Origin: a virus | Taxonomy: Duplodnaviria > Caudoviricetes | Direction: 5' to 3' (one strand) | Length of the DNA: 37,366 nt | IMG/VR virus record: IMGVR_UViG_3300020431_000017 | Location: 1-37,366 of that record | In this document: positions 1-37,366 of the stretch, in pieces | Position numbering within the stretch: position 1 is the stretch's first letter | Layout: each line of letters begins with the position of its first letter | Translations under genes and position numbers: made by a program | The notes under the pieces: generated by a model | Seen by the model: the letters and a program-made list of their open reading frames with translations, nothing else | Database searches by the model: none | Told to the model about the DNA's origin: nothing

Positions 1-1226
1 TCTCCCCCATTTCTGTAAAGATTGCCAAGAAAAAGATTATTTCCCGGCAAACCACGCATTTCAAGTTCTACTTCAATATCTTTATCTGGAGCATAAAATG
101 CAATATTTTGAAAACCTGACTTGTCAACTTCATCATTTTGATCCAATCGACTTGAGTCCTTTGTAATTTTATATTCTACACCATCTACCAAATTAACTGT
201 TTCTATTGTTGCCTGAGTTCCATTGTTTATTGGATAATACTCAAAATTGAGGAAATTTTTATCTGCAGAACTAACAACATCTAGTTCTACAGCATCAGTG
301 AAAATAGGAGAATTATTTGCTCTTGGATGAGTCACTTTGCACTTTAAATTATAAGTATCAACTTGACCAGATTGAATAGTTAAAGTGGGTGTTTTTGATC
401 CAGAAACTCTTACAGTATCTCCACTCAATCCAATACTAGGATCTTGACTTACAGATCCTGAAGGAAAGTAATAATTTGAAGCATATGATGAGGCAGTAGT
501 TTGAGAAATACATGATAAAGTTGTTGAACTTGAACTATTACCACCTACTACGTTTTGAATAAAAACTTGCAATTGTTTTCCAATTGCCTTGAAGTTTCTA
601 AAAGTACATAGATATACTCCATTTTTATATAAATTTACTGCTCCAACATCAGAGTTTACAACAACACCTATAATATCACCATCAACTGGGTTATTAAGAA
701 TATTAAAGCGTGAAGTTTGTGAACCTACTTCAACTCTTGTTCCGGTTGCTTCACCAAATCCAAAGGGTTGGTTGAACCAAACACACATTCTAACTCCAAT
801 ACTACTATACCATGCTTGATATCCTTGAGTAAAATGGGTCTGATCCATAACACCAAACCAACCAGAATTAGTCCAGTTATTTCCAGAAACAGCAAATTCA
901 GAAAAATATAGAGTATCAAAAAGAGGAGCTTCATATTTAATGGAGTTATTATAACCACCTCCTTGCGTTCCACTTGGTGGACAAATTGCAGTTTTAGTTC
1001 CTATTGTACCAGCACTTGACGAAGAACTAAATGCAGGTCCAATTTCATTAACATCTGGAGAATAGAAAAAACTGCTAATTTCTGATTTTGTTGGAACCGA
1101 CTCTCCATCCTCCAAATCAACACCAGATACTTGCCACTGATATGAAATCTCTTGAGTTGAGTTATCTGAAACATCTGCAGCCGATGTAAATGATGCAGGA
1201 TTTCCCTGTGTTATAATTCTTGACAT
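1..1226 (-). CDS. Virion structural/fibre-type protein, partial (3' end runs off window): Ig-like domain with inserted SPRY-like domain, then start of a Gly-rich domain
   Basis: Not in ORF track. Hand translation from ATG at 1226 (TAATG overlap with upstream stop) is open to the window edge: MSRIITQGNPASFTSAADVSDNSTQEISYQWQ...DGDIIGVVVNSDVGAVNLYKNG...VSGSKTPTLTIQ...YNLKCKVTHP...EMRGLPGNN...NGG. Confidence 0.8.
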   Translation of the reverse strand, partial: MSRIITQGNPASFTSAADVSDNSTQEISYQWQVSGVDLEDGESVPTKSEISSFFYSPDVNEIGPAFSSSSSAGTIGTKTAICPPSGTQGGGYNNSIKYEAPLFDTLYFSEFAVSGNNWTNSGWFGVMDQTHFTQGYQAWYSSIGVRMCVWFNQPFGFGEATGTRVEVGSQTSRFNILNNPVDGDIIGVVVNSDVGAVNLYKNGVYLCTFRNFKAIGKQLQVFIQNVVGGNSSSSTTLSCISQTTASSYASNYYFPSGSVSQDPSIGLSGDTVRVSGSKTPTLTIQSGQVDTYNLKCKVTHPRANNSPIFTDAVELDVVSSADKNFLNFEYYPINNGTQATIETVNLVDGVEYKITKDSSRLDQNDEVDKSGFQNIAFYAPDKDIEVELEMRGLPGNNLFLGNLYRNGG

Positions 1227-1702
1227 TATTCTTGAGGTTGCTGAGTAATTGAAAGTGTTGGGTTAACTGTCAAAATTCCAGAGTTTGATGTAAGATTATC
1301 ATTTACAGCATTTGGAGTTGATCTTGCAGTCCCTACAGTTACTGGAGATGTACTTGGTTGAACATATGCAGAAGGAATATAATCAACAGTCAAATAAAAT
1401 TCAGTTTGATCAAGTTCATTTGAAACTGCATTTTCAATGACTAATATTGTGGTTCCAGTTCCAGTAAGAGTTGCTTCTTGAAGAGTGCCATCACTCAATG
1501 CACCATATTTACTGTTATACCATTGATAAGATATAGATCCAGTATTGCCAGAAGGATTTGCTGGAATTTGAACTGGAAACGTTGCTGTTGCAAAACCAGA
1601 AAACTGTGCAGAATTAATTCCAGTAACAGTTGTTGATACTGGATGAGAGGTAAACCCTAAGACTGGACCATTAAGGTCCAGTATTGTCTGTCTTATACTC
1701 AT
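1226..1702 (-). CDS. Small Ig-like (I-set-like) structural protein
   Basis: PVLGFTSHP..ISYQWY..LTGTGTTILVI..FYLTVDY..SGILTV is an Ig-like pattern; lies directly downstream of the large fibre gene. Confidence 0.75.
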   Translation of the reverse strand: MSIRQTILDLNGPVLGFTSHPVSTTVTGINSAQFSGFATATFPVQIPANPSGNTGSISYQWYNSKYGALSDGTLQEATLTGTGTTILVIENAVSNELDQTEFYLTVDYIPSAYVQPSTSPVTVGTARSTPNAVNDNLTSNSGILTVNPTLSITQQPQE

Positions 1703-1711
1703 TTAATTACC

Positions 1712-4700
1712 TCAAGCAAAGTTTTGTCCAACAACAAATGCATACCAAGTAGTTCCACCATCAAATGTCTTGTATGTGTAGATATCTAATCCACTTGCAG
1801 ATGGAGATAGAATTGGAAGTAATCCTCCACCAGGCCATCTAACTGCAAGAGCACTACCACCATTGTCCCTAACATCATCAAAATCAACTGTATGGAATGG
1901 TGAACCTGATGCACCTTGAGTGATCTTCAAAGTGAAAGAACTACAATCAGAAGGAATGTTTTGTACAGTAAACTGAGTTACATCTTCACTTGTAGTCAAA
2001 TTAAAGACCTGCGATGATGCAAGATCCAGAGTAACAACTCCAGAAGAACTTGTCGTATCAATTTGATTTGCACTCGTTGTCTTGAATCTTGATAGACCCT
2101 CAACATCAAGTTTTGCTCTAGCAGTTGCAGTTCCAACACCAATGTTAGCACTACTAGTAGTTATGACAGTTCCAGAAGTTCCAACGACAAGATCTGTTGT
2201 TGTAACAATACCCGCAATGATTTGACCTGATGTGTTCTGAATCGCGTAGTTACCAATAACTGTACTGAATCCAGTCACTGTTGCGTCATTGGCAGTAATA
2301 ATGCCAACAAATCTTGCTTCAGAATATACATGCATTGTAGTTCCAGAAGAACCAACTGCACCAACAGTCAAGTCAACATCATCATTTGGTCTTGTGGTTC
2401 CAATTCCAACCCGTAGAACTCCTTGTGGATAAATTCCTGTTCCAAGACCAGCAGCAACGCCTTCCCATCTACTGTCATTTGCAAGGTTTGATAGTCCAGA
2501 ACCATCTCCAGTAAATGCTGCTGCAACAACAGAACCAGAAATGTCTACATTTCCAATAATGCGAAGTTTCTCGCCATTTGCAGTTGATCCTATGCCAACT
2601 CCATCACCATCAACACAGAACAATGAAGTTCCTGAACCAACCTTAAGAGTACAATTCCCAATAGTCGTTGATGCAATTCCAACTTTATCAAAGATTGCAA
2701 TATCAGAATTAGTATTAAGACTTACACTACCAAAACGACGCCAATTATTAGATACACTATAGATCCAACCAACATAACCTCCATCATCTGGGTTTGCATT
2801 ATATACAACATCTCCAGGGTTTCCTGCGAGAGTAGGAGTTGAAATTCCAACAGTATACTTTCTAGAAACAGTTGTATCTCCTTGAAGGAATAGTGAGTTA
2901 GCCTCCATTCCCTTAGTCGAAGTAGATGTTATTTTGTTACTAAAAATAACAGGACCACTAAATTCAGAAGTGGCATTACCATCAGATCCACCCTCAACTT
3001 TAATTGAACGATTAAAGAGTGCCTCAATTGGGTTAATAACATTAATACCCTCAAAGTTACTAATATCTTCACCAGTTACAGTTTGAATAGGAGTATCGAA
3101 GATTTCTTCTTGACCAGTAATGGTACTCATCTTCTTATTTCCATTATAGGAAATACCCTTATCATTCATTCCAGTATAGAAGTTAATACCACCATCCCTC
3201 TTAAGAGATTGTGCTAAAAGTTCTTCTTGATCTGAAATTTGACGATCTTGCCTGTCAGGTAAAGCAGTTGAATAATTACCAGGACCAAAACCAACATATT
3301 CAAACGTATGTCCAGAAGCGCGTGAAATGGAATGTCTTCTTAGTTCTACTGGATTTACATCAATCTTTCTGATAACAGAATTTGTGGAATGTGTTCCGAT
3401 ACCAGATCCAAGCACACCACGGAATACATCAACAGAAACATCTGTAGGACCAACTGTATTTTTAATTCTGAAGATTTCCTGACCAACAGTGAAGTAATCC
3501 CCAATCTTAAAGTCCAGAGACTCAAGATTAGTAATAGCAACAACATCTCCTGTAATGTCAGCAATAGTACTTCCCAATGTAGTGGTGATACCAGCATACA
3601 TTGAATTCATTCTACCATCTATATTTTCATTAGTTGTGGTTACATTTCCATCATTTGATCCACTAGTTCTATATCCAAAGATTGTTCCTGTTGCTGTAGG
3701 AGAATACGTTCCAATTCCCAAATTGAGAGTAAAGAATGTTCCACTAGTACCAACAATATTATTAACTACAAAGTTTCCATTATAAATCTGTTCATTTGCA
3801 CCTGTAAGACGTATTACATTATCAACTGATAATCCATGATAATTTTGTGTTCCAACAGTCGCAATACCACTAAATCTATCATAATCAATAGAATTAACAC
3901 GAATTGCTTCTCCAGTAGAATATAAGAATGCGTTTGTTGTCTCAGAATTTACTAGTCCAGAAGATCCTCCAGAATTTATAGTATTTGCAGAAACAGCATT
4001 GAATGATCTAGCTATACCAATAGGTACTTCTGTAATCCTGTAAAGATCATTGAATGGTTTGTATGTTTCTGAAGAAATACCTCCAACTTTTACAACTTCA
4101 CCAACATTATCATAAATCTTAGTAACCTCAACAACAGCATCACTAGGTGATCCAAAAGTAGGAAGTCCCTTAACTGCTAATGTATTACCAATTCCATATC
4201 CACTACCACCATTCATTACAAAAACATTTGTGATCTCACCACTTGCATTGACAGATACTTTTGCAGTTGCTCCATCTCCAGTAACTGATGCACCAATAGA
4301 AACTAATTGTGCATTATAAAGATCTGCAGATGATCCACTTCCATATCCTAATCCAGCAAATGAAATACCTAAACGTGTAACCCTGTTGAGTCCATGATCA
4401 ATATCAGTAAAGATGATATGATCAGATGATGAAGATGATGTAATATCAGTCACTCCAACAGAAACTCTACCAGAATCACGATATTTTTTCTCTACAGTTT
4501 CTTTAGTAATACTTTTGCGAACATCATCAATTTTAGTTTCACCAATTAATTGAGATGAAGCATGAGTTACTGAAGAATCGGGATCAGACTGAGGATTATC
4601 TCTGTTTGTTTGTGGGTAAAGTTCCTTAACTGGTTGAGAGAATTTTTCTCCAGTGAAGGGAGCCACATTTGGAGAATTTGATGCATTTACAGTAGTTAGA

Positions 4701-7558
4701 TAGTAAATACCATCCTGTTCTCCTGCAACATATGGTTGAATCTCAGATTCTCTATAAACATAGTATGTGTTTTCATATTTCTTTCTTTGGAAATATGGAA
4801 GAGAAGTATTTCTTGTATGAACATTATTAGTAAAATCACCAGGATCTGTGGAAATGCCAACAGTAAATGTTCTAGTACTTGTAATTCCAGAAACAACAAA
4901 TGATCCATTAAATCCAGAATTATTTACTCCAGTAGTATTATTAGTACTAGTAATTTGATTTAATTGTACTTCAGACCCAGATGTTAGATTATGTGGCAAT
5001 TCTGTTGTGACATTTGCAGTTCCACCTGTCCAGTTAACACTAGAAACAAATCTAAAATTTCTCTGCTGATTCTCATTTGATAATGATCCAGATCCAAAAT
5101 ATGTTTGTATTTCTGCATCTTGAGTTGCAATTGAAGTACCGGATTCTTGCAGAACAAATCCTTCAGTAGGTGGTCTTGCTACAGATCCTCCATTATTTTT
5201 TGGAATTACATATCTGTACCTATAAATCGTATCTACTGCATTTCTATTATCAAGTTTGCGATTAAAGAAGGTTCTTGCTGTTGCAGATCCAAGAGATGCA
5301 GTTCCCAGTGCATTAACTGTGGAATAAATTGCATTGTCTGTAGATGCTGATGAAACTTGAACATACCACTGATTCTCAATAGAATCGAACTGAATTGGAT
5401 GTCCTATATCTCCTGAGGACTTATCACTAACTCTACTTGCAATACGTAAATCATCTCCAATGGTATTAAATGTCAAATTGCTTGGAGTTGATGCAGTATG
5501 TGATACTGCATCTGATAAACTTTTTGCAACTTTAATCTGAGTATTTCCAATTCCAACATCATTTGTATCGGTAATGGCAAAATAGACTCTATTATTGTCA
5601 AGTCCATCTGGCAATAGTCCATTTTTACCAAATATACGTATTGATTCTCCATTTTGCAAGTTATGAGTGGAATCAAAACTCAAAACGTTAGATACATTAT
5701 AATTTACTGAATATTCTTTACTAGAACTATCCTGAGATCTTGGCATTACAATGCGAGATTCATATTCAGTAACTGTTCCACCAATAGCAACGAGAACTTT
5801 TAATTTATCATTTTCTCTAGATCCAAATCTATATCCCTGAATTACATTCGATGGAGGAGTATCTTGGTTATTTTGTCCATAAAGGTAAAGAGATCCAATA
5901 GATGATACTCCAACAGTTTTTGCAACGTCAATCGAATTAAATTCAATTGCACTTTCTACAATAGAAACTTGTTTTGGCGGAATAATATGTGAGATGTAAC
6001 CAAGATCATCTTGAGCAAATGCATTAGGTTTAAATCCAGAAGCTACAAGTGCTCTAGCACCAAAATTCGAGTTAGAGTTGGTGATTGACATGTCAGAACC
6101 ACCCTCAGTGACGAAGTGTTCTGCAAATCCAATTGCGAAGATAGAAACATTTTGAAGAAGTGATCCATTTATAGCCTTAATATGAAAGTTTCTATATGAA
6201 GGTTTAAAAACTGATCGTGAATTGGTGTGTAAGTTTTCATTTCCAGAAACTGTGCTGTCATCATAAGCACCACTAGTTTCATTAAATTTTACAAAAGCAT
6301 TGTCATCTTTTTGCAGACCAATACCAGTAAATTGGGCAAGAACCATGGATTTAAATCCAGTTGCCTTACTACCATCAGCTAAAACACCACACATTCCAAA
6401 TACTGACCTTAAGGAAAGGTTGAAGATGTATGGAGATGCTCCAGTTACAGTATCAGAAGATAATATTAAGTTAGAACCAGTTACAGTTGGTAATGGATTA
6501 GATGGTGCATTTTGAACCTGATATGCAACTTCAGTCGCACTTAATCTTTCACTTACGACAAATTGTCCACTATATCCAGAGGCAGTAATTCCCTCAACTC
6601 TGAATGGAGTATCAACATCCAATCCAGAAACGGACTCTGTTGTTGTTACTGTGATAATATTGGTCGAAGTTATGCCATCTCCAGACTTAATACTTGAAAT
6701 TCCTACTGATTGTCCAGTTGAACCAACAATACGATATTCATCGATTTTTGGTTGAATATCTAAACCAATAGATGGATAGTCAGGTTCGATAGATCTGCCT
6801 GATGCAGTACCATATGCCAATCCAACTTTCTCATAGTACATATCCAGATCAGTTCTGGTACTTGAATATACTTGGAAAGTATCATTGATATTGACACCAT
6901 TTACACCATCTGCATATTCAAAGCAAGTTAGTTTATGGTGCGAAAAGTTTGGAACAAAGGTATTAGTCGTATAATCAAGATAGCACTGTCCATTAGGATC
7001 AGCATCGAACATTGAAAACTGCCAGAAATAGCAACCACCAGTTATTCTGAATAATGCAGTTCTCTCAATATTATCATTTACTGGATTTGGAACATATTTT
7101 GGTCTAATCTTAGTTTTACGAAGATCTAAACCAACAAGAGAAGTTCCTCTTGGAACTATTACGCCACCATGAATAGAATTTAATTTATATAAGTCATTAT
7201 CAGGTACAGATAAGTCAAAAACTGAAGTTAGGTCGAATGGAGGAAAATCGTTGGATGTTGTTCCATTTCTCAATCTATAATTATTAATTCCATCAGGTAT
7301 CCATCCCGGCCTATTATCAACAACATGATCTCCTGGATAAAGTAAAATCGTAGTTTTACCAAATCTATCATTATTAAGACCTTTTTGATATGAAAATCTT
7401 GCAGACTCAATCAGTGCTCTCTGAATAGTCTTAAAAGGTCTTGTAAGAGAATTACCTTGATTCTCGATGCTATCTGTTGCATCCAAGTCATTGGGGTTAA
7501 CGTAAAGAATCGTACCCCTTGATGATTTTAGAAAGTTATCTAATCTAGAGAGACCCAT
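1712..7558 (-). CDS. Large cyanophage virion structural / tail fibre-like protein (1948 aa)
   Basis: N-terminus MGLSRLDNFLK..LYVNPNDLDATDSIENQGNSLTRPFKTIQRAL resembles T4-like cyanophage structural proteins. G/S/T-rich with VGIGT-type repeats and a C-terminal beta-rich domain; late-promoter motif upstream. Confidence 0.75.
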   Translation of the reverse strand: MGLSRLDNFLKSSRGTILYVNPNDLDATDSIENQGNSLTRPFKTIQRALIESARFSYQKGLNNDRFGKTTILLYPGDHVVDNRPGWIPDGINNYRLRNGTTSNDFPPFDLTSVFDLSVPDNDLYKLNSIHGGVIVPRGTSLVGLDLRKTKIRPKYVPNPVNDNIERTALFRITGGCYFWQFSMFDADPNGQCYLDYTTNTFVPNFSHHKLTCFEYADGVNGVNINDTFQVYSSTRTDLDMYYEKVGLAYGTASGRSIEPDYPSIGLDIQPKIDEYRIVGSTGQSVGISSIKSGDGITSTNIITVTTTESVSGLDVDTPFRVEGITASGYSGQFVVSERLSATEVAYQVQNAPSNPLPTVTGSNLILSSDTVTGASPYIFNLSLRSVFGMCGVLADGSKATGFKSMVLAQFTGIGLQKDDNAFVKFNETSGAYDDSTVSGNENLHTNSRSVFKPSYRNFHIKAINGSLLQNVSIFAIGFAEHFVTEGGSDMSITNSNSNFGARALVASGFKPNAFAQDDLGYISHIIPPKQVSIVESAIEFNSIDVAKTVGVSSIGSLYLYGQNNQDTPPSNVIQGYRFGSRENDKLKVLVAIGGTVTEYESRIVMPRSQDSSSKEYSVNYNVSNVLSFDSTHNLQNGESIRIFGKNGLLPDGLDNNRVYFAITDTNDVGIGNTQIKVAKSLSDAVSHTASTPSNLTFNTIGDDLRIASRVSDKSSGDIGHPIQFDSIENQWYVQVSSASTDNAIYSTVNALGTASLGSATARTFFNRKLDNRNAVDTIYRYRYVIPKNNGGSVARPPTEGFVLQESGTSIATQDAEIQTYFGSGSLSNENQQRNFRFVSSVNWTGGTANVTTELPHNLTSGSEVQLNQITSTNNTTGVNNSGFNGSFVVSGITSTRTFTVGISTDPGDFTNNVHTRNTSLPYFQRKKYENTYYVYRESEIQPYVAGEQDGIYYLTTVNASNSPNVAPFTGEKFSQPVKELYPQTNRDNPQSDPDSSVTHASSQLIGETKIDDVRKSITKETVEKKYRDSGRVSVGVTDITSSSSSDHIIFTDIDHGLNRVTRLGISFAGLGYGSGSSADLYNAQLVSIGASVTGDGATAKVSVNASGEITNVFVMNGGSGYGIGNTLAVKGLPTFGSPSDAVVEVTKIYDNVGEVVKVGGISSETYKPFNDLYRITEVPIGIARSFNAVSANTINSGGSSGLVNSETTNAFLYSTGEAIRVNSIDYDRFSGIATVGTQNYHGLSVDNVIRLTGANEQIYNGNFVVNNIVGTSGTFFTLNLGIGTYSPTATGTIFGYRTSGSNDGNVTTTNENIDGRMNSMYAGITTTLGSTIADITGDVVAITNLESLDFKIGDYFTVGQEIFRIKNTVGPTDVSVDVFRGVLGSGIGTHSTNSVIRKIDVNPVELRRHSISRASGHTFEYVGFGPGNYSTALPDRQDRQISDQEELLAQSLKRDGGINFYTGMNDKGISYNGNKKMSTITGQEEIFDTPIQTVTGEDISNFEGINVINPIEALFNRSIKVEGGSDGNATSEFSGPVIFSNKITSTSTKGMEANSLFLQGDTTVSRKYTVGISTPTLAGNPGDVVYNANPDDGGYVGWIYSVSNNWRRFGSVSLNTNSDIAIFDKVGIASTTIGNCTLKVGSGTSLFCVDGDGVGIGSTANGEKLRIIGNVDISGSVVAAAFTGDGSGLSNLANDSRWEGVAAGLGTGIYPQGVLRVGIGTTRPNDDVDLTVGAVGSSGTTMHVYSEARFVGIITANDATVTGFSTVIGNYAIQNTSGQIIAGIVTTTDLVVGTSGTVITTSSANIGVGTATARAKLDVEGLSRFKTTSANQIDTTSSSGVVTLDLASSQVFNLTTSEDVTQFTVQNIPSDCSSFTLKITQGASGSPFHTVDFDDVRDNGGSALAVRWPGGGLLPILSPSASGLDIYTYKTFDGGTTWYAFVVGQNFA

Positions 7559-7586
7559 TTTTATTATACTTATAGTCCATTTTGAT

Positions 7587-7594
7587 TATTTATC
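7587..7594 (-). promoter_or_regulatory. T4-type late promoter motif (GATAAATA)
   Basis: Matches the TATAAATA consensus core about 30 nt upstream of the 1948-aa gene, just after a terminator. Confidence 0.6.
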
Positions 7595-7601
7595 AAACAA
7601 C

Positions 7602-7627
7602 AAAACCTCCCTATTGCTAGAGAGGTT
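7602..7627 (-). terminator. Intrinsic terminator
   Basis: Minus strand AACCTCTCTA-GCAA-TAGGGAGGTT followed by TTGTTGTTT; GNRA tetraloop. Confidence 0.75.
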
Positions 7628-7675
7628 ATGAAGCACACGGAAGGGTCTGGTTTTAGTATCACCGAATATATTTTA

Positions 7676-7864
7676 TCAAGATTTATTTTTTTTGTCAACT
7701 TTAAGTATATATTCTACAGTATTTGCTACATCTTCCATAGCATGTCTTATATTTGTTTGTTGACCAGAATATTGTCCTATTTTTGTTACACCACTTTCAA
7801 ATTCTTCAGAAAGAGTCCATCTCCATTGATGCATACTTTTAGAATACCATAAATTAATTTTCAT
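7676..7864 (-). CDS. Hypothetical protein (small cyanophage-type ORF)
   Basis: 62-aa ORF in tightly packed minus-strand run; LWYSKSMHQWRWTL..AMEDVANTVEY. Confidence 0.7.
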   Translation of the reverse strand: MKINLWYSKSMHQWRWTLSEEFESGVTKIGQYSGQQTNIRHAMEDVANTVEYILKVDKKNKS

Positions 7865-7881
7865 ATCTATTTTATTTAATA

Positions 7882-8151
7882 TTAATCAATAGGGAGCAAT
7901 TCTGGATTTTCCAACTCTAGATCATATAATAGTGGATTGCATTCTTCCAGCATGAGATAAATTGATGATCTATATAGATCTTCTTCTTCATATGCTTTTC
8001 CAATATTTGCAATCTCAATTATTTCAGGATCATGAATTACAAAGTCTGGTAGATCATCAAAAGTAAAAGGAGAATTTTGTATAAAATACATTAATACTAT
8101 TTGACTTTTTTCTCTATACCAGCAGTATTTTGTAGATATACTATATTTCAT
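7882..8151 (-). CDS. Hypothetical protein
   Basis: 89-aa ORF preceded by late-promoter motif CATAAATA. Confidence 0.7.
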   Translation of the reverse strand: MKYSISTKYCWYREKSQIVLMYFIQNSPFTFDDLPDFVIHDPEIIEIANIGKAYEEEDLYRSSIYLMLEECNPLLYDLELENPELLPID

Positions 8152-8174
8152 GGGATTATCCTATACCCCAAATT

Positions 8175-8182
8175 TATTTATG
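8175..8182 (-). promoter_or_regulatory. T4-type late promoter motif (CATAAATA)
   Basis: Between tRNA 3' end and the 89-aa ORF. Confidence 0.5.
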
Positions 8183-8186
8183 ACAA

Positions 8187-8270
8187 TGCGAGTAGGGAGA
8201 CTTGAACTCCCACGAGATTGCTCTCAACAGATTTTAAGTCTGGTGCGTCTACCGATTCCGCCATACTCGC
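8187..8270 (-). tRNA. trnL-UAA: tRNA-Leu(UAA), long variable arm, CCA not encoded
   Basis: GCGAGTATGGCGGAATCGGTAGACGCACCAGACTTAAAATCTGTTGAGAGCAATCTCGTGGGAGTTCAAGTCTCCCTACTCGCA: acceptor stem GCGAGTA/TACTCGC, anticodon loop CT-TAA-AA, TTCAA T-loop, discriminator A. Confidence 0.95.
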
Positions 8271-8275
8271 ATGAG

Positions 8276-8569
8276 TTACAAGGTTCTTTCTAACCTTTCA
8301 GCTGGTTGATCGGGGAAATCTCTAGGGCGACTATCAGTGGCATTATCAGTTCTAGGAGAACCTTCATTCGCCTTCATAGTATGCTGATAGTTAATTCTTT
8401 TGTATCGGATACAGAATGGATCAGGCATCCAATAGGTTACCTGCCAGTTAATCAAAGGATTTAACTCTAGATGCTTTTCAACAGAGTGATTAAAGATGCC
8501 AATCTGAATGTACCCATCATGAGTAACACATTCATTGTCACTAATCTCTACGATAAAGAGTTGTTTCAC
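8276..8569 (-). CDS. Hypothetical protein
   Basis: 97-aa ORF; GTG start overlaps the upstream stop (GTGA) with GAAGGAG RBS. Confidence 0.7.
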   Translation of the reverse strand: MKQLFIVEISDNECVTHDGYIQIGIFNHSVEKHLELNPLINWQVTYWMPDPFCIRYKRINYQHTMKANEGSPRTDNATDSRPRDFPDQPAERLERTL

Positions 8570-8727
8570 TCTCCTTCACCAGTCCAGGTTGGTTGGTGAA
8601 AAACACAATATTCATTGAATGTGATTTTCATCTCTTTTTCAGTTAGATTGCAGTTTTTTGCTGCTTTTGGGAGATTCCATTTGGCAGAGAATAACATTTC
8701 CATAGACTGTCGGGTTTCTGGTCTCAT
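8566..8727 (-). CDS. Small conserved-type cyanophage protein, possibly HTH-like (53 aa)
   Basis: Not in ORF track: MRPETRQSMEMLFSAKWNLPKAAKNCNLTEKEMKITFNEYCVFHQPTWTGEGE*; stop coupled to next start. Confidence 0.75.
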   Translation of the reverse strand: MRPETRQSMEMLFSAKWNLPKAAKNCNLTEKEMKITFNEYCVFHQPTWTGEGE

Positions 8728-8825
8728 AATCGTAGCAAGTCAGTATTTCTTGGTAAAACCCCTCAGGGCAAATTTTTACCGGAGTTTTTTTTCCACTCTT
8801 TTTGGAATTAAAAGTCAATTTTCCC

Positions 8826-9017
8826 TCAGAGTGGAGATGCATACGCAAGTGTCTCCTCATCAAGAAGATCACGACAAAGTTCAAGAACACTCATAAACTG
8901 ATCCACAGTTTCACATTCAATCACACGCTCATCACCTTGTTCAGAGTAGATATAAAACTTACGCTTCACTGGATCGACAACGCACCTGCTTAGAAAATCT
9001 TGTTCCATGTGGTCCAT
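8826..9017 (-). CDS. Hypothetical protein (early gene)
   Basis: 63-aa ORF immediately downstream of a perfect sigma70 promoter. Confidence 0.75.
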   Translation of the reverse strand: MDHMEQDFLSRCVVDPVKRKFYIYSEQGDERVIECETVDQFMSVLELCRDLLDEETLAYASPL

Positions 9018-9031
9018 TTGTTTACCTGCTT

Positions 9032-9060
9032 ATTATAGCGCATCTGAGAGCGCGTGTCAA
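9032..9060 (-). promoter_or_regulatory. Host sigma70-type early promoter
   Basis: TTGACA(9060-9055)-17 bp-TATAAT(9037-9032), perfect consensus. Confidence 0.9.
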
Positions 9061-9062
9061 CC

Positions 9063-9731
9063 CTACCGGTTGTGACTATACTGACCATTATCACCTGGAT
9101 AGTCTTCAATGCTCTCGCCTTCGTACTCGACGATCAATCGCTCACCATCCATTCTCTCACCATAAACGTGATAGAAGCAGTCGATGGGCATACCACCATG
9201 TGACTGGAGATAAATTTTTTCTTCATCAAATCTTTTTACGATCACATTTTGATGAGATCCAACAGGAGTTAAATTGACAGTAACTGTAGTCCAATCTACC
9301 AATCCCTTCCAATAAGATGGATATGAAATTTCATTTCTGTTAGTAACTCTACCTCTAAAATAAACACCAGACTCAGGTCCTTCTAGACAAATGTGGCGAA
9401 GTCTATATCCATTTTTTGTTGGGTGAGGAATATCAAATGCTTTTCTTGAGGTTAGTGTGATGCCACTTGCAGTTACCTCAGAAGCTACAATATCTCCAGT
9501 AATAGTAATATCACAATCACCAGTTAAAGAATTTGTAATGATAAAGTCATCAATTTTTGCAGCAGAATAGTAATAAGGAGTACATGCATCCTGCTTAGGA
9601 TAGTCATCCTCATTCTCTACTCTAATTTTTGCAATATACTGAGGCACGATGGCAGATGGTGATCCCCATGCAGCTCTATCAATACAATCTGGACCTGGTG
9701 GTCTACTTGAAGGGGCAAATTCCATTGACAT
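9063..9731 (-). CDS. Baseplate/spike-associated structural protein with FDIPHP..RLRHICLEGPE domain
   Basis: C-terminal domain paralogous to the adjacent gene; TAATG coupling; last gene of the tail operon. Confidence 0.65.
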   Translation of the reverse strand: MSMEFAPSSRPPGPDCIDRAAWGSPSAIVPQYIAKIRVENEDDYPKQDACTPYYYSAAKIDDFIITNSLTGDCDITITGDIVASEVTASGITLTSRKAFDIPHPTKNGYRLRHICLEGPESGVYFRGRVTNRNEISYPSYWKGLVDWTTVTVNLTPVGSHQNVIVKRFDEEKIYLQSHGGMPIDCFYHVYGERMDGERLIVEYEGESIEDYPGDNGQYSHNR

Positions 9732-10570
9732 TAATTCTCATCCTCAACCTTTTTTACTGTTTCTTGTACCATATTTTTAATTAAACCTTCAACATAGTTA
9801 TGTTCAAAATTAAACGAATAACCTTCATTGCCATTTGGATAGTCTTCATGAGACTCTCCCTCATATTCTACAACAAGATCATCATCAAGTCTACGTGCAA
9901 CAATATAATAGTCACCTTTGATAGGACCACCTGCATTATTTCTAACGACAACCTGTCTTTCGTTAACAATTTCTTTAACAAAAAGTTCTTGCCAACATCC
10001 AATTGGAGTTAAACTAATAGACATATCGTTTTTGTTAACAAGGCCATCCCAGAATGTTGGAAGATCAATAGCACCATTTGGTGGAATTTTTCCTCGACAA
10101 TAAACTGCAATCTCAGGACCTTCAATACAAACGTGCCTTAATCTCCACCCCTTTTTATTCGGATGTGGCATATCAAAAGGGAGATCTTTTTTAAGAGACA
10201 AGACATGTCTACCACAACTTCCAATTACTTCTGCTTGTGCCTGAACATTAACCATTGCTGTCACATTACCTGCAACATCAGTATTACCCATCAATGCTGA
10301 AGGACCTGAAACTGCAAAAGAATATGGATTATTAATTCCAAAACACATTCCACCAGGAACAACAGGTGTAGGTGCGTCATCGTTTACTAGTGGACCAACG
10401 TTAAGTGCCCCATATGGATAAGGAAAAACTGTTGGACTTCCTGTGACAACGGGTCCTTCCATCATTGCAGATCCATTTATCTTTGTTGGACCCTCTCCAG
10501 TAGCAATGCAAAGACCTGCACCAACTTTTAGTTGTCCACCTATGTTAAGATCATCAAAATTAAAAGACAT
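9731..10570 (-). CDS. Baseplate/spike-associated structural protein with FDMPHP..RLRHVCIEGPE domain
   Basis: Gly/Val-rich N-terminus plus the same C-terminal domain as its neighbour. Confidence 0.65.
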   Translation of the reverse strand: MSFNFDDLNIGGQLKVGAGLCIATGEGPTKINGSAMMEGPVVTGSPTVFPYPYGALNVGPLVNDDAPTPVVPGGMCFGINNPYSFAVSGPSALMGNTDVAGNVTAMVNVQAQAEVIGSCGRHVLSLKKDLPFDMPHPNKKGWRLRHVCIEGPEIAVYCRGKIPPNGAIDLPTFWDGLVNKNDMSISLTPIGCWQELFVKEIVNERQVVVRNNAGGPIKGDYYIVARRLDDDLVVEYEGESHEDYPNGNEGYSFNFEHNYVEGLIKNMVQETVKKVEDEN

Positions 10571-10572
10571 TA

Positions 10573-11211
10573 TTATGCTCCTTGTTGTTTGGTCTGATAG
10601 TTCATTCCACCGACTTTAGAATCTTTAAGAGCGCAACCATCAGTTACTCCTCTTATGATAGATCCATACATTTTTAAAACACCATTTGCAACTACTTCTC
10701 CTGTTCCAGGAGTACATAATTTATAATGATTTTTAGCATTGCCAAGAATTTTTTTGGCATCTAATTTTATAGTCTCAGTAGCAGTGATTTGAACATTTCC
10801 TTGACTATTATCACCCCTAGCAATGAGTTCTATATCATCAGCCTCCATTCTAATTTTTCCATTCGATGCTTTAATGATAATATTACCATTCTTTGCCTCT
10901 AATATCAAGCTGTCCTGTGCTACTTCATTATCACTTCCACATTCAACTTGGAAATTGCCAGGAGATGTTGATGATGTCCATCCCTTTCTTTGTCCATCTT
11001 TATCAAGCGAAAATTGATGGCGACCATCAGGAGTATTAAACAAAACTGCTGCTGTTACATCACCCGGTTTATGAATATGTCCAAGTGAAAGTGATCCATG
11101 ATCATTTCCATATGTTACGGCAGTATAATTTTGTTTAGTTGTATCTGAAGGATTTGATTGAGAAGAACTCCCAGACAATCTATCAGTTTTTGAATTTCTA
11201 GATGTTGGCAT
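10573..11211 (-). CDS. Probable gp5 C-terminal-like beta-helix/spike protein
   Basis: Short periodic beta-strand repeats (LEAKNGNIIIKASNGKIRMEADDIELIA..GNVQITATETIKLDAK) typical of gp5/VgrG spikes; downstream of gp5. Confidence 0.5.
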   Translation of the reverse strand: MPTSRNSKTDRLSGSSSQSNPSDTTKQNYTAVTYGNDHGSLSLGHIHKPGDVTAAVLFNTPDGRHQFSLDKDGQRKGWTSSTSPGNFQVECGSDNEVAQDSLILEAKNGNIIIKASNGKIRMEADDIELIARGDNSQGNVQITATETIKLDAKKILGNAKNHYKLCTPGTGEVVANGVLKMYGSIIRGVTDGCALKDSKVGGMNYQTKQQGA

Positions 11212-11233
11212 TTTATTTTATCCTATATTATAT

Positions 11234-14200
11234 TTAATCATTGTCAATTAAGTTTTCTGGTGTATTGGGAATATCAAGTCTAGGATCATTATTAGTAACG
11301 TCTGTACCCTGTCTTTGAATTGCAGATGGAGGTGTAGTAACCTGAGCATCAATGCTCTCTTGAAGAGTTCTGTATACTTGAACAAGATCTCCAGGTGTTT
11401 CATAGAATCCAGCATAACTGACTCCATTTTTATAGAATACTGCACCAAAATATGCACGTCCATCTATATAACCAGTTTGTTTCAGTCCAACTAAGTCAGT
11501 AACCTGAATTAGTTTATCTTCATCAACAACAATAGGATCTCTTACAACTTCAAACTGAGGTCTAAATGTTGCATTGACACCCGGAGTTGGTTCAGCACCA
11601 CCATTCGGACCAACCATCCTGATATCAGGATATCTAGTAAATCCCAATCCTGGATTTATAATATCCACATTAGTTATTCTACCAAAAGTATCGCAACTAT
11701 ATGAGAGTTCTGCTCCATTGCTTGGTTCAATAACAATTTCATCTGTACCACAATTATAATTGATACCAGTATCTTCCACTTCAATAGATTTTAGTCTTAA
11801 GGAAACTGGATATGTGGAAATTTGATTTAGATTTAAATCTGGAGCAGGAGATTCATATCCATTTCCAGGATCATCAACAAGAACATCAACGATAGATCCC
11901 TTTCCACTAATTAATTTTGGACAAGGTGGGGGAATGAGTATCGCAGAAATAGCAACAGGATTTTGTGTCCAAGACTTAGATCCATTAGAAACTCTAACCT
12001 GCTTTTGAATAACCAAACCAAACCCTGTTGGATTTCTCAAGAATATGTCAGTATCACTTGGAACATTTTCCAGTTTTACAACAACATCATATTTTCCTGC
12101 ACTAATAGTAGCTTTCTGAACTGTGGGTTGATTTTTAAAAGTTCTAGATTTAGCAACTGAAACATTATTTACAAATACTTCTGCAATGTTGTCACTTTGT
12201 AAGTAAATATCATATTGTCCTGTTAGTGGAAAATCTACTCCTGAAAAAGTATAATCCTTTGTTCCATTAATTGCAGGATTATCTGCATTTAGAGGTGGTA
12301 AAAGAGGAGAAACTCCATGATTATTCATAAATTTACTCCACCTTTCATCCTTATAGTGGAATAGTGGAGGTCCACTATAAGTAACACCACCTCTTGATGC
12401 TCCACCAGATAGTCCACCACTAACATTTTGTTTTTTACCACCCTTAACAATGAATGTGCATGATGCACTTTGAGATCCATTGTTTAAGTTTATAAATTCT
12501 CCTTCGCTTGGAGTACAAATCAAATCAGTAAAATCATTATCGTCATCTTCTTCTATTTTTATAGAACTGCCGCTACTCTGCAATCTAATTCCATCTTTAC
12601 TTTGAGGACTAAAAATCTGAACACTATATTCTTTACCAACTTCAATTTGTTTCGTAACATTTGAATTTAATTGAGGGCCCTTATAAGATTTTCCCTCGTC
12701 AAGTCCAATTTCTGATATTACAATTCTGTTTGCAAACTCTGCGGAGGTAGTAACAGAAAAAGTAACTTCTTTCTTCTCAGAAGTCTCTGTAATTGTTGCA
12801 GGTGCTTGGAAATCTTTTGATCTTAATATTTTTTTAGTAACAAATTTAAAGGTTTCAGTATTAGCATTAATAAGTTCAAGAGAAATTGTATGATTTCCTC
12901 TAGTTAAAAATATACTTTGAAATTTAACTTTGTTTCTATGATGTTTCCATATAATATCACCAGATCCTTTAAGATCAAATGCAACTCTACCGTCAACAAA
13001 TATCTTTGCAATATTATCTCTCTGAACAGCAAATTTATAGAACCCGTCATATGGAATTTCTACAGGCCAAGAATTAGTAAAAACAATTCCTCCCGCATCA
13101 GTATTAAGTTCTCCTGAAGGGGGAACAGGAGATATTGCATATCTATTAAAGAAATCTGTCCAATAAAATCTTCTATCTTTACCGAATGCTCCAAGTGCTT
13201 CACTCCATGAAACTGGCCACCATCTTTGAGAGGATGTTGGAAATCTAGTTGTCCAGATTGGGTTGTTTGGGCATCTACCTTCTTGTGCAGGAATTGGTTC
13301 TTGAGGAATTGGAGGAAGAGGTGCATCAATTGTAACGGAAACTCCAGTTGGATTATCGTTCCAGGGTTGTTTTTGTAAAACATATGACTGTGCAATTGAT
13401 CCCAACACAGTCATTGCAAATCCCATTGGATTTCTATCTTGTTGGCCAACTCTGCCAACGTTATCATCTTTTAATGGACCATCATCAGATTGTTCCAATA
13501 CAACAGTGATGTCATATTTTCCCTTATTCATAGTTTTTGAAACAATTAACTTTGAACTTCTAGGACCACCTGCTTTCTCTATGACAATAGCTTCTTGTGA
13601 GGGTCCGGAAATAGTGATCGTAGCAAAATCATCTGCCATTATCTCAAAAGTATATACACTTTTGTCTGGGAAATTTACTTGAGGCCATTTAATAGTATAT
13701 GCTCCAACAAAACTTTGAGTTCTTGTTTCGATAGAATTTGGATTTACCGGAGTAATTCCAAATGAATTCATAAAGTTATTATCAGCATACAAATTAGAAG
13801 GGTTTGTTCTAAACAAAACTCTATTAGATCTACTAATAAAATCAGTCGTAGTAAAAAGTTCTTTTGATGGTTGGGTAACAAACCTTGCAGATTGTGCTGC
13901 GACTGCTGCTTTTACAACTCTTGCTCCAGAAAGTTGCTCTGCTGTTAATGCCGTAAATCTAGCATTTACATCGTTACCATCAGAATCAAACATATTGATT
14001 CTTTGTTGTCTTTGATTTGGATTTGGTCCTGTATTAACAATTACAGGACTTTTAGAACCAGATGCTGCACCATTAATTGATACTTTATATTTTTTATTTG
14101 CTCTAAAAATTCCAAATTTTTCAACAGATCCCCTTTCTTTCTTTTTCTTTCTATCAAAAAATAAAATTCCTTCTTCTGTATCCACCTTTATATTATCAAC

Positions 14201-15487
14201 TGCAATTCCAGCATTGTTTGGATCGTCATCAAAGTCCAACCTAAATCTAATTTTTACTAAATCATTCCCCCCTATAAGTACAAAGTATTGTCCACCTTCT
14301 TTTAAGAAAATACTTCCAACAGTTTGCTCTTGAGTTACAGCTGCCTGAGCCTGTCGTGCAGGAGCAACGAGTTCTTTATAAAGTCCACCATTTTTTAAAT
14401 CAATTCTAATCTGATGAACACCTGCTTTAATATACTTACTTGTTTTTGCGGGTGCTTCATTAAAAGAAGATAATGTCATGATTTTTTGATTATCAATATA
14501 TAAATCTCTTATAGCACCATCACCATTTCCTCTAAATTTATACTGTCCATCATAAGGGAAGTCTTCTTCCCATTCCATTTGAAATAATTCAGTTGCAAAA
14601 TCAGATCCAGGAGCAGATGAAGGTGGAACAGGAGAAACTGCATATCTATTCATGAATTTGTTCCAAACAAATCCAGCAGCTATTGTTGCCTGAAGATTTC
14701 CTGGACCTTTTGCATCTTGAAATTTTCTATATGGTTCATCAGTAACCTTATGAATAACTTTATTAACTTTATCAGTTGCAGTAATTCTTAATGGAATTTC
14801 TTTTCTAGTAGTCCACCATGGTTTACTATTTTGCTGAAGAAAGTTTTGATATTGCTGTATCTCTCTACGAATAGGATCATCAGATAAACTAGCATATAAA
14901 GATGGATCCCATTCTCCGATAGATCTTCCATCAGCACCAAATCTTCTTCCAAATCCTGCAGAAGAATCAGACTCTATAATATAATTTTCAAAATCATCTT
15001 CCTGATCATAAATTTGAAATCTTTCTACAACATCTCCCAACACAGATCTTATTACAGCCCCTGCCCCAATACCACAACCATCCTTTACCTCAGTTATAGG
15101 TGCATATTGATAACCATGCCCTCCACGAATTAAATCGACGGCAAGAAGAGCACCATCAGATCCAACAATAGGATTTCCCTGAACACCTACTCCACCACCA
15201 CCATAAAAATATGCCTTAGGTGGACCACATTCTGTTTCAAATTGAATACCTTCACATAAACTTTTTTGATTTCCCCCCAAGTCTTCAATTGTTAATGAAT
15301 TTACTTCATTTATATTCAAATATCTTATACTTTCTCTCGTCTTTAATATAAAAGTGGATCCTGGATTACTCTTTGCATAAATGTTAGCTTCTCTTTTAGA
15401 AACTCCGTCAATAAAACCCCTCTCAGTTGAAATATATCCAACTTTAATATCATTATCCGTGGGTTGACTGAAGATATTAAACGACAT
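11234..15487 (-). CDS. Large baseplate-region protein with four PA14-like domains (1417 aa)
   Basis: Repeats of FPYDGQYKF...D...LYIDN...GVHQIRIDL-type PA14 pattern, each preceded by W.xFMN.YxxSP motif; GxGY repeats at both ends. Confidence 0.7.
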   Translation of the reverse strand: MSFNIFSQPTDNDIKVGYISTERGFIDGVSKREANIYAKSNPGSTFILKTRESIRYLNINEVNSLTIEDLGGNQKSLCEGIQFETECGPPKAYFYGGGGVGVQGNPIVGSDGALLAVDLIRGGHGYQYAPITEVKDGCGIGAGAVIRSVLGDVVERFQIYDQEDDFENYIIESDSSAGFGRRFGADGRSIGEWDPSLYASLSDDPIRREIQQYQNFLQQNSKPWWTTRKEIPLRITATDKVNKVIHKVTDEPYRKFQDAKGPGNLQATIAAGFVWNKFMNRYAVSPVPPSSAPGSDFATELFQMEWEEDFPYDGQYKFRGNGDGAIRDLYIDNQKIMTLSSFNEAPAKTSKYIKAGVHQIRIDLKNGGLYKELVAPARQAQAAVTQEQTVGSIFLKEGGQYFVLIGGNDLVKIRFRLDFDDDPNNAGIAVDNIKVDTEEGILFFDRKKKKERGSVEKFGIFRANKKYKVSINGAASGSKSPVIVNTGPNPNQRQQRINMFDSDGNDVNARFTALTAEQLSGARVVKAAVAAQSARFVTQPSKELFTTTDFISRSNRVLFRTNPSNLYADNNFMNSFGITPVNPNSIETRTQSFVGAYTIKWPQVNFPDKSVYTFEIMADDFATITISGPSQEAIVIEKAGGPRSSKLIVSKTMNKGKYDITVVLEQSDDGPLKDDNVGRVGQQDRNPMGFAMTVLGSIAQSYVLQKQPWNDNPTGVSVTIDAPLPPIPQEPIPAQEGRCPNNPIWTTRFPTSSQRWWPVSWSEALGAFGKDRRFYWTDFFNRYAISPVPPSGELNTDAGGIVFTNSWPVEIPYDGFYKFAVQRDNIAKIFVDGRVAFDLKGSGDIIWKHHRNKVKFQSIFLTRGNHTISLELINANTETFKFVTKKILRSKDFQAPATITETSEKKEVTFSVTTSAEFANRIVISEIGLDEGKSYKGPQLNSNVTKQIEVGKEYSVQIFSPQSKDGIRLQSSGSSIKIEEDDDNDFTDLICTPSEGEFINLNNGSQSASCTFIVKGGKKQNVSGGLSGGASRGGVTYSGPPLFHYKDERWSKFMNNHGVSPLLPPLNADNPAINGTKDYTFSGVDFPLTGQYDIYLQSDNIAEVFVNNVSVAKSRTFKNQPTVQKATISAGKYDVVVKLENVPSDTDIFLRNPTGFGLVIQKQVRVSNGSKSWTQNPVAISAILIPPPCPKLISGKGSIVDVLVDDPGNGYESPAPDLNLNQISTYPVSLRLKSIEVEDTGINYNCGTDEIVIEPSNGAELSYSCDTFGRITNVDIINPGLGFTRYPDIRMVGPNGGAEPTPGVNATFRPQFEVVRDPIVVDEDKLIQVTDLVGLKQTGYIDGRAYFGAVFYKNGVSYAGFYETPGDLVQVYRTLQESIDAQVTTPPSAIQRQGTDVTNNDPRLDIPNTPENLIDND

Positions 15488-15522
15488 AAGTTTCTATATT
15501 TGCACTTTATCAAGCGTAATGA

Positions 15523-15530
15523 TATTTATG
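15523..15530 (-). promoter_or_regulatory. T4-type late promoter motif (CATAAATA)
   Basis: Intergenic, about 35 nt upstream of the PA14 gene start. Confidence 0.6.
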
Positions 15531-15536
15531 AGACTA

Positions 15537-17285
15537 TTACAAATCAAGATCTGGCAGATCTGCAGGAGGTTCTGCATATGGTTTTTCGTTGGATCCTGCA
15601 GTAACAGTATTTGTAGAGTTAACAGCAGCATCACTGACAGACTTAGAACTTGGAGACTGCGAGTCTGGTTGACCAGCACCACCTCCACCAAAAGTATAAA
15701 AATCAGAAACTGCAGGAGTTGCGGAGATCTCACATCCAAAAATATTCATTGTTATATTTTGAAATTGTAAAGCAGCTGCCATACTACCACCAATATCACC
15801 AATCATTCCATTGATGTCTCCCAAAGCATTACTAACACCTGCCATTTGATTTTGTGCGTCGTCAATAAAAGCATTTACATTTTCCAATAAAGAATTATTT
15901 GCATTATCAATTTCAGTTCTTTTACTTGCCAGCACATCACCAACTAAAGTTTCTGCATAGCACATGGGAACATTTGGTGTACTAGTATTTTTTTGATTTG
16001 GATTGCTAAGTCTGTCTCTTGCTTGCTTCTCTATATCATCAGGTTTAATTGCATCAAGTAACATCGACTCAATTAAAGAACATAAATTTTGTGTCAACTT
16101 ATTATAAAGACACAAGATTAACTCACAAAGTTGTTCTTTAATATCAGAAAACTGAAATCTCATACTAGATGGTAAAGCTGCAACTGCTTTTGTTAAACCT
16201 TTGTTAAGTAATTTCAAGGCATATTCCATAACCTTATCAAAAATTATTTTCATATACTTTGCTATTTCACATGATACAAGATGGATTAATTTTTTTAAAT
16301 CTAGCATCCCAGATGCTAGAGAAACAGCATCAATGTAACTTGATATTGCATTCATATACTTATCTATTTTTGTCAATAGATTATCCAAAGCAGTTTGGAT
16401 TGCTTTAATTGATGATCCCACAATGTCATCAGGTTTCATCAATACAATTTTTTCTTGATATTTCTCATCACGTTTCACATCTGCTGCGCTTAACCTGTGA
16501 GGATTTCCAACACTCTCCATTGATGCTCCAGGAGAAGAAGGAGCACTAGGAGAATTTGCCTGAGAGCAACGATTTTTAATTCCATCAGCAACTTTCTGCT
16601 GAACAAAATCTTCTTTTTCCTGCCCAGTTAATCCCAGTCTTTCAGATTCTGCTCTTGCACTTCTAGAATCAGCAAATTGTTCATTGGTTAATATTTTATC
16701 AGGACGTAATCCAAATTTATTTGTTGCTACTCCAGGAGGAGCAGGAGAACATTCATTGGATTGGTTTTCTGATTTTGGTTTTTCTGTTGTAAGATCTTCG
16801 TCAGGTACTTTTTCTCTTGCTGCAGATTCCTTAGTAACAGACCCAGAACTATATCCACTTGTGGGTCCAAAATTAGAATCTGTTGTTCCAGTTTTAGTCT
16901 TGAGAACTGTTTGATCATTATTTCCCAGAATCCCCATGATAACAGGAACTTGCTGATCCTGCCCATCAAGGAAAAATCCAAAGACAAAATTTCCCTGTCT
17001 TATGTTTGGAGTTTGTTTTGCATTTGTTTGACCACCACCAGCAGTCACAGGATACATCACCTGCGCCCACGGAAGTTGATCTGAGGGAATAGTTTCCTCT
17101 TCCTTATCATGAAGTCCTATGATACGGACTTTGTACCTTCTACCCCATCCTGGAACAGTATCCTTACCTTCAAATTTTCCAGAAAGATGATTATCTCTCC
17201 AAACAGAATCATCAGCAACTTGGCCGATCCACCATAGGAAACTTGCTCCTAAAAAACCTGAATTAAATAAAGATCCACCTTCCAT
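15537..17285 (-). CDS. gp5: gp5-like baseplate hub/central spike protein (N-terminal OB domain, no evident lysozyme domain)
   Basis: WWIGQV..GRRYKVRIIGLH..DQLPWAQVMYPVT..GNFVFGFFLDG..QQVPVIMG is the T4 gp5 OB-fold signature; the rest is helical. Confidence 0.85.
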   Translation of the reverse strand: MEGGSLFNSGFLGASFLWWIGQVADDSVWRDNHLSGKFEGKDTVPGWGRRYKVRIIGLHDKEEETIPSDQLPWAQVMYPVTAGGGQTNAKQTPNIRQGNFVFGFFLDGQDQQVPVIMGILGNNDQTVLKTKTGTTDSNFGPTSGYSSGSVTKESAAREKVPDEDLTTEKPKSENQSNECSPAPPGVATNKFGLRPDKILTNEQFADSRSARAESERLGLTGQEKEDFVQQKVADGIKNRCSQANSPSAPSSPGASMESVGNPHRLSAADVKRDEKYQEKIVLMKPDDIVGSSIKAIQTALDNLLTKIDKYMNAISSYIDAVSLASGMLDLKKLIHLVSCEIAKYMKIIFDKVMEYALKLLNKGLTKAVAALPSSMRFQFSDIKEQLCELILCLYNKLTQNLCSLIESMLLDAIKPDDIEKQARDRLSNPNQKNTSTPNVPMCYAETLVGDVLASKRTEIDNANNSLLENVNAFIDDAQNQMAGVSNALGDINGMIGDIGGSMAAALQFQNITMNIFGCEISATPAVSDFYTFGGGGAGQPDSQSPSSKSVSDAAVNSTNTVTAGSNEKPYAEPPADLPDLDL

Positions 17286-17291
17286 TAGTTA

Positions 17292-17528
17292 TCAATCTTC
17301 GTAAATTCTACATTCATCAGCTTCTGGATTTTCATCACAGTACATTTCAAACATTGTTGGGTCATGATGATCTCCTGCTTCAATATCTTTTACATGTTCT
17401 TGAGCATAACGTTCAAGATGTTCTAACTCATCTACAGTATGACGACGCATTTGTGGAGATGTTGTTTCATTATCAATAAGTTTTTTATCATCTTCTATAT
17501 GTTGTTCGATTGTTCTTTTTTCTGTCAT
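17292..17528 (-). CDS. cp12: CP12 Calvin-cycle inhibitor (auxiliary metabolic gene)
   Basis: C-terminal FEMYCDENPEADECRIYED is the CP12 signature; SPQMRRH..DELEHL is typical of the phage/marine type. Confidence 0.92.
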   Translation of the reverse strand: MTEKRTIEQHIEDDKKLIDNETTSPQMRRHTVDELEHLERYAQEHVKDIEAGDHHDPTMFEMYCDENPEADECRIYED

Positions 17529-17537
17529 AATTGAATT

Positions 17538-18893
17538 TTAAGAATGGTTACCTGTTCTACCAAAAGAATCTCTCACAAGATTTAGTTTAGTATAAGTCTC
17601 ACTTTGTGATATGTAATGACATAAATCGGATATAATATATATGCCACCATTTTGTTTGTTTATATCATCGTTTTTTGTATCTGTCTGCAGTTCTGGTACG
17701 TCTAAGAATATAACATCTCCTGCATGTAGTGAGAAATCACCTGGTATTGTAATTTTTGCTTGTTGAGAGTACAACTGATTATACCTCATAATTGACTGAT
17801 TGAGTATTGATTGAGGTTCAAAGTTTTGTTCTCCTGACTTCTTCACTTGCTCACTTCCTTTCCCCTTTCCACCACCAGTAGGAAGAGTTCCCCTATCTAA
17901 AAGCATATATGTTGTTCTAGAAAAATCTTTATTACTACCACTTTTATTAAACTCATCATTCAACTTTGGCAAGTCCTTTCCTGCAGTCTTATATGCCGAT
18001 TTCTTTTGATCTGCACTAGGTGTAATAACTTGATATGCACAGTTGAATGGGTCGAATAAAACTGTCCTAGTAGAAAATGCTCCCATCTGCAATTTCTTTT
18101 GCACGTCAATAGCATTATCTTTACTGTATTCAAGAGCTTTAATATCATAACCCTCAGGTATATTCTGTCCTCGGGTATCTGGAGATTGGTTATATATTAT
18201 TGATTTCTTTTTTTCTTGAGAAAGAAGTCCATCAATAGACTTAAATTTAAATCCTTCATAAGTTTCAAAGAAAAAGTATCCTGAACTACTGCCCTTCTTT
18301 TGATTGTCTGAGGATACTGAATTTTTTGATAACCAGTTTAAAGTGTAATAAGGTTTCTTATTATTGCCACAAAAATTATAATTATTTGAAGTTGATTCTA
18401 TGTCCAACTTTTTTTTAGTGGCAAGGTAATTTTTATCAGTTAATACTCTTCTAATATGGTCAGATACTTTACCATCAAATCTATTATTCAATCTAACCTT
18501 TTCATTCATAATAAATTCTTTTGAGGTTAGACTAAGTTGAACAGCTGATTTTGTAGAATCATCTCCAAAAGGTGTGACATTATTAATGTACATATGATTT
18601 TCCAATGTATCATTAAAATCTAATGTGTTTTCATTATTGTCAGTAAATTTTAGATATACTCTTTCTTCACCTACAATTGGAAGACCATCTAGTGCAGTCT
18701 TACCATCAATAGAATTTCCAGTATCAGCAAAAATTACTGTTGCACGTACACTATCCTTAAGAATACTTTCATAATACATTAAATTAATCAATCCACCAAC
18801 AACACTGACAGATTGTCCAGTTTTATTTGAAACAATATCTATCTTTTTAACGAAAGATGAGTCAGAACTTTTAGATGTTAAGGAATTTGCCAT
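17538..18893 (-). CDS. Baseplate hub protein (gp27-like)
   Basis: YYESIL..., GYFFFETYEGFKFKSID, ITIPGDFSLHAGDVI..GGIYIISDLCH..TKLNLVRDS; located upstream of gp5. Confidence 0.7.
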   Translation of the reverse strand: MANSLTSKSSDSSFVKKIDIVSNKTGQSVSVVGGLINLMYYESILKDSVRATVIFADTGNSIDGKTALDGLPIVGEERVYLKFTDNNENTLDFNDTLENHMYINNVTPFGDDSTKSAVQLSLTSKEFIMNEKVRLNNRFDGKVSDHIRRVLTDKNYLATKKKLDIESTSNNYNFCGNNKKPYYTLNWLSKNSVSSDNQKKGSSSGYFFFETYEGFKFKSIDGLLSQEKKKSIIYNQSPDTRGQNIPEGYDIKALEYSKDNAIDVQKKLQMGAFSTRTVLFDPFNCAYQVITPSADQKKSAYKTAGKDLPKLNDEFNKSGSNKDFSRTTYMLLDRGTLPTGGGKGKGSEQVKKSGEQNFEPQSILNQSIMRYNQLYSQQAKITIPGDFSLHAGDVIFLDVPELQTDTKNDDINKQNGGIYIISDLCHYISQSETYTKLNLVRDSFGRTGNHS

Positions 18894-18918
18894 TTAATAT
18901 TGTACCTCGTATTACTAT

Positions 18919-21222
18919 TTAACAACCAGCATAAAGTATTTCATTCCATTCACTTTCAGAACTAGAAGATGCAGAAAAATATCCACCAGATGATTTTTGA
19001 TATCCAGATTTACCTTTTTCAGATTTAGTTGGAACTGGAATCGGAATAAATTCCATCATATTCCCCTCATAACTTGCATAATTTCTCAACACTCCTAAAG
19101 CACCGTTGTAGTCTGCTTTGTTTAGTGCTGCTAAGAATCCTGGAACATTATCCTCAAGAGCCTTAGTTGTATCTGCATCAAGAATAAACTCTGGTCCTCC
19201 AAGGTTAGCAAATAAACCTTTACCAATCTTACCACCTTTATCCTTCACCTCAATATGCATGTGTGATGGGTGTCCATGTCTTCCAGGGCCATTCTTTCCT
19301 GTTTGATCTGCTATTCCCCAACTATCATGAATGAGAAGTTTATTTCCCATATTACCATCACTATAAACTGAATCTAAAACACTACGATATCTTGCCTTAG
19401 AGTCCTCAAGTGAACCTCTCCAATCAGTAACATCAATTGCTCTGCCATCATAATGACCAGCACCTTTATGAACATTAGATACGGATCCCTCTCCTGGAGT
19501 ATATGCTCCACCAGATGGTGTTGCAGTTTTAGTAAAGTCTGGATGTTCTGCAACAGAGAATCCTTTAGATACAAGATCCTTTCCTATATTAACAATGTCA
19601 CCACTCTTTTTGACATCAAAATTACCTTCTCTCCTTCCCCCACCCAATCCAGATCCAGAATATCCAGATCCAGATTCATTAGATTCTGGTTTTAAATCAT
19701 ACTGATCTAAGTTTGGTGAAGATTGATTCGGATCTTCAGGGAAGAAAGATTTGATTAACAATGGAACCATTGATAATGGATTATAAAGTTGTAATATATT
19801 TGGGAACTTATCTATTTGACCATCCTTTCCTTCAGCATATCCAACATCTTTAAAGAAGTCATACATACCTGTCAGTTTTGCAAAATTAGTTGCAGCTCCC
19901 CTTACCCCAAGACCATCAAACAAAGGTATCGGATGTTTCTTTAAAAATTCTGGGAAGAATCTACCAAAACCATCACCTAGGAACTTACCTACTGCAGCTC
20001 CTGCCTTAAAGATTCCAGATAATGCTTGCTTTAATAATTCAAATGCCTTCTTAGGATCCTGTTTAACAATAGTATAATAAAGAAGATCTCCAACAAAGGC
20101 ACCAATTATCTCTCCAAGTAAAGTACCAATTATAGGAATGGGTATAAAGGTTCCAAGTGCTCCTCCAAGTGCAGCACCACCTGCTTTGAATAATGCTTGA
20201 CCAACAGGTTCTCCAGATAACAATGATACAATTGCTACAATAATAGGACCAAGAATTGGTACTCTACTTAAGAACTTTTTAGCTGCTGGTAAACCAATTT
20301 TAATGGCAGGTGATATAACTTTTGCTGCAGGACCAAATAGTTTTATAGCAAACTTACCAACTTTTGTTGCTGCTAATTTTCCACCAGCAGAAGATAATCC
20401 CTTTCCTATAGCACCAGATGCAGTAGATAATCCCTTTCCTATAGCACCAGTTGCTCCTTTTCCCAAGAGTTTTAAACTTATTCTTTTTATAGCTCTTGTT
20501 AAACCACGTCTAAAAAGAGATCTAAATGTTCCAACTAATCCAAATAATCCTTGTCTTAAAAATCCAAACTTAAGAAGAGCAAGTCCACCAATGATGGCAG
20601 CATTAAAAAATGTATTTAAATTTTTGGATAATGTATCAAACTTTTCTAACCCCTCTTCACCAAATGTATCACCAACCCATCCTCTAAAATTATCATAGAG
20701 TTTATAACTCCAGTCAATAAATGTAACTAGTCCATCAAATATTTTTCCGCCAACATCAAGCACAAAGTTTGCCATGGACATAAGTCCTTCTATGGCACCT
20801 TGAACTTTTTCACTGTCAAACCACTCAACAAGTTTAACTAATCCAAACCCCAAGGCAACATTCAAAATAAAATCTTTTATTCTATCAAAGAATGAAGGAA
20901 CTGGTATTTTTAATTTTAATTTTGTATCTTTAGTATCTTTCTTTTTTTCTAATTTTTCTTCTGTTTTAGATCTTTTACTTGCTTCGTCTGCTCTTTTTTC
21001 TTTAGCAATATTTTTCTTTTTTGTATCAATAGATTTCTTTAAAAATTTATCTATACTAATAGTTTCTTTTTTTATTTCAATAATAGTATTTGATTCTAAA
21101 TTTTCACCAGATTTTGTTTTTAGATTTGGTTTTAATTTTTCAATATTTATTGTCGATCTCTTTATAGCAAGAGAAGAAGAACCCTTAGATGAAGGTAATA
21201 GTTTTTTAGAGTCTATAGACAT
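18919..21222 (-). CDS. Tape-measure/gp29-like hub protein with C-terminal putative M15-like Zn peptidase domain
   Basis: Lys-rich coiled N-terminus, hydrophobic Gly/Ala helices, 11-aa repeat, then H..GRAID...HMHIE motif. Confidence 0.6.
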   Translation of the reverse strand: MSIDSKKLLPSSKGSSSLAIKRSTINIEKLKPNLKTKSGENLESNTIIEIKKETISIDKFLKKSIDTKKKNIAKEKRADEASKRSKTEEKLEKKKDTKDTKLKLKIPVPSFFDRIKDFILNVALGFGLVKLVEWFDSEKVQGAIEGLMSMANFVLDVGGKIFDGLVTFIDWSYKLYDNFRGWVGDTFGEEGLEKFDTLSKNLNTFFNAAIIGGLALLKFGFLRQGLFGLVGTFRSLFRRGLTRAIKRISLKLLGKGATGAIGKGLSTASGAIGKGLSSAGGKLAATKVGKFAIKLFGPAAKVISPAIKIGLPAAKKFLSRVPILGPIIVAIVSLLSGEPVGQALFKAGGAALGGALGTFIPIPIIGTLLGEIIGAFVGDLLYYTIVKQDPKKAFELLKQALSGIFKAGAAVGKFLGDGFGRFFPEFLKKHPIPLFDGLGVRGAATNFAKLTGMYDFFKDVGYAEGKDGQIDKFPNILQLYNPLSMVPLLIKSFFPEDPNQSSPNLDQYDLKPESNESGSGYSGSGLGGGRREGNFDVKKSGDIVNIGKDLVSKGFSVAEHPDFTKTATPSGGAYTPGEGSVSNVHKGAGHYDGRAIDVTDWRGSLEDSKARYRSVLDSVYSDGNMGNKLLIHDSWGIADQTGKNGPGRHGHPSHMHIEVKDKGGKIGKGLFANLGGPEFILDADTTKALEDNVPGFLAALNKADYNGALGVLRNYASYEGNMMEFIPIPVPTKSEKGKSGYQKSSGGYFSASSSSESEWNEILYAGC
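20392..20450. repeat. Exact 26-bp direct repeat, period 33 bp
   Basis: agataatccctttcctatagcaccag at 20392-20417 and 20425-20450, encoding GAIGKGLS twice. Confidence 0.9.
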
Positions 21223-21225
21223 CTA

Positions 21226-23319
21226 TTACACTACCCCCAAAGTTTTTATTTTGTTTATTGAATTCATAGCATCTGCAGCAAATTCTGGTATGTCATTACT
21301 AGCTGCGACACCAGATTCAGAAGATTCCATAAAGTCACCATTAATTATATCTCTAAGGTTTGAGATAGTAGCAGTTGCAGACTTCAATGTAGGAGGTGAA
21401 ATTTTTGGTTTCTGAGTTGCAGATGTAATACTCCCTGCACCACTAGAACTACTACTAGAAGCAATACTAGAACTACCACTCGATTCAGTTGTGTCAGCAA
21501 GAGTCACAGAAGGTCCACCAGTCCCAATAAACTTTGTGTAGTAGGATGGAAGTGGTGCTGGTGGAGGATCATTTTTTCCTATTTGCTCTTTATAATGATA
21601 AAAATTACCTCGACTTGAAAACTTTACATCACCAGGTCCCATATTTCCATACTGACTTGTTCCTTTAAAGTCAGTTCTACCTTTTAATTTTTTCATTGCT
21701 TCTACAATTCTTGCTTGCCCATCAGAAGATCCAAGTTTTTCTGCTAACTCTGGATCATCTTTCGCAAGGCCTTTGTAAACAGCCTCAAACTGACCTGCCT
21801 GAGATCCAACTGCTTTAATTGTATTTGGCCATGCAGGATCAGCAACTCTATTCAGAACTGCAGCAGCAACTCCATATTCATCATTAGTATCTCTCTGCGC
21901 TTCTGCACTAACAATAAATGCCAAGTCTCTAAAATCTTGCCCGCTAAGACCTTTGATGCTTCCACCACTACTTCCTTTTGAAGTTTTTTCATTCATACTG
22001 GTTTTATTACCAGTTCCAGCCCATCCTAAAAAGTCCCACCATGCTTGTCCCTCATTAGAAGGTTCTGGTTTTACATTATTTCTACCACCAGGTTCTTTGT
22101 TTGTAGGAACTTCCCCACCAGATGATGCATATAAAGTGCCATTAGAAATCATTGGGCGATTACTTCCCCCACCCATAGTATTCATACTTGCTAAAGTTCC
22201 TGTGCCAAATTTTTGAACAGCACCTCTACTCATCACAAACTCGCCTGGTGAGAGCATTGCAGGAACAGTATCTTTATTAGGACCACTTCCTGGAACAGAA
22301 CCACCTTTATTCATTTGAACAGGTTCTTTAAGATTCTTAGTCTCTTCTAATTTTTTATCTGCTTCTTTTAATTCTTCCGGAAGCATACTATCAACATTGA
22401 TATCATCACCTGCTGCTTTTAAATCCTTTTCTGCTTTTTTAGCATCATCCTCAGTTTGACTTCCAAACCCTAAAAGTTGTTTTGTTGCATCAATTAATTT
22501 TGGAATAAAGAATATAGCTAATCCAGTTATACCAGCAATCAATCCTATAGGTCCAAGTAGTGCTCCACCAAATAATATTAATGCTCCAAGTAAGGAAGGC
22601 CACCAATCCTTGATGAATCTAAAAACTGAACTAATCTTTTCTTTATTTTCGTCGTCAGTAAACCAATCAAAAATTTTAATCGCAGTTGCACCTAAAAATA
22701 CTGTACTTAAATAATTTAAAATTTTATCAAACATGCCCTTGACAGGTGCAAGGACTTTAGATATTGATTTTTTAATTCCTCTGAATACGTTTGATTCTAA
22801 TTTATTTTCTTTCTTAGATCTTTTTTCTTTTTCAGAATCTTTTTGTTCTTTTTTATTACTCTTATCTTCTAATTTTTTTTGATTCCCAAGAGATTCTCTA
22901 ATTGATATTATATTTTTTAGTATATCTTTCAGAATTTCTTGATTATTTTCACTTTCACCAATCTCTTCAGACTTAGTAGGTTTAATAAAATTTGCTAGAG
23001 AAGGTTTAGGTGATTTTACAATTGCACCACTACCTGGAAGTGACTTTTGAGATTTGGATTTTTCAATATCATCTTTAGATTTCTTTTTCTCTAAGACTTT
23101 ATCTACAAAATTTTGAAACCCAATCTTATCATTTCTCTTTTTAAATGCTTCCTTTCTATCTGATGGAGATAATTGTTCACCATCAACAGTTCCTGATGAT
23201 GTTATTTCTTGAAGGTAAGTTTGATATCTATCTTCGCCAAAAAACTTTGCAGGGGAAATGGATCCACCCTTACTAGGACCTTCTTCTCTTATTGATTTAA
23301 GGAGGTCATCCAGATCCAT
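21226..23319 (-). CDS. Tape-measure/gp29-like hub protein with SleB/CwlJ-type (Hydrolase_2) cell-wall hydrolase domain
   Basis: LAFIVSAEAQ..GVAAAVLNRV..WPNTIKAV..Q.GQFE is the Hydrolase_2 motif; also GG.VPGSG..DTVPAMLSPGEFV motif common in tape-measure proteins. Confidence 0.7.
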   Translation of the reverse strand: MDLDDLLKSIREEGPSKGGSISPAKFFGEDRYQTYLQEITSSGTVDGEQLSPSDRKEAFKKRNDKIGFQNFVDKVLEKKKSKDDIEKSKSQKSLPGSGAIVKSPKPSLANFIKPTKSEEIGESENNQEILKDILKNIISIRESLGNQKKLEDKSNKKEQKDSEKEKRSKKENKLESNVFRGIKKSISKVLAPVKGMFDKILNYLSTVFLGATAIKIFDWFTDDENKEKISSVFRFIKDWWPSLLGALILFGGALLGPIGLIAGITGLAIFFIPKLIDATKQLLGFGSQTEDDAKKAEKDLKAAGDDINVDSMLPEELKEADKKLEETKNLKEPVQMNKGGSVPGSGPNKDTVPAMLSPGEFVMSRGAVQKFGTGTLASMNTMGGGSNRPMISNGTLYASSGGEVPTNKEPGGRNNVKPEPSNEGQAWWDFLGWAGTGNKTSMNEKTSKGSSGGSIKGLSGQDFRDLAFIVSAEAQRDTNDEYGVAAAVLNRVADPAWPNTIKAVGSQAGQFEAVYKGLAKDDPELAEKLGSSDGQARIVEAMKKLKGRTDFKGTSQYGNMGPGDVKFSSRGNFYHYKEQIGKNDPPPAPLPSYYTKFIGTGGPSVTLADTTESSGSSSIASSSSSSGAGSITSATQKPKISPPTLKSATATISNLRDIINGDFMESSESGVAASNDIPEFAADAMNSINKIKTLGVV

Positions 23320-23488
23320 TTGATTGCTGCTGCTTTAATTTTTCTTCCTCAAGATGCTGTTGCAGTAATGCAACATAGATGTCTCGTTCCCAAGGCATCA
23401 TATTTTCAATCTCTGTCAATGAGTATTTATGGTACTGCATCAGGGCAAAATTGAGACGAAAGTAATTCTCAAGATCCATATGGATCAT
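23306..23488 (-). CDS. gp51: Baseplate hub assembly catalyst gp51
   Basis: YFRLNFALMQYHKYSLTEIENMMPWERDIYV motif; follows gp26. Confidence 0.9.
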   Translation of the reverse strand: MIHMDLENYFRLNFALMQYHKYSLTEIENMMPWERDIYVALLQQHLEEEKLKQQQSNGSG

Positions 23489-23490
23489 GC

Positions 23491-24210
23491 CTATGCGAAA
23501 AAAGATGCTAGACCCTCAAGTACAACTTCATTTTCAACCCCAGTGTTTGGATTTGTTACCTTTAATGTATGAGAAAGTTTTGGCATTGTTTCAAAAAACT
23601 TTTCAATATCTTTAAACTGGAAAGAGTTCATAGACTCAAGAAATTCTTTTACTTCTTTCTTTGAACAATCTGCTGTGGCCCATACTTCATCCTCAGTAAA
23701 AATTTTATCAATACAAGATGCAATTAAATCAAACGACTGATCCATTGCATTCTTATCACCAAAATCAAAATTATTTTTAATGAACTGATCCAATGAAGGA
23801 TACTTCAATTCCATCATTAAATTATCATCAAGTTTAATTTGATTACTATGCTCATCATTTTTTTGAACCTTGATGTCATCAAGATCAATTTTAATTGCTA
23901 CCTGAGTCTCTTCATCATCTGGACAAATAATATTTACATCCAACTCTTCGCCAACAGATTTTCCACGAATATTTAAAAACAAATATTCAATGTCAAATGT
24001 AGGAAGATTTTCTACTTTAATACCTCTAGTTAAAACACAATTTGAAATGACTGATTTAATTGCGTTACTAATTTGTTTTGTATCCTCACTTTCTAATGCA
24101 ATGACAAGTACCTTCTCTTCTTTTACAAGAAAAGGTCTATACTTAATTGTTTTACCTGTAGATGGCAATTCAAGATCATAAGTGGGCGTAGCAATTTTTG
24201 GTAAAGGCAT
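23491..24210 (-). CDS. gp26: Baseplate hub subunit gp26
   Basis: MPLPKIATPTYDLELPS..YRPFLVKEEK..FDIEYLFLNIRGKSVGE..LEGLASFF. Confidence 0.92.
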   Translation of the reverse strand: MPLPKIATPTYDLELPSTGKTIKYRPFLVKEEKVLVIALESEDTKQISNAIKSVISNCVLTRGIKVENLPTFDIEYLFLNIRGKSVGEELDVNIICPDDEETQVAIKIDLDDIKVQKNDEHSNQIKLDDNLMMELKYPSLDQFIKNNFDFGDKNAMDQSFDLIASCIDKIFTEDEVWATADCSKKEVKEFLESMNSFQFKDIEKFFETMPKLSHTLKVTNPNTGVENEVVLEGLASFFA

Positions 24211-24250
24211 AATGTCCTATAAAATATTTCAGTAACAATATTTATTTAAG

Positions 24251-25006
24251 TTAGAATAAACTATTAATAGAATTTTCAAAGTCTCGTCTAAGATTATTAA
24301 CTGCATTTCCTGCAGCATTAGCAACTAACTGAGGAATACCTCCGATGGTAGTGAGAAAGTCATTTGCTTGCGCTGCTGCTGCAGGTGTCAATGATCTTGG
24401 ATCAGTACCAGATCCAGGCGTAGTAACATATCTAATGTAAGTCATAGATACAGTACATTTTAAAAGAGATGAAGAATCATATGAAACTGGCATAGAAGAG
24501 ATACTCAAAGGATAACTTTTTACAAATTCATATTGCAGAGAACTACTGTAGTCCCTTTCAAATTTAATTACTTTTAATCCAGTAGATGTATATTCATTAG
24601 AGTATCTCATTCTATAAAAATATGTTGGGTCGAGAGGATTTTTTCCACCTTCTTTAATTTCATTATCTTCATCTGTAATGAAACGAATCCATGCTTCAAA
24701 AAATCTAATAGGCAAATAGTTTTGAGCATCAACATAGAATGTCAGATCAATTCTATCATCAAACATTCTTCTGTATGCATGCTTCTCACTTACACCAGTA
24801 AAATCGTTTTTGATATCTAAAGTTGCTAGTTGAGATCCTGGAAGTGTAGCTTCTGAGCACATCAAGTTTAATTTATCCTGATTTGCTCCAATAATTCTTT
24901 GAACAAATTCTGCATTAGGAAGTCCTATCTCAACTTCAAAGTGAGAAGATAGTGCAGGACTAAGTAGATTTGATTTAATGTCTGAGATTGACCTTTTCTT
25001 AGGCAT
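24251..25006 (-). CDS. Tail-tube-fold protein (gp54/gp19-like, baseplate-tail tube initiator)
   Basis: LMCSEATLPG..LTFYVD..FFEAW..YPLSISSMPVSY..CTVSMTY; located between gp26 and gp4. Confidence 0.7.
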   Translation of the reverse strand: MPKKRSISDIKSNLLSPALSSHFEVEIGLPNAEFVQRIIGANQDKLNLMCSEATLPGSQLATLDIKNDFTGVSEKHAYRRMFDDRIDLTFYVDAQNYLPIRFFEAWIRFITDEDNEIKEGGKNPLDPTYFYRMRYSNEYTSTGLKVIKFERDYSSSLQYEFVKSYPLSISSMPVSYDSSSLLKCTVSMTYIRYVTTPGSGTDPRSLTPAAAAQANDFLTTIGGIPQLVANAAGNAVNNLRRDFENSINSLF

Positions 25007-25007
25007 T

Positions 25008-25015
25008 TATAAATA
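25008..25015 (+). promoter_or_regulatory. T4 late promoter TATAAATA
   Basis: Exact consensus 24 nt upstream of gp4 start. Confidence 0.8.
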
Positions 25016-25038
25016 ATTTTTAACCTTATATATTATGT

Positions 25039-25482
25039 ATGAGAGAAAGTATTAAAAGTAAATACAAACCGTCATTTCCAAAGAAATATAAAGGTGATTG
25101 TAATAATATCATATGTAGAAGTAGTTGGGAAAGAAAGTTCTGTAGATATTGTGATCTAAATGAAAACATTATTGAATGGGGTAGTGAAGAATTTTATATC
25201 CCATATATTTCACCACTTGACAATAGAGTCCATAAGTACTTTCCAGATTTCATAATGAAAGTCAAAGAAAGTTATGGCACAATTAAGACATATGTAATTG
25301 AAGTTAAACCAAAAAAACAAACAACGCCACCAAAAAGATCAAAGAGACAAACTAAATCTTACATTTATGAATGCAAAACATATGCAGTCAATCAAGCAAA
25401 GTGGAAAGCAGCAGTTGAGTTTTGTGAAGACAGAAGAATCCAATTTAAAATTATAACCGAAGACGAACTAGGAATCAAATGA
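25039..25482 (+). CDS. gp4: Head completion nuclease gp4 (TnsA-like)
   Basis: KYKGD..IICRSSWERKFC.YCD.N..IIEWGSEE..YFPDF..IEVKP..NQAKW.AA..F.IITE. Confidence 0.93.
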   Translation: MRESIKSKYKPSFPKKYKGDCNNIICRSSWERKFCRYCDLNENIIEWGSEEFYIPYISPLDNRVHKYFPDFIMKVKESYGTIKTYVIEVKPKKQTTPPKRSKRQTKSYIYECKTYAVNQAKWKAAVEFCEDRRIQFKIITEDELGIK

Positions 25483-25832
25483 ACCGTATCGAACAACTCA
25501 TTCCAGATCTGAATAACAAAACTAATGATCGGGAAGATATGATGCTTGAAATTATGCAAGTATTAAATGATACTGTCACACCAATACCAGAGGTAGGAAA
25601 GTTTTATACGTTTGTTTATAATGCAAAGACACCTCGTATAAAATATGATCAACATCCATTGATTGCTTGCACAGAAGTATTTCGTTGGGGATTTCGTGGA
25701 GAAAATTTTCACCTTAGAAAATATAGAAATTACACTTGGGAAGAAGTAGCAGGTCAACTTTATATTGTTGATTATGAAGAACTAGGAGACTTACTTTCTA
25801 TACCTTACAAACTTATGAAAGATACATACTAA
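25479..25832 (+). CDS. gp2: DNA end protector gp2-like (short form)
   Basis: GKFYTFVYNAKT..YDQHPLI..GFRGENFH motif; follows gp4. Confidence 0.7.
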   Translation: MNRIEQLIPDLNNKTNDREDMMLEIMQVLNDTVTPIPEVGKFYTFVYNAKTPRIKYDQHPLIACTEVFRWGFRGENFHLRKYRNYTWEEVAGQLYIVDYEELGDLLSIPYKLMKDTY

Positions 25833-25835
25833 ATA
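25828..25835 (+). promoter_or_regulatory. Late promoter motif (ACTAAATA)
   Basis: Overlaps the gp2 stop, 17 nt upstream of gp48. Confidence 0.5.
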
Positions 25836-25851
25836 GATAAAAAAGGCATAG

Positions 25852-27114
25852 ATGACTGTCGTCACAAGTAAGCCAAGTCCTGTGGTTATAGGGCAGGGTA
25901 GAAATAAAGAAACCATTTATACTGCAACAAGAACTACAAAGTTGGCAGATGGAACTTATAGTGTTGATATGTTGCAATATAGTGATGCAAAAGGAGCAGG
26001 TGGAAAAGTAATTGCTACTAGAGATAGTGTAAATGAATGGACCTTTAATGATAATGCTAGCGGAAAAGTAAAGCAAAATGAAAGCAGATTGAATAATGCC
26101 TCAAAAAATCAAATGGAGTCCATGAGAGGACAGTTTGTTAAAAAATCACAGGATGCAAAAGAATATAATAAAGCACAAGGTCAACCAAATAAAGCAAACA
26201 CTCCACCAGAGACAGGGGATAATTCAAACCCAAGTTTAGAACAAACCAAAAAATCAAAACCTGCAAGAAATAAATTTGGTAAAAATATAGTATATCCTCT
26301 AGGTCTAGGAAACTCTAAACAAGATATTATCATGTTTAGTATGTTAAAATACGAACCAAAAAATATTACGTCATCTAGTGGACAATTTGGTTTTGGAGAT
26401 AGAGATTCTAACAGAACACCAATAGGAAGTGTTGTTCTTCCAATTCCATCAAATATTCAAGACACAAATTCTGTTCAATGGGGATCTAGTACTATGAATC
26501 CCTTAGAAATTGCGGCAGGAATAGCCGCCTTAAAAGCAATATCAGGAGACATGGAAGGAGTAAAAGGCACAGTTAAAAATACTCTCGGTGCTGTACAAGG
26601 AAACAAAGGAGAGATAAAAACTGCAATAGCAGGATTGATGGCCGGTGCTGCTATTGGAAAGGGATCAGACTTGTTATCAAGAACTGTGGGTGCAGTTATC
26701 AATCCAAATATGGAACTCCTGTTTAAAGGTCCTCAATTAAGACCATTTACATTTTCATTTAAACTTTCACCAAGAAGTAAAAAAGAAGCAGAGAATGTGA
26801 TTCGTATCATTCGTTTTTTCAAACAAGGTATGAGTCCAATTAAATCGAATTCCAATCTATTTCTAAAATCACCACATACATTTAAAATTCAATATAAACT
26901 GAGAGGAGCAGATGGAGAAGATCATCCATATATTGGAAAAATAAAAGAGTGTGGTTTACAATCATGCAATGTTCAGTACACGCCAGAAGGTTCTTATGCA
27001 ACATATTATGATGGAACTATGGCGTCATATCAGATGTCATTAACATTCTCTGAACTCGAACCAGTATTTAATAATGATTATGAAGATGATAACGATCAAT
27101 CATTAGGTTTCTAA
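25852..27114 (+). CDS. gp48: Baseplate tail tube cap gp48
   Basis: LPIPSNIQD.NSV.W..NPNMELLFKGPQLRPFTFSFKLSPRSKKEA..IIRFFK..C.L..V.YTP.G..L.F.ELEP. Confidence 0.9.
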   Translation: MTVVTSKPSPVVIGQGRNKETIYTATRTTKLADGTYSVDMLQYSDAKGAGGKVIATRDSVNEWTFNDNASGKVKQNESRLNNASKNQMESMRGQFVKKSQDAKEYNKAQGQPNKANTPPETGDNSNPSLEQTKKSKPARNKFGKNIVYPLGLGNSKQDIIMFSMLKYEPKNITSSSGQFGFGDRDSNRTPIGSVVLPIPSNIQDTNSVQWGSSTMNPLEIAAGIAALKAISGDMEGVKGTVKNTLGAVQGNKGEIKTAIAGLMAGAAIGKGSDLLSRTVGAVINPNMELLFKGPQLRPFTFSFKLSPRSKKEAENVIRIIRFFKQGMSPIKSNSNLFLKSPHTFKIQYKLRGADGEDHPYIGKIKECGLQSCNVQYTPEGSYATYYDGTMASYQMSLTFSELEPVFNNDYEDDNDQSLGF

Positions 27115-27115
27115 A

Positions 27116-27787
27116 ATGTCAAACTATTTTAATCAGGTTCCAAATTTTGAATATGTTAGCAGACTTCCTAATGCAAAAATTGGTGATTACTTTGTAGTAA
27201 AAAACTTTTTTAAAAGAGGAAAACTTCGCGAAGACATCATACAAAATGTTTCAGTATTTGAAAAATATAAAATTCAAGGTGATGATAGACCCGACAATGT
27301 TGCGTTTGATTTTTATGGGGATTCTAAATTAGATTGGGTTGTTTTATTATCAAACAATATACTTAACATTCAAACAGAATGGCCACTTGTTCAGAACAAC
27401 TTTGATAGTTTTTTGTTGAACAAATATGGAGACTATGATACTTTATATAATGGTATTCATCATTATGAATCACTAGAAATTAAAAATTCTGCGGGAGTTA
27501 TCATGTTTCCTGGAGGATTGCATATACAATCTCCATATAATTTTACATACTTTGACCTAGGTTTAGAAAATGGAATCACTTTAACTGCTGACATAGCAAC
27601 TCCAGTCACAAATTATGAGTATGAAGAAAAAATAGAAGACACTAAACGAAATATATTTTTACTCAAACCAAAATACTTAAATATTGTAAAAGATGATCTT
27701 GAAGAATTGATGGCATATAAAAAAGGTTCCACTCAATATAAGAGTGAAACCTTAAAGACTGCTGATAATATTAGATTATATCAATAA
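27116..27787 (+). CDS. gp53: Baseplate wedge subunit gp53
   Basis: YF..VPNFEY..Y.I.GDDRPDNVA..YGDS.LDWVVLLSNNI..EWP..IHHYE..VTNYEYE..KRNI.LLKP.Y. Confidence 0.92.
   Translation: MSNYFNQVPNFEYVSRLPNAKIGDYFVVKNFFKRGKLREDIIQNVSVFEKYKIQGDDRPDNVAFDFYGDSKLDWVVLLSNNILNIQTEWPLVQNNFDSFLLNKYGDYDTLYNGIHHYESLEIKNSAGVIMFPGGLHIQSPYNFTYFDLGLENGITLTADIATPVTNYEYEEKIEDTKRNIFLLKPKYLNIVKDDLEELMAYKKGSTQYKSETLKTADNIRLYQ
27719..27753 (-). terminator. Intrinsic terminator for the gp32 transcript, embedded antisense in the gp53 3' end
   Basis: Minus strand AAGGTTTCACTC-TTATATT-GAGTGGAACCTT-TTTT: 12-bp stem with one G-U pair, then a U-tract. Confidence 0.75.
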
Positions 27788-27788
27788 G

Positions 27789-27905
27789 TTATTGAAAGTA
27801 TTTGTCCATCCTAAGTTTGATGTAATACATCCCCAACAACCAGATGGAGAAGAGAAATCCTTCTCCATAACTCATGGTGTTCCATGCATGAACTGCACTA
27901 TCCAT
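27789..27905 (-). CDS. Small putative membrane protein (38 aa)
   Basis: Not in ORF track: MDSAVHAWNTMSYGEGFLFSIWLLGMYYIKLRMDKYFQ*; TAATG overlap with gp32 stop, GAGGAG just upstream. Confidence 0.7.
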   Translation of the reverse strand: MDSAVHAWNTMSYGEGFLFSIWLLGMYYIKLRMDKYFQ

Positions 27906-28846
27906 TACTCCTCAGCAAGTTTTTGGAAGTATGACAGAGCATCATCTTCATCAGAGTCAACAGACTTGGAAGAACTTAAAGAATTTAATTGAGCACTGAC
28001 ATCTTCAGGAAGTTCAGACTTTTGTGAACGAGAAGAAAAATCTGGACTATAAGATCCACGATCATTATCTTCGTTGTTAGTCTCCTCATCATAACGTGGT
28101 GGTGCAGACTTCTGACCCAGAACCATCTTCAAACGTGTCTGTAGTTGTTCATAAGATTTGAACTGATCAGCACCAGTAAGAGCAGTCAATGAATACTGCT
28201 TGTTCCACAATGCTTCTAGTGCATCATCATCATCTAGAAGTGGAGAAGGACGATCAAATTCAGATGCATCGTAGTTCCAATAGCCATCCTTCTTCTTCAA
28301 CTTCAACTTGAAGTTAGCACCAACCCAAAAGTCAAATGGATTGATAGCAGTTTCATCTTCAAACTCAGGTTGCATTGCTTCCATGATTTTATCAAAGATC
28401 TTCTTACCAAATTTGTAGAGGAAGACTTTGCCTTCGTTCTGAGGATTTGCTTTATCCTGCACAACATAGATGTTTGTATAATATGACAGTTTACGCTTCT
28501 GCTTACGTACAGTTTCTTTGTCAGCATCGCTACCACTGTTCCACAGTTCACGATTGTATTCACCAAGAGGATCTTTCTGACCAATAGTAGTCAGAGAGTT
28601 TTCAATATACCATCCGCCAGGACCTTGGAAGGCGTGAGAGTACATCTTTGCCCATGGAATATCTTCTCCATCAGGAGAAGGAAGGAAGCGGATAACAGCA
28701 TAACCATTACCAGTCTTATCCATCTCAGGTTTCCAGAGACGATCATCGCCTCCACTAGAAGTATTGTTCATCTTCTCAACTTCTTTTACCAATTTAGAAG
28801 TGAGAGAACCAAGAGAGGACTGTTTTTTAAGATTTGAAAAAGACAT
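27905..28846 (-). CDS. gp32: Single-stranded DNA-binding protein gp32
   Basis: DDRLWKP..DK.GNGYAVIRFLP..HAFQGPGGWYIENSLTT..GKVFLYKFGKKIFDKI..GANFKLK; acidic tail. Confidence 0.96.
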   Translation of the reverse strand: MSFSNLKKQSSLGSLTSKLVKEVEKMNNTSSGGDDRLWKPEMDKTGNGYAVIRFLPSPDGEDIPWAKMYSHAFQGPGGWYIENSLTTIGQKDPLGEYNRELWNSGSDADKETVRKQKRKLSYYTNIYVVQDKANPQNEGKVFLYKFGKKIFDKIMEAMQPEFEDETAINPFDFWVGANFKLKLKKKDGYWNYDASEFDRPSPLLDDDDALEALWNKQYSLTALTGADQFKSYEQLQTRLKMVLGQKSAPPRYDEETNNEDNDRGSYSPDFSSRSQKSELPEDVSAQLNSLSSSKSVDSDEDDALSYFQKLAEE

Positions 28847-28893
28847 AAGATTTTTTTAGATTGTTTAGATTTGGCTTGTGTGAGTACTTCGAT

Positions 28894-28922
28894 ATTCTAT
28901 ACGGTATCGTCTGTGTTGTCAA
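28894..28922 (-). promoter_or_regulatory. sigma70-type promoter for gp32
   Basis: TTGACA(28922-28917)-17 bp-TAGAAT(28899-28894), inside the 3' end of the upstream gene. Confidence 0.8.
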
Positions 28923-29241
28923 TTTGAGTTTTCATAATGTTTAGCATTTTAGACATATTATTAAATACGGTTGACATGTCAACATTTGATGGCAACCCCA
29001 TCAGTTTAGCAGATTCAACAATACGATTTTTCATTTCAATAGCTTCTGGATCTTCTGATAAACTCAATCTAGCATAAAGAATTTTTTGCTTATCTAAAAG
29101 TTTTTCCAAGAGATTTACATGTTTTGTCTTTTGAGATGCGCTCATAGAAGAGAATACAAAAACATTTCTGTAAACTTCATCTTGAAGTTCACTGATTTCA
29201 GTCATCTCTGCACGAACAAGTTCAGAATCAAAAAAACTCAT
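28897..29241 (-). CDS. DUF1825-like protein
   Basis: MSFFDSELV..LLDKQKILYARLSLSEDPEA..M pattern recalled from the cyanobacterial/cyanophage DUF1825 family. Confidence 0.75.
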   Translation of the reverse strand: MSFFDSELVRAEMTEISELQDEVYRNVFVFSSMSASQKTKHVNLLEKLLDKQKILYARLSLSEDPEAIEMKNRIVESAKLMGLPSNVDMSTVFNNMSKMLNIMKTQIDNTDDTV

Positions 29242-29840
29242 TTACCCTCCAGAACAATACCCTTAAGAACTTTTTTATATCGAAATACATCTATATGTAG
29301 GAATGGAGAATACTTAGATATTCTTCTAGATATCTGATCCCATACAGGATCTGACATTTTTTTATCAAACTTAGATTTATATGCAAGTATTCTATCAAGA
29401 ATGACAAGTGTTTCAATAGAAACTTTATTTTTTAAATACTGTTTTACTAATTGTGGATGTTGACCACCATTAATAGCAAACATTTCGTCAAAGTTTTTAT
29501 TTAAAAAAAGAAAATCTATTTCATTTTTAAAATTGTAAGATAAAGATTGGGTTCTTTTTTGCCAATCTTTAAAATTTTTATCTCCATACTTTATAATATC
29601 AGCCATGTATAGAGACTCAGGATTTTCACAACTTACAAAGTTGGCAACAAAGAATTTTTCAATTTCTTTATTATCATGCTGTCTTGACATTTTTTCAAAA
29701 AAGAATCTATCTCTTCTTTTATAAAATGCATCTAAGGATGCTCTACATCTCCCATTAAAACGAATGTAATCATACGAATCTTTGGTGAAATGAGATTTCA
29801 TTGCAAGGTATGTTTTATAGCACTCAAAAGGCATCATCAA
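29238..29840 (-). CDS. gp59: Helicase loader gp59
   Basis: YKTYLAMKSHFT..YDY..G..F.KRRDRFFFEK..FFVANFV..ISIETLVILD. Confidence 0.9.
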   Translation of the reverse strand: MMMPFECYKTYLAMKSHFTKDSYDYIRFNGRCRASLDAFYKRRDRFFFEKMSRQHDNKEIEKFFVANFVSCENPESLYMADIIKYGDKNFKDWQKRTQSLSYNFKNEIDFLFLNKNFDEMFAINGGQHPQLVKQYLKNKVSIETLVILDRILAYKSKFDKKMSDPVWDQISRRISKYSPFLHIDVFRYKKVLKGIVLEGK

Positions 29841-29851
29841 AAAGTATTATT

Positions 29852-30109
29852 TTATATTGGCAATTTTGCTCTGGAACTTCTCTTCAAAAAATTAAGTTCC
29901 ATTGCTTCACATTTTATTTTATCCTTTAAAGGTTTTGAAATTAGTTTTGGAACAGACTCTACATCAATTTTATTTAATTCACAAAAGTGAACAATAGCAT
30001 CGATGTAGCTCATGTTGTCAGTGTCATGCACAAGAGATTCTATTTCTTGTGCGAATCGAGAGGGGCAAAAGAATTTACTTTCTAATACTTTTTCTAGTTC
30101 ATTCTCCAT
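29852..30109 (-). CDS. gp33: Late-transcription coactivator gp33
   Basis: FAQEIE..SYIDAIVHFCE..ID.ESVPKLISKPLKDKIK.EA..LNFL; start trimmed to MENELEK (30109). Confidence 0.9.
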   Translation of the reverse strand: MENELEKVLESKFFCPSRFAQEIESLVHDTDNMSYIDAIVHFCELNKIDVESVPKLISKPLKDKIKCEAMELNFLKRSSRAKLPI

Positions 30110-30782
30110 TCTCTGTCCTAAGATTGTGAGATACAAATTCTTTAATATATCGAACCAATAACTTAATATAATCCCCTTTGTTTCTTTTGTCAAATACTTC
30201 AACCTCACCACTAGGAGTAACCATAATAGTGATAAGTTTTTTGATGGGGATACCAGTCAGTTCATAATAAGCAGTTGCATAAAACATTTCTTGAACGAAA
30301 TAATTTTCTAACCACTTTTCTGGTTTAATTTTATCAGAAGTTTTAAAGTCAATGACTGCAAGTTCTCCTTCGTACTCTCCAATACAGTCAACTCTACCAG
30401 CTAAACCAAGATACTCTGAGTATAAAGTTCTTTCAATAGCATGTATATTATTTATCTTATCTAGATATGGTTTAGCATGATGAAACATGAACTGAGTAAG
30501 AGGACGAAAGTCATCCCAGTTAATGTCTTTGTTCAACATATAAAGTTCAGTTGCGGCATGGAAATCTGTTCCACGAGAAGTTGCTCTTTTAGTAATACGA
30601 TTTGCTTCTTCAATGCCAACACGCTTACGCCACTTTACAAAGATCTGTCGATTGTAAAAAGAAGTTACGGATGTAATAGAAGGCACCCACTGTCCATCTG
30701 GAAGATTGTACAAGCGGATGCCATTTGTTTCTTTTTTGTTTAGTTCAAGATCACCGAGATAATTATGATGAGTGAAGTTCAT
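30099..30782 (-). CDS. PD-(D/E)XK exonuclease (Cas4/RecB-like)
   Basis: PSITSV..RGTDFH..E..LYS..LAGRVDCI..AVIDFKTS..YFVQ..Y. Confidence 0.88.
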   Translation of the reverse strand: MNFTHHNYLGDLELNKKETNGIRLYNLPDGQWVPSITSVTSFYNRQIFVKWRKRVGIEEANRITKRATSRGTDFHAATELYMLNKDINWDDFRPLTQFMFHHAKPYLDKINNIHAIERTLYSEYLGLAGRVDCIGEYEGELAVIDFKTSDKIKPEKWLENYFVQEMFYATAYYELTGIPIKKLITIMVTPSGEVEVFDKRNKGDYIKLLVRYIKEFVSHNLRTENGE

Positions 30783-31534
30783 TCAATAGTTTCCATTTTA
30801 GCAATTAAGTATTCTTTACAGAGTCCAGACCTAACAATATCTTCAACACCAAATTCAATGATGTCAACTGATGGCATAACTCTAAGTATTTTCATAAAAT
30901 CAGCAATTCCAGTTTTCTCAGAAGACTTTACAAGATCAGATTGAGTGGCATCACCACAGAACATAATCTTACTGTTCTCTCCTATCCTTGTGATTATACT
31001 ATCAAGTTCATGGAAATTCAAGTTCTGAAATTCATCAACGATGATGACTGCATTATCAAGAGTTGTGCCACGAATGAAAGAAGTAGACCAAAAACTAATT
31101 GTGCCCTGAGTTTTTAGATTACCATATAACATTTCAAAGTCTGACTCTGTTGGAAGTTCAAACATATACTTCACCATATTCTTATAAGGAATTTGATAAA
31201 GAGAAGACTTATCCTCATGGTCTCCAGGTAAGAATCCAATCTCTCTGGTTGCTACAAGAGACCTGACAATGTAGATCTTCTCATAAGGAGTCTTAGGGTC
31301 AAGAACATCTCTAAGAGCATTGTAGAGGGTTACAAAGGTCTTTCCAGTACCCGCACACCCATAAGCAACAATGTTTTGATCATTTTTATAACAACGAAAA
31401 AGTTCTTGTTGGTTTTCTGTTAGAGCCTCGATGGGTTTCATCAAGTCTGCATTGATTGGTTTCTTTCTTTTCATATGCTTGTTGCTCATCCCGAATGGGA
31501 CTACTGGTGTTTGAGACTTTCTTTTTGAGGTCAT
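30779..31534 (-). CDS. phoH: PhoH-family ATPase
   Basis: GCAGTGKT Walker A, IGFLPG, FIRGTTL, IIVDEFQN, GDATQSDL, DIVRSGL. Confidence 0.95.
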   Translation of the reverse strand: MTSKRKSQTPVVPFGMSNKHMKRKKPINADLMKPIEALTENQQELFRCYKNDQNIVAYGCAGTGKTFVTLYNALRDVLDPKTPYEKIYIVRSLVATREIGFLPGDHEDKSSLYQIPYKNMVKYMFELPTESDFEMLYGNLKTQGTISFWSTSFIRGTTLDNAVIIVDEFQNLNFHELDSIITRIGENSKIMFCGDATQSDLVKSSEKTGIADFMKILRVMPSVDIIEFGVEDIVRSGLCKEYLIAKMETIE

Positions 31535-31556
31535 ATGCTATAAGAGATTGGAAGGA

Positions 31557-31805
31557 TTAACCGTAGTATCGGTTTTTGCTGATGTTTGCACCTGGTTGTC
31601 TAGATGCACGATCTAAGACTTCATTCCATCCATTGGAATTAGCCTCACCAGTCCACTTAAACTCAGTAGATTGTCCTGCACATCCTTCCGACCAGTCTTT
31701 ATCCCATCCAGGATTCTCATCCTTCCACTCCGAATATGCCTTCATAGACATATGAAGTTCTTTCTTTTCTTTTGTTTCTAAATTAATAACAGGGTATGTT
31801 GGCAT
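31557..31805 (-). CDS. Hypothetical protein (MPTYP.. type, resembles a Cys-less FmdB-like N-terminus)
   Basis: 82-aa ORF between thyX and phoH; CATAAATA motif at 31826-31833 upstream. Confidence 0.75.
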   Translation of the reverse strand: MPTYPVINLETKEKKELHMSMKAYSEWKDENPGWDKDWSEGCAGQSTEFKWTGEANSNGWNEVLDRASRQPGANISKNRYYG

Positions 31806-31828
31806 AGTTCAATTGTTGGTGTAAATAT

Positions 31829-32476
31829 TTATGAAACCCATTCCATTGCTTCGGCAACAGCAGGAAATTGTTCACAGAAGATTCTCTTTGCTCCCAGTGC
31901 AAGATCCATATGTTCCTTCTGTGTACCATTTGCAGAACGCAGATCAATATAATGAATCCATGAACGAACTGATCCTGTCATGTAGATTTTGGTGGGACAT
32001 GCTAAAGGAAGTACAAAACGAGCACACTCCTTTGCAACTCCACGTTCAAGCATCTGCTGATATAATGCCATAGAAGAATCGAAGAGAGTTTTCATCTGCA
32101 TCTCTAAACTCTGGACAGTAAAGGGATCCAAATCATCAGTAGAATTCTGACGATTCTTGGTATCTTGCCTACGAAGTTTTGGCAGAGGGATCTCTGATCC
32201 TAATAAAGAACTATCTGCATATCGTTGTGAAAATTCTTGATATGTAAATGATCGATGGCGGAGAACTTGAGCTGCAATTCCTCTAGTAGTATTCAACTCC
32301 AGAGTCATATATGCCTGCTCAAAGATACTCCAGTGTTGATGCTTCACACAATACTTAAGGAGTCCAGAAAACTTTTCATTCTCTTGATTATTTGGATTAC
32401 TTACTCTTGCACAGTATGCCATGTGCTTCTCTGCATCAGGAGTTACGCTGATCAGTTTTACGTTGTTCTCGCTCAT
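31829..32476 (-). CDS. thyX: FAD-dependent thymidylate synthase ThyX
   Basis: ARVSNP, HWSIFE, QVLRHRSFTYQEFSQRYA (RHRX7S motif), ECARFVLP, GSVRSWIHY, TQKEH; probable start MSENN. Confidence 0.96.
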   Translation of the reverse strand: MSENNVKLISVTPDAEKHMAYCARVSNPNNQENEKFSGLLKYCVKHQHWSIFEQAYMTLELNTTRGIAAQVLRHRSFTYQEFSQRYADSSLLGSEIPLPKLRRQDTKNRQNSTDDLDPFTVQSLEMQMKTLFDSSMALYQQMLERGVAKECARFVLPLACPTKIYMTGSVRSWIHYIDLRSANGTQKEHMDLALGAKRIFCEQFPAVAEAMEWVS

Positions 32477-32633
32477 CAAGTGCCTCATTAATAATTTCTT
32501 TTAGTTCTCGTCTTTCTAAATCAGTAAAGACATTTCTTTTTGGTGCCACCAATGGTGGATAGAATTTCTTTGATGATGTTTTACCACTACTAGGAACACT
32601 CATCCCCTGCGTATCTATCTTATCCATCATCAT
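32436..32633 (-). CDS. Hypothetical protein
   Basis: MMMDKIDTQGMS..ELKEIINEALDER; start overlaps the upstream ORF stop. Confidence 0.6.
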   Translation of the reverse strand: MMMDKIDTQGMSVPSSGKTSSKKFYPPLVAPKRNVFTDLERRELKEIINEALDEREQRKTDQRNS

Positions 32634-32796
32634 CCTCAAATACTTCATCGTAATCTAAAATATAACCAGCACCAGGATCATTAAAGTTTTCTTGATTAGT
32701 CTTATATGCATTTGTATCTGAACAAACTTCAGAATCAAGAGCATCAACAAGTAGTTTTAAATTCCTTACTATTAATTTAAGTTTTTCCTTATCCAT
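32620..32796 (-). CDS. Hypothetical protein (58 aa, acidic tail)
   Basis: Not in ORF track: MDKEKLKLIVRNLKLLVDALDSEVCSD...DYDEVFEDDDG*; directly downstream of a perfect sigma70 promoter. Confidence 0.8.
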   Translation of the reverse strand: MDKEKLKLIVRNLKLLVDALDSEVCSDTNAYKTNQENFNDPGAGYILDYDEVFEDDDG

Positions 32797-32817
32797 ATTC
32801 TAAAAGATTGTCAAATA

Positions 32818-32846
32818 ATTATACGCATAAAAAAGGGGGTTGTCAA
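32818..32846 (-). promoter_or_regulatory. sigma70-type early promoter
   Basis: TTGACA(32846-32841)-17 bp-TATAAT(32823-32818), perfect consensus. Confidence 0.9.
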
Positions 32847-32850
32847 CCCC
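32829..32850 (-). terminator. Intrinsic terminator overlapping the -35 box
   Basis: GGGGTT-GAC-AACCCC-CTTTTTT. Confidence 0.7.
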
Positions 32851-32861
32851 ACCTAAAAGAA

Positions 32862-33044
32862 TTAGTTTAACATCCTCCTACATACACGCTTACATATAGA
32901 TTGTTTATCATCGCATTCAATTAAACAATCATAATAATCGTTCAACAAATCACAATTATCTATTGATTTGTCTATTGTTCTTTCAAGTTTTAAAACATTT
33001 TGTTTCCATCCTTCCAGCTGATTGTGAGAAATTAGGTTATGCAT
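32862..33044 (-). CDS. Hypothetical protein with C-terminal Cys cluster
   Basis: MHNLISHNQLEGWK..YYDCLIECDDKQSICKRVCR; GGAGG RBS 5 nt before ATG at 33044. Confidence 0.75.
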   Translation of the reverse strand: MHNLISHNQLEGWKQNVLKLERTIDKSIDNCDLLNDYYDCLIECDDKQSICKRVCRRMLN

Positions 33045-33196
33045 AATATCCTCCAAAAATTAATTTACTCATAATAAAAATCTACTTAGTTACACTTTGC
33101 TCAACTCTCCAATTCTATCATTATATATACAATTTGTCTTCAAATCCATACAATTGAGAAACAAAAATTTATGCCTACTAGTTTATACTCAGACAT

Positions 33197-33222
33197 AAAA
33201 AATGAGAGGTTTCCCTCTCATT
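33197..33222 (-). terminator. Intrinsic terminator of the riboswitch/DUF4278 unit
   Basis: AATGAGAGG-GAAA-CCTCTCATT-TTTT, perfect 9-bp stem with GNRA loop. Confidence 0.85.
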
Positions 33223-33246
33223 TAACACTATTCAATTTTTTAAAAC

Positions 33247-33414
33247 TTACTTTACGTAAGTACGACCACGATAGCAGAAAGTCCCGTGAGACTCTTTGCT
33301 TTCTACACAACGAGTAGCATACTCAACACCACGATATGAGGTGTGAAGAACTTGTGCGTCGTGAATAGCAGATGCTTTGTTGATCTGCTTCTTGATCATG
33401 TTTAGTGTATTCAT
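33247..33414 (-). CDS. DUF4278-like small protein (55 aa)
   Basis: Not in ORF track: MNTLNMIKKQINKASAIHDAQVLHTSYRGVEYATRCVESKESHGTFCYRGRTYVK*; two YRGxxY motifs; AGGAG RBS. Confidence 0.8.
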   Translation of the reverse strand: MNTLNMIKKQINKASAIHDAQVLHTSYRGVEYATRCVESKESHGTFCYRGRTYVK

Positions 33415-33447
33415 TGTAGGTACTCCTAAAGTAGTTGGATTTTAATC

Positions 33448-33673
33448 CGTTCCTTTAGTCGTTTGCGTCCCATGGATAGCACTCAGGTGTAGATTCCTTA
33501 ACGGTCTCTACTAACTCTACCTTAAAAGCATCAGAGAGATTCTCGTTTGCTTTCATCTTCAGGATAATTCCATCAGCTTGTTGGCAGGTGAGTGATGAAT
33601 ATAAAAGAAATTCAATCATGGGATCAACGGTTCCGTTGCGCGACTTACTTGCGTCCGATATCTCGGATGAACG
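33448..33673 (-). ncRNA. Glutamine riboswitch (glnA-type), apparently double/nested aptamer
   Basis: CGTTCA-[TCCGA GATA TCGGA]-CGCAAGTA-AGTCG ... CGACT-AAAG-GAACG follows the glnA aptamer layout (P1 CGUUC/GAACG, P2, loop-E AGUA, P3); upstream of a DUF4278-like gene. Confidence 0.75.
33455..33619 (-). CDS. Small protein (54 aa) embedded in the riboswitch
   Basis: Not in ORF track: MIEFLLYSSLTCQQADGIILKMKANENLSDAFKVELVETVKESTPECYPWDAND*; its start and stop codons lie in riboswitch helices. Confidence 0.65.
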   Translation of the reverse strand: MIEFLLYSSLTCQQADGIILKMKANENLSDAFKVELVETVKESTPECYPWDAND

Positions 33674-33681
33674 ATAGGTCT

Positions 33682-33710
33682 ATTATAGACCTCATAATCT
33701 ATTTAGTCAA
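33682..33710 (-). promoter_or_regulatory. sigma70-type promoter of the riboswitch transcript, with overlapping late-like ACTAAATA
   Basis: TTGACT(33710-33705)-17 bp-TATAAT(33687-33682); predicted +1 near 33675, immediately before the aptamer. Confidence 0.85.
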
Positions 33711-33721
33711 GTGTCTTCGTA

Positions 33722-33964
33722 TCAACACGAACATATGTAATTATGTTTATTCAAATAATGCAATGTTTCCTTGAGACCACCACGATGCTTCAGTCCAATA
33801 GAGATTTGTGGATACTCTGCATTACCACCAAACTCAGCATGAAATTGATTATCTGTAAAATCTTTATCCAAGAAGTATTCATGAAAATCTTCGTGAATAC
33901 TTTTCAGGAGCATACAAGCTCTTTCACACTCTTGACTACCGTTACTATAAATTACTGCTTGCAT
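33722..33964 (-). CDS. Glutaredoxin-fold protein with degenerate active site (SQEC)
   Basis: AVIYS..SQECERA..LL..F..EFG..A.YPQI.IG..H.GGL.ET parallels the CPYC glutaredoxin at 36262. Confidence 0.7.
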   Translation of the reverse strand: MQAVIYSNGSQECERACMLLKSIHEDFHEYFLDKDFTDNQFHAEFGGNAEYPQISIGLKHRGGLKETLHYLNKHNYICSC

Positions 33965-34284
33965 TAGTCTCTCTGTCTCCAGTCATCAGGTTTGTCTTGG
34001 TGAAACCAACTTTTAATATCGTCAGCATCAGTAAATCCCTTCTTATGGTTGGATGGATCGGGATCTCCTAAACCCATCCTATTCAGAAAATCGTCTGTAC
34101 TACCCTCTTCAATATCTTGAGATGCTTGGCGTCTTGCCATTTTTAACATCTCATTAGCAGATGTATTTGCTTTAGCAAGTTTCTGTGCCCAGATCATATC
34201 ATCTAGTTTTACATCTTCATTATTTGCGATACATTTACAGATAAACTCCAGTTTGAGTCGGTATTTTGTAGACAGCATATGCAT
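33964..34284 (-). CDS. Hypothetical protein
   Basis: MLSTKYRLKLEFICKCIA..DMIWAQKLAKAN..DDFLNRMGLGDPDP..DWRQRD; tight packing with neighbours. Confidence 0.8.
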   Translation of the reverse strand: MHMLSTKYRLKLEFICKCIANNEDVKLDDMIWAQKLAKANTSANEMLKMARRQASQDIEEGSTDDFLNRMGLGDPDPSNHKKGFTDADDIKSWFHQDKPDDWRQRD

Positions 34285-34299
34285 TTCCTGCTGGTATAT

Positions 34300-34578
34300 T
34301 TATTTCAAAGGATTTCCATGCTTATCAATTAATCCAAGTTTCCTAACTTGAGACAAATTTGATTTATTACTTCTCTTTATCTTCTTATATTCTTTAATAA
34401 TTTTATCAATTTCATTTTGAGATATATTGACTTTCAGTTCTTTATCATCGTCACTCAATACAAATCCAACACCAGATTTACTTGTCTCATCTTTAGCATC
34501 AACATACTCATTGATAACTTCTTGAATCTCATCTTTAATCAATTCATTAATTTGATTTTTAATTTGATCTTCATTCAT
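34300..34578 (-). CDS. Hypothetical protein
   Basis: 92-aa ORF with ATGA coupling to the upstream ORF. Confidence 0.7.
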   Translation of the reverse strand: MNEDQIKNQINELIKDEIQEVINEYVDAKDETSKSGVGFVLSDDDKELKVNISQNEIDKIIKEYKKIKRSNKSNLSQVRKLGLIDKHGNPLK

Positions 34579-34937
34579 TTTCTTTTCTTCTCCTTTTCCC
34601 TTTTTGGTTTATTACCCCAAAGTTTAGGATTGATTGACCCATACCCAAAATCAATTCTTTGCACAGAACCTTTACCATATCGATCATAATACATATCAAA
34701 CATCTTTGATACCTTATTGCAACGAGTAAGGTCTACACACTTTACTCCATCAACAATATACCAGACAAGTCTTGCATCTGTAGGAAACGATTTATCATTT
34801 GCAATTTCAATCGTTGTCTTCTCAAGAAGAATCTGACAATCATAATCAGATGGATTAATTCCAATTTCCTCTGACCCATAATTGGCCATTTCTTTTTCCT
34901 CTGTTTTTTTAGGACGTTCGTCTAATTGACTTGTCAT
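34575..34937 (-). CDS. Hypothetical protein
   Basis: Probable start MTSQ (TGATG overlap); FDMYYDRYG..IDFGYGSINPKLWG. Confidence 0.75.
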   Translation of the reverse strand: MTSQLDERPKKTEEKEMANYGSEEIGINPSDYDCQILLEKTTIEIANDKSFPTDARLVWYIVDGVKCVDLTRCNKVSKMFDMYYDRYGKGSVQRIDFGYGSINPKLWGNKPKREKEKKRK

Positions 34938-35542
34938 CAGGAGCGACCTCCCCATTGAATATCGGGATATGCTTCTTTTACAATATCCAAAGTAATTTTA
35001 TACTTATCAGTTAAATTTTTATCTTTAATAAGGATTAAAACTTCAGCTTCTTTTGGATGAAGACCTTGCAGAAGGTTAATGAACATCATCTCTCTACGAA
35101 TACTATTGATATTATTGTTACCACCTTTCACAAAATGATATAGGTTTTGATATTCTCTGCGAAGAGATGTTTTCCCTCTACCATCAAGATCTTGTCCTGT
35201 TGCAGATTCACCTCCCTTTGCTTCTTTTGAAATGTTTTCTGAAAGACTTCCAGAATAAACAGTTTGTTCTTCAGCATCTCCATAAGGAACATCTCCTGGA
35301 GGAAGAAGACTTACAATACTCTGATCAAAATTCCAAACAAAAATAGATTTTAAAGAGATATGTTCATAGGTTTTAAGTACCTGAATTTTTTTTGCTTTCG
35401 ATCTTTGTTTTGATGCCAATTCCAAAACTTCATATACAAATGGGTTTGTTGGCAACACTTCAATTTTTGTTGATCTAGTTGTTGTAGATTTTTCTTTAGT
35501 CGTCGTCACTTTCTTCTTCGTCGTGGTCATAATCGTTTTCAA
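34937..35542 (-). CDS. Conserved T4-like phage hypothetical protein
   Basis: E.L..ASK..K.K..L..WNFD..LLP.GDVPY..RREMMFINLLQGLHPKEAEVL..KDK. Confidence 0.8.
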   Translation of the reverse strand: MKTIMTTTKKKVTTTKEKSTTTRSTKIEVLPTNPFVYEVLELASKQRSKAKKIQVLKTYEHISLKSIFVWNFDQSIVSLLPPGDVPYGDAEEQTVYSGSLSENISKEAKGGESATGQDLDGRGKTSLRREYQNLYHFVKGGNNNINSIRREMMFINLLQGLHPKEAEVLILIKDKNLTDKYKITLDIVKEAYPDIQWGGRS

Positions 35543-35720
35543 ATCGTACTGCTAAAATTTCATCTGGTAGAACGTTTCCATTCTCATCAAACATCTCTGG
35601 ATGCATATAGACGGGTTGAGTCTGGTATATATGATCTTTCGCTAACCATCCTATCACACCTCCTACAAAAAAGAACATAATTGAAACAAGAGTTCCAATC
35701 GTAAGTGTTACTGCTAACAT
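35496..35720 (-). CDS. Small membrane-anchored hypothetical protein
   Basis: N-terminal TM helix followed by HPEMFDENGN..PDEILAVRFE. Confidence 0.75.
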   Translation of the reverse strand: MLAVTLTIGTLVSIMFFFVGGVIGWLAKDHIYQTQPVYMHPEMFDENGNVLPDEILAVRFENDYDHDEEESDDD

Positions 35721-35736
35721 GTTTTTACTCCAGAAA

Positions 35737-35961
35737 TTATTTCTTTCTAATATCCAGATAAAAGTTTAAGTGAAAAACAATCTCTCTTCGGAAAAGAGCG
35801 ACCATATTACCAAACTTTATCTGAAAAGTTTTTGGCGGATCTGGTTTACTTCTCCTGTTGCGTAACAACAACTCAACTCCACGGTTGATGTTGGTTTCAG
35901 AATTATTTAGATTGCTTTTTTCTTCGTCCAGGTCGTCTATCACGACTGTACCTCCATGCAT
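35737..35961 (-). CDS. Hypothetical protein (start uncertain)
   Basis: NRGVELLLR..KFG.MV.LFRRE..F..DIRKK fills the gap between genes; the only upstream ATG lies 59 nt inside the neighbour. Confidence 0.55.
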   Translation of the reverse strand: MHGGTVVIDDLDEEKSNLNNSETNINRGVELLLRNRRSKPDPPKTFQIKFGNMVALFRREIVFHLNFYLDIRKK

Positions 35962-36262
35962 CTTCTAAGATGCCATACAAATATGTTTTAATTTTTCTTG
36001 CTTGTGGTTTAGGAATATGTCCATAACCTTCGCGTAGTTGTTTATGCTCATTGTCAGCACCACCAGCAAGATATTCATCAAGATCAATAGTGATTTCACT
36101 AAGTTCGGCGGCTGTTGAACTTTCAATAAAATGATCTATCTCATGTTTTTTAACTTTTGTCGTTTTTAGATAGTCATAAAATTTTAAATTCATTTGTCCC
36201 TCAAAGGCATTGTCAATAGCATGTTCAATAAGATCGTAGATGTCGATGAGGTTTTGTTCCAT
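35903..36262 (-). CDS. Hypothetical protein
   Basis: QLREGYGHIPKPQARKIK.YL.GILEDA; TAATG coupling to glutaredoxin. Confidence 0.8.
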   Translation of the reverse strand: MEQNLIDIYDLIEHAIDNAFEGQMNLKFYDYLKTTKVKKHEIDHFIESSTAAELSEITIDLDEYLAGGADNEHKQLREGYGHIPKPQARKIKTYLYGILEDAWRYSRDRRPGRRKKQSK

Positions 36263-36495
36263 TAGACCAATTTTTGCTCTCTAAGATACTTGACAGTTTC
36301 GGTACAACCTCCAATATACTCTTCATCTGTTATGACTTGAGGGAAGGTTGATCCATTTCCAAATTTAGAATAAAATTCTTCACGATTATAATCTACACCA
36401 AGTTTATATACAATATGCTTTAGTTCTGCCAATTGTAATACTTGTTGCACTTTAGTACAGTAAGGACATCCGTCCTTAGAATATATTTTGAACAT
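36262..36495 (-). CDS. nrdC: Glutaredoxin
   Basis: IYSKDGCPYC..STFPQV..IGG. Confidence 0.92.
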   Translation of the reverse strand: MFKIYSKDGCPYCTKVQQVLQLAELKHIVYKLGVDYNREEFYSKFGNGSTFPQVITDEEYIGGCTETVKYLREQKLV

Positions 36496-36547
36496 AATAA
36501 TTGAAATTTATTTAGGTTGAAAAGTTTTTAAAAAATTATAACTGTAT

Positions 36548-36916
36548 TTATTTGCTATATGTATCATACATTTTTTTATCATCTTCCTGCTTAATTTCAG
36601 CAGCAAGTTCTTTTTCAGTTTTAAGATGATGTGGTTTGTGTTCTCTACCCATAGGTTGAGAAGACTCAAAGGAATCTCTTGAGAGATTTTTAATTACAAT
36701 GAATGCATCTTTATTATACTTACGAGTACCAATAGGGGATTGCCATTTCTTATTATAAACTTCACCAACATCAATACCAGAAACTTGTGTTCCTGCCATT
36801 TCAACTACAATCTTATCACCTTCTTCCCATCCGTATTTTTGAGCAAGAAGAGAAACTTGTTCATAAACAGATGGGGAATCCATTACTCGATCTTCTGGTT
36901 CAAGACTTCCGTGCAT
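36548..36916 (-). CDS. Hypothetical protein
   Basis: 122-aa ORF downstream of a putative promoter. Confidence 0.7.
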   Translation of the reverse strand: MHGSLEPEDRVMDSPSVYEQVSLLAQKYGWEEGDKIVVEMAGTQVSGIDVGEVYNKKWQSPIGTRKYNKDAFIVIKNLSRDSFESSQPMGREHKPHHLKTEKELAAEIKQEDDKKMYDTYSK

Positions 36917-36938
36917 ATAAAAAAATCAGCAGGCCTTT

Positions 36939-36967
36939 AGTATATCATACTTTTTTTCTTGGATCAA
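36939..36967 (-). promoter_or_regulatory. Putative sigma70 promoter with extended -10
   Basis: TTGATC(36967-36962)-17 bp-TATACT(36944-36939), with TG one base before the -10. Confidence 0.6.
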
Positions 36968-37019
36968 CAGGTCTGAATGGACAATCGGGACATCCAGCAC
37001 CACAGCATCCTCTGCTCAT
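36945..37019 (-). CDS. Cys-rich micro-protein (24 aa, RGCCGxGCxxCP; DUF5522-like motif)
   Basis: Not in ORF track: MSRGCCGAGCPDCPFRPVDPRKKV*; ATGA overlap with purM stop, GGAGAGG upstream. Confidence 0.55.
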   Translation of the reverse strand: MSRGCCGAGCPDCPFRPVDPRKKV

Positions 37020-37366
37020 TCCACCTCTCCAATAATCCAAGACCTCATGCCATGTGGAGTATCAGCAATCAAGTTCTGAGTTAGTGTTGCAACCTCTTGT
37101 GGGACCACTAAACAGAATCCAATACCACAGTTGAATACATTACGCATCTCTTCCTCAGAAATGTCTCCTGCCTTCTGGATCTTATTGAAGATTTCTGGTC
37201 TCTCCCAAGCACCATAATCAACATCAACGGTAAGACCTTCTGGAAGGCATCGTGGAAGGTTCTCAGGTAGTCCTCCACCTGTAATGTGTGCCATGCCTAG
37301 GATAGGAACTTCATCCAATAGATGCTGGATTAGACGAGCATAGATGGTAGTTGGTCTCAGAAGTTC
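37016..37366 (-). CDS. purM: Phosphoribosylformylglycinamidine cyclo-ligase (AIR synthetase), partial (5' end outside window)
   Basis: ELLRPTTIY..GMAHITGGGLPENLPRCLP..EMRNVFNCGIG..IIGEV. Confidence 0.95.
   Translation of the reverse strand, partial: ELLRPTTIYARLIQHLLDEVPILGMAHITGGGLPENLPRCLPEGLTVDVDYGAWERPEIFNKIQKAGDISEEEMRNVFNCGIGFCLVVPQEVATLTQNLIADTPHGMRSWIIGEVE

Follow-up and report, generated by a model that had tools for sequence, protein, structure and literature searches.

A candidate strand-swapped, two-core glutamine riboswitch enclosing a small gene in cyanophages

Introduction

The two aptamers of glycine and of guanidine-II riboswitches lie side by side and dock by tertiary contacts, and the c-di-AMP riboswitch holds two sites in one fold. 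Some glnA RNAs also occur in tandem (Weinberg 2010, PMC2864571), and 157 doublets of glutamine aptamers have been counted as pseudo-cooperative (Sherlock 2022, PMC9481103); tandem glutamine aptamers are reported to be non-cooperative in vitro, with no expression platform or benefit known for them (Ruff 2016, PMC5066625). The glnA alignment of PMC2864571 contains the 5′ half of P-SSM2, the 3′ half of S-PM2 and many marine reads as stand-alone aptamers. Riboswitches were reported to be rare in phages, with only two glutamine aptamers in cyanophage genomes (McCown 2017, PMC5473149).

Glutamine aptamers fall into two classes. Glutamine-I (RF01739) is represented by the Synechocystis gifB/IF17 leader, for which an anti-RBS helix has been postulated that nucleotide 60 leaves for the ON state (PMC6212724), and by the 5DDP construct (PMC5393176). 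Glutamine-II (RF01704; PDB 6QN3) contacts its ligand through C1, G18, C39 and G40, with a C19:G41 pair and a G35 triple; it forms a strand-exchanged dimer in the crystal and is functional as a two-piece RNA (PMC6698751).

Here, we describe an element on the minus strand of a 37-kb linear virus record (37,366 nucleotides, the whole of which was analysed and is called the window). Its outer head shares P1, P2, J2/3 (CGSAAGUA), P3, J3/1 (RAAG) and the 23-60 pair with glutamine-I, and, like the gifB leader, the element precedes a DUF4278 gene and is a predicted ON switch acting via nucleotide 60 (PMC6212724). It differs from glutamine-I in that P3 opens into a permuted second core and not a hairpin, that a whole gene can lie in either P2 loop, that the anti-SD helix uses the J3/1 strand, that J3/1 reads AAAG and not GAAG, and that it scores 22 bits against a cut-off of 35. 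Two cores lie a few nucleotides apart in the window, as they do in tandem glnA RNAs (PMC2864571); whereas the tandem rows are drawn as independent sequential aptamers, covariation indicates that the family described here is a strand-swapped single fold with one expression platform. The inner head resembles glutamine-II in having a ligand core that lacks loop E and in the DUF4278 target, but it is a three-way junction free of the glutamine-II pseudoknot, a P1-equivalent formed in a helix loop and followed immediately by the 3′ strand of that helix (PMC6698751). Two sites served by one expression platform are also found in tandem glycine, guanidine-II and pseudo-symmetric c-di-AMP riboswitches; none of the dual-site riboswitches listed in PMC9481103 has a nested permuted copy or a gene in a loop, and the word “permuted” is absent from that paper. 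The available parts of PMC9004378, PMC9602691, PMC12379486, PMC8682795 and PMC5393176 likewise do not describe the nested form, and a search of the literature other than Ames & Breaker 2011, Ren 2015 and Additional Files 1, 3 and 7 of PMC2864571 gave no nested, permuted or gene-enclosing glutamine riboswitch.

Methods

Homologous loci were collected by one protein search (80 kept of 240), by four viral pattern scans (120 loci each) and from eight named phages. Complete elements were parsed in 78 of the 80 protein-chosen loci (two of these contigs start inside the element), in 110/120, 98/120, 113/120 and 11/120 loci of the scans, and in 8/8 named phages; those non-parsing loci that were inspected proved to be truncated, chance matches or variants. 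The low yield of 11/120 belongs to the scan for G23 with a short P3, whose remaining loci were chance matches. The 282 distinct elements were reduced to 281 by strict re-parsing (L485 dropped). A parser control on 120 chance matches from cellular genomes (drawn from 8 of 64 parts) returned no complete element. The protein-chosen loci were selected without regard to the RNA, and at least one scan left the discriminating positions free; because the search patterns and the parser fix some bases, counts of invariance are partly built in. A later metagenome scan supplied a held-out set of 119 loci, 103 of them complete, with 94 new elements.

Results

The element lies in a compact predicted transcription unit

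Genes near the element encode a single-strand DNA-binding protein, PhoH and thymidylate synthase, and the element region matched 437 phage records by blastn, its relatives being Synechococcus and Prochlorococcus phages; from these neighbours and relatives, we infer a T4-like cyanophage as the source. The unit runs from a sigma70-type promoter through the two-core RNA with its 54-aa ORF to a 55-aa DUF4278-like ORF and a terminator. Outside the RNA itself, it comprises:

33705–33710, minus strand: TTGACT, sigma70-type −35 box (11 of 12 consensus positions together with the −10 box, 17-nt spacer; by consensus match)
33682–33687, minus strand: TATAAT, −10 box, ending 9 nt before P1 (a −10-like box in 269/281 homologues)
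33676–33692, minus strand: inverted repeat AGGTCTA/TAGACCT over the −10 box
33247–33414, minus strand: 55-aa DUF4278-like (IF17-like) gene, phrog_545 (E 6e-35; PF14105 at E 3.6e-4, below the Pfam cut-off)
33200–33223, minus strand: intrinsic terminator-like hairpin at the end of the unit (sequence prediction)

The transcript would start near 33675, 2 nt before P1. An inverted repeat of at least 5 bp at the −10 box is common in homologues (191/232 distinct upstream 26-mers, against 30 in shuffles), with varying sequence; a natural control stretch further upstream has one in 97/274. The repeat might act as an operator or form a hairpin at the 5′ end of late or read-through transcripts. The motif TAAATA, which we take to be T4-late-like, stands just upstream in 139/281 homologues.

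In Syn9 (L444), S-RIM50 and S-SM1 (L447, L448), the unit sits between nrdB and talC; in the window, it is flanked by a glutaredoxin-like gene on one side and, on the other, by small genes that precede the thymidylate synthase gene and phoH. As its neighbours differ, the unit has moved as a module. Among the sequencing runs searched for expression, none contained half of the stretch's words. Contigs of relatives from four metatranscriptome studies span roughly 33250–33680; they give neither strand nor ends, and are therefore not counted as evidence.

Patterns of the element match an estimated 2,500 and 2,300 viral stretches, mostly true (110/120 and 113/120 parsed), which contrasts with the two cyanophage aptamers reported in PMC5473149. 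In 401 cyanobacterial genomes, the junction pattern found no real element; its one match (1/401) is coding-like, without P2 or 3′ half, and a reversed control pattern gave 11 matches in the same phylum sample. Compact natural versions of 85–100 nt occur in the cultured phages S-PM2, ACG-2014f and S-CREM1, which makes the architecture directly testable. The S-CREM1 element is annotated simply as glnA, 99 nt, and S-PM2, entered in the 2010 alignment by a 3′ half, in fact carries a complete two-core element.

Parts of the two-core RNA

A sequence-only reading of this DNA had proposed a glutamine aptamer with a second, circularly permuted aptamer inside its P3, and every strand that it named was located on the minus strand where it had placed it. 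In order of transcription, the parts are:

33669–33673, minus strand: outer P1 5′ strand CGUUC (CGTTC), C1 being a ligand-contact position (in 2 elements, a C-G pair with the last strand has become U-A by a double change)
33654–33667, minus strand: outer P2 hairpin TCCGA/TCGGA, from the fold
33646–33653, minus strand: outer J2/3 CGCAAGTA (CGCAAGUA), with G22 at 33652, C23 at 33651 and the AGUA half of loop E
33641–33645, minus strand: shared P3 5′ strand AGUCG
33633–33640, minus strand: inner J3/1 CG, inner P1 3′-type strand CAACG (33638–33634) and the inner G60-equivalent (33633)
33625–33629, minus strand: inner P1 5′-type strand CGUUG, which follows its partner (circularly permuted)
33617–33623, minus strand: inner P2 5′ strand UCCCAUG, holding the nested start codon
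33455–33619, minus strand: nested 54-aa ORF, phrog_504 (E 3e-28), with two conserved Cys and a predicted helical hairpin
33468–33474, minus strand: inner P2 3′ strand CAUGGGA
33462–33467, minus strand: inner J2/3 CGCAAA, with the G22-equivalent at 33466 and the C23-equivalent at 33465, without loop E
33457–33461, minus strand: shared P3 3′ strand CGACU, from fold and covariation
33447–33456, minus strand: outer J3/1 AAAG (33456–33453), outer P1 3′ strand GAACG (33452–33448) and G60 (33447)

Free-energy minimisation of 33440–33680 yields precisely the nested fold (z −2.25; 6 of 200 shuffles equally stable), and a loose two-core pattern matches the window once and 200 doublet-shuffled windows not at all. 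The inner CAACG/CGTTG hairpin of the sequence-only reading stands; the GAAC that it took for a mere loop (33633–33630) is more than that, as 33633 is the conserved G60-equivalent and pairs with C33465. Nor do the two heads have the pseudo-symmetry suggested for them: the inner junction (CGCAAA / CG) lacks loop E, and the outer one has a loop-E-type site. The enclosed ORF, the downstream DUF4278-like gene and the expression platform did not figure in that reading.

Covariation favours nested over sequential pairing

Because the P1 strands are interchangeable in 251/281 elements, only variant elements discriminate between the nested fold and a sequential tandem. At P1 position 5, 30 of the 281 elements pair in the nested fold only and none in the sequential fold only: 28 of them, the window included, have changed their two inner strands to CAAC/CGUUG with no change in the outer pair, and two elements of a further type also turn the outer pair into U-A. 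CAACG always accompanies CGUUG, and GAACG always CGUUC, in the 281 elements and in the held-out set. The 23-60 pair divides 33 to 0 in the same direction, with 4/281 broken under both models, and has a crossed pattern, in which a G23 in the first junction is matched by C following the last P1 strand, and the C23 in the second junction by G following the first; base 23 of the outer J2/3 thus covaries, C23 with the last G60 and G23 with the last C60. In a long-P3 subfamily (AGCCGACN / NGCCGACU; P-SSM4, MED4-213, S-PM2, S-CREM1), the inner end pair of P3 across the inner head is U-A, A-U or G-C, and 30 elements of 107 are nested-only vs. 0. In the short-P3 elements, the shared P3 is fully cross-paired in 170/171, with an AGUCA/UGACU double change in seven. 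Covariation in favour of sequential pairing, which would have spoken against the proposed nesting, was thus looked for at three positions and found in no element. The held-out elements gave 3:0 at P1 and 12:0 at the 23-60 pair for the nested fold, together with further cross-paired P3 types; one of the 94 breaks the outer 23-60 pair and one the P3 end pair.

The 34 compact long-P3 elements allow both folds to be scored throughout: 99.5% of cells are paired in the nested fold vs. 91.3% in the sequential one. When nested, their 23-60 pair is C-G in 21 and G-C in 13 and their P3 end pair U-A in 14, A-U in 10 and G-C in 10, with none broken; when sequential, the former is broken in 12/34 and the latter in 20/34. 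In an RNAalifold consensus of 16 compact short-P3 elements, the outer and inner P1 helices and the two P2 stems were recovered together with 4 of 5 P3 pairs, the register differing at the inner junction. Only in the nested outer head are the loop E halves AGUA and RAAG brought together.

On trees, the inner P1 swap is supported by 7/7 independent pairs on supported branches (p 0.016), between bases about 10 nt apart that could recombine together. The 23-60, P3 and P3-length traits have 1–5 supported independent pairs each (short-gene trees being weak); all of these pairs favour nesting, and no trait reaches significance by itself. Closely spaced positions in general could co-travel through recombination; the case for nesting rests on at least seven distinct types of double change, all in agreement. 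Taken together, these patterns make it very probable that the two cores are nested on a shared P3, with the inner one circularly permuted.

The enclosed 54-codon gene

The nested ORF fills the inner P2 loop of about 150 nt, and its stop codon TAA is made of the last P3 base and the first two bases of outer J3/1. Judged by comparison of sequences, the looped-out ORF is a real gene: the median dN/dS is 0.22 (1,161 pairs of 72 distinct 53-codon coding sequences), and the last codons are frozen at synonymous sites, with GCA of inner J2/3 in 72/72. The ORF starts 3–10 nt into the stem in 216/217 long inner loops and in 53/54 long outer loops, and the inner stop lies at the P3/J3-1 border in 208/217 elements. 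Relatives exist in four states (no gene, inner-loop gene, outer-loop gene, or both); Syn9 (gp196/gp197), S-TIM5, P-SSM4 and MED4-213 have annotated genes in both P2 loops and a DUF4278-like gene next. Some outer-loop genes stop at the loop E/P3 border, a mirror image of the inner gene.

Two cysteines, never more or fewer, and a hydrophobic N-terminus are common to all 256 distinct loop proteins; between the proteins of the outer and the inner loops, homology is weak (hhalign probability 39%, E 3e-4; 21/203 by HMM). For the nested protein, Pfam gave no match, the Atlas returned hypothetical clusters only, and 125 representatives were all unnamed. Its AlphaFold model (pLDDT 80) has helices at 12–24 and 30–43, and in a structure search with this model, the matches at E<=0.001 were all to cyanophage proteins without characterisation, while the PDB gave none. 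Many database homologues are 75–82 aa long, probably owing to start calls extended upstream through the riboswitch.

GAG/GAGC linkers in the inner P1 loop dominate in gene-bearing forms and are absent from gene-less forms; an SD in this loop was rejected as a requirement, the linker of the window being GAAC. The nested start codon is buried in both modelled states and costs 13 kcal/mol to open, and we would put the nested gene's own regulation by glutamine at slightly under an even chance.

Both heads retain the glutamine-contact positions

No Rfam family matches the element at gathering level, the only match in the window being a tRNA (8187–8270, minus strand, 59 bits; anticodon loop UAA, Leu). 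The check suggested by the sequence-only reading, Infernal with the Rfam glnA and Downstream-peptide models, gave sub-threshold scores for the 5′ half, namely 22 bits for RF01739 (cut-off 35) and 20.4 bits for RF01704 (cut-off 33); the former is low because the insert splits the model. Six compact relatives score 40–44 bits with RF01739, above the cut-off of 35, their inner core being absorbed as a 38–48-nt local end in P3 (in the three alignments shown), and gene-bearing forms fall outside Rfam detection.

The outer head is a three-way junction of P1, P2 and P3 with P1 CGUUS/SAACG, and its loop E site has AGUA opposite AAA in the window and opposite GAA in 200/281 elements; J3/1 reads AAAG in place of GAAG in 81/281, window included. 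The long-range 23-60 Watson-Crick pair is present in the outer head of all 34 compact elements, with C-G/G-C covariation, and in the inner head of all 34, with one double change. A YRG-motif ORF lies downstream in 240/281, as expected of a 5′ UTR of a DUF4278 or nitrogen gene. A single aptamer with a simple terminal loop on P3 is not what was found, as P3 leads to a second junction in 281/281 parsed elements, and glutamine-II does not fit either, neither GAACG being followed by a pseudoknot-bearing helix. By these features, the element is an architectural variant within the glutamine-I riboswitches, whose outer head has most of the defining ones; as a whole it stands apart from plain glutamine-I by its second junction and its sub-threshold Rfam score, and it is not a sequential tandem.

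Equivalents of the contacts C1, G22, G54, C58 and G59 are present in both heads of the window, and equivalents of glutamine-II C1, G18, C39, G40, C19:G41 and G35 are kept in both heads. The outer head is accordingly placed by its conserved contacts as a highly likely glutamine binder; the inner head, which lacks loop E and has a 2-nt J3/1, a junction absent from both solved structures, probably binds glutamine as well. Coding does not account for the conservation of the inner core, since the core is also kept in gene-less forms. Positive cooperativity between the two putative sites is a tentative suggestion.

An alternative helix covers the downstream ribosome site

The predicted expression platform consists of two parts that compete with the outer head:

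33437–33448, minus strand: alternative ligand-free hairpin GGAU/AUCC using G59 and G60 (mean pair probability 0.94 in the model)
33423–33431, minus strand: CUUUAG (33431–33426), partner of CUAAAG 33458–33453 in the predicted OFF state, overlapping the SD AGGAG (33427–33423)

The first J3/1 base and its partner covary in the anti-SD helix: A-U in 79 elements, A·C in 0, G·U in 74 and G-C in 72 (13 elements without a parsed SD excluded), and A-U in 29, A·C in 0, G·U in 23 and G-C in 17 of the held-out 94. On the tree, this pattern is never opposed (about six informative independent pairs, median p 0.03), and it explains the AAAG variant of J3/1. In the window, opening the SD costs 5.8 kcal/mol with the aptamer strand free vs. 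3.1 kcal/mol with it bound; the cost is higher with the strand free in 215/240 elements and lower in 10, and the real anti-SD strand beats all 12 shuffles in 27/31 elements. The G23-C60 clade has a different anti-SD hairpin, in which C60 and its neighbours pair with the SD. From the anti-SD helix, its covariation, the opening cost of the SD and this gifB-like C60 hairpin, it is likely that glutamine acts as a translational ON switch for the DUF4278 (IF17-like) gene.

In a secondary-structure model of the whole leader, to which tertiary contacts do not contribute, the OFF fold reaches −72.9 vs. −66.6 for the nested fold, with an outer P1 probability of 0.001. The modelled OFF advantage of about 6 kcal/mol would be large for a weak ligand, tertiary contacts lying outside the model. 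In L444 (Syn9), L448, L125 and L134, an extra GC-rich hairpin of 20–25 nt lies between the aptamer and the downstream SD, and in Syn9 the anti-SD helix still forms around it. The C-terminus of IF17 is needed for GS binding, and short proteins like the DUF4278-like product of the window lack it (PMC6212724).

Discussion

Our analysis suggests, with a probability of about 0.6, that two cores nested on a shared P3 around a 54-codon gene work as a translational ON switch for the DUF4278 gene. Comparison among homologous sequences shows that the pairing is nested, that both cores are conserved, that the looped-out gene is coding and that an alternative helix lies over the ribosome site; the conserved contacts point to binding at two sites. 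Without glutamine, the outer 3′ strand (CU(A/G)AAG, with G59-G60) would pair with CUU(U/C)AG and AUCC and hide the SD; with glutamine, the inner and outer pockets would close on the shared P3 and capture the 3′ strand together with G60, which would leave the SD free. To translate the nested gene, a ribosome would have to melt inner P1, inner P2, P3 and also the anti-SD strand, because the nested stop codon lies within that strand; since these helices would be melted, translation of the nested gene likely competes with folding of the sensor and may couple to the downstream gene. Given that the nested start is buried in both modelled equilibrium states, the enclosed gene would have to be controlled kinetically, by a race between ribosome loading and closure of inner P2.

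One alternative is an ordinary sequential tandem, in which each CGUU pairs with the AACG of its own core, first with first and second with second, and each core has a small P3 to itself. The interchangeable P1 strands of most elements permit it, AGCCGACU can be drawn as a 2-bp hairpin, and the 2010 glnA alignment aligns the halves in this way; yet no element fits it alone at any of the three discriminating positions, short-P3 forms have no self-hairpin, and for the window it entails C·C and G·G mismatches and an energy about 6 kcal/mol worse than that of the nested fold, so that it has next to no probability. Another possibility keeps the nested fold and has only the loop-E outer head bind, the inner core being a clamp that organises P3 and sequesters the nested start. 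Singlet glycine switches carry a ghost aptamer that is comparable to such a clamp. The missing loop E of the inner head, the change of inner C23 to A in 2/281 and 3/94 elements, one element with CAACC, and the ligand-free formation of inner P1 and P2 in the model (0.99, 0.97) are consistent with one site, as is the lack of cooperativity reported for tandem glutamine aptamers in PMC5066625. Against this, the inner core keeps unpaired and contact positions, and not helices alone, even in ORF-free compact forms; its 23-60 pair has a double change of its own (L452); and glutamine-II binds without loop E (PMC6698751). We regard a one-site switch as unlikely, and as the strongest of the alternatives.

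It is also conceivable, if improbable, that the RNA is not a working phage glutamine sensor: it would instead sense a protein or some other ligand that reports nitrogen status, or its main role would be in the translational coupling or the stability of a small-gene operon. Binding of glutamine is so far a prediction, the modelled gap of 6 kcal/mol favours OFF, and a ribosome terminating at the stop codon within the anti-SD strand could by itself open the downstream SD; however, every glutamine-contact base is as in validated aptamers, gene-less compact forms retain both cores and the anti-SD, and the downstream gene is of the DUF4278 type that validated glutamine switches control. Still less probable is a two-piece or trans form, in which a cut in the inner P1 loop, or assembly from two molecules, would make the halves a heterodimeric sensor. 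Both halves do start alike (NN-CGUUC-A-P2-AUG), the inner P1 loop tolerates an insert of about 60 nt and apparently a whole ORF (L177, L273), and the glutamine-II crystal is a strand-swapped dimer of an RNA functional as two pieces (PMC6698751), but a loop of 3–5 nt makes a one-chain hairpin the default (probability 0.99).

The nested two-core switch likely arose when a glnA aptamer whose P3 was a tiny AG-CCGA-CU hairpin was duplicated in tandem, after which the two hairpins would have exchanged strands; P3 was then likely shortened to 5 bp in the lineage of the window. If the two-core switch is confirmed, phages would directly read the nitrogen status of the host during infection, the puzzle of tandem glutamine aptamers that have no known platform or benefit (PMC5066625) would have an answer, and a riboswitch would have been built through natural domain swapping, with coding sequence supplying the parts of an aptamer that surrounds a whole gene. 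A wider reading, doubtful in its full extent, is that a two-site glutamine riboswitch with swapped strands is widespread among the cyanomyoviruses of sea and fresh water and that its P2 loops serve as gene cassettes, a single fold enclosing up to two genes and preceding a third; cooperative binding of glutamine would shut the enclosed genes and open the GS-inhibitor-like gene, giving opposite outputs from one polycistronic RNA, and many “tandem glnA” aptamers of the literature would be the same architecture misdrawn.

Two further observations concern insertions and neighbours of the element. The inner P1 loop of L177 carries an insert of about 60 nt, and in L273:1–345 an open frame of at least 113 codons, whose 3′ end is similar to the L177 insert, ends just before the inner CGTTC; this frame may belong to a mobile gene, perhaps homing-endonuclease-like, that entered the riboswitch loop. 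In P-SSM4 (L442:1–106), a manA RNA (82.9 bits) lies about 90 nt upstream of the element.

Follow-up and report, generated by a model that had tools for sequence, protein, structure and literature searches.

A selected small gene inside a hairpin of a likely glutamine-binding, two-core RNA in cyanophages

Locus and gene context

The window analysed here is the whole 37,366-nt stretch of DNA of IMG/VR record IMGVR_UViG_3300020431_000017, a 37-kb viral record that is about 18% complete. DNA matches were obtained to 439 phage records bearing the names Synechococcus, Cyanophage, Prochlorococcus or Marine, and because of these matches the source is considered a T4-like cyanophage by kinship. A two-gene unit is present on the minus strand, on which the features below are read. 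It consists of a nested 54-codon gene (positions 33455..33619) followed by a 55-codon DUF4278-like (IF17-like) gene (33247..33414), with a promoter before it and, from its sequence, an intrinsic-terminator-like hairpin at its end (33200..33223). The downstream gene carries the Shine-Dalgarno sequence AGGAG at 33423..33427. It matches phrog_545 with an E-value = 6e-35 and PF14105 with an E-value = 3.6e-4 and 21.3 bits, which is under the curated cut-off of 25.3. The original prediction that the element precedes a DUF4278-like gene agrees with both matches, weak as the PF14105 match is.

The promoter is of the sigma-70 type (TTGACT-17-TATAAT, 33682..33710, minus strand) and shows 11 of 12 consensus matches. 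Patterns of that kind occur three times in the window versus 0.14 expected, and most relatives also have a sigma-70-type promoter upstream of the element. Overlapping the promoter is a TAAATA motif (33705-33700, minus strand), which we take to be late-box-like. A perfect inverted repeat, AGGTCTA-TAA-TAGACCT (33692-33676, minus strand), has the -10 box at its centre, with arms that co-vary in many relatives; since TAAATA overlaps the promoter, a later transcript could start with this hairpin. Contigs of relatives in four metatranscriptome runs span about 33250-33660. These runs were picked with the window and hold 5-7% of its words; as contigs, the matches indicate no start site, strand or level. 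Elsewhere in the window there is a tRNA-Leu(TAA) gene (8186-8271, minus strand) and a perfect TTGACA-17-TATAAT promoter (32846-32818, minus strand), the -35 box of which lies inside the loop of a terminator-like hairpin, GGGG-TTGACAA-CCCC.

Two nested cores

When relatives are compared, the leader consists of two glutamine-aptamer-like cores, the inner one within the P3 loop of the outer one, and the nested gene fills the P2 loop of the inner core. The outer core has the order CGTTC-A-P2a-CGCAAGTA-P3-AAAG-GAACG-G. Its P1 (the PK helix), recognised from sequence, fold and a compensatory form, has the 5′ strand CGTTC at 33669..33673, which pairs with 33452-33448. The outer P2 hairpin, P2a (33654..33667; from fold and relatives), is the site of a second, homologous gene in some relatives. 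The outer junction CGCAAGTA (33646..33653) holds the equivalents of G18 and C19 together with the AGUA strand of loop E, as judged from the RF01739 consensus and from excerpts of PMC6698751 and PMC5393176. The 5′ strand of the shared P3, AGTCG (33641..33645), pairs with 33461-33457.

The inner core is closed by P3 (AGTCG/CGACT) and contains CG, the inner P1 hairpin CAACG-GAAC-CGTTG (33625..33638), A, the inner P2 (P2b) with the gene, and CGCAAA. The 5′ strand of P2b, TCCCATG (33617..33623), includes the start codon, and its 3′ strand, CATGGGA (33468..33474), carries the Pro-Trp-Asp codons; both strands follow from sequence and fold. The remaining stretch, 33447..33467, defined by conservation, contains the inner junction CGCAAA, the P3 3′ strand CGACT, AAAG, the outer P1 3′ strand GAACG and the G41 equivalent. 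This same stretch encodes the end of D-A-N-D and the stop. The statement in the original prediction that the last codons (W-D-A-N-D-stop) are also aptamer junction and P3 bases is therefore in agreement with the sequence. Its picture of one riboswitch aptamer around the open reading frame (ORF) holds in that the ORF lies in an aptamer hairpin, but there are two nested cores and not one. It missed the second core, and also a covarying helix that sets the stop codon against the downstream ribosome site.

The helices co-vary. Relatives were fetched by the 5′ RNA core alone and not by protein, which gave 244 loci; 18 duplicates, 9 truncated and 4 unparsed loci were dropped, leaving 213 distinct elements of subfamily 1. 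A second subfamily comprises 111 distinct elements from 120 loci. The inner P1, in subfamily 1, is GAACG/CGTTC in 192/213 and CAACG/CGTTG in 21/213, and mixed forms are not found; on a tree of 165 ORFs the CAACG/CGTTG form shows 11 changes for 13 carriers. The outer P1 remains CGTTC/GAACG in 18 carriers of the minor inner-P1 form, and takes the compensatory form CGTTT/AAACG in three relatives. It is non-pairing in 1/288, and no 5′ strand is within reach in 66/288. P3 is AGTCG/CGACT in 200 of the 213 elements, the remaining 13 pairing via G-U. The longer shared P3 of subfamily 2 displays T/A in 84, A/T in 21, T/G in one and is off register in five (n = 111). On covariation, then, the element's ends are brought together by the outer P1, the inner P1 folds locally as a hairpin, and P3 is common to both cores. 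In the ligand-free fold prediction P2b and the inner P1 form, while the outer P1 and P3 do not. In loci L132 and L149 other DNA interrupts or replaces the 5′ core, and the inner CGTTCA-P2b-gene unit remains.

The nested gene

A long inner loop is found in 197 of the 213 subfamily-1 elements, with a short hairpin in the other 16. An intact ORF (at least 40 aa, ATG within the first 16 nt) is present in 195/197 long inserts. The other two forward frames are open in 0/195, and the reverse frames are open in 10, 4 and 3. A further 80 loci were left out of these frame statistics because they had been chosen by protein. For 80 ORFs of 53 aa, dN/dS from non-independent pairs is 0.28, 0.23 and 0.20 over the three bins of divergence, versus 0.68-0.79 and 1.6-2.4 in the shifted frames of the same ORFs. 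The ORFs of subfamily 2 are intact in 70/70, one of which (L615) is a mis-parsed P2a gene. The conservation among homologues that had been proposed as a check is thus borne out, with the frame kept in 195/197 and dN/dS of 0.20-0.28; by comparative evidence the nested ORF is a conserved gene under purifying selection.

The gene varies from 50 to 69 aa among relatives. The protein of the window matches phrog_504, a phage protein of no known function, with an E-value = 2.8e-28 (residues 1-54 versus 1-53 of 53). It displays a hydrophobic start, Cys12 and Cys47, as originally noted, and a C-terminal W-D-A-N-D followed by TAA. Exactly two Cys are found in 293 of 294 distinct inner-loop proteins. The AlphaFold model is a two-helix hairpin (helices 12-24 and 30-43, mean pLDDT 83.5). 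A disulfide and export may be guessed from the two Cys and the hydrophobic start. A Pfam search with the protein gives no family, the model has no match among PDB folds at E ≤ 0.001, and only unnamed clusters of the ESM Atlas match. With a profile search, 300 proteins are reached at E ≤ 0.001; of these, the top 150 are nearly all short, nameless relatives. In Syn33 the annotation places the start of the homologue further upstream, giving a hypothetical protein of 79 codons. In L267, L299, L482, L508 and L559, shifted-frame nested ORFs of 92-93 aa run through the 3′ aptamer strand into the downstream start region and display no stop at P3.

Genes in either P2 loop

The outer P2 loop also carries genes. 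Long inserts there are intact ORFs in 31/31 cases in subfamily 2 and 42/46 in subfamily 1, and many have start and stop codons in opposite strands of one stem. Two of three tested outer-loop proteins match phrog_6471, and the outer and inner protein families are homologous (hhalign probability 96%, E-value = 2e-9). The two loops are found in all four possible combinations, filled or empty. Elements with a short hairpin and no ORF make up 41 of the 111 of subfamily 2, and a weak tree of 182 rows gives 16 switches between presence and absence of the nested gene. In L666 an outer-type gene is situated in the inner loop (E-value = 3e-25). The outer-loop small-gene family is seen in L209, L214, L217, L565, L572, L583 and others, where the leader is only about 12 nt.

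The stop codon and the downstream ribosome site

The stop of the nested gene is found at the P3 site in 184/197 subfamily-1 elements, and elsewhere in 11/197. Fold and covariation predict an OFF helix (33426..33458) in which CTAAAG (33458-33453), holding the stop TAA, pairs with CTTTAG (33431-33426), which runs into the start of AGGAG and closes a GGAT/ATCC hairpin. The helix is predicted in 274 of 276 subfamily-1 elements, with z = -3.0 for the window. Where the middle base of the stop faces its partner, the pair is A-U in 101, G-C in 113, G-U in 62 and A-C in none of the 276 parsable among 288 subfamily-1 elements; among 24 independent pairs the covariation is 12.1:0 in the predicted direction, with a median p of 0.0005. 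Comparison thus establishes a masking helix that co-varies through the middle base of the stop. ORF-less elements of subfamily 1 carry the same helix, and for this reason it is seen as a part of the switch into which the stop of the gene came to lie. Because one strand serves P3, loop E, the outer P1 and masking, the aptamer fold and the OFF helix would be mutually exclusive. On this comparative evidence the stop codon is a better-supported regulatory link than masking of the AUG.

Subfamily 2 differs, as the stop-helix covariation there is not significant (p = 0.18; 53/111 unmatched; 6 non-pairs) and the OFF helix is predicted in only 54/102 elements. Blocking of the aptamer strand lowers the computed opening cost from 8.3 to 3.7 kcal/mol, though blocking bases tends to reduce this cost anyway, and the mean unpaired probability of the five Shine-Dalgarno bases stayed at 0.40. 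In the ligand-free fold, the 5′ strand GUUCAU (33672-33667) is paired to codons 1 and 2 of the DUF4278-like gene (33414-33409). The commonest downstream start in relatives, ATGAAC (180/273), perfectly complements GUUCAU and may represent a second lock. An extra hairpin (e.g. GGATCC...GAGAAGG) is found between the aptamer 3′ end and the downstream ribosome site in L087, L473, L483, L494 and L514; the masking helix is still predicted in folds of L087 and L089.

A two-input switch and the passenger alternative

The reading that we favour, with a lean rather than with assurance, is that the nested gene lies inside the inner hairpin of a likely glutamine-binding two-core RNA, has its stop in the predicted masking strand, and that either glutamine or a terminating ribosome would likely turn the DUF4278-like gene on. 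In the OFF state, with no glutamine, P2a, the inner P1 and P2b would form and the 3′ strand would pair with the Shine-Dalgarno. With glutamine bound, the 3′ strand would instead be taken up by P3, loop E and the outer P1, leaving the ribosome site free, as in host gifB leaders. These leaders were measured as ON switches, and unmasking of the ribosome site is what the authors postulate (excerpts of PMC6212724). The original prediction held that a ribosome translating the ORF would melt P2/P3, which follows from the overlap; a ribosome on the last six nested codons would have to open P2b and P3, momentarily excluding the bound fold. When halting at the TAA it would also open the masking helix, giving translational coupling. 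A two-input ON switch is thought likely because the stop lies in the strand that masks the downstream ribosome site. If both inputs do turn the downstream gene on, the switch would lose sharpness when the nested gene is strongly translated. Against this explanation, the switch can exist independently of the gene, as seen in the ORF-less elements of both subfamilies (16/213 and 41/111).

The main rival to coupling is that the gene is a passenger. The riboswitch would control the DUF4278-like gene only. The small gene would have been inserted in a loop that tolerates length, a compact way of being co-transcribed from a strong promoter, and the stop overlap would have little regulatory effect. 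The common ORF-less forms, which keep the same switch helix, suit this explanation, as do the homologous genes of the outer P2 loop with their other stop positions, the L666 arrangement and the 16 gains and losses on the weak tree. However, the stop keeps to one helix position in 184/197 despite lengths of 50-69 aa, and reading those codons would, from the overlap, require opening of P2b, P3 and the masking helix. We consider the passenger explanation rather unlikely but worth keeping in sight.

A wider proposal, also put forward tentatively and thought doubtful as a whole, takes the two-pocket glutamine riboswitch of T4-like cyanophages as a gene-cassette scaffold, with exchangeable small disulfide-hairpin genes in either or both P2 loops. 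The RNA would combine two inputs like a logic gate: the nitrogen status of the host and the passage of ribosomes over the inserted gene would jointly determine how much of the inserted protein(s) is made relative to the phage-made IF17-like modulator of glutamine synthetase.

The start codon and its stem

The strands TCCCATG (33623-33617) and CATGGGA (33474-33468, minus strand) form seven Watson-Crick pairs, so that the complementarity around the ATG of the 54-aa ORF is confirmed at the coordinates first given. The chance of a 7-mer match anywhere in the loop is about 0.005 from loop composition. The basal TCC/GGA belong to the aptamer consensus, and only the outer pairs of P2b therefore count as extra. 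Long-range complementarity in relatives, a check named with the original prediction, is only partly kept: positions 1-4 pair in 107, 107, 107 and 106 of 107, but positions 5-7 in only 90, 53 and 49. The whole AUG lies within the stem in 71/239 relatives and its A is paired in 192/239. Pro codons before the Trp have A or G as third base in 29/35 cases versus 103/257 elsewhere in those ORFs (the sequences are not independent), which suggests some mild selection for extension of the stem over the AUG.

The original prediction was that folding of the aptamer sequesters the start codon. Extended to a full alternative, ligand-driven folding would hide the nested AUG in P2b and the main output would be glutamine-dependent shut-off of the nested gene. 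The 7-bp stem of the window, the frequent pairing of the A and the synonymous bias are in keeping with this, and the GGAG of 171/197 relatives (below) overlaps inner pocket bases. But P2b is predicted at a probability of 0.83-1.0 without ligand, the full AUG is paired in the minority of relatives just given, and the strongest covariation points at the downstream ribosome site. Sequestration by ligand-driven folding is thus unsupported in the form first given, and the alternative built on it appears distinctly improbable. From the partial pairing of the AUG and the folding of P2b without ligand, the nested AUG is probably damped at all times and not switched by P2b.

No obvious Shine-Dalgarno had been seen before the nested ATG, which is true of the window, where the inner P1 loop is GAAC. 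In this the window is atypical of subfamily 1: GGAG, formed by the inner P1 stem end and loop, precedes the ATG by 10-11 nt in 171 of the 197 relatives with the ORF, and is found in only 1/16 ORF-less elements. Once phylogeny is controlled for, the association of GGAG with the ORF falls short of significance (4.8:0 of 7 independent pairs, p = 0.06). Among long inserts chosen for non-GGAG loops, 25/26 still have intact ORFs, and GGAG is present in just 2/70 ORF-bearing elements of subfamily 2. GGAG consists of the G40 and G41 equivalents plus loop. Since both G's are pocket bases of the inner core, glutamine binding would likely lower initiation of the nested gene in GGAG relatives; damping of nested initiation via the inner pocket is what we infer.

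Identity of the aptamer

An Rfam scan of the window shows no riboswitch at the gathering cut-off. Within the leader's initial ~50 nt (33676-33623), RF01739 scores 22 bits against a cut-off of 35 and RF01704 scores 20.4 bits against 33, both below threshold. The RF01739 cut-off is passed by 3/5 ORF-less subfamily-1 loci, with the inner core as a P3 insert, and by 0/8 ORF-bearing loci; the miss in the window is probably due to the long insert. The outer core forms the three-way junction P1-P2-P3 with the CGUUC/GAACG P1 of RF01739 and lies upstream of a DUF4278/IF17-like gene (its PF14105 match being below the curated cut-off). The loop-E strand is GAAG in 139/213 and AAAG in 74/213, including the window, and AGUA is fixed by the search pattern. 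The long-range Watson-Crick pair (23-60 in RF01739) is present as C-G in both cores. Features of RF01704 are found as well, namely the CGCA linker with C19:G41 and G18. Only 1/20 loci (L110) passes the RF01704 cut-off, and no pseudoknot P2 of that type is seen in the window, where the 3′ tail makes a local hairpin and the OFF helix instead.

The glutamine-II pocket comprises C1:G40, G18>G2:C39 and C19:G41 (excerpts of PMC6698751), and these bases are retained in both cores. Among 288 elements the inner C19 equivalent is conserved in 284, the inner G41 in 288 and the outer G41 in 286; the outer C is set by the search pattern. The element is thus likely a glutamine-binding RNA. Glutamine riboswitch matches are reported in cyanophages and other marine phages (excerpts of PMC9964418, PMC9602691 and PMC9004378).

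A structured leader that has lost glutamine binding, or whose partner is a different ligand or a protein, would explain the scores under both Rfam cut-offs and the AAAG in place of GAAG; hosts of some glutamine-riboswitch phages are also reported without glutamine synthetase (excerpts of PMC9004378). Given the nearly invariant pocket bases of both cores, the passing of RF01739 by ORF-less relatives and a downstream gene of the usual DUF4278 kind, this is very improbable. That the RNA is two ordinary tandem aptamers, each with its own P1 and the gene in the P2 loop of the second, is barely credible even with tandem glnA RNAs known (excerpts of PMC2864571) and subfamily-2 halves matching RF01739 separately in 4 loci, since such a fold would put a C-C and a G-G mismatch into the window's sequence at places where nesting gives two perfect helices (constrained folds of -64.1 kcal/mol nested versus -56.8 tandem), and nesting is what the covariation of the inner P1, the outer P1 and P3 supports.

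A search of the glnA alignments in supplement 5 of PMC2864571 for two element patterns gave no match, but gaps break such searches. A two-piece tmRNA is ruled out, as ARAGORN calls none in the window and in 0/684 loci. CfrI, considered as a name, is unrelated and denotes an antisense RNA at psbA (excerpts of PMC2984593). L569 shows a manA RNA motif (1-119, minus strand) within 400 nt of the element.

Distribution and meaning

The two core patterns are estimated to occur in about 2,200 and 1,700 stored viral stretches. The only 6 matches in 185,579 cellular genomes (L321-L326) are MAGs or drafts of unrelated taxa and are probably phage contigs. As such switches escape Rfam scans, their numbers in marine phages are undercounted. 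The layout, as judged from the relatives, is real and widespread, and appears to be a glutamine riboswitch variant with a plausible coupling. A predicted metabolite-sensing aptamer can thus hold a whole selected gene in its loop, with the same bases serving start codon, stop codon, ligand pocket and switching strand. It may give cyanophages a direct route for sensing host nitrogen status and acting on nitrogen assimilation. A putative natural two-pocket glutamine aptamer also makes cooperativity testable.

Comparison with known systems

Homing-endonuclease ORFs sit in peripheral loops of phage group I introns, and their ends overlap paired elements. The phage element is alike in having a whole gene in the loop of a structured RNA, but it is a small ligand sensor and not a ribozyme, and no nuclease or mobility function is seen.

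The outer core resembles Glutamine-I (RF01739), for example the leader of Synechocystis gifB/IF17, in its CGUUC/GAACG P1, P2 hairpin, putative loop-E strands AGUA and GAAG (AAAG in the window) and a P3 beginning with A-U, as well as in its position upstream of a DUF4278 gene and the postulated translational ON logic (excerpts of PMC6212724). It differs in being phage-borne, in a P3 that closes a second, permuted core and not a short loop, in the whole gene within a P2 loop, and in a long-range pair that is C-G and not G23-C60. Similarity to Glutamine-II (Downstream-peptide, RF01704; excerpts of PMC6698751) lies in the CGCA linker and C19:G41, with equivalents of C1:G40, G2:C39 and G18 in both phage cores, and in the position before short DUF4278 genes, which in Glutamine-II are those of marine picocyanobacteria. 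In contrast, the phage element has two cores on one helix and no identified pseudoknot P2 of that type, and the short ORF known from Glutamine-II, yfr6, lies downstream of the aptamer and not inside.

In the literature searched, part of it as passages, no description of nested cores or of an internal gene was found. The nearest precedent, from excerpts of PMC11260477, is the metE B12 riboswitch of Mycobacterium tuberculosis, where a translated short upstream ORF inside the aptamer, uMetE2, alters downstream expression; at the ppe2 B12 riboswitch of the same species an upstream ORF drives the downstream gene by termination-reinitiation. uMetE2 is about 48 nt and overlaps aptamer sequence. The phage gene, unlike uMetE2, has 50-69 codons, is under purifying selection, encodes a predicted folded protein, is looped out of a hairpin, is optional and exchangeable, and has its stop in the switching strand.
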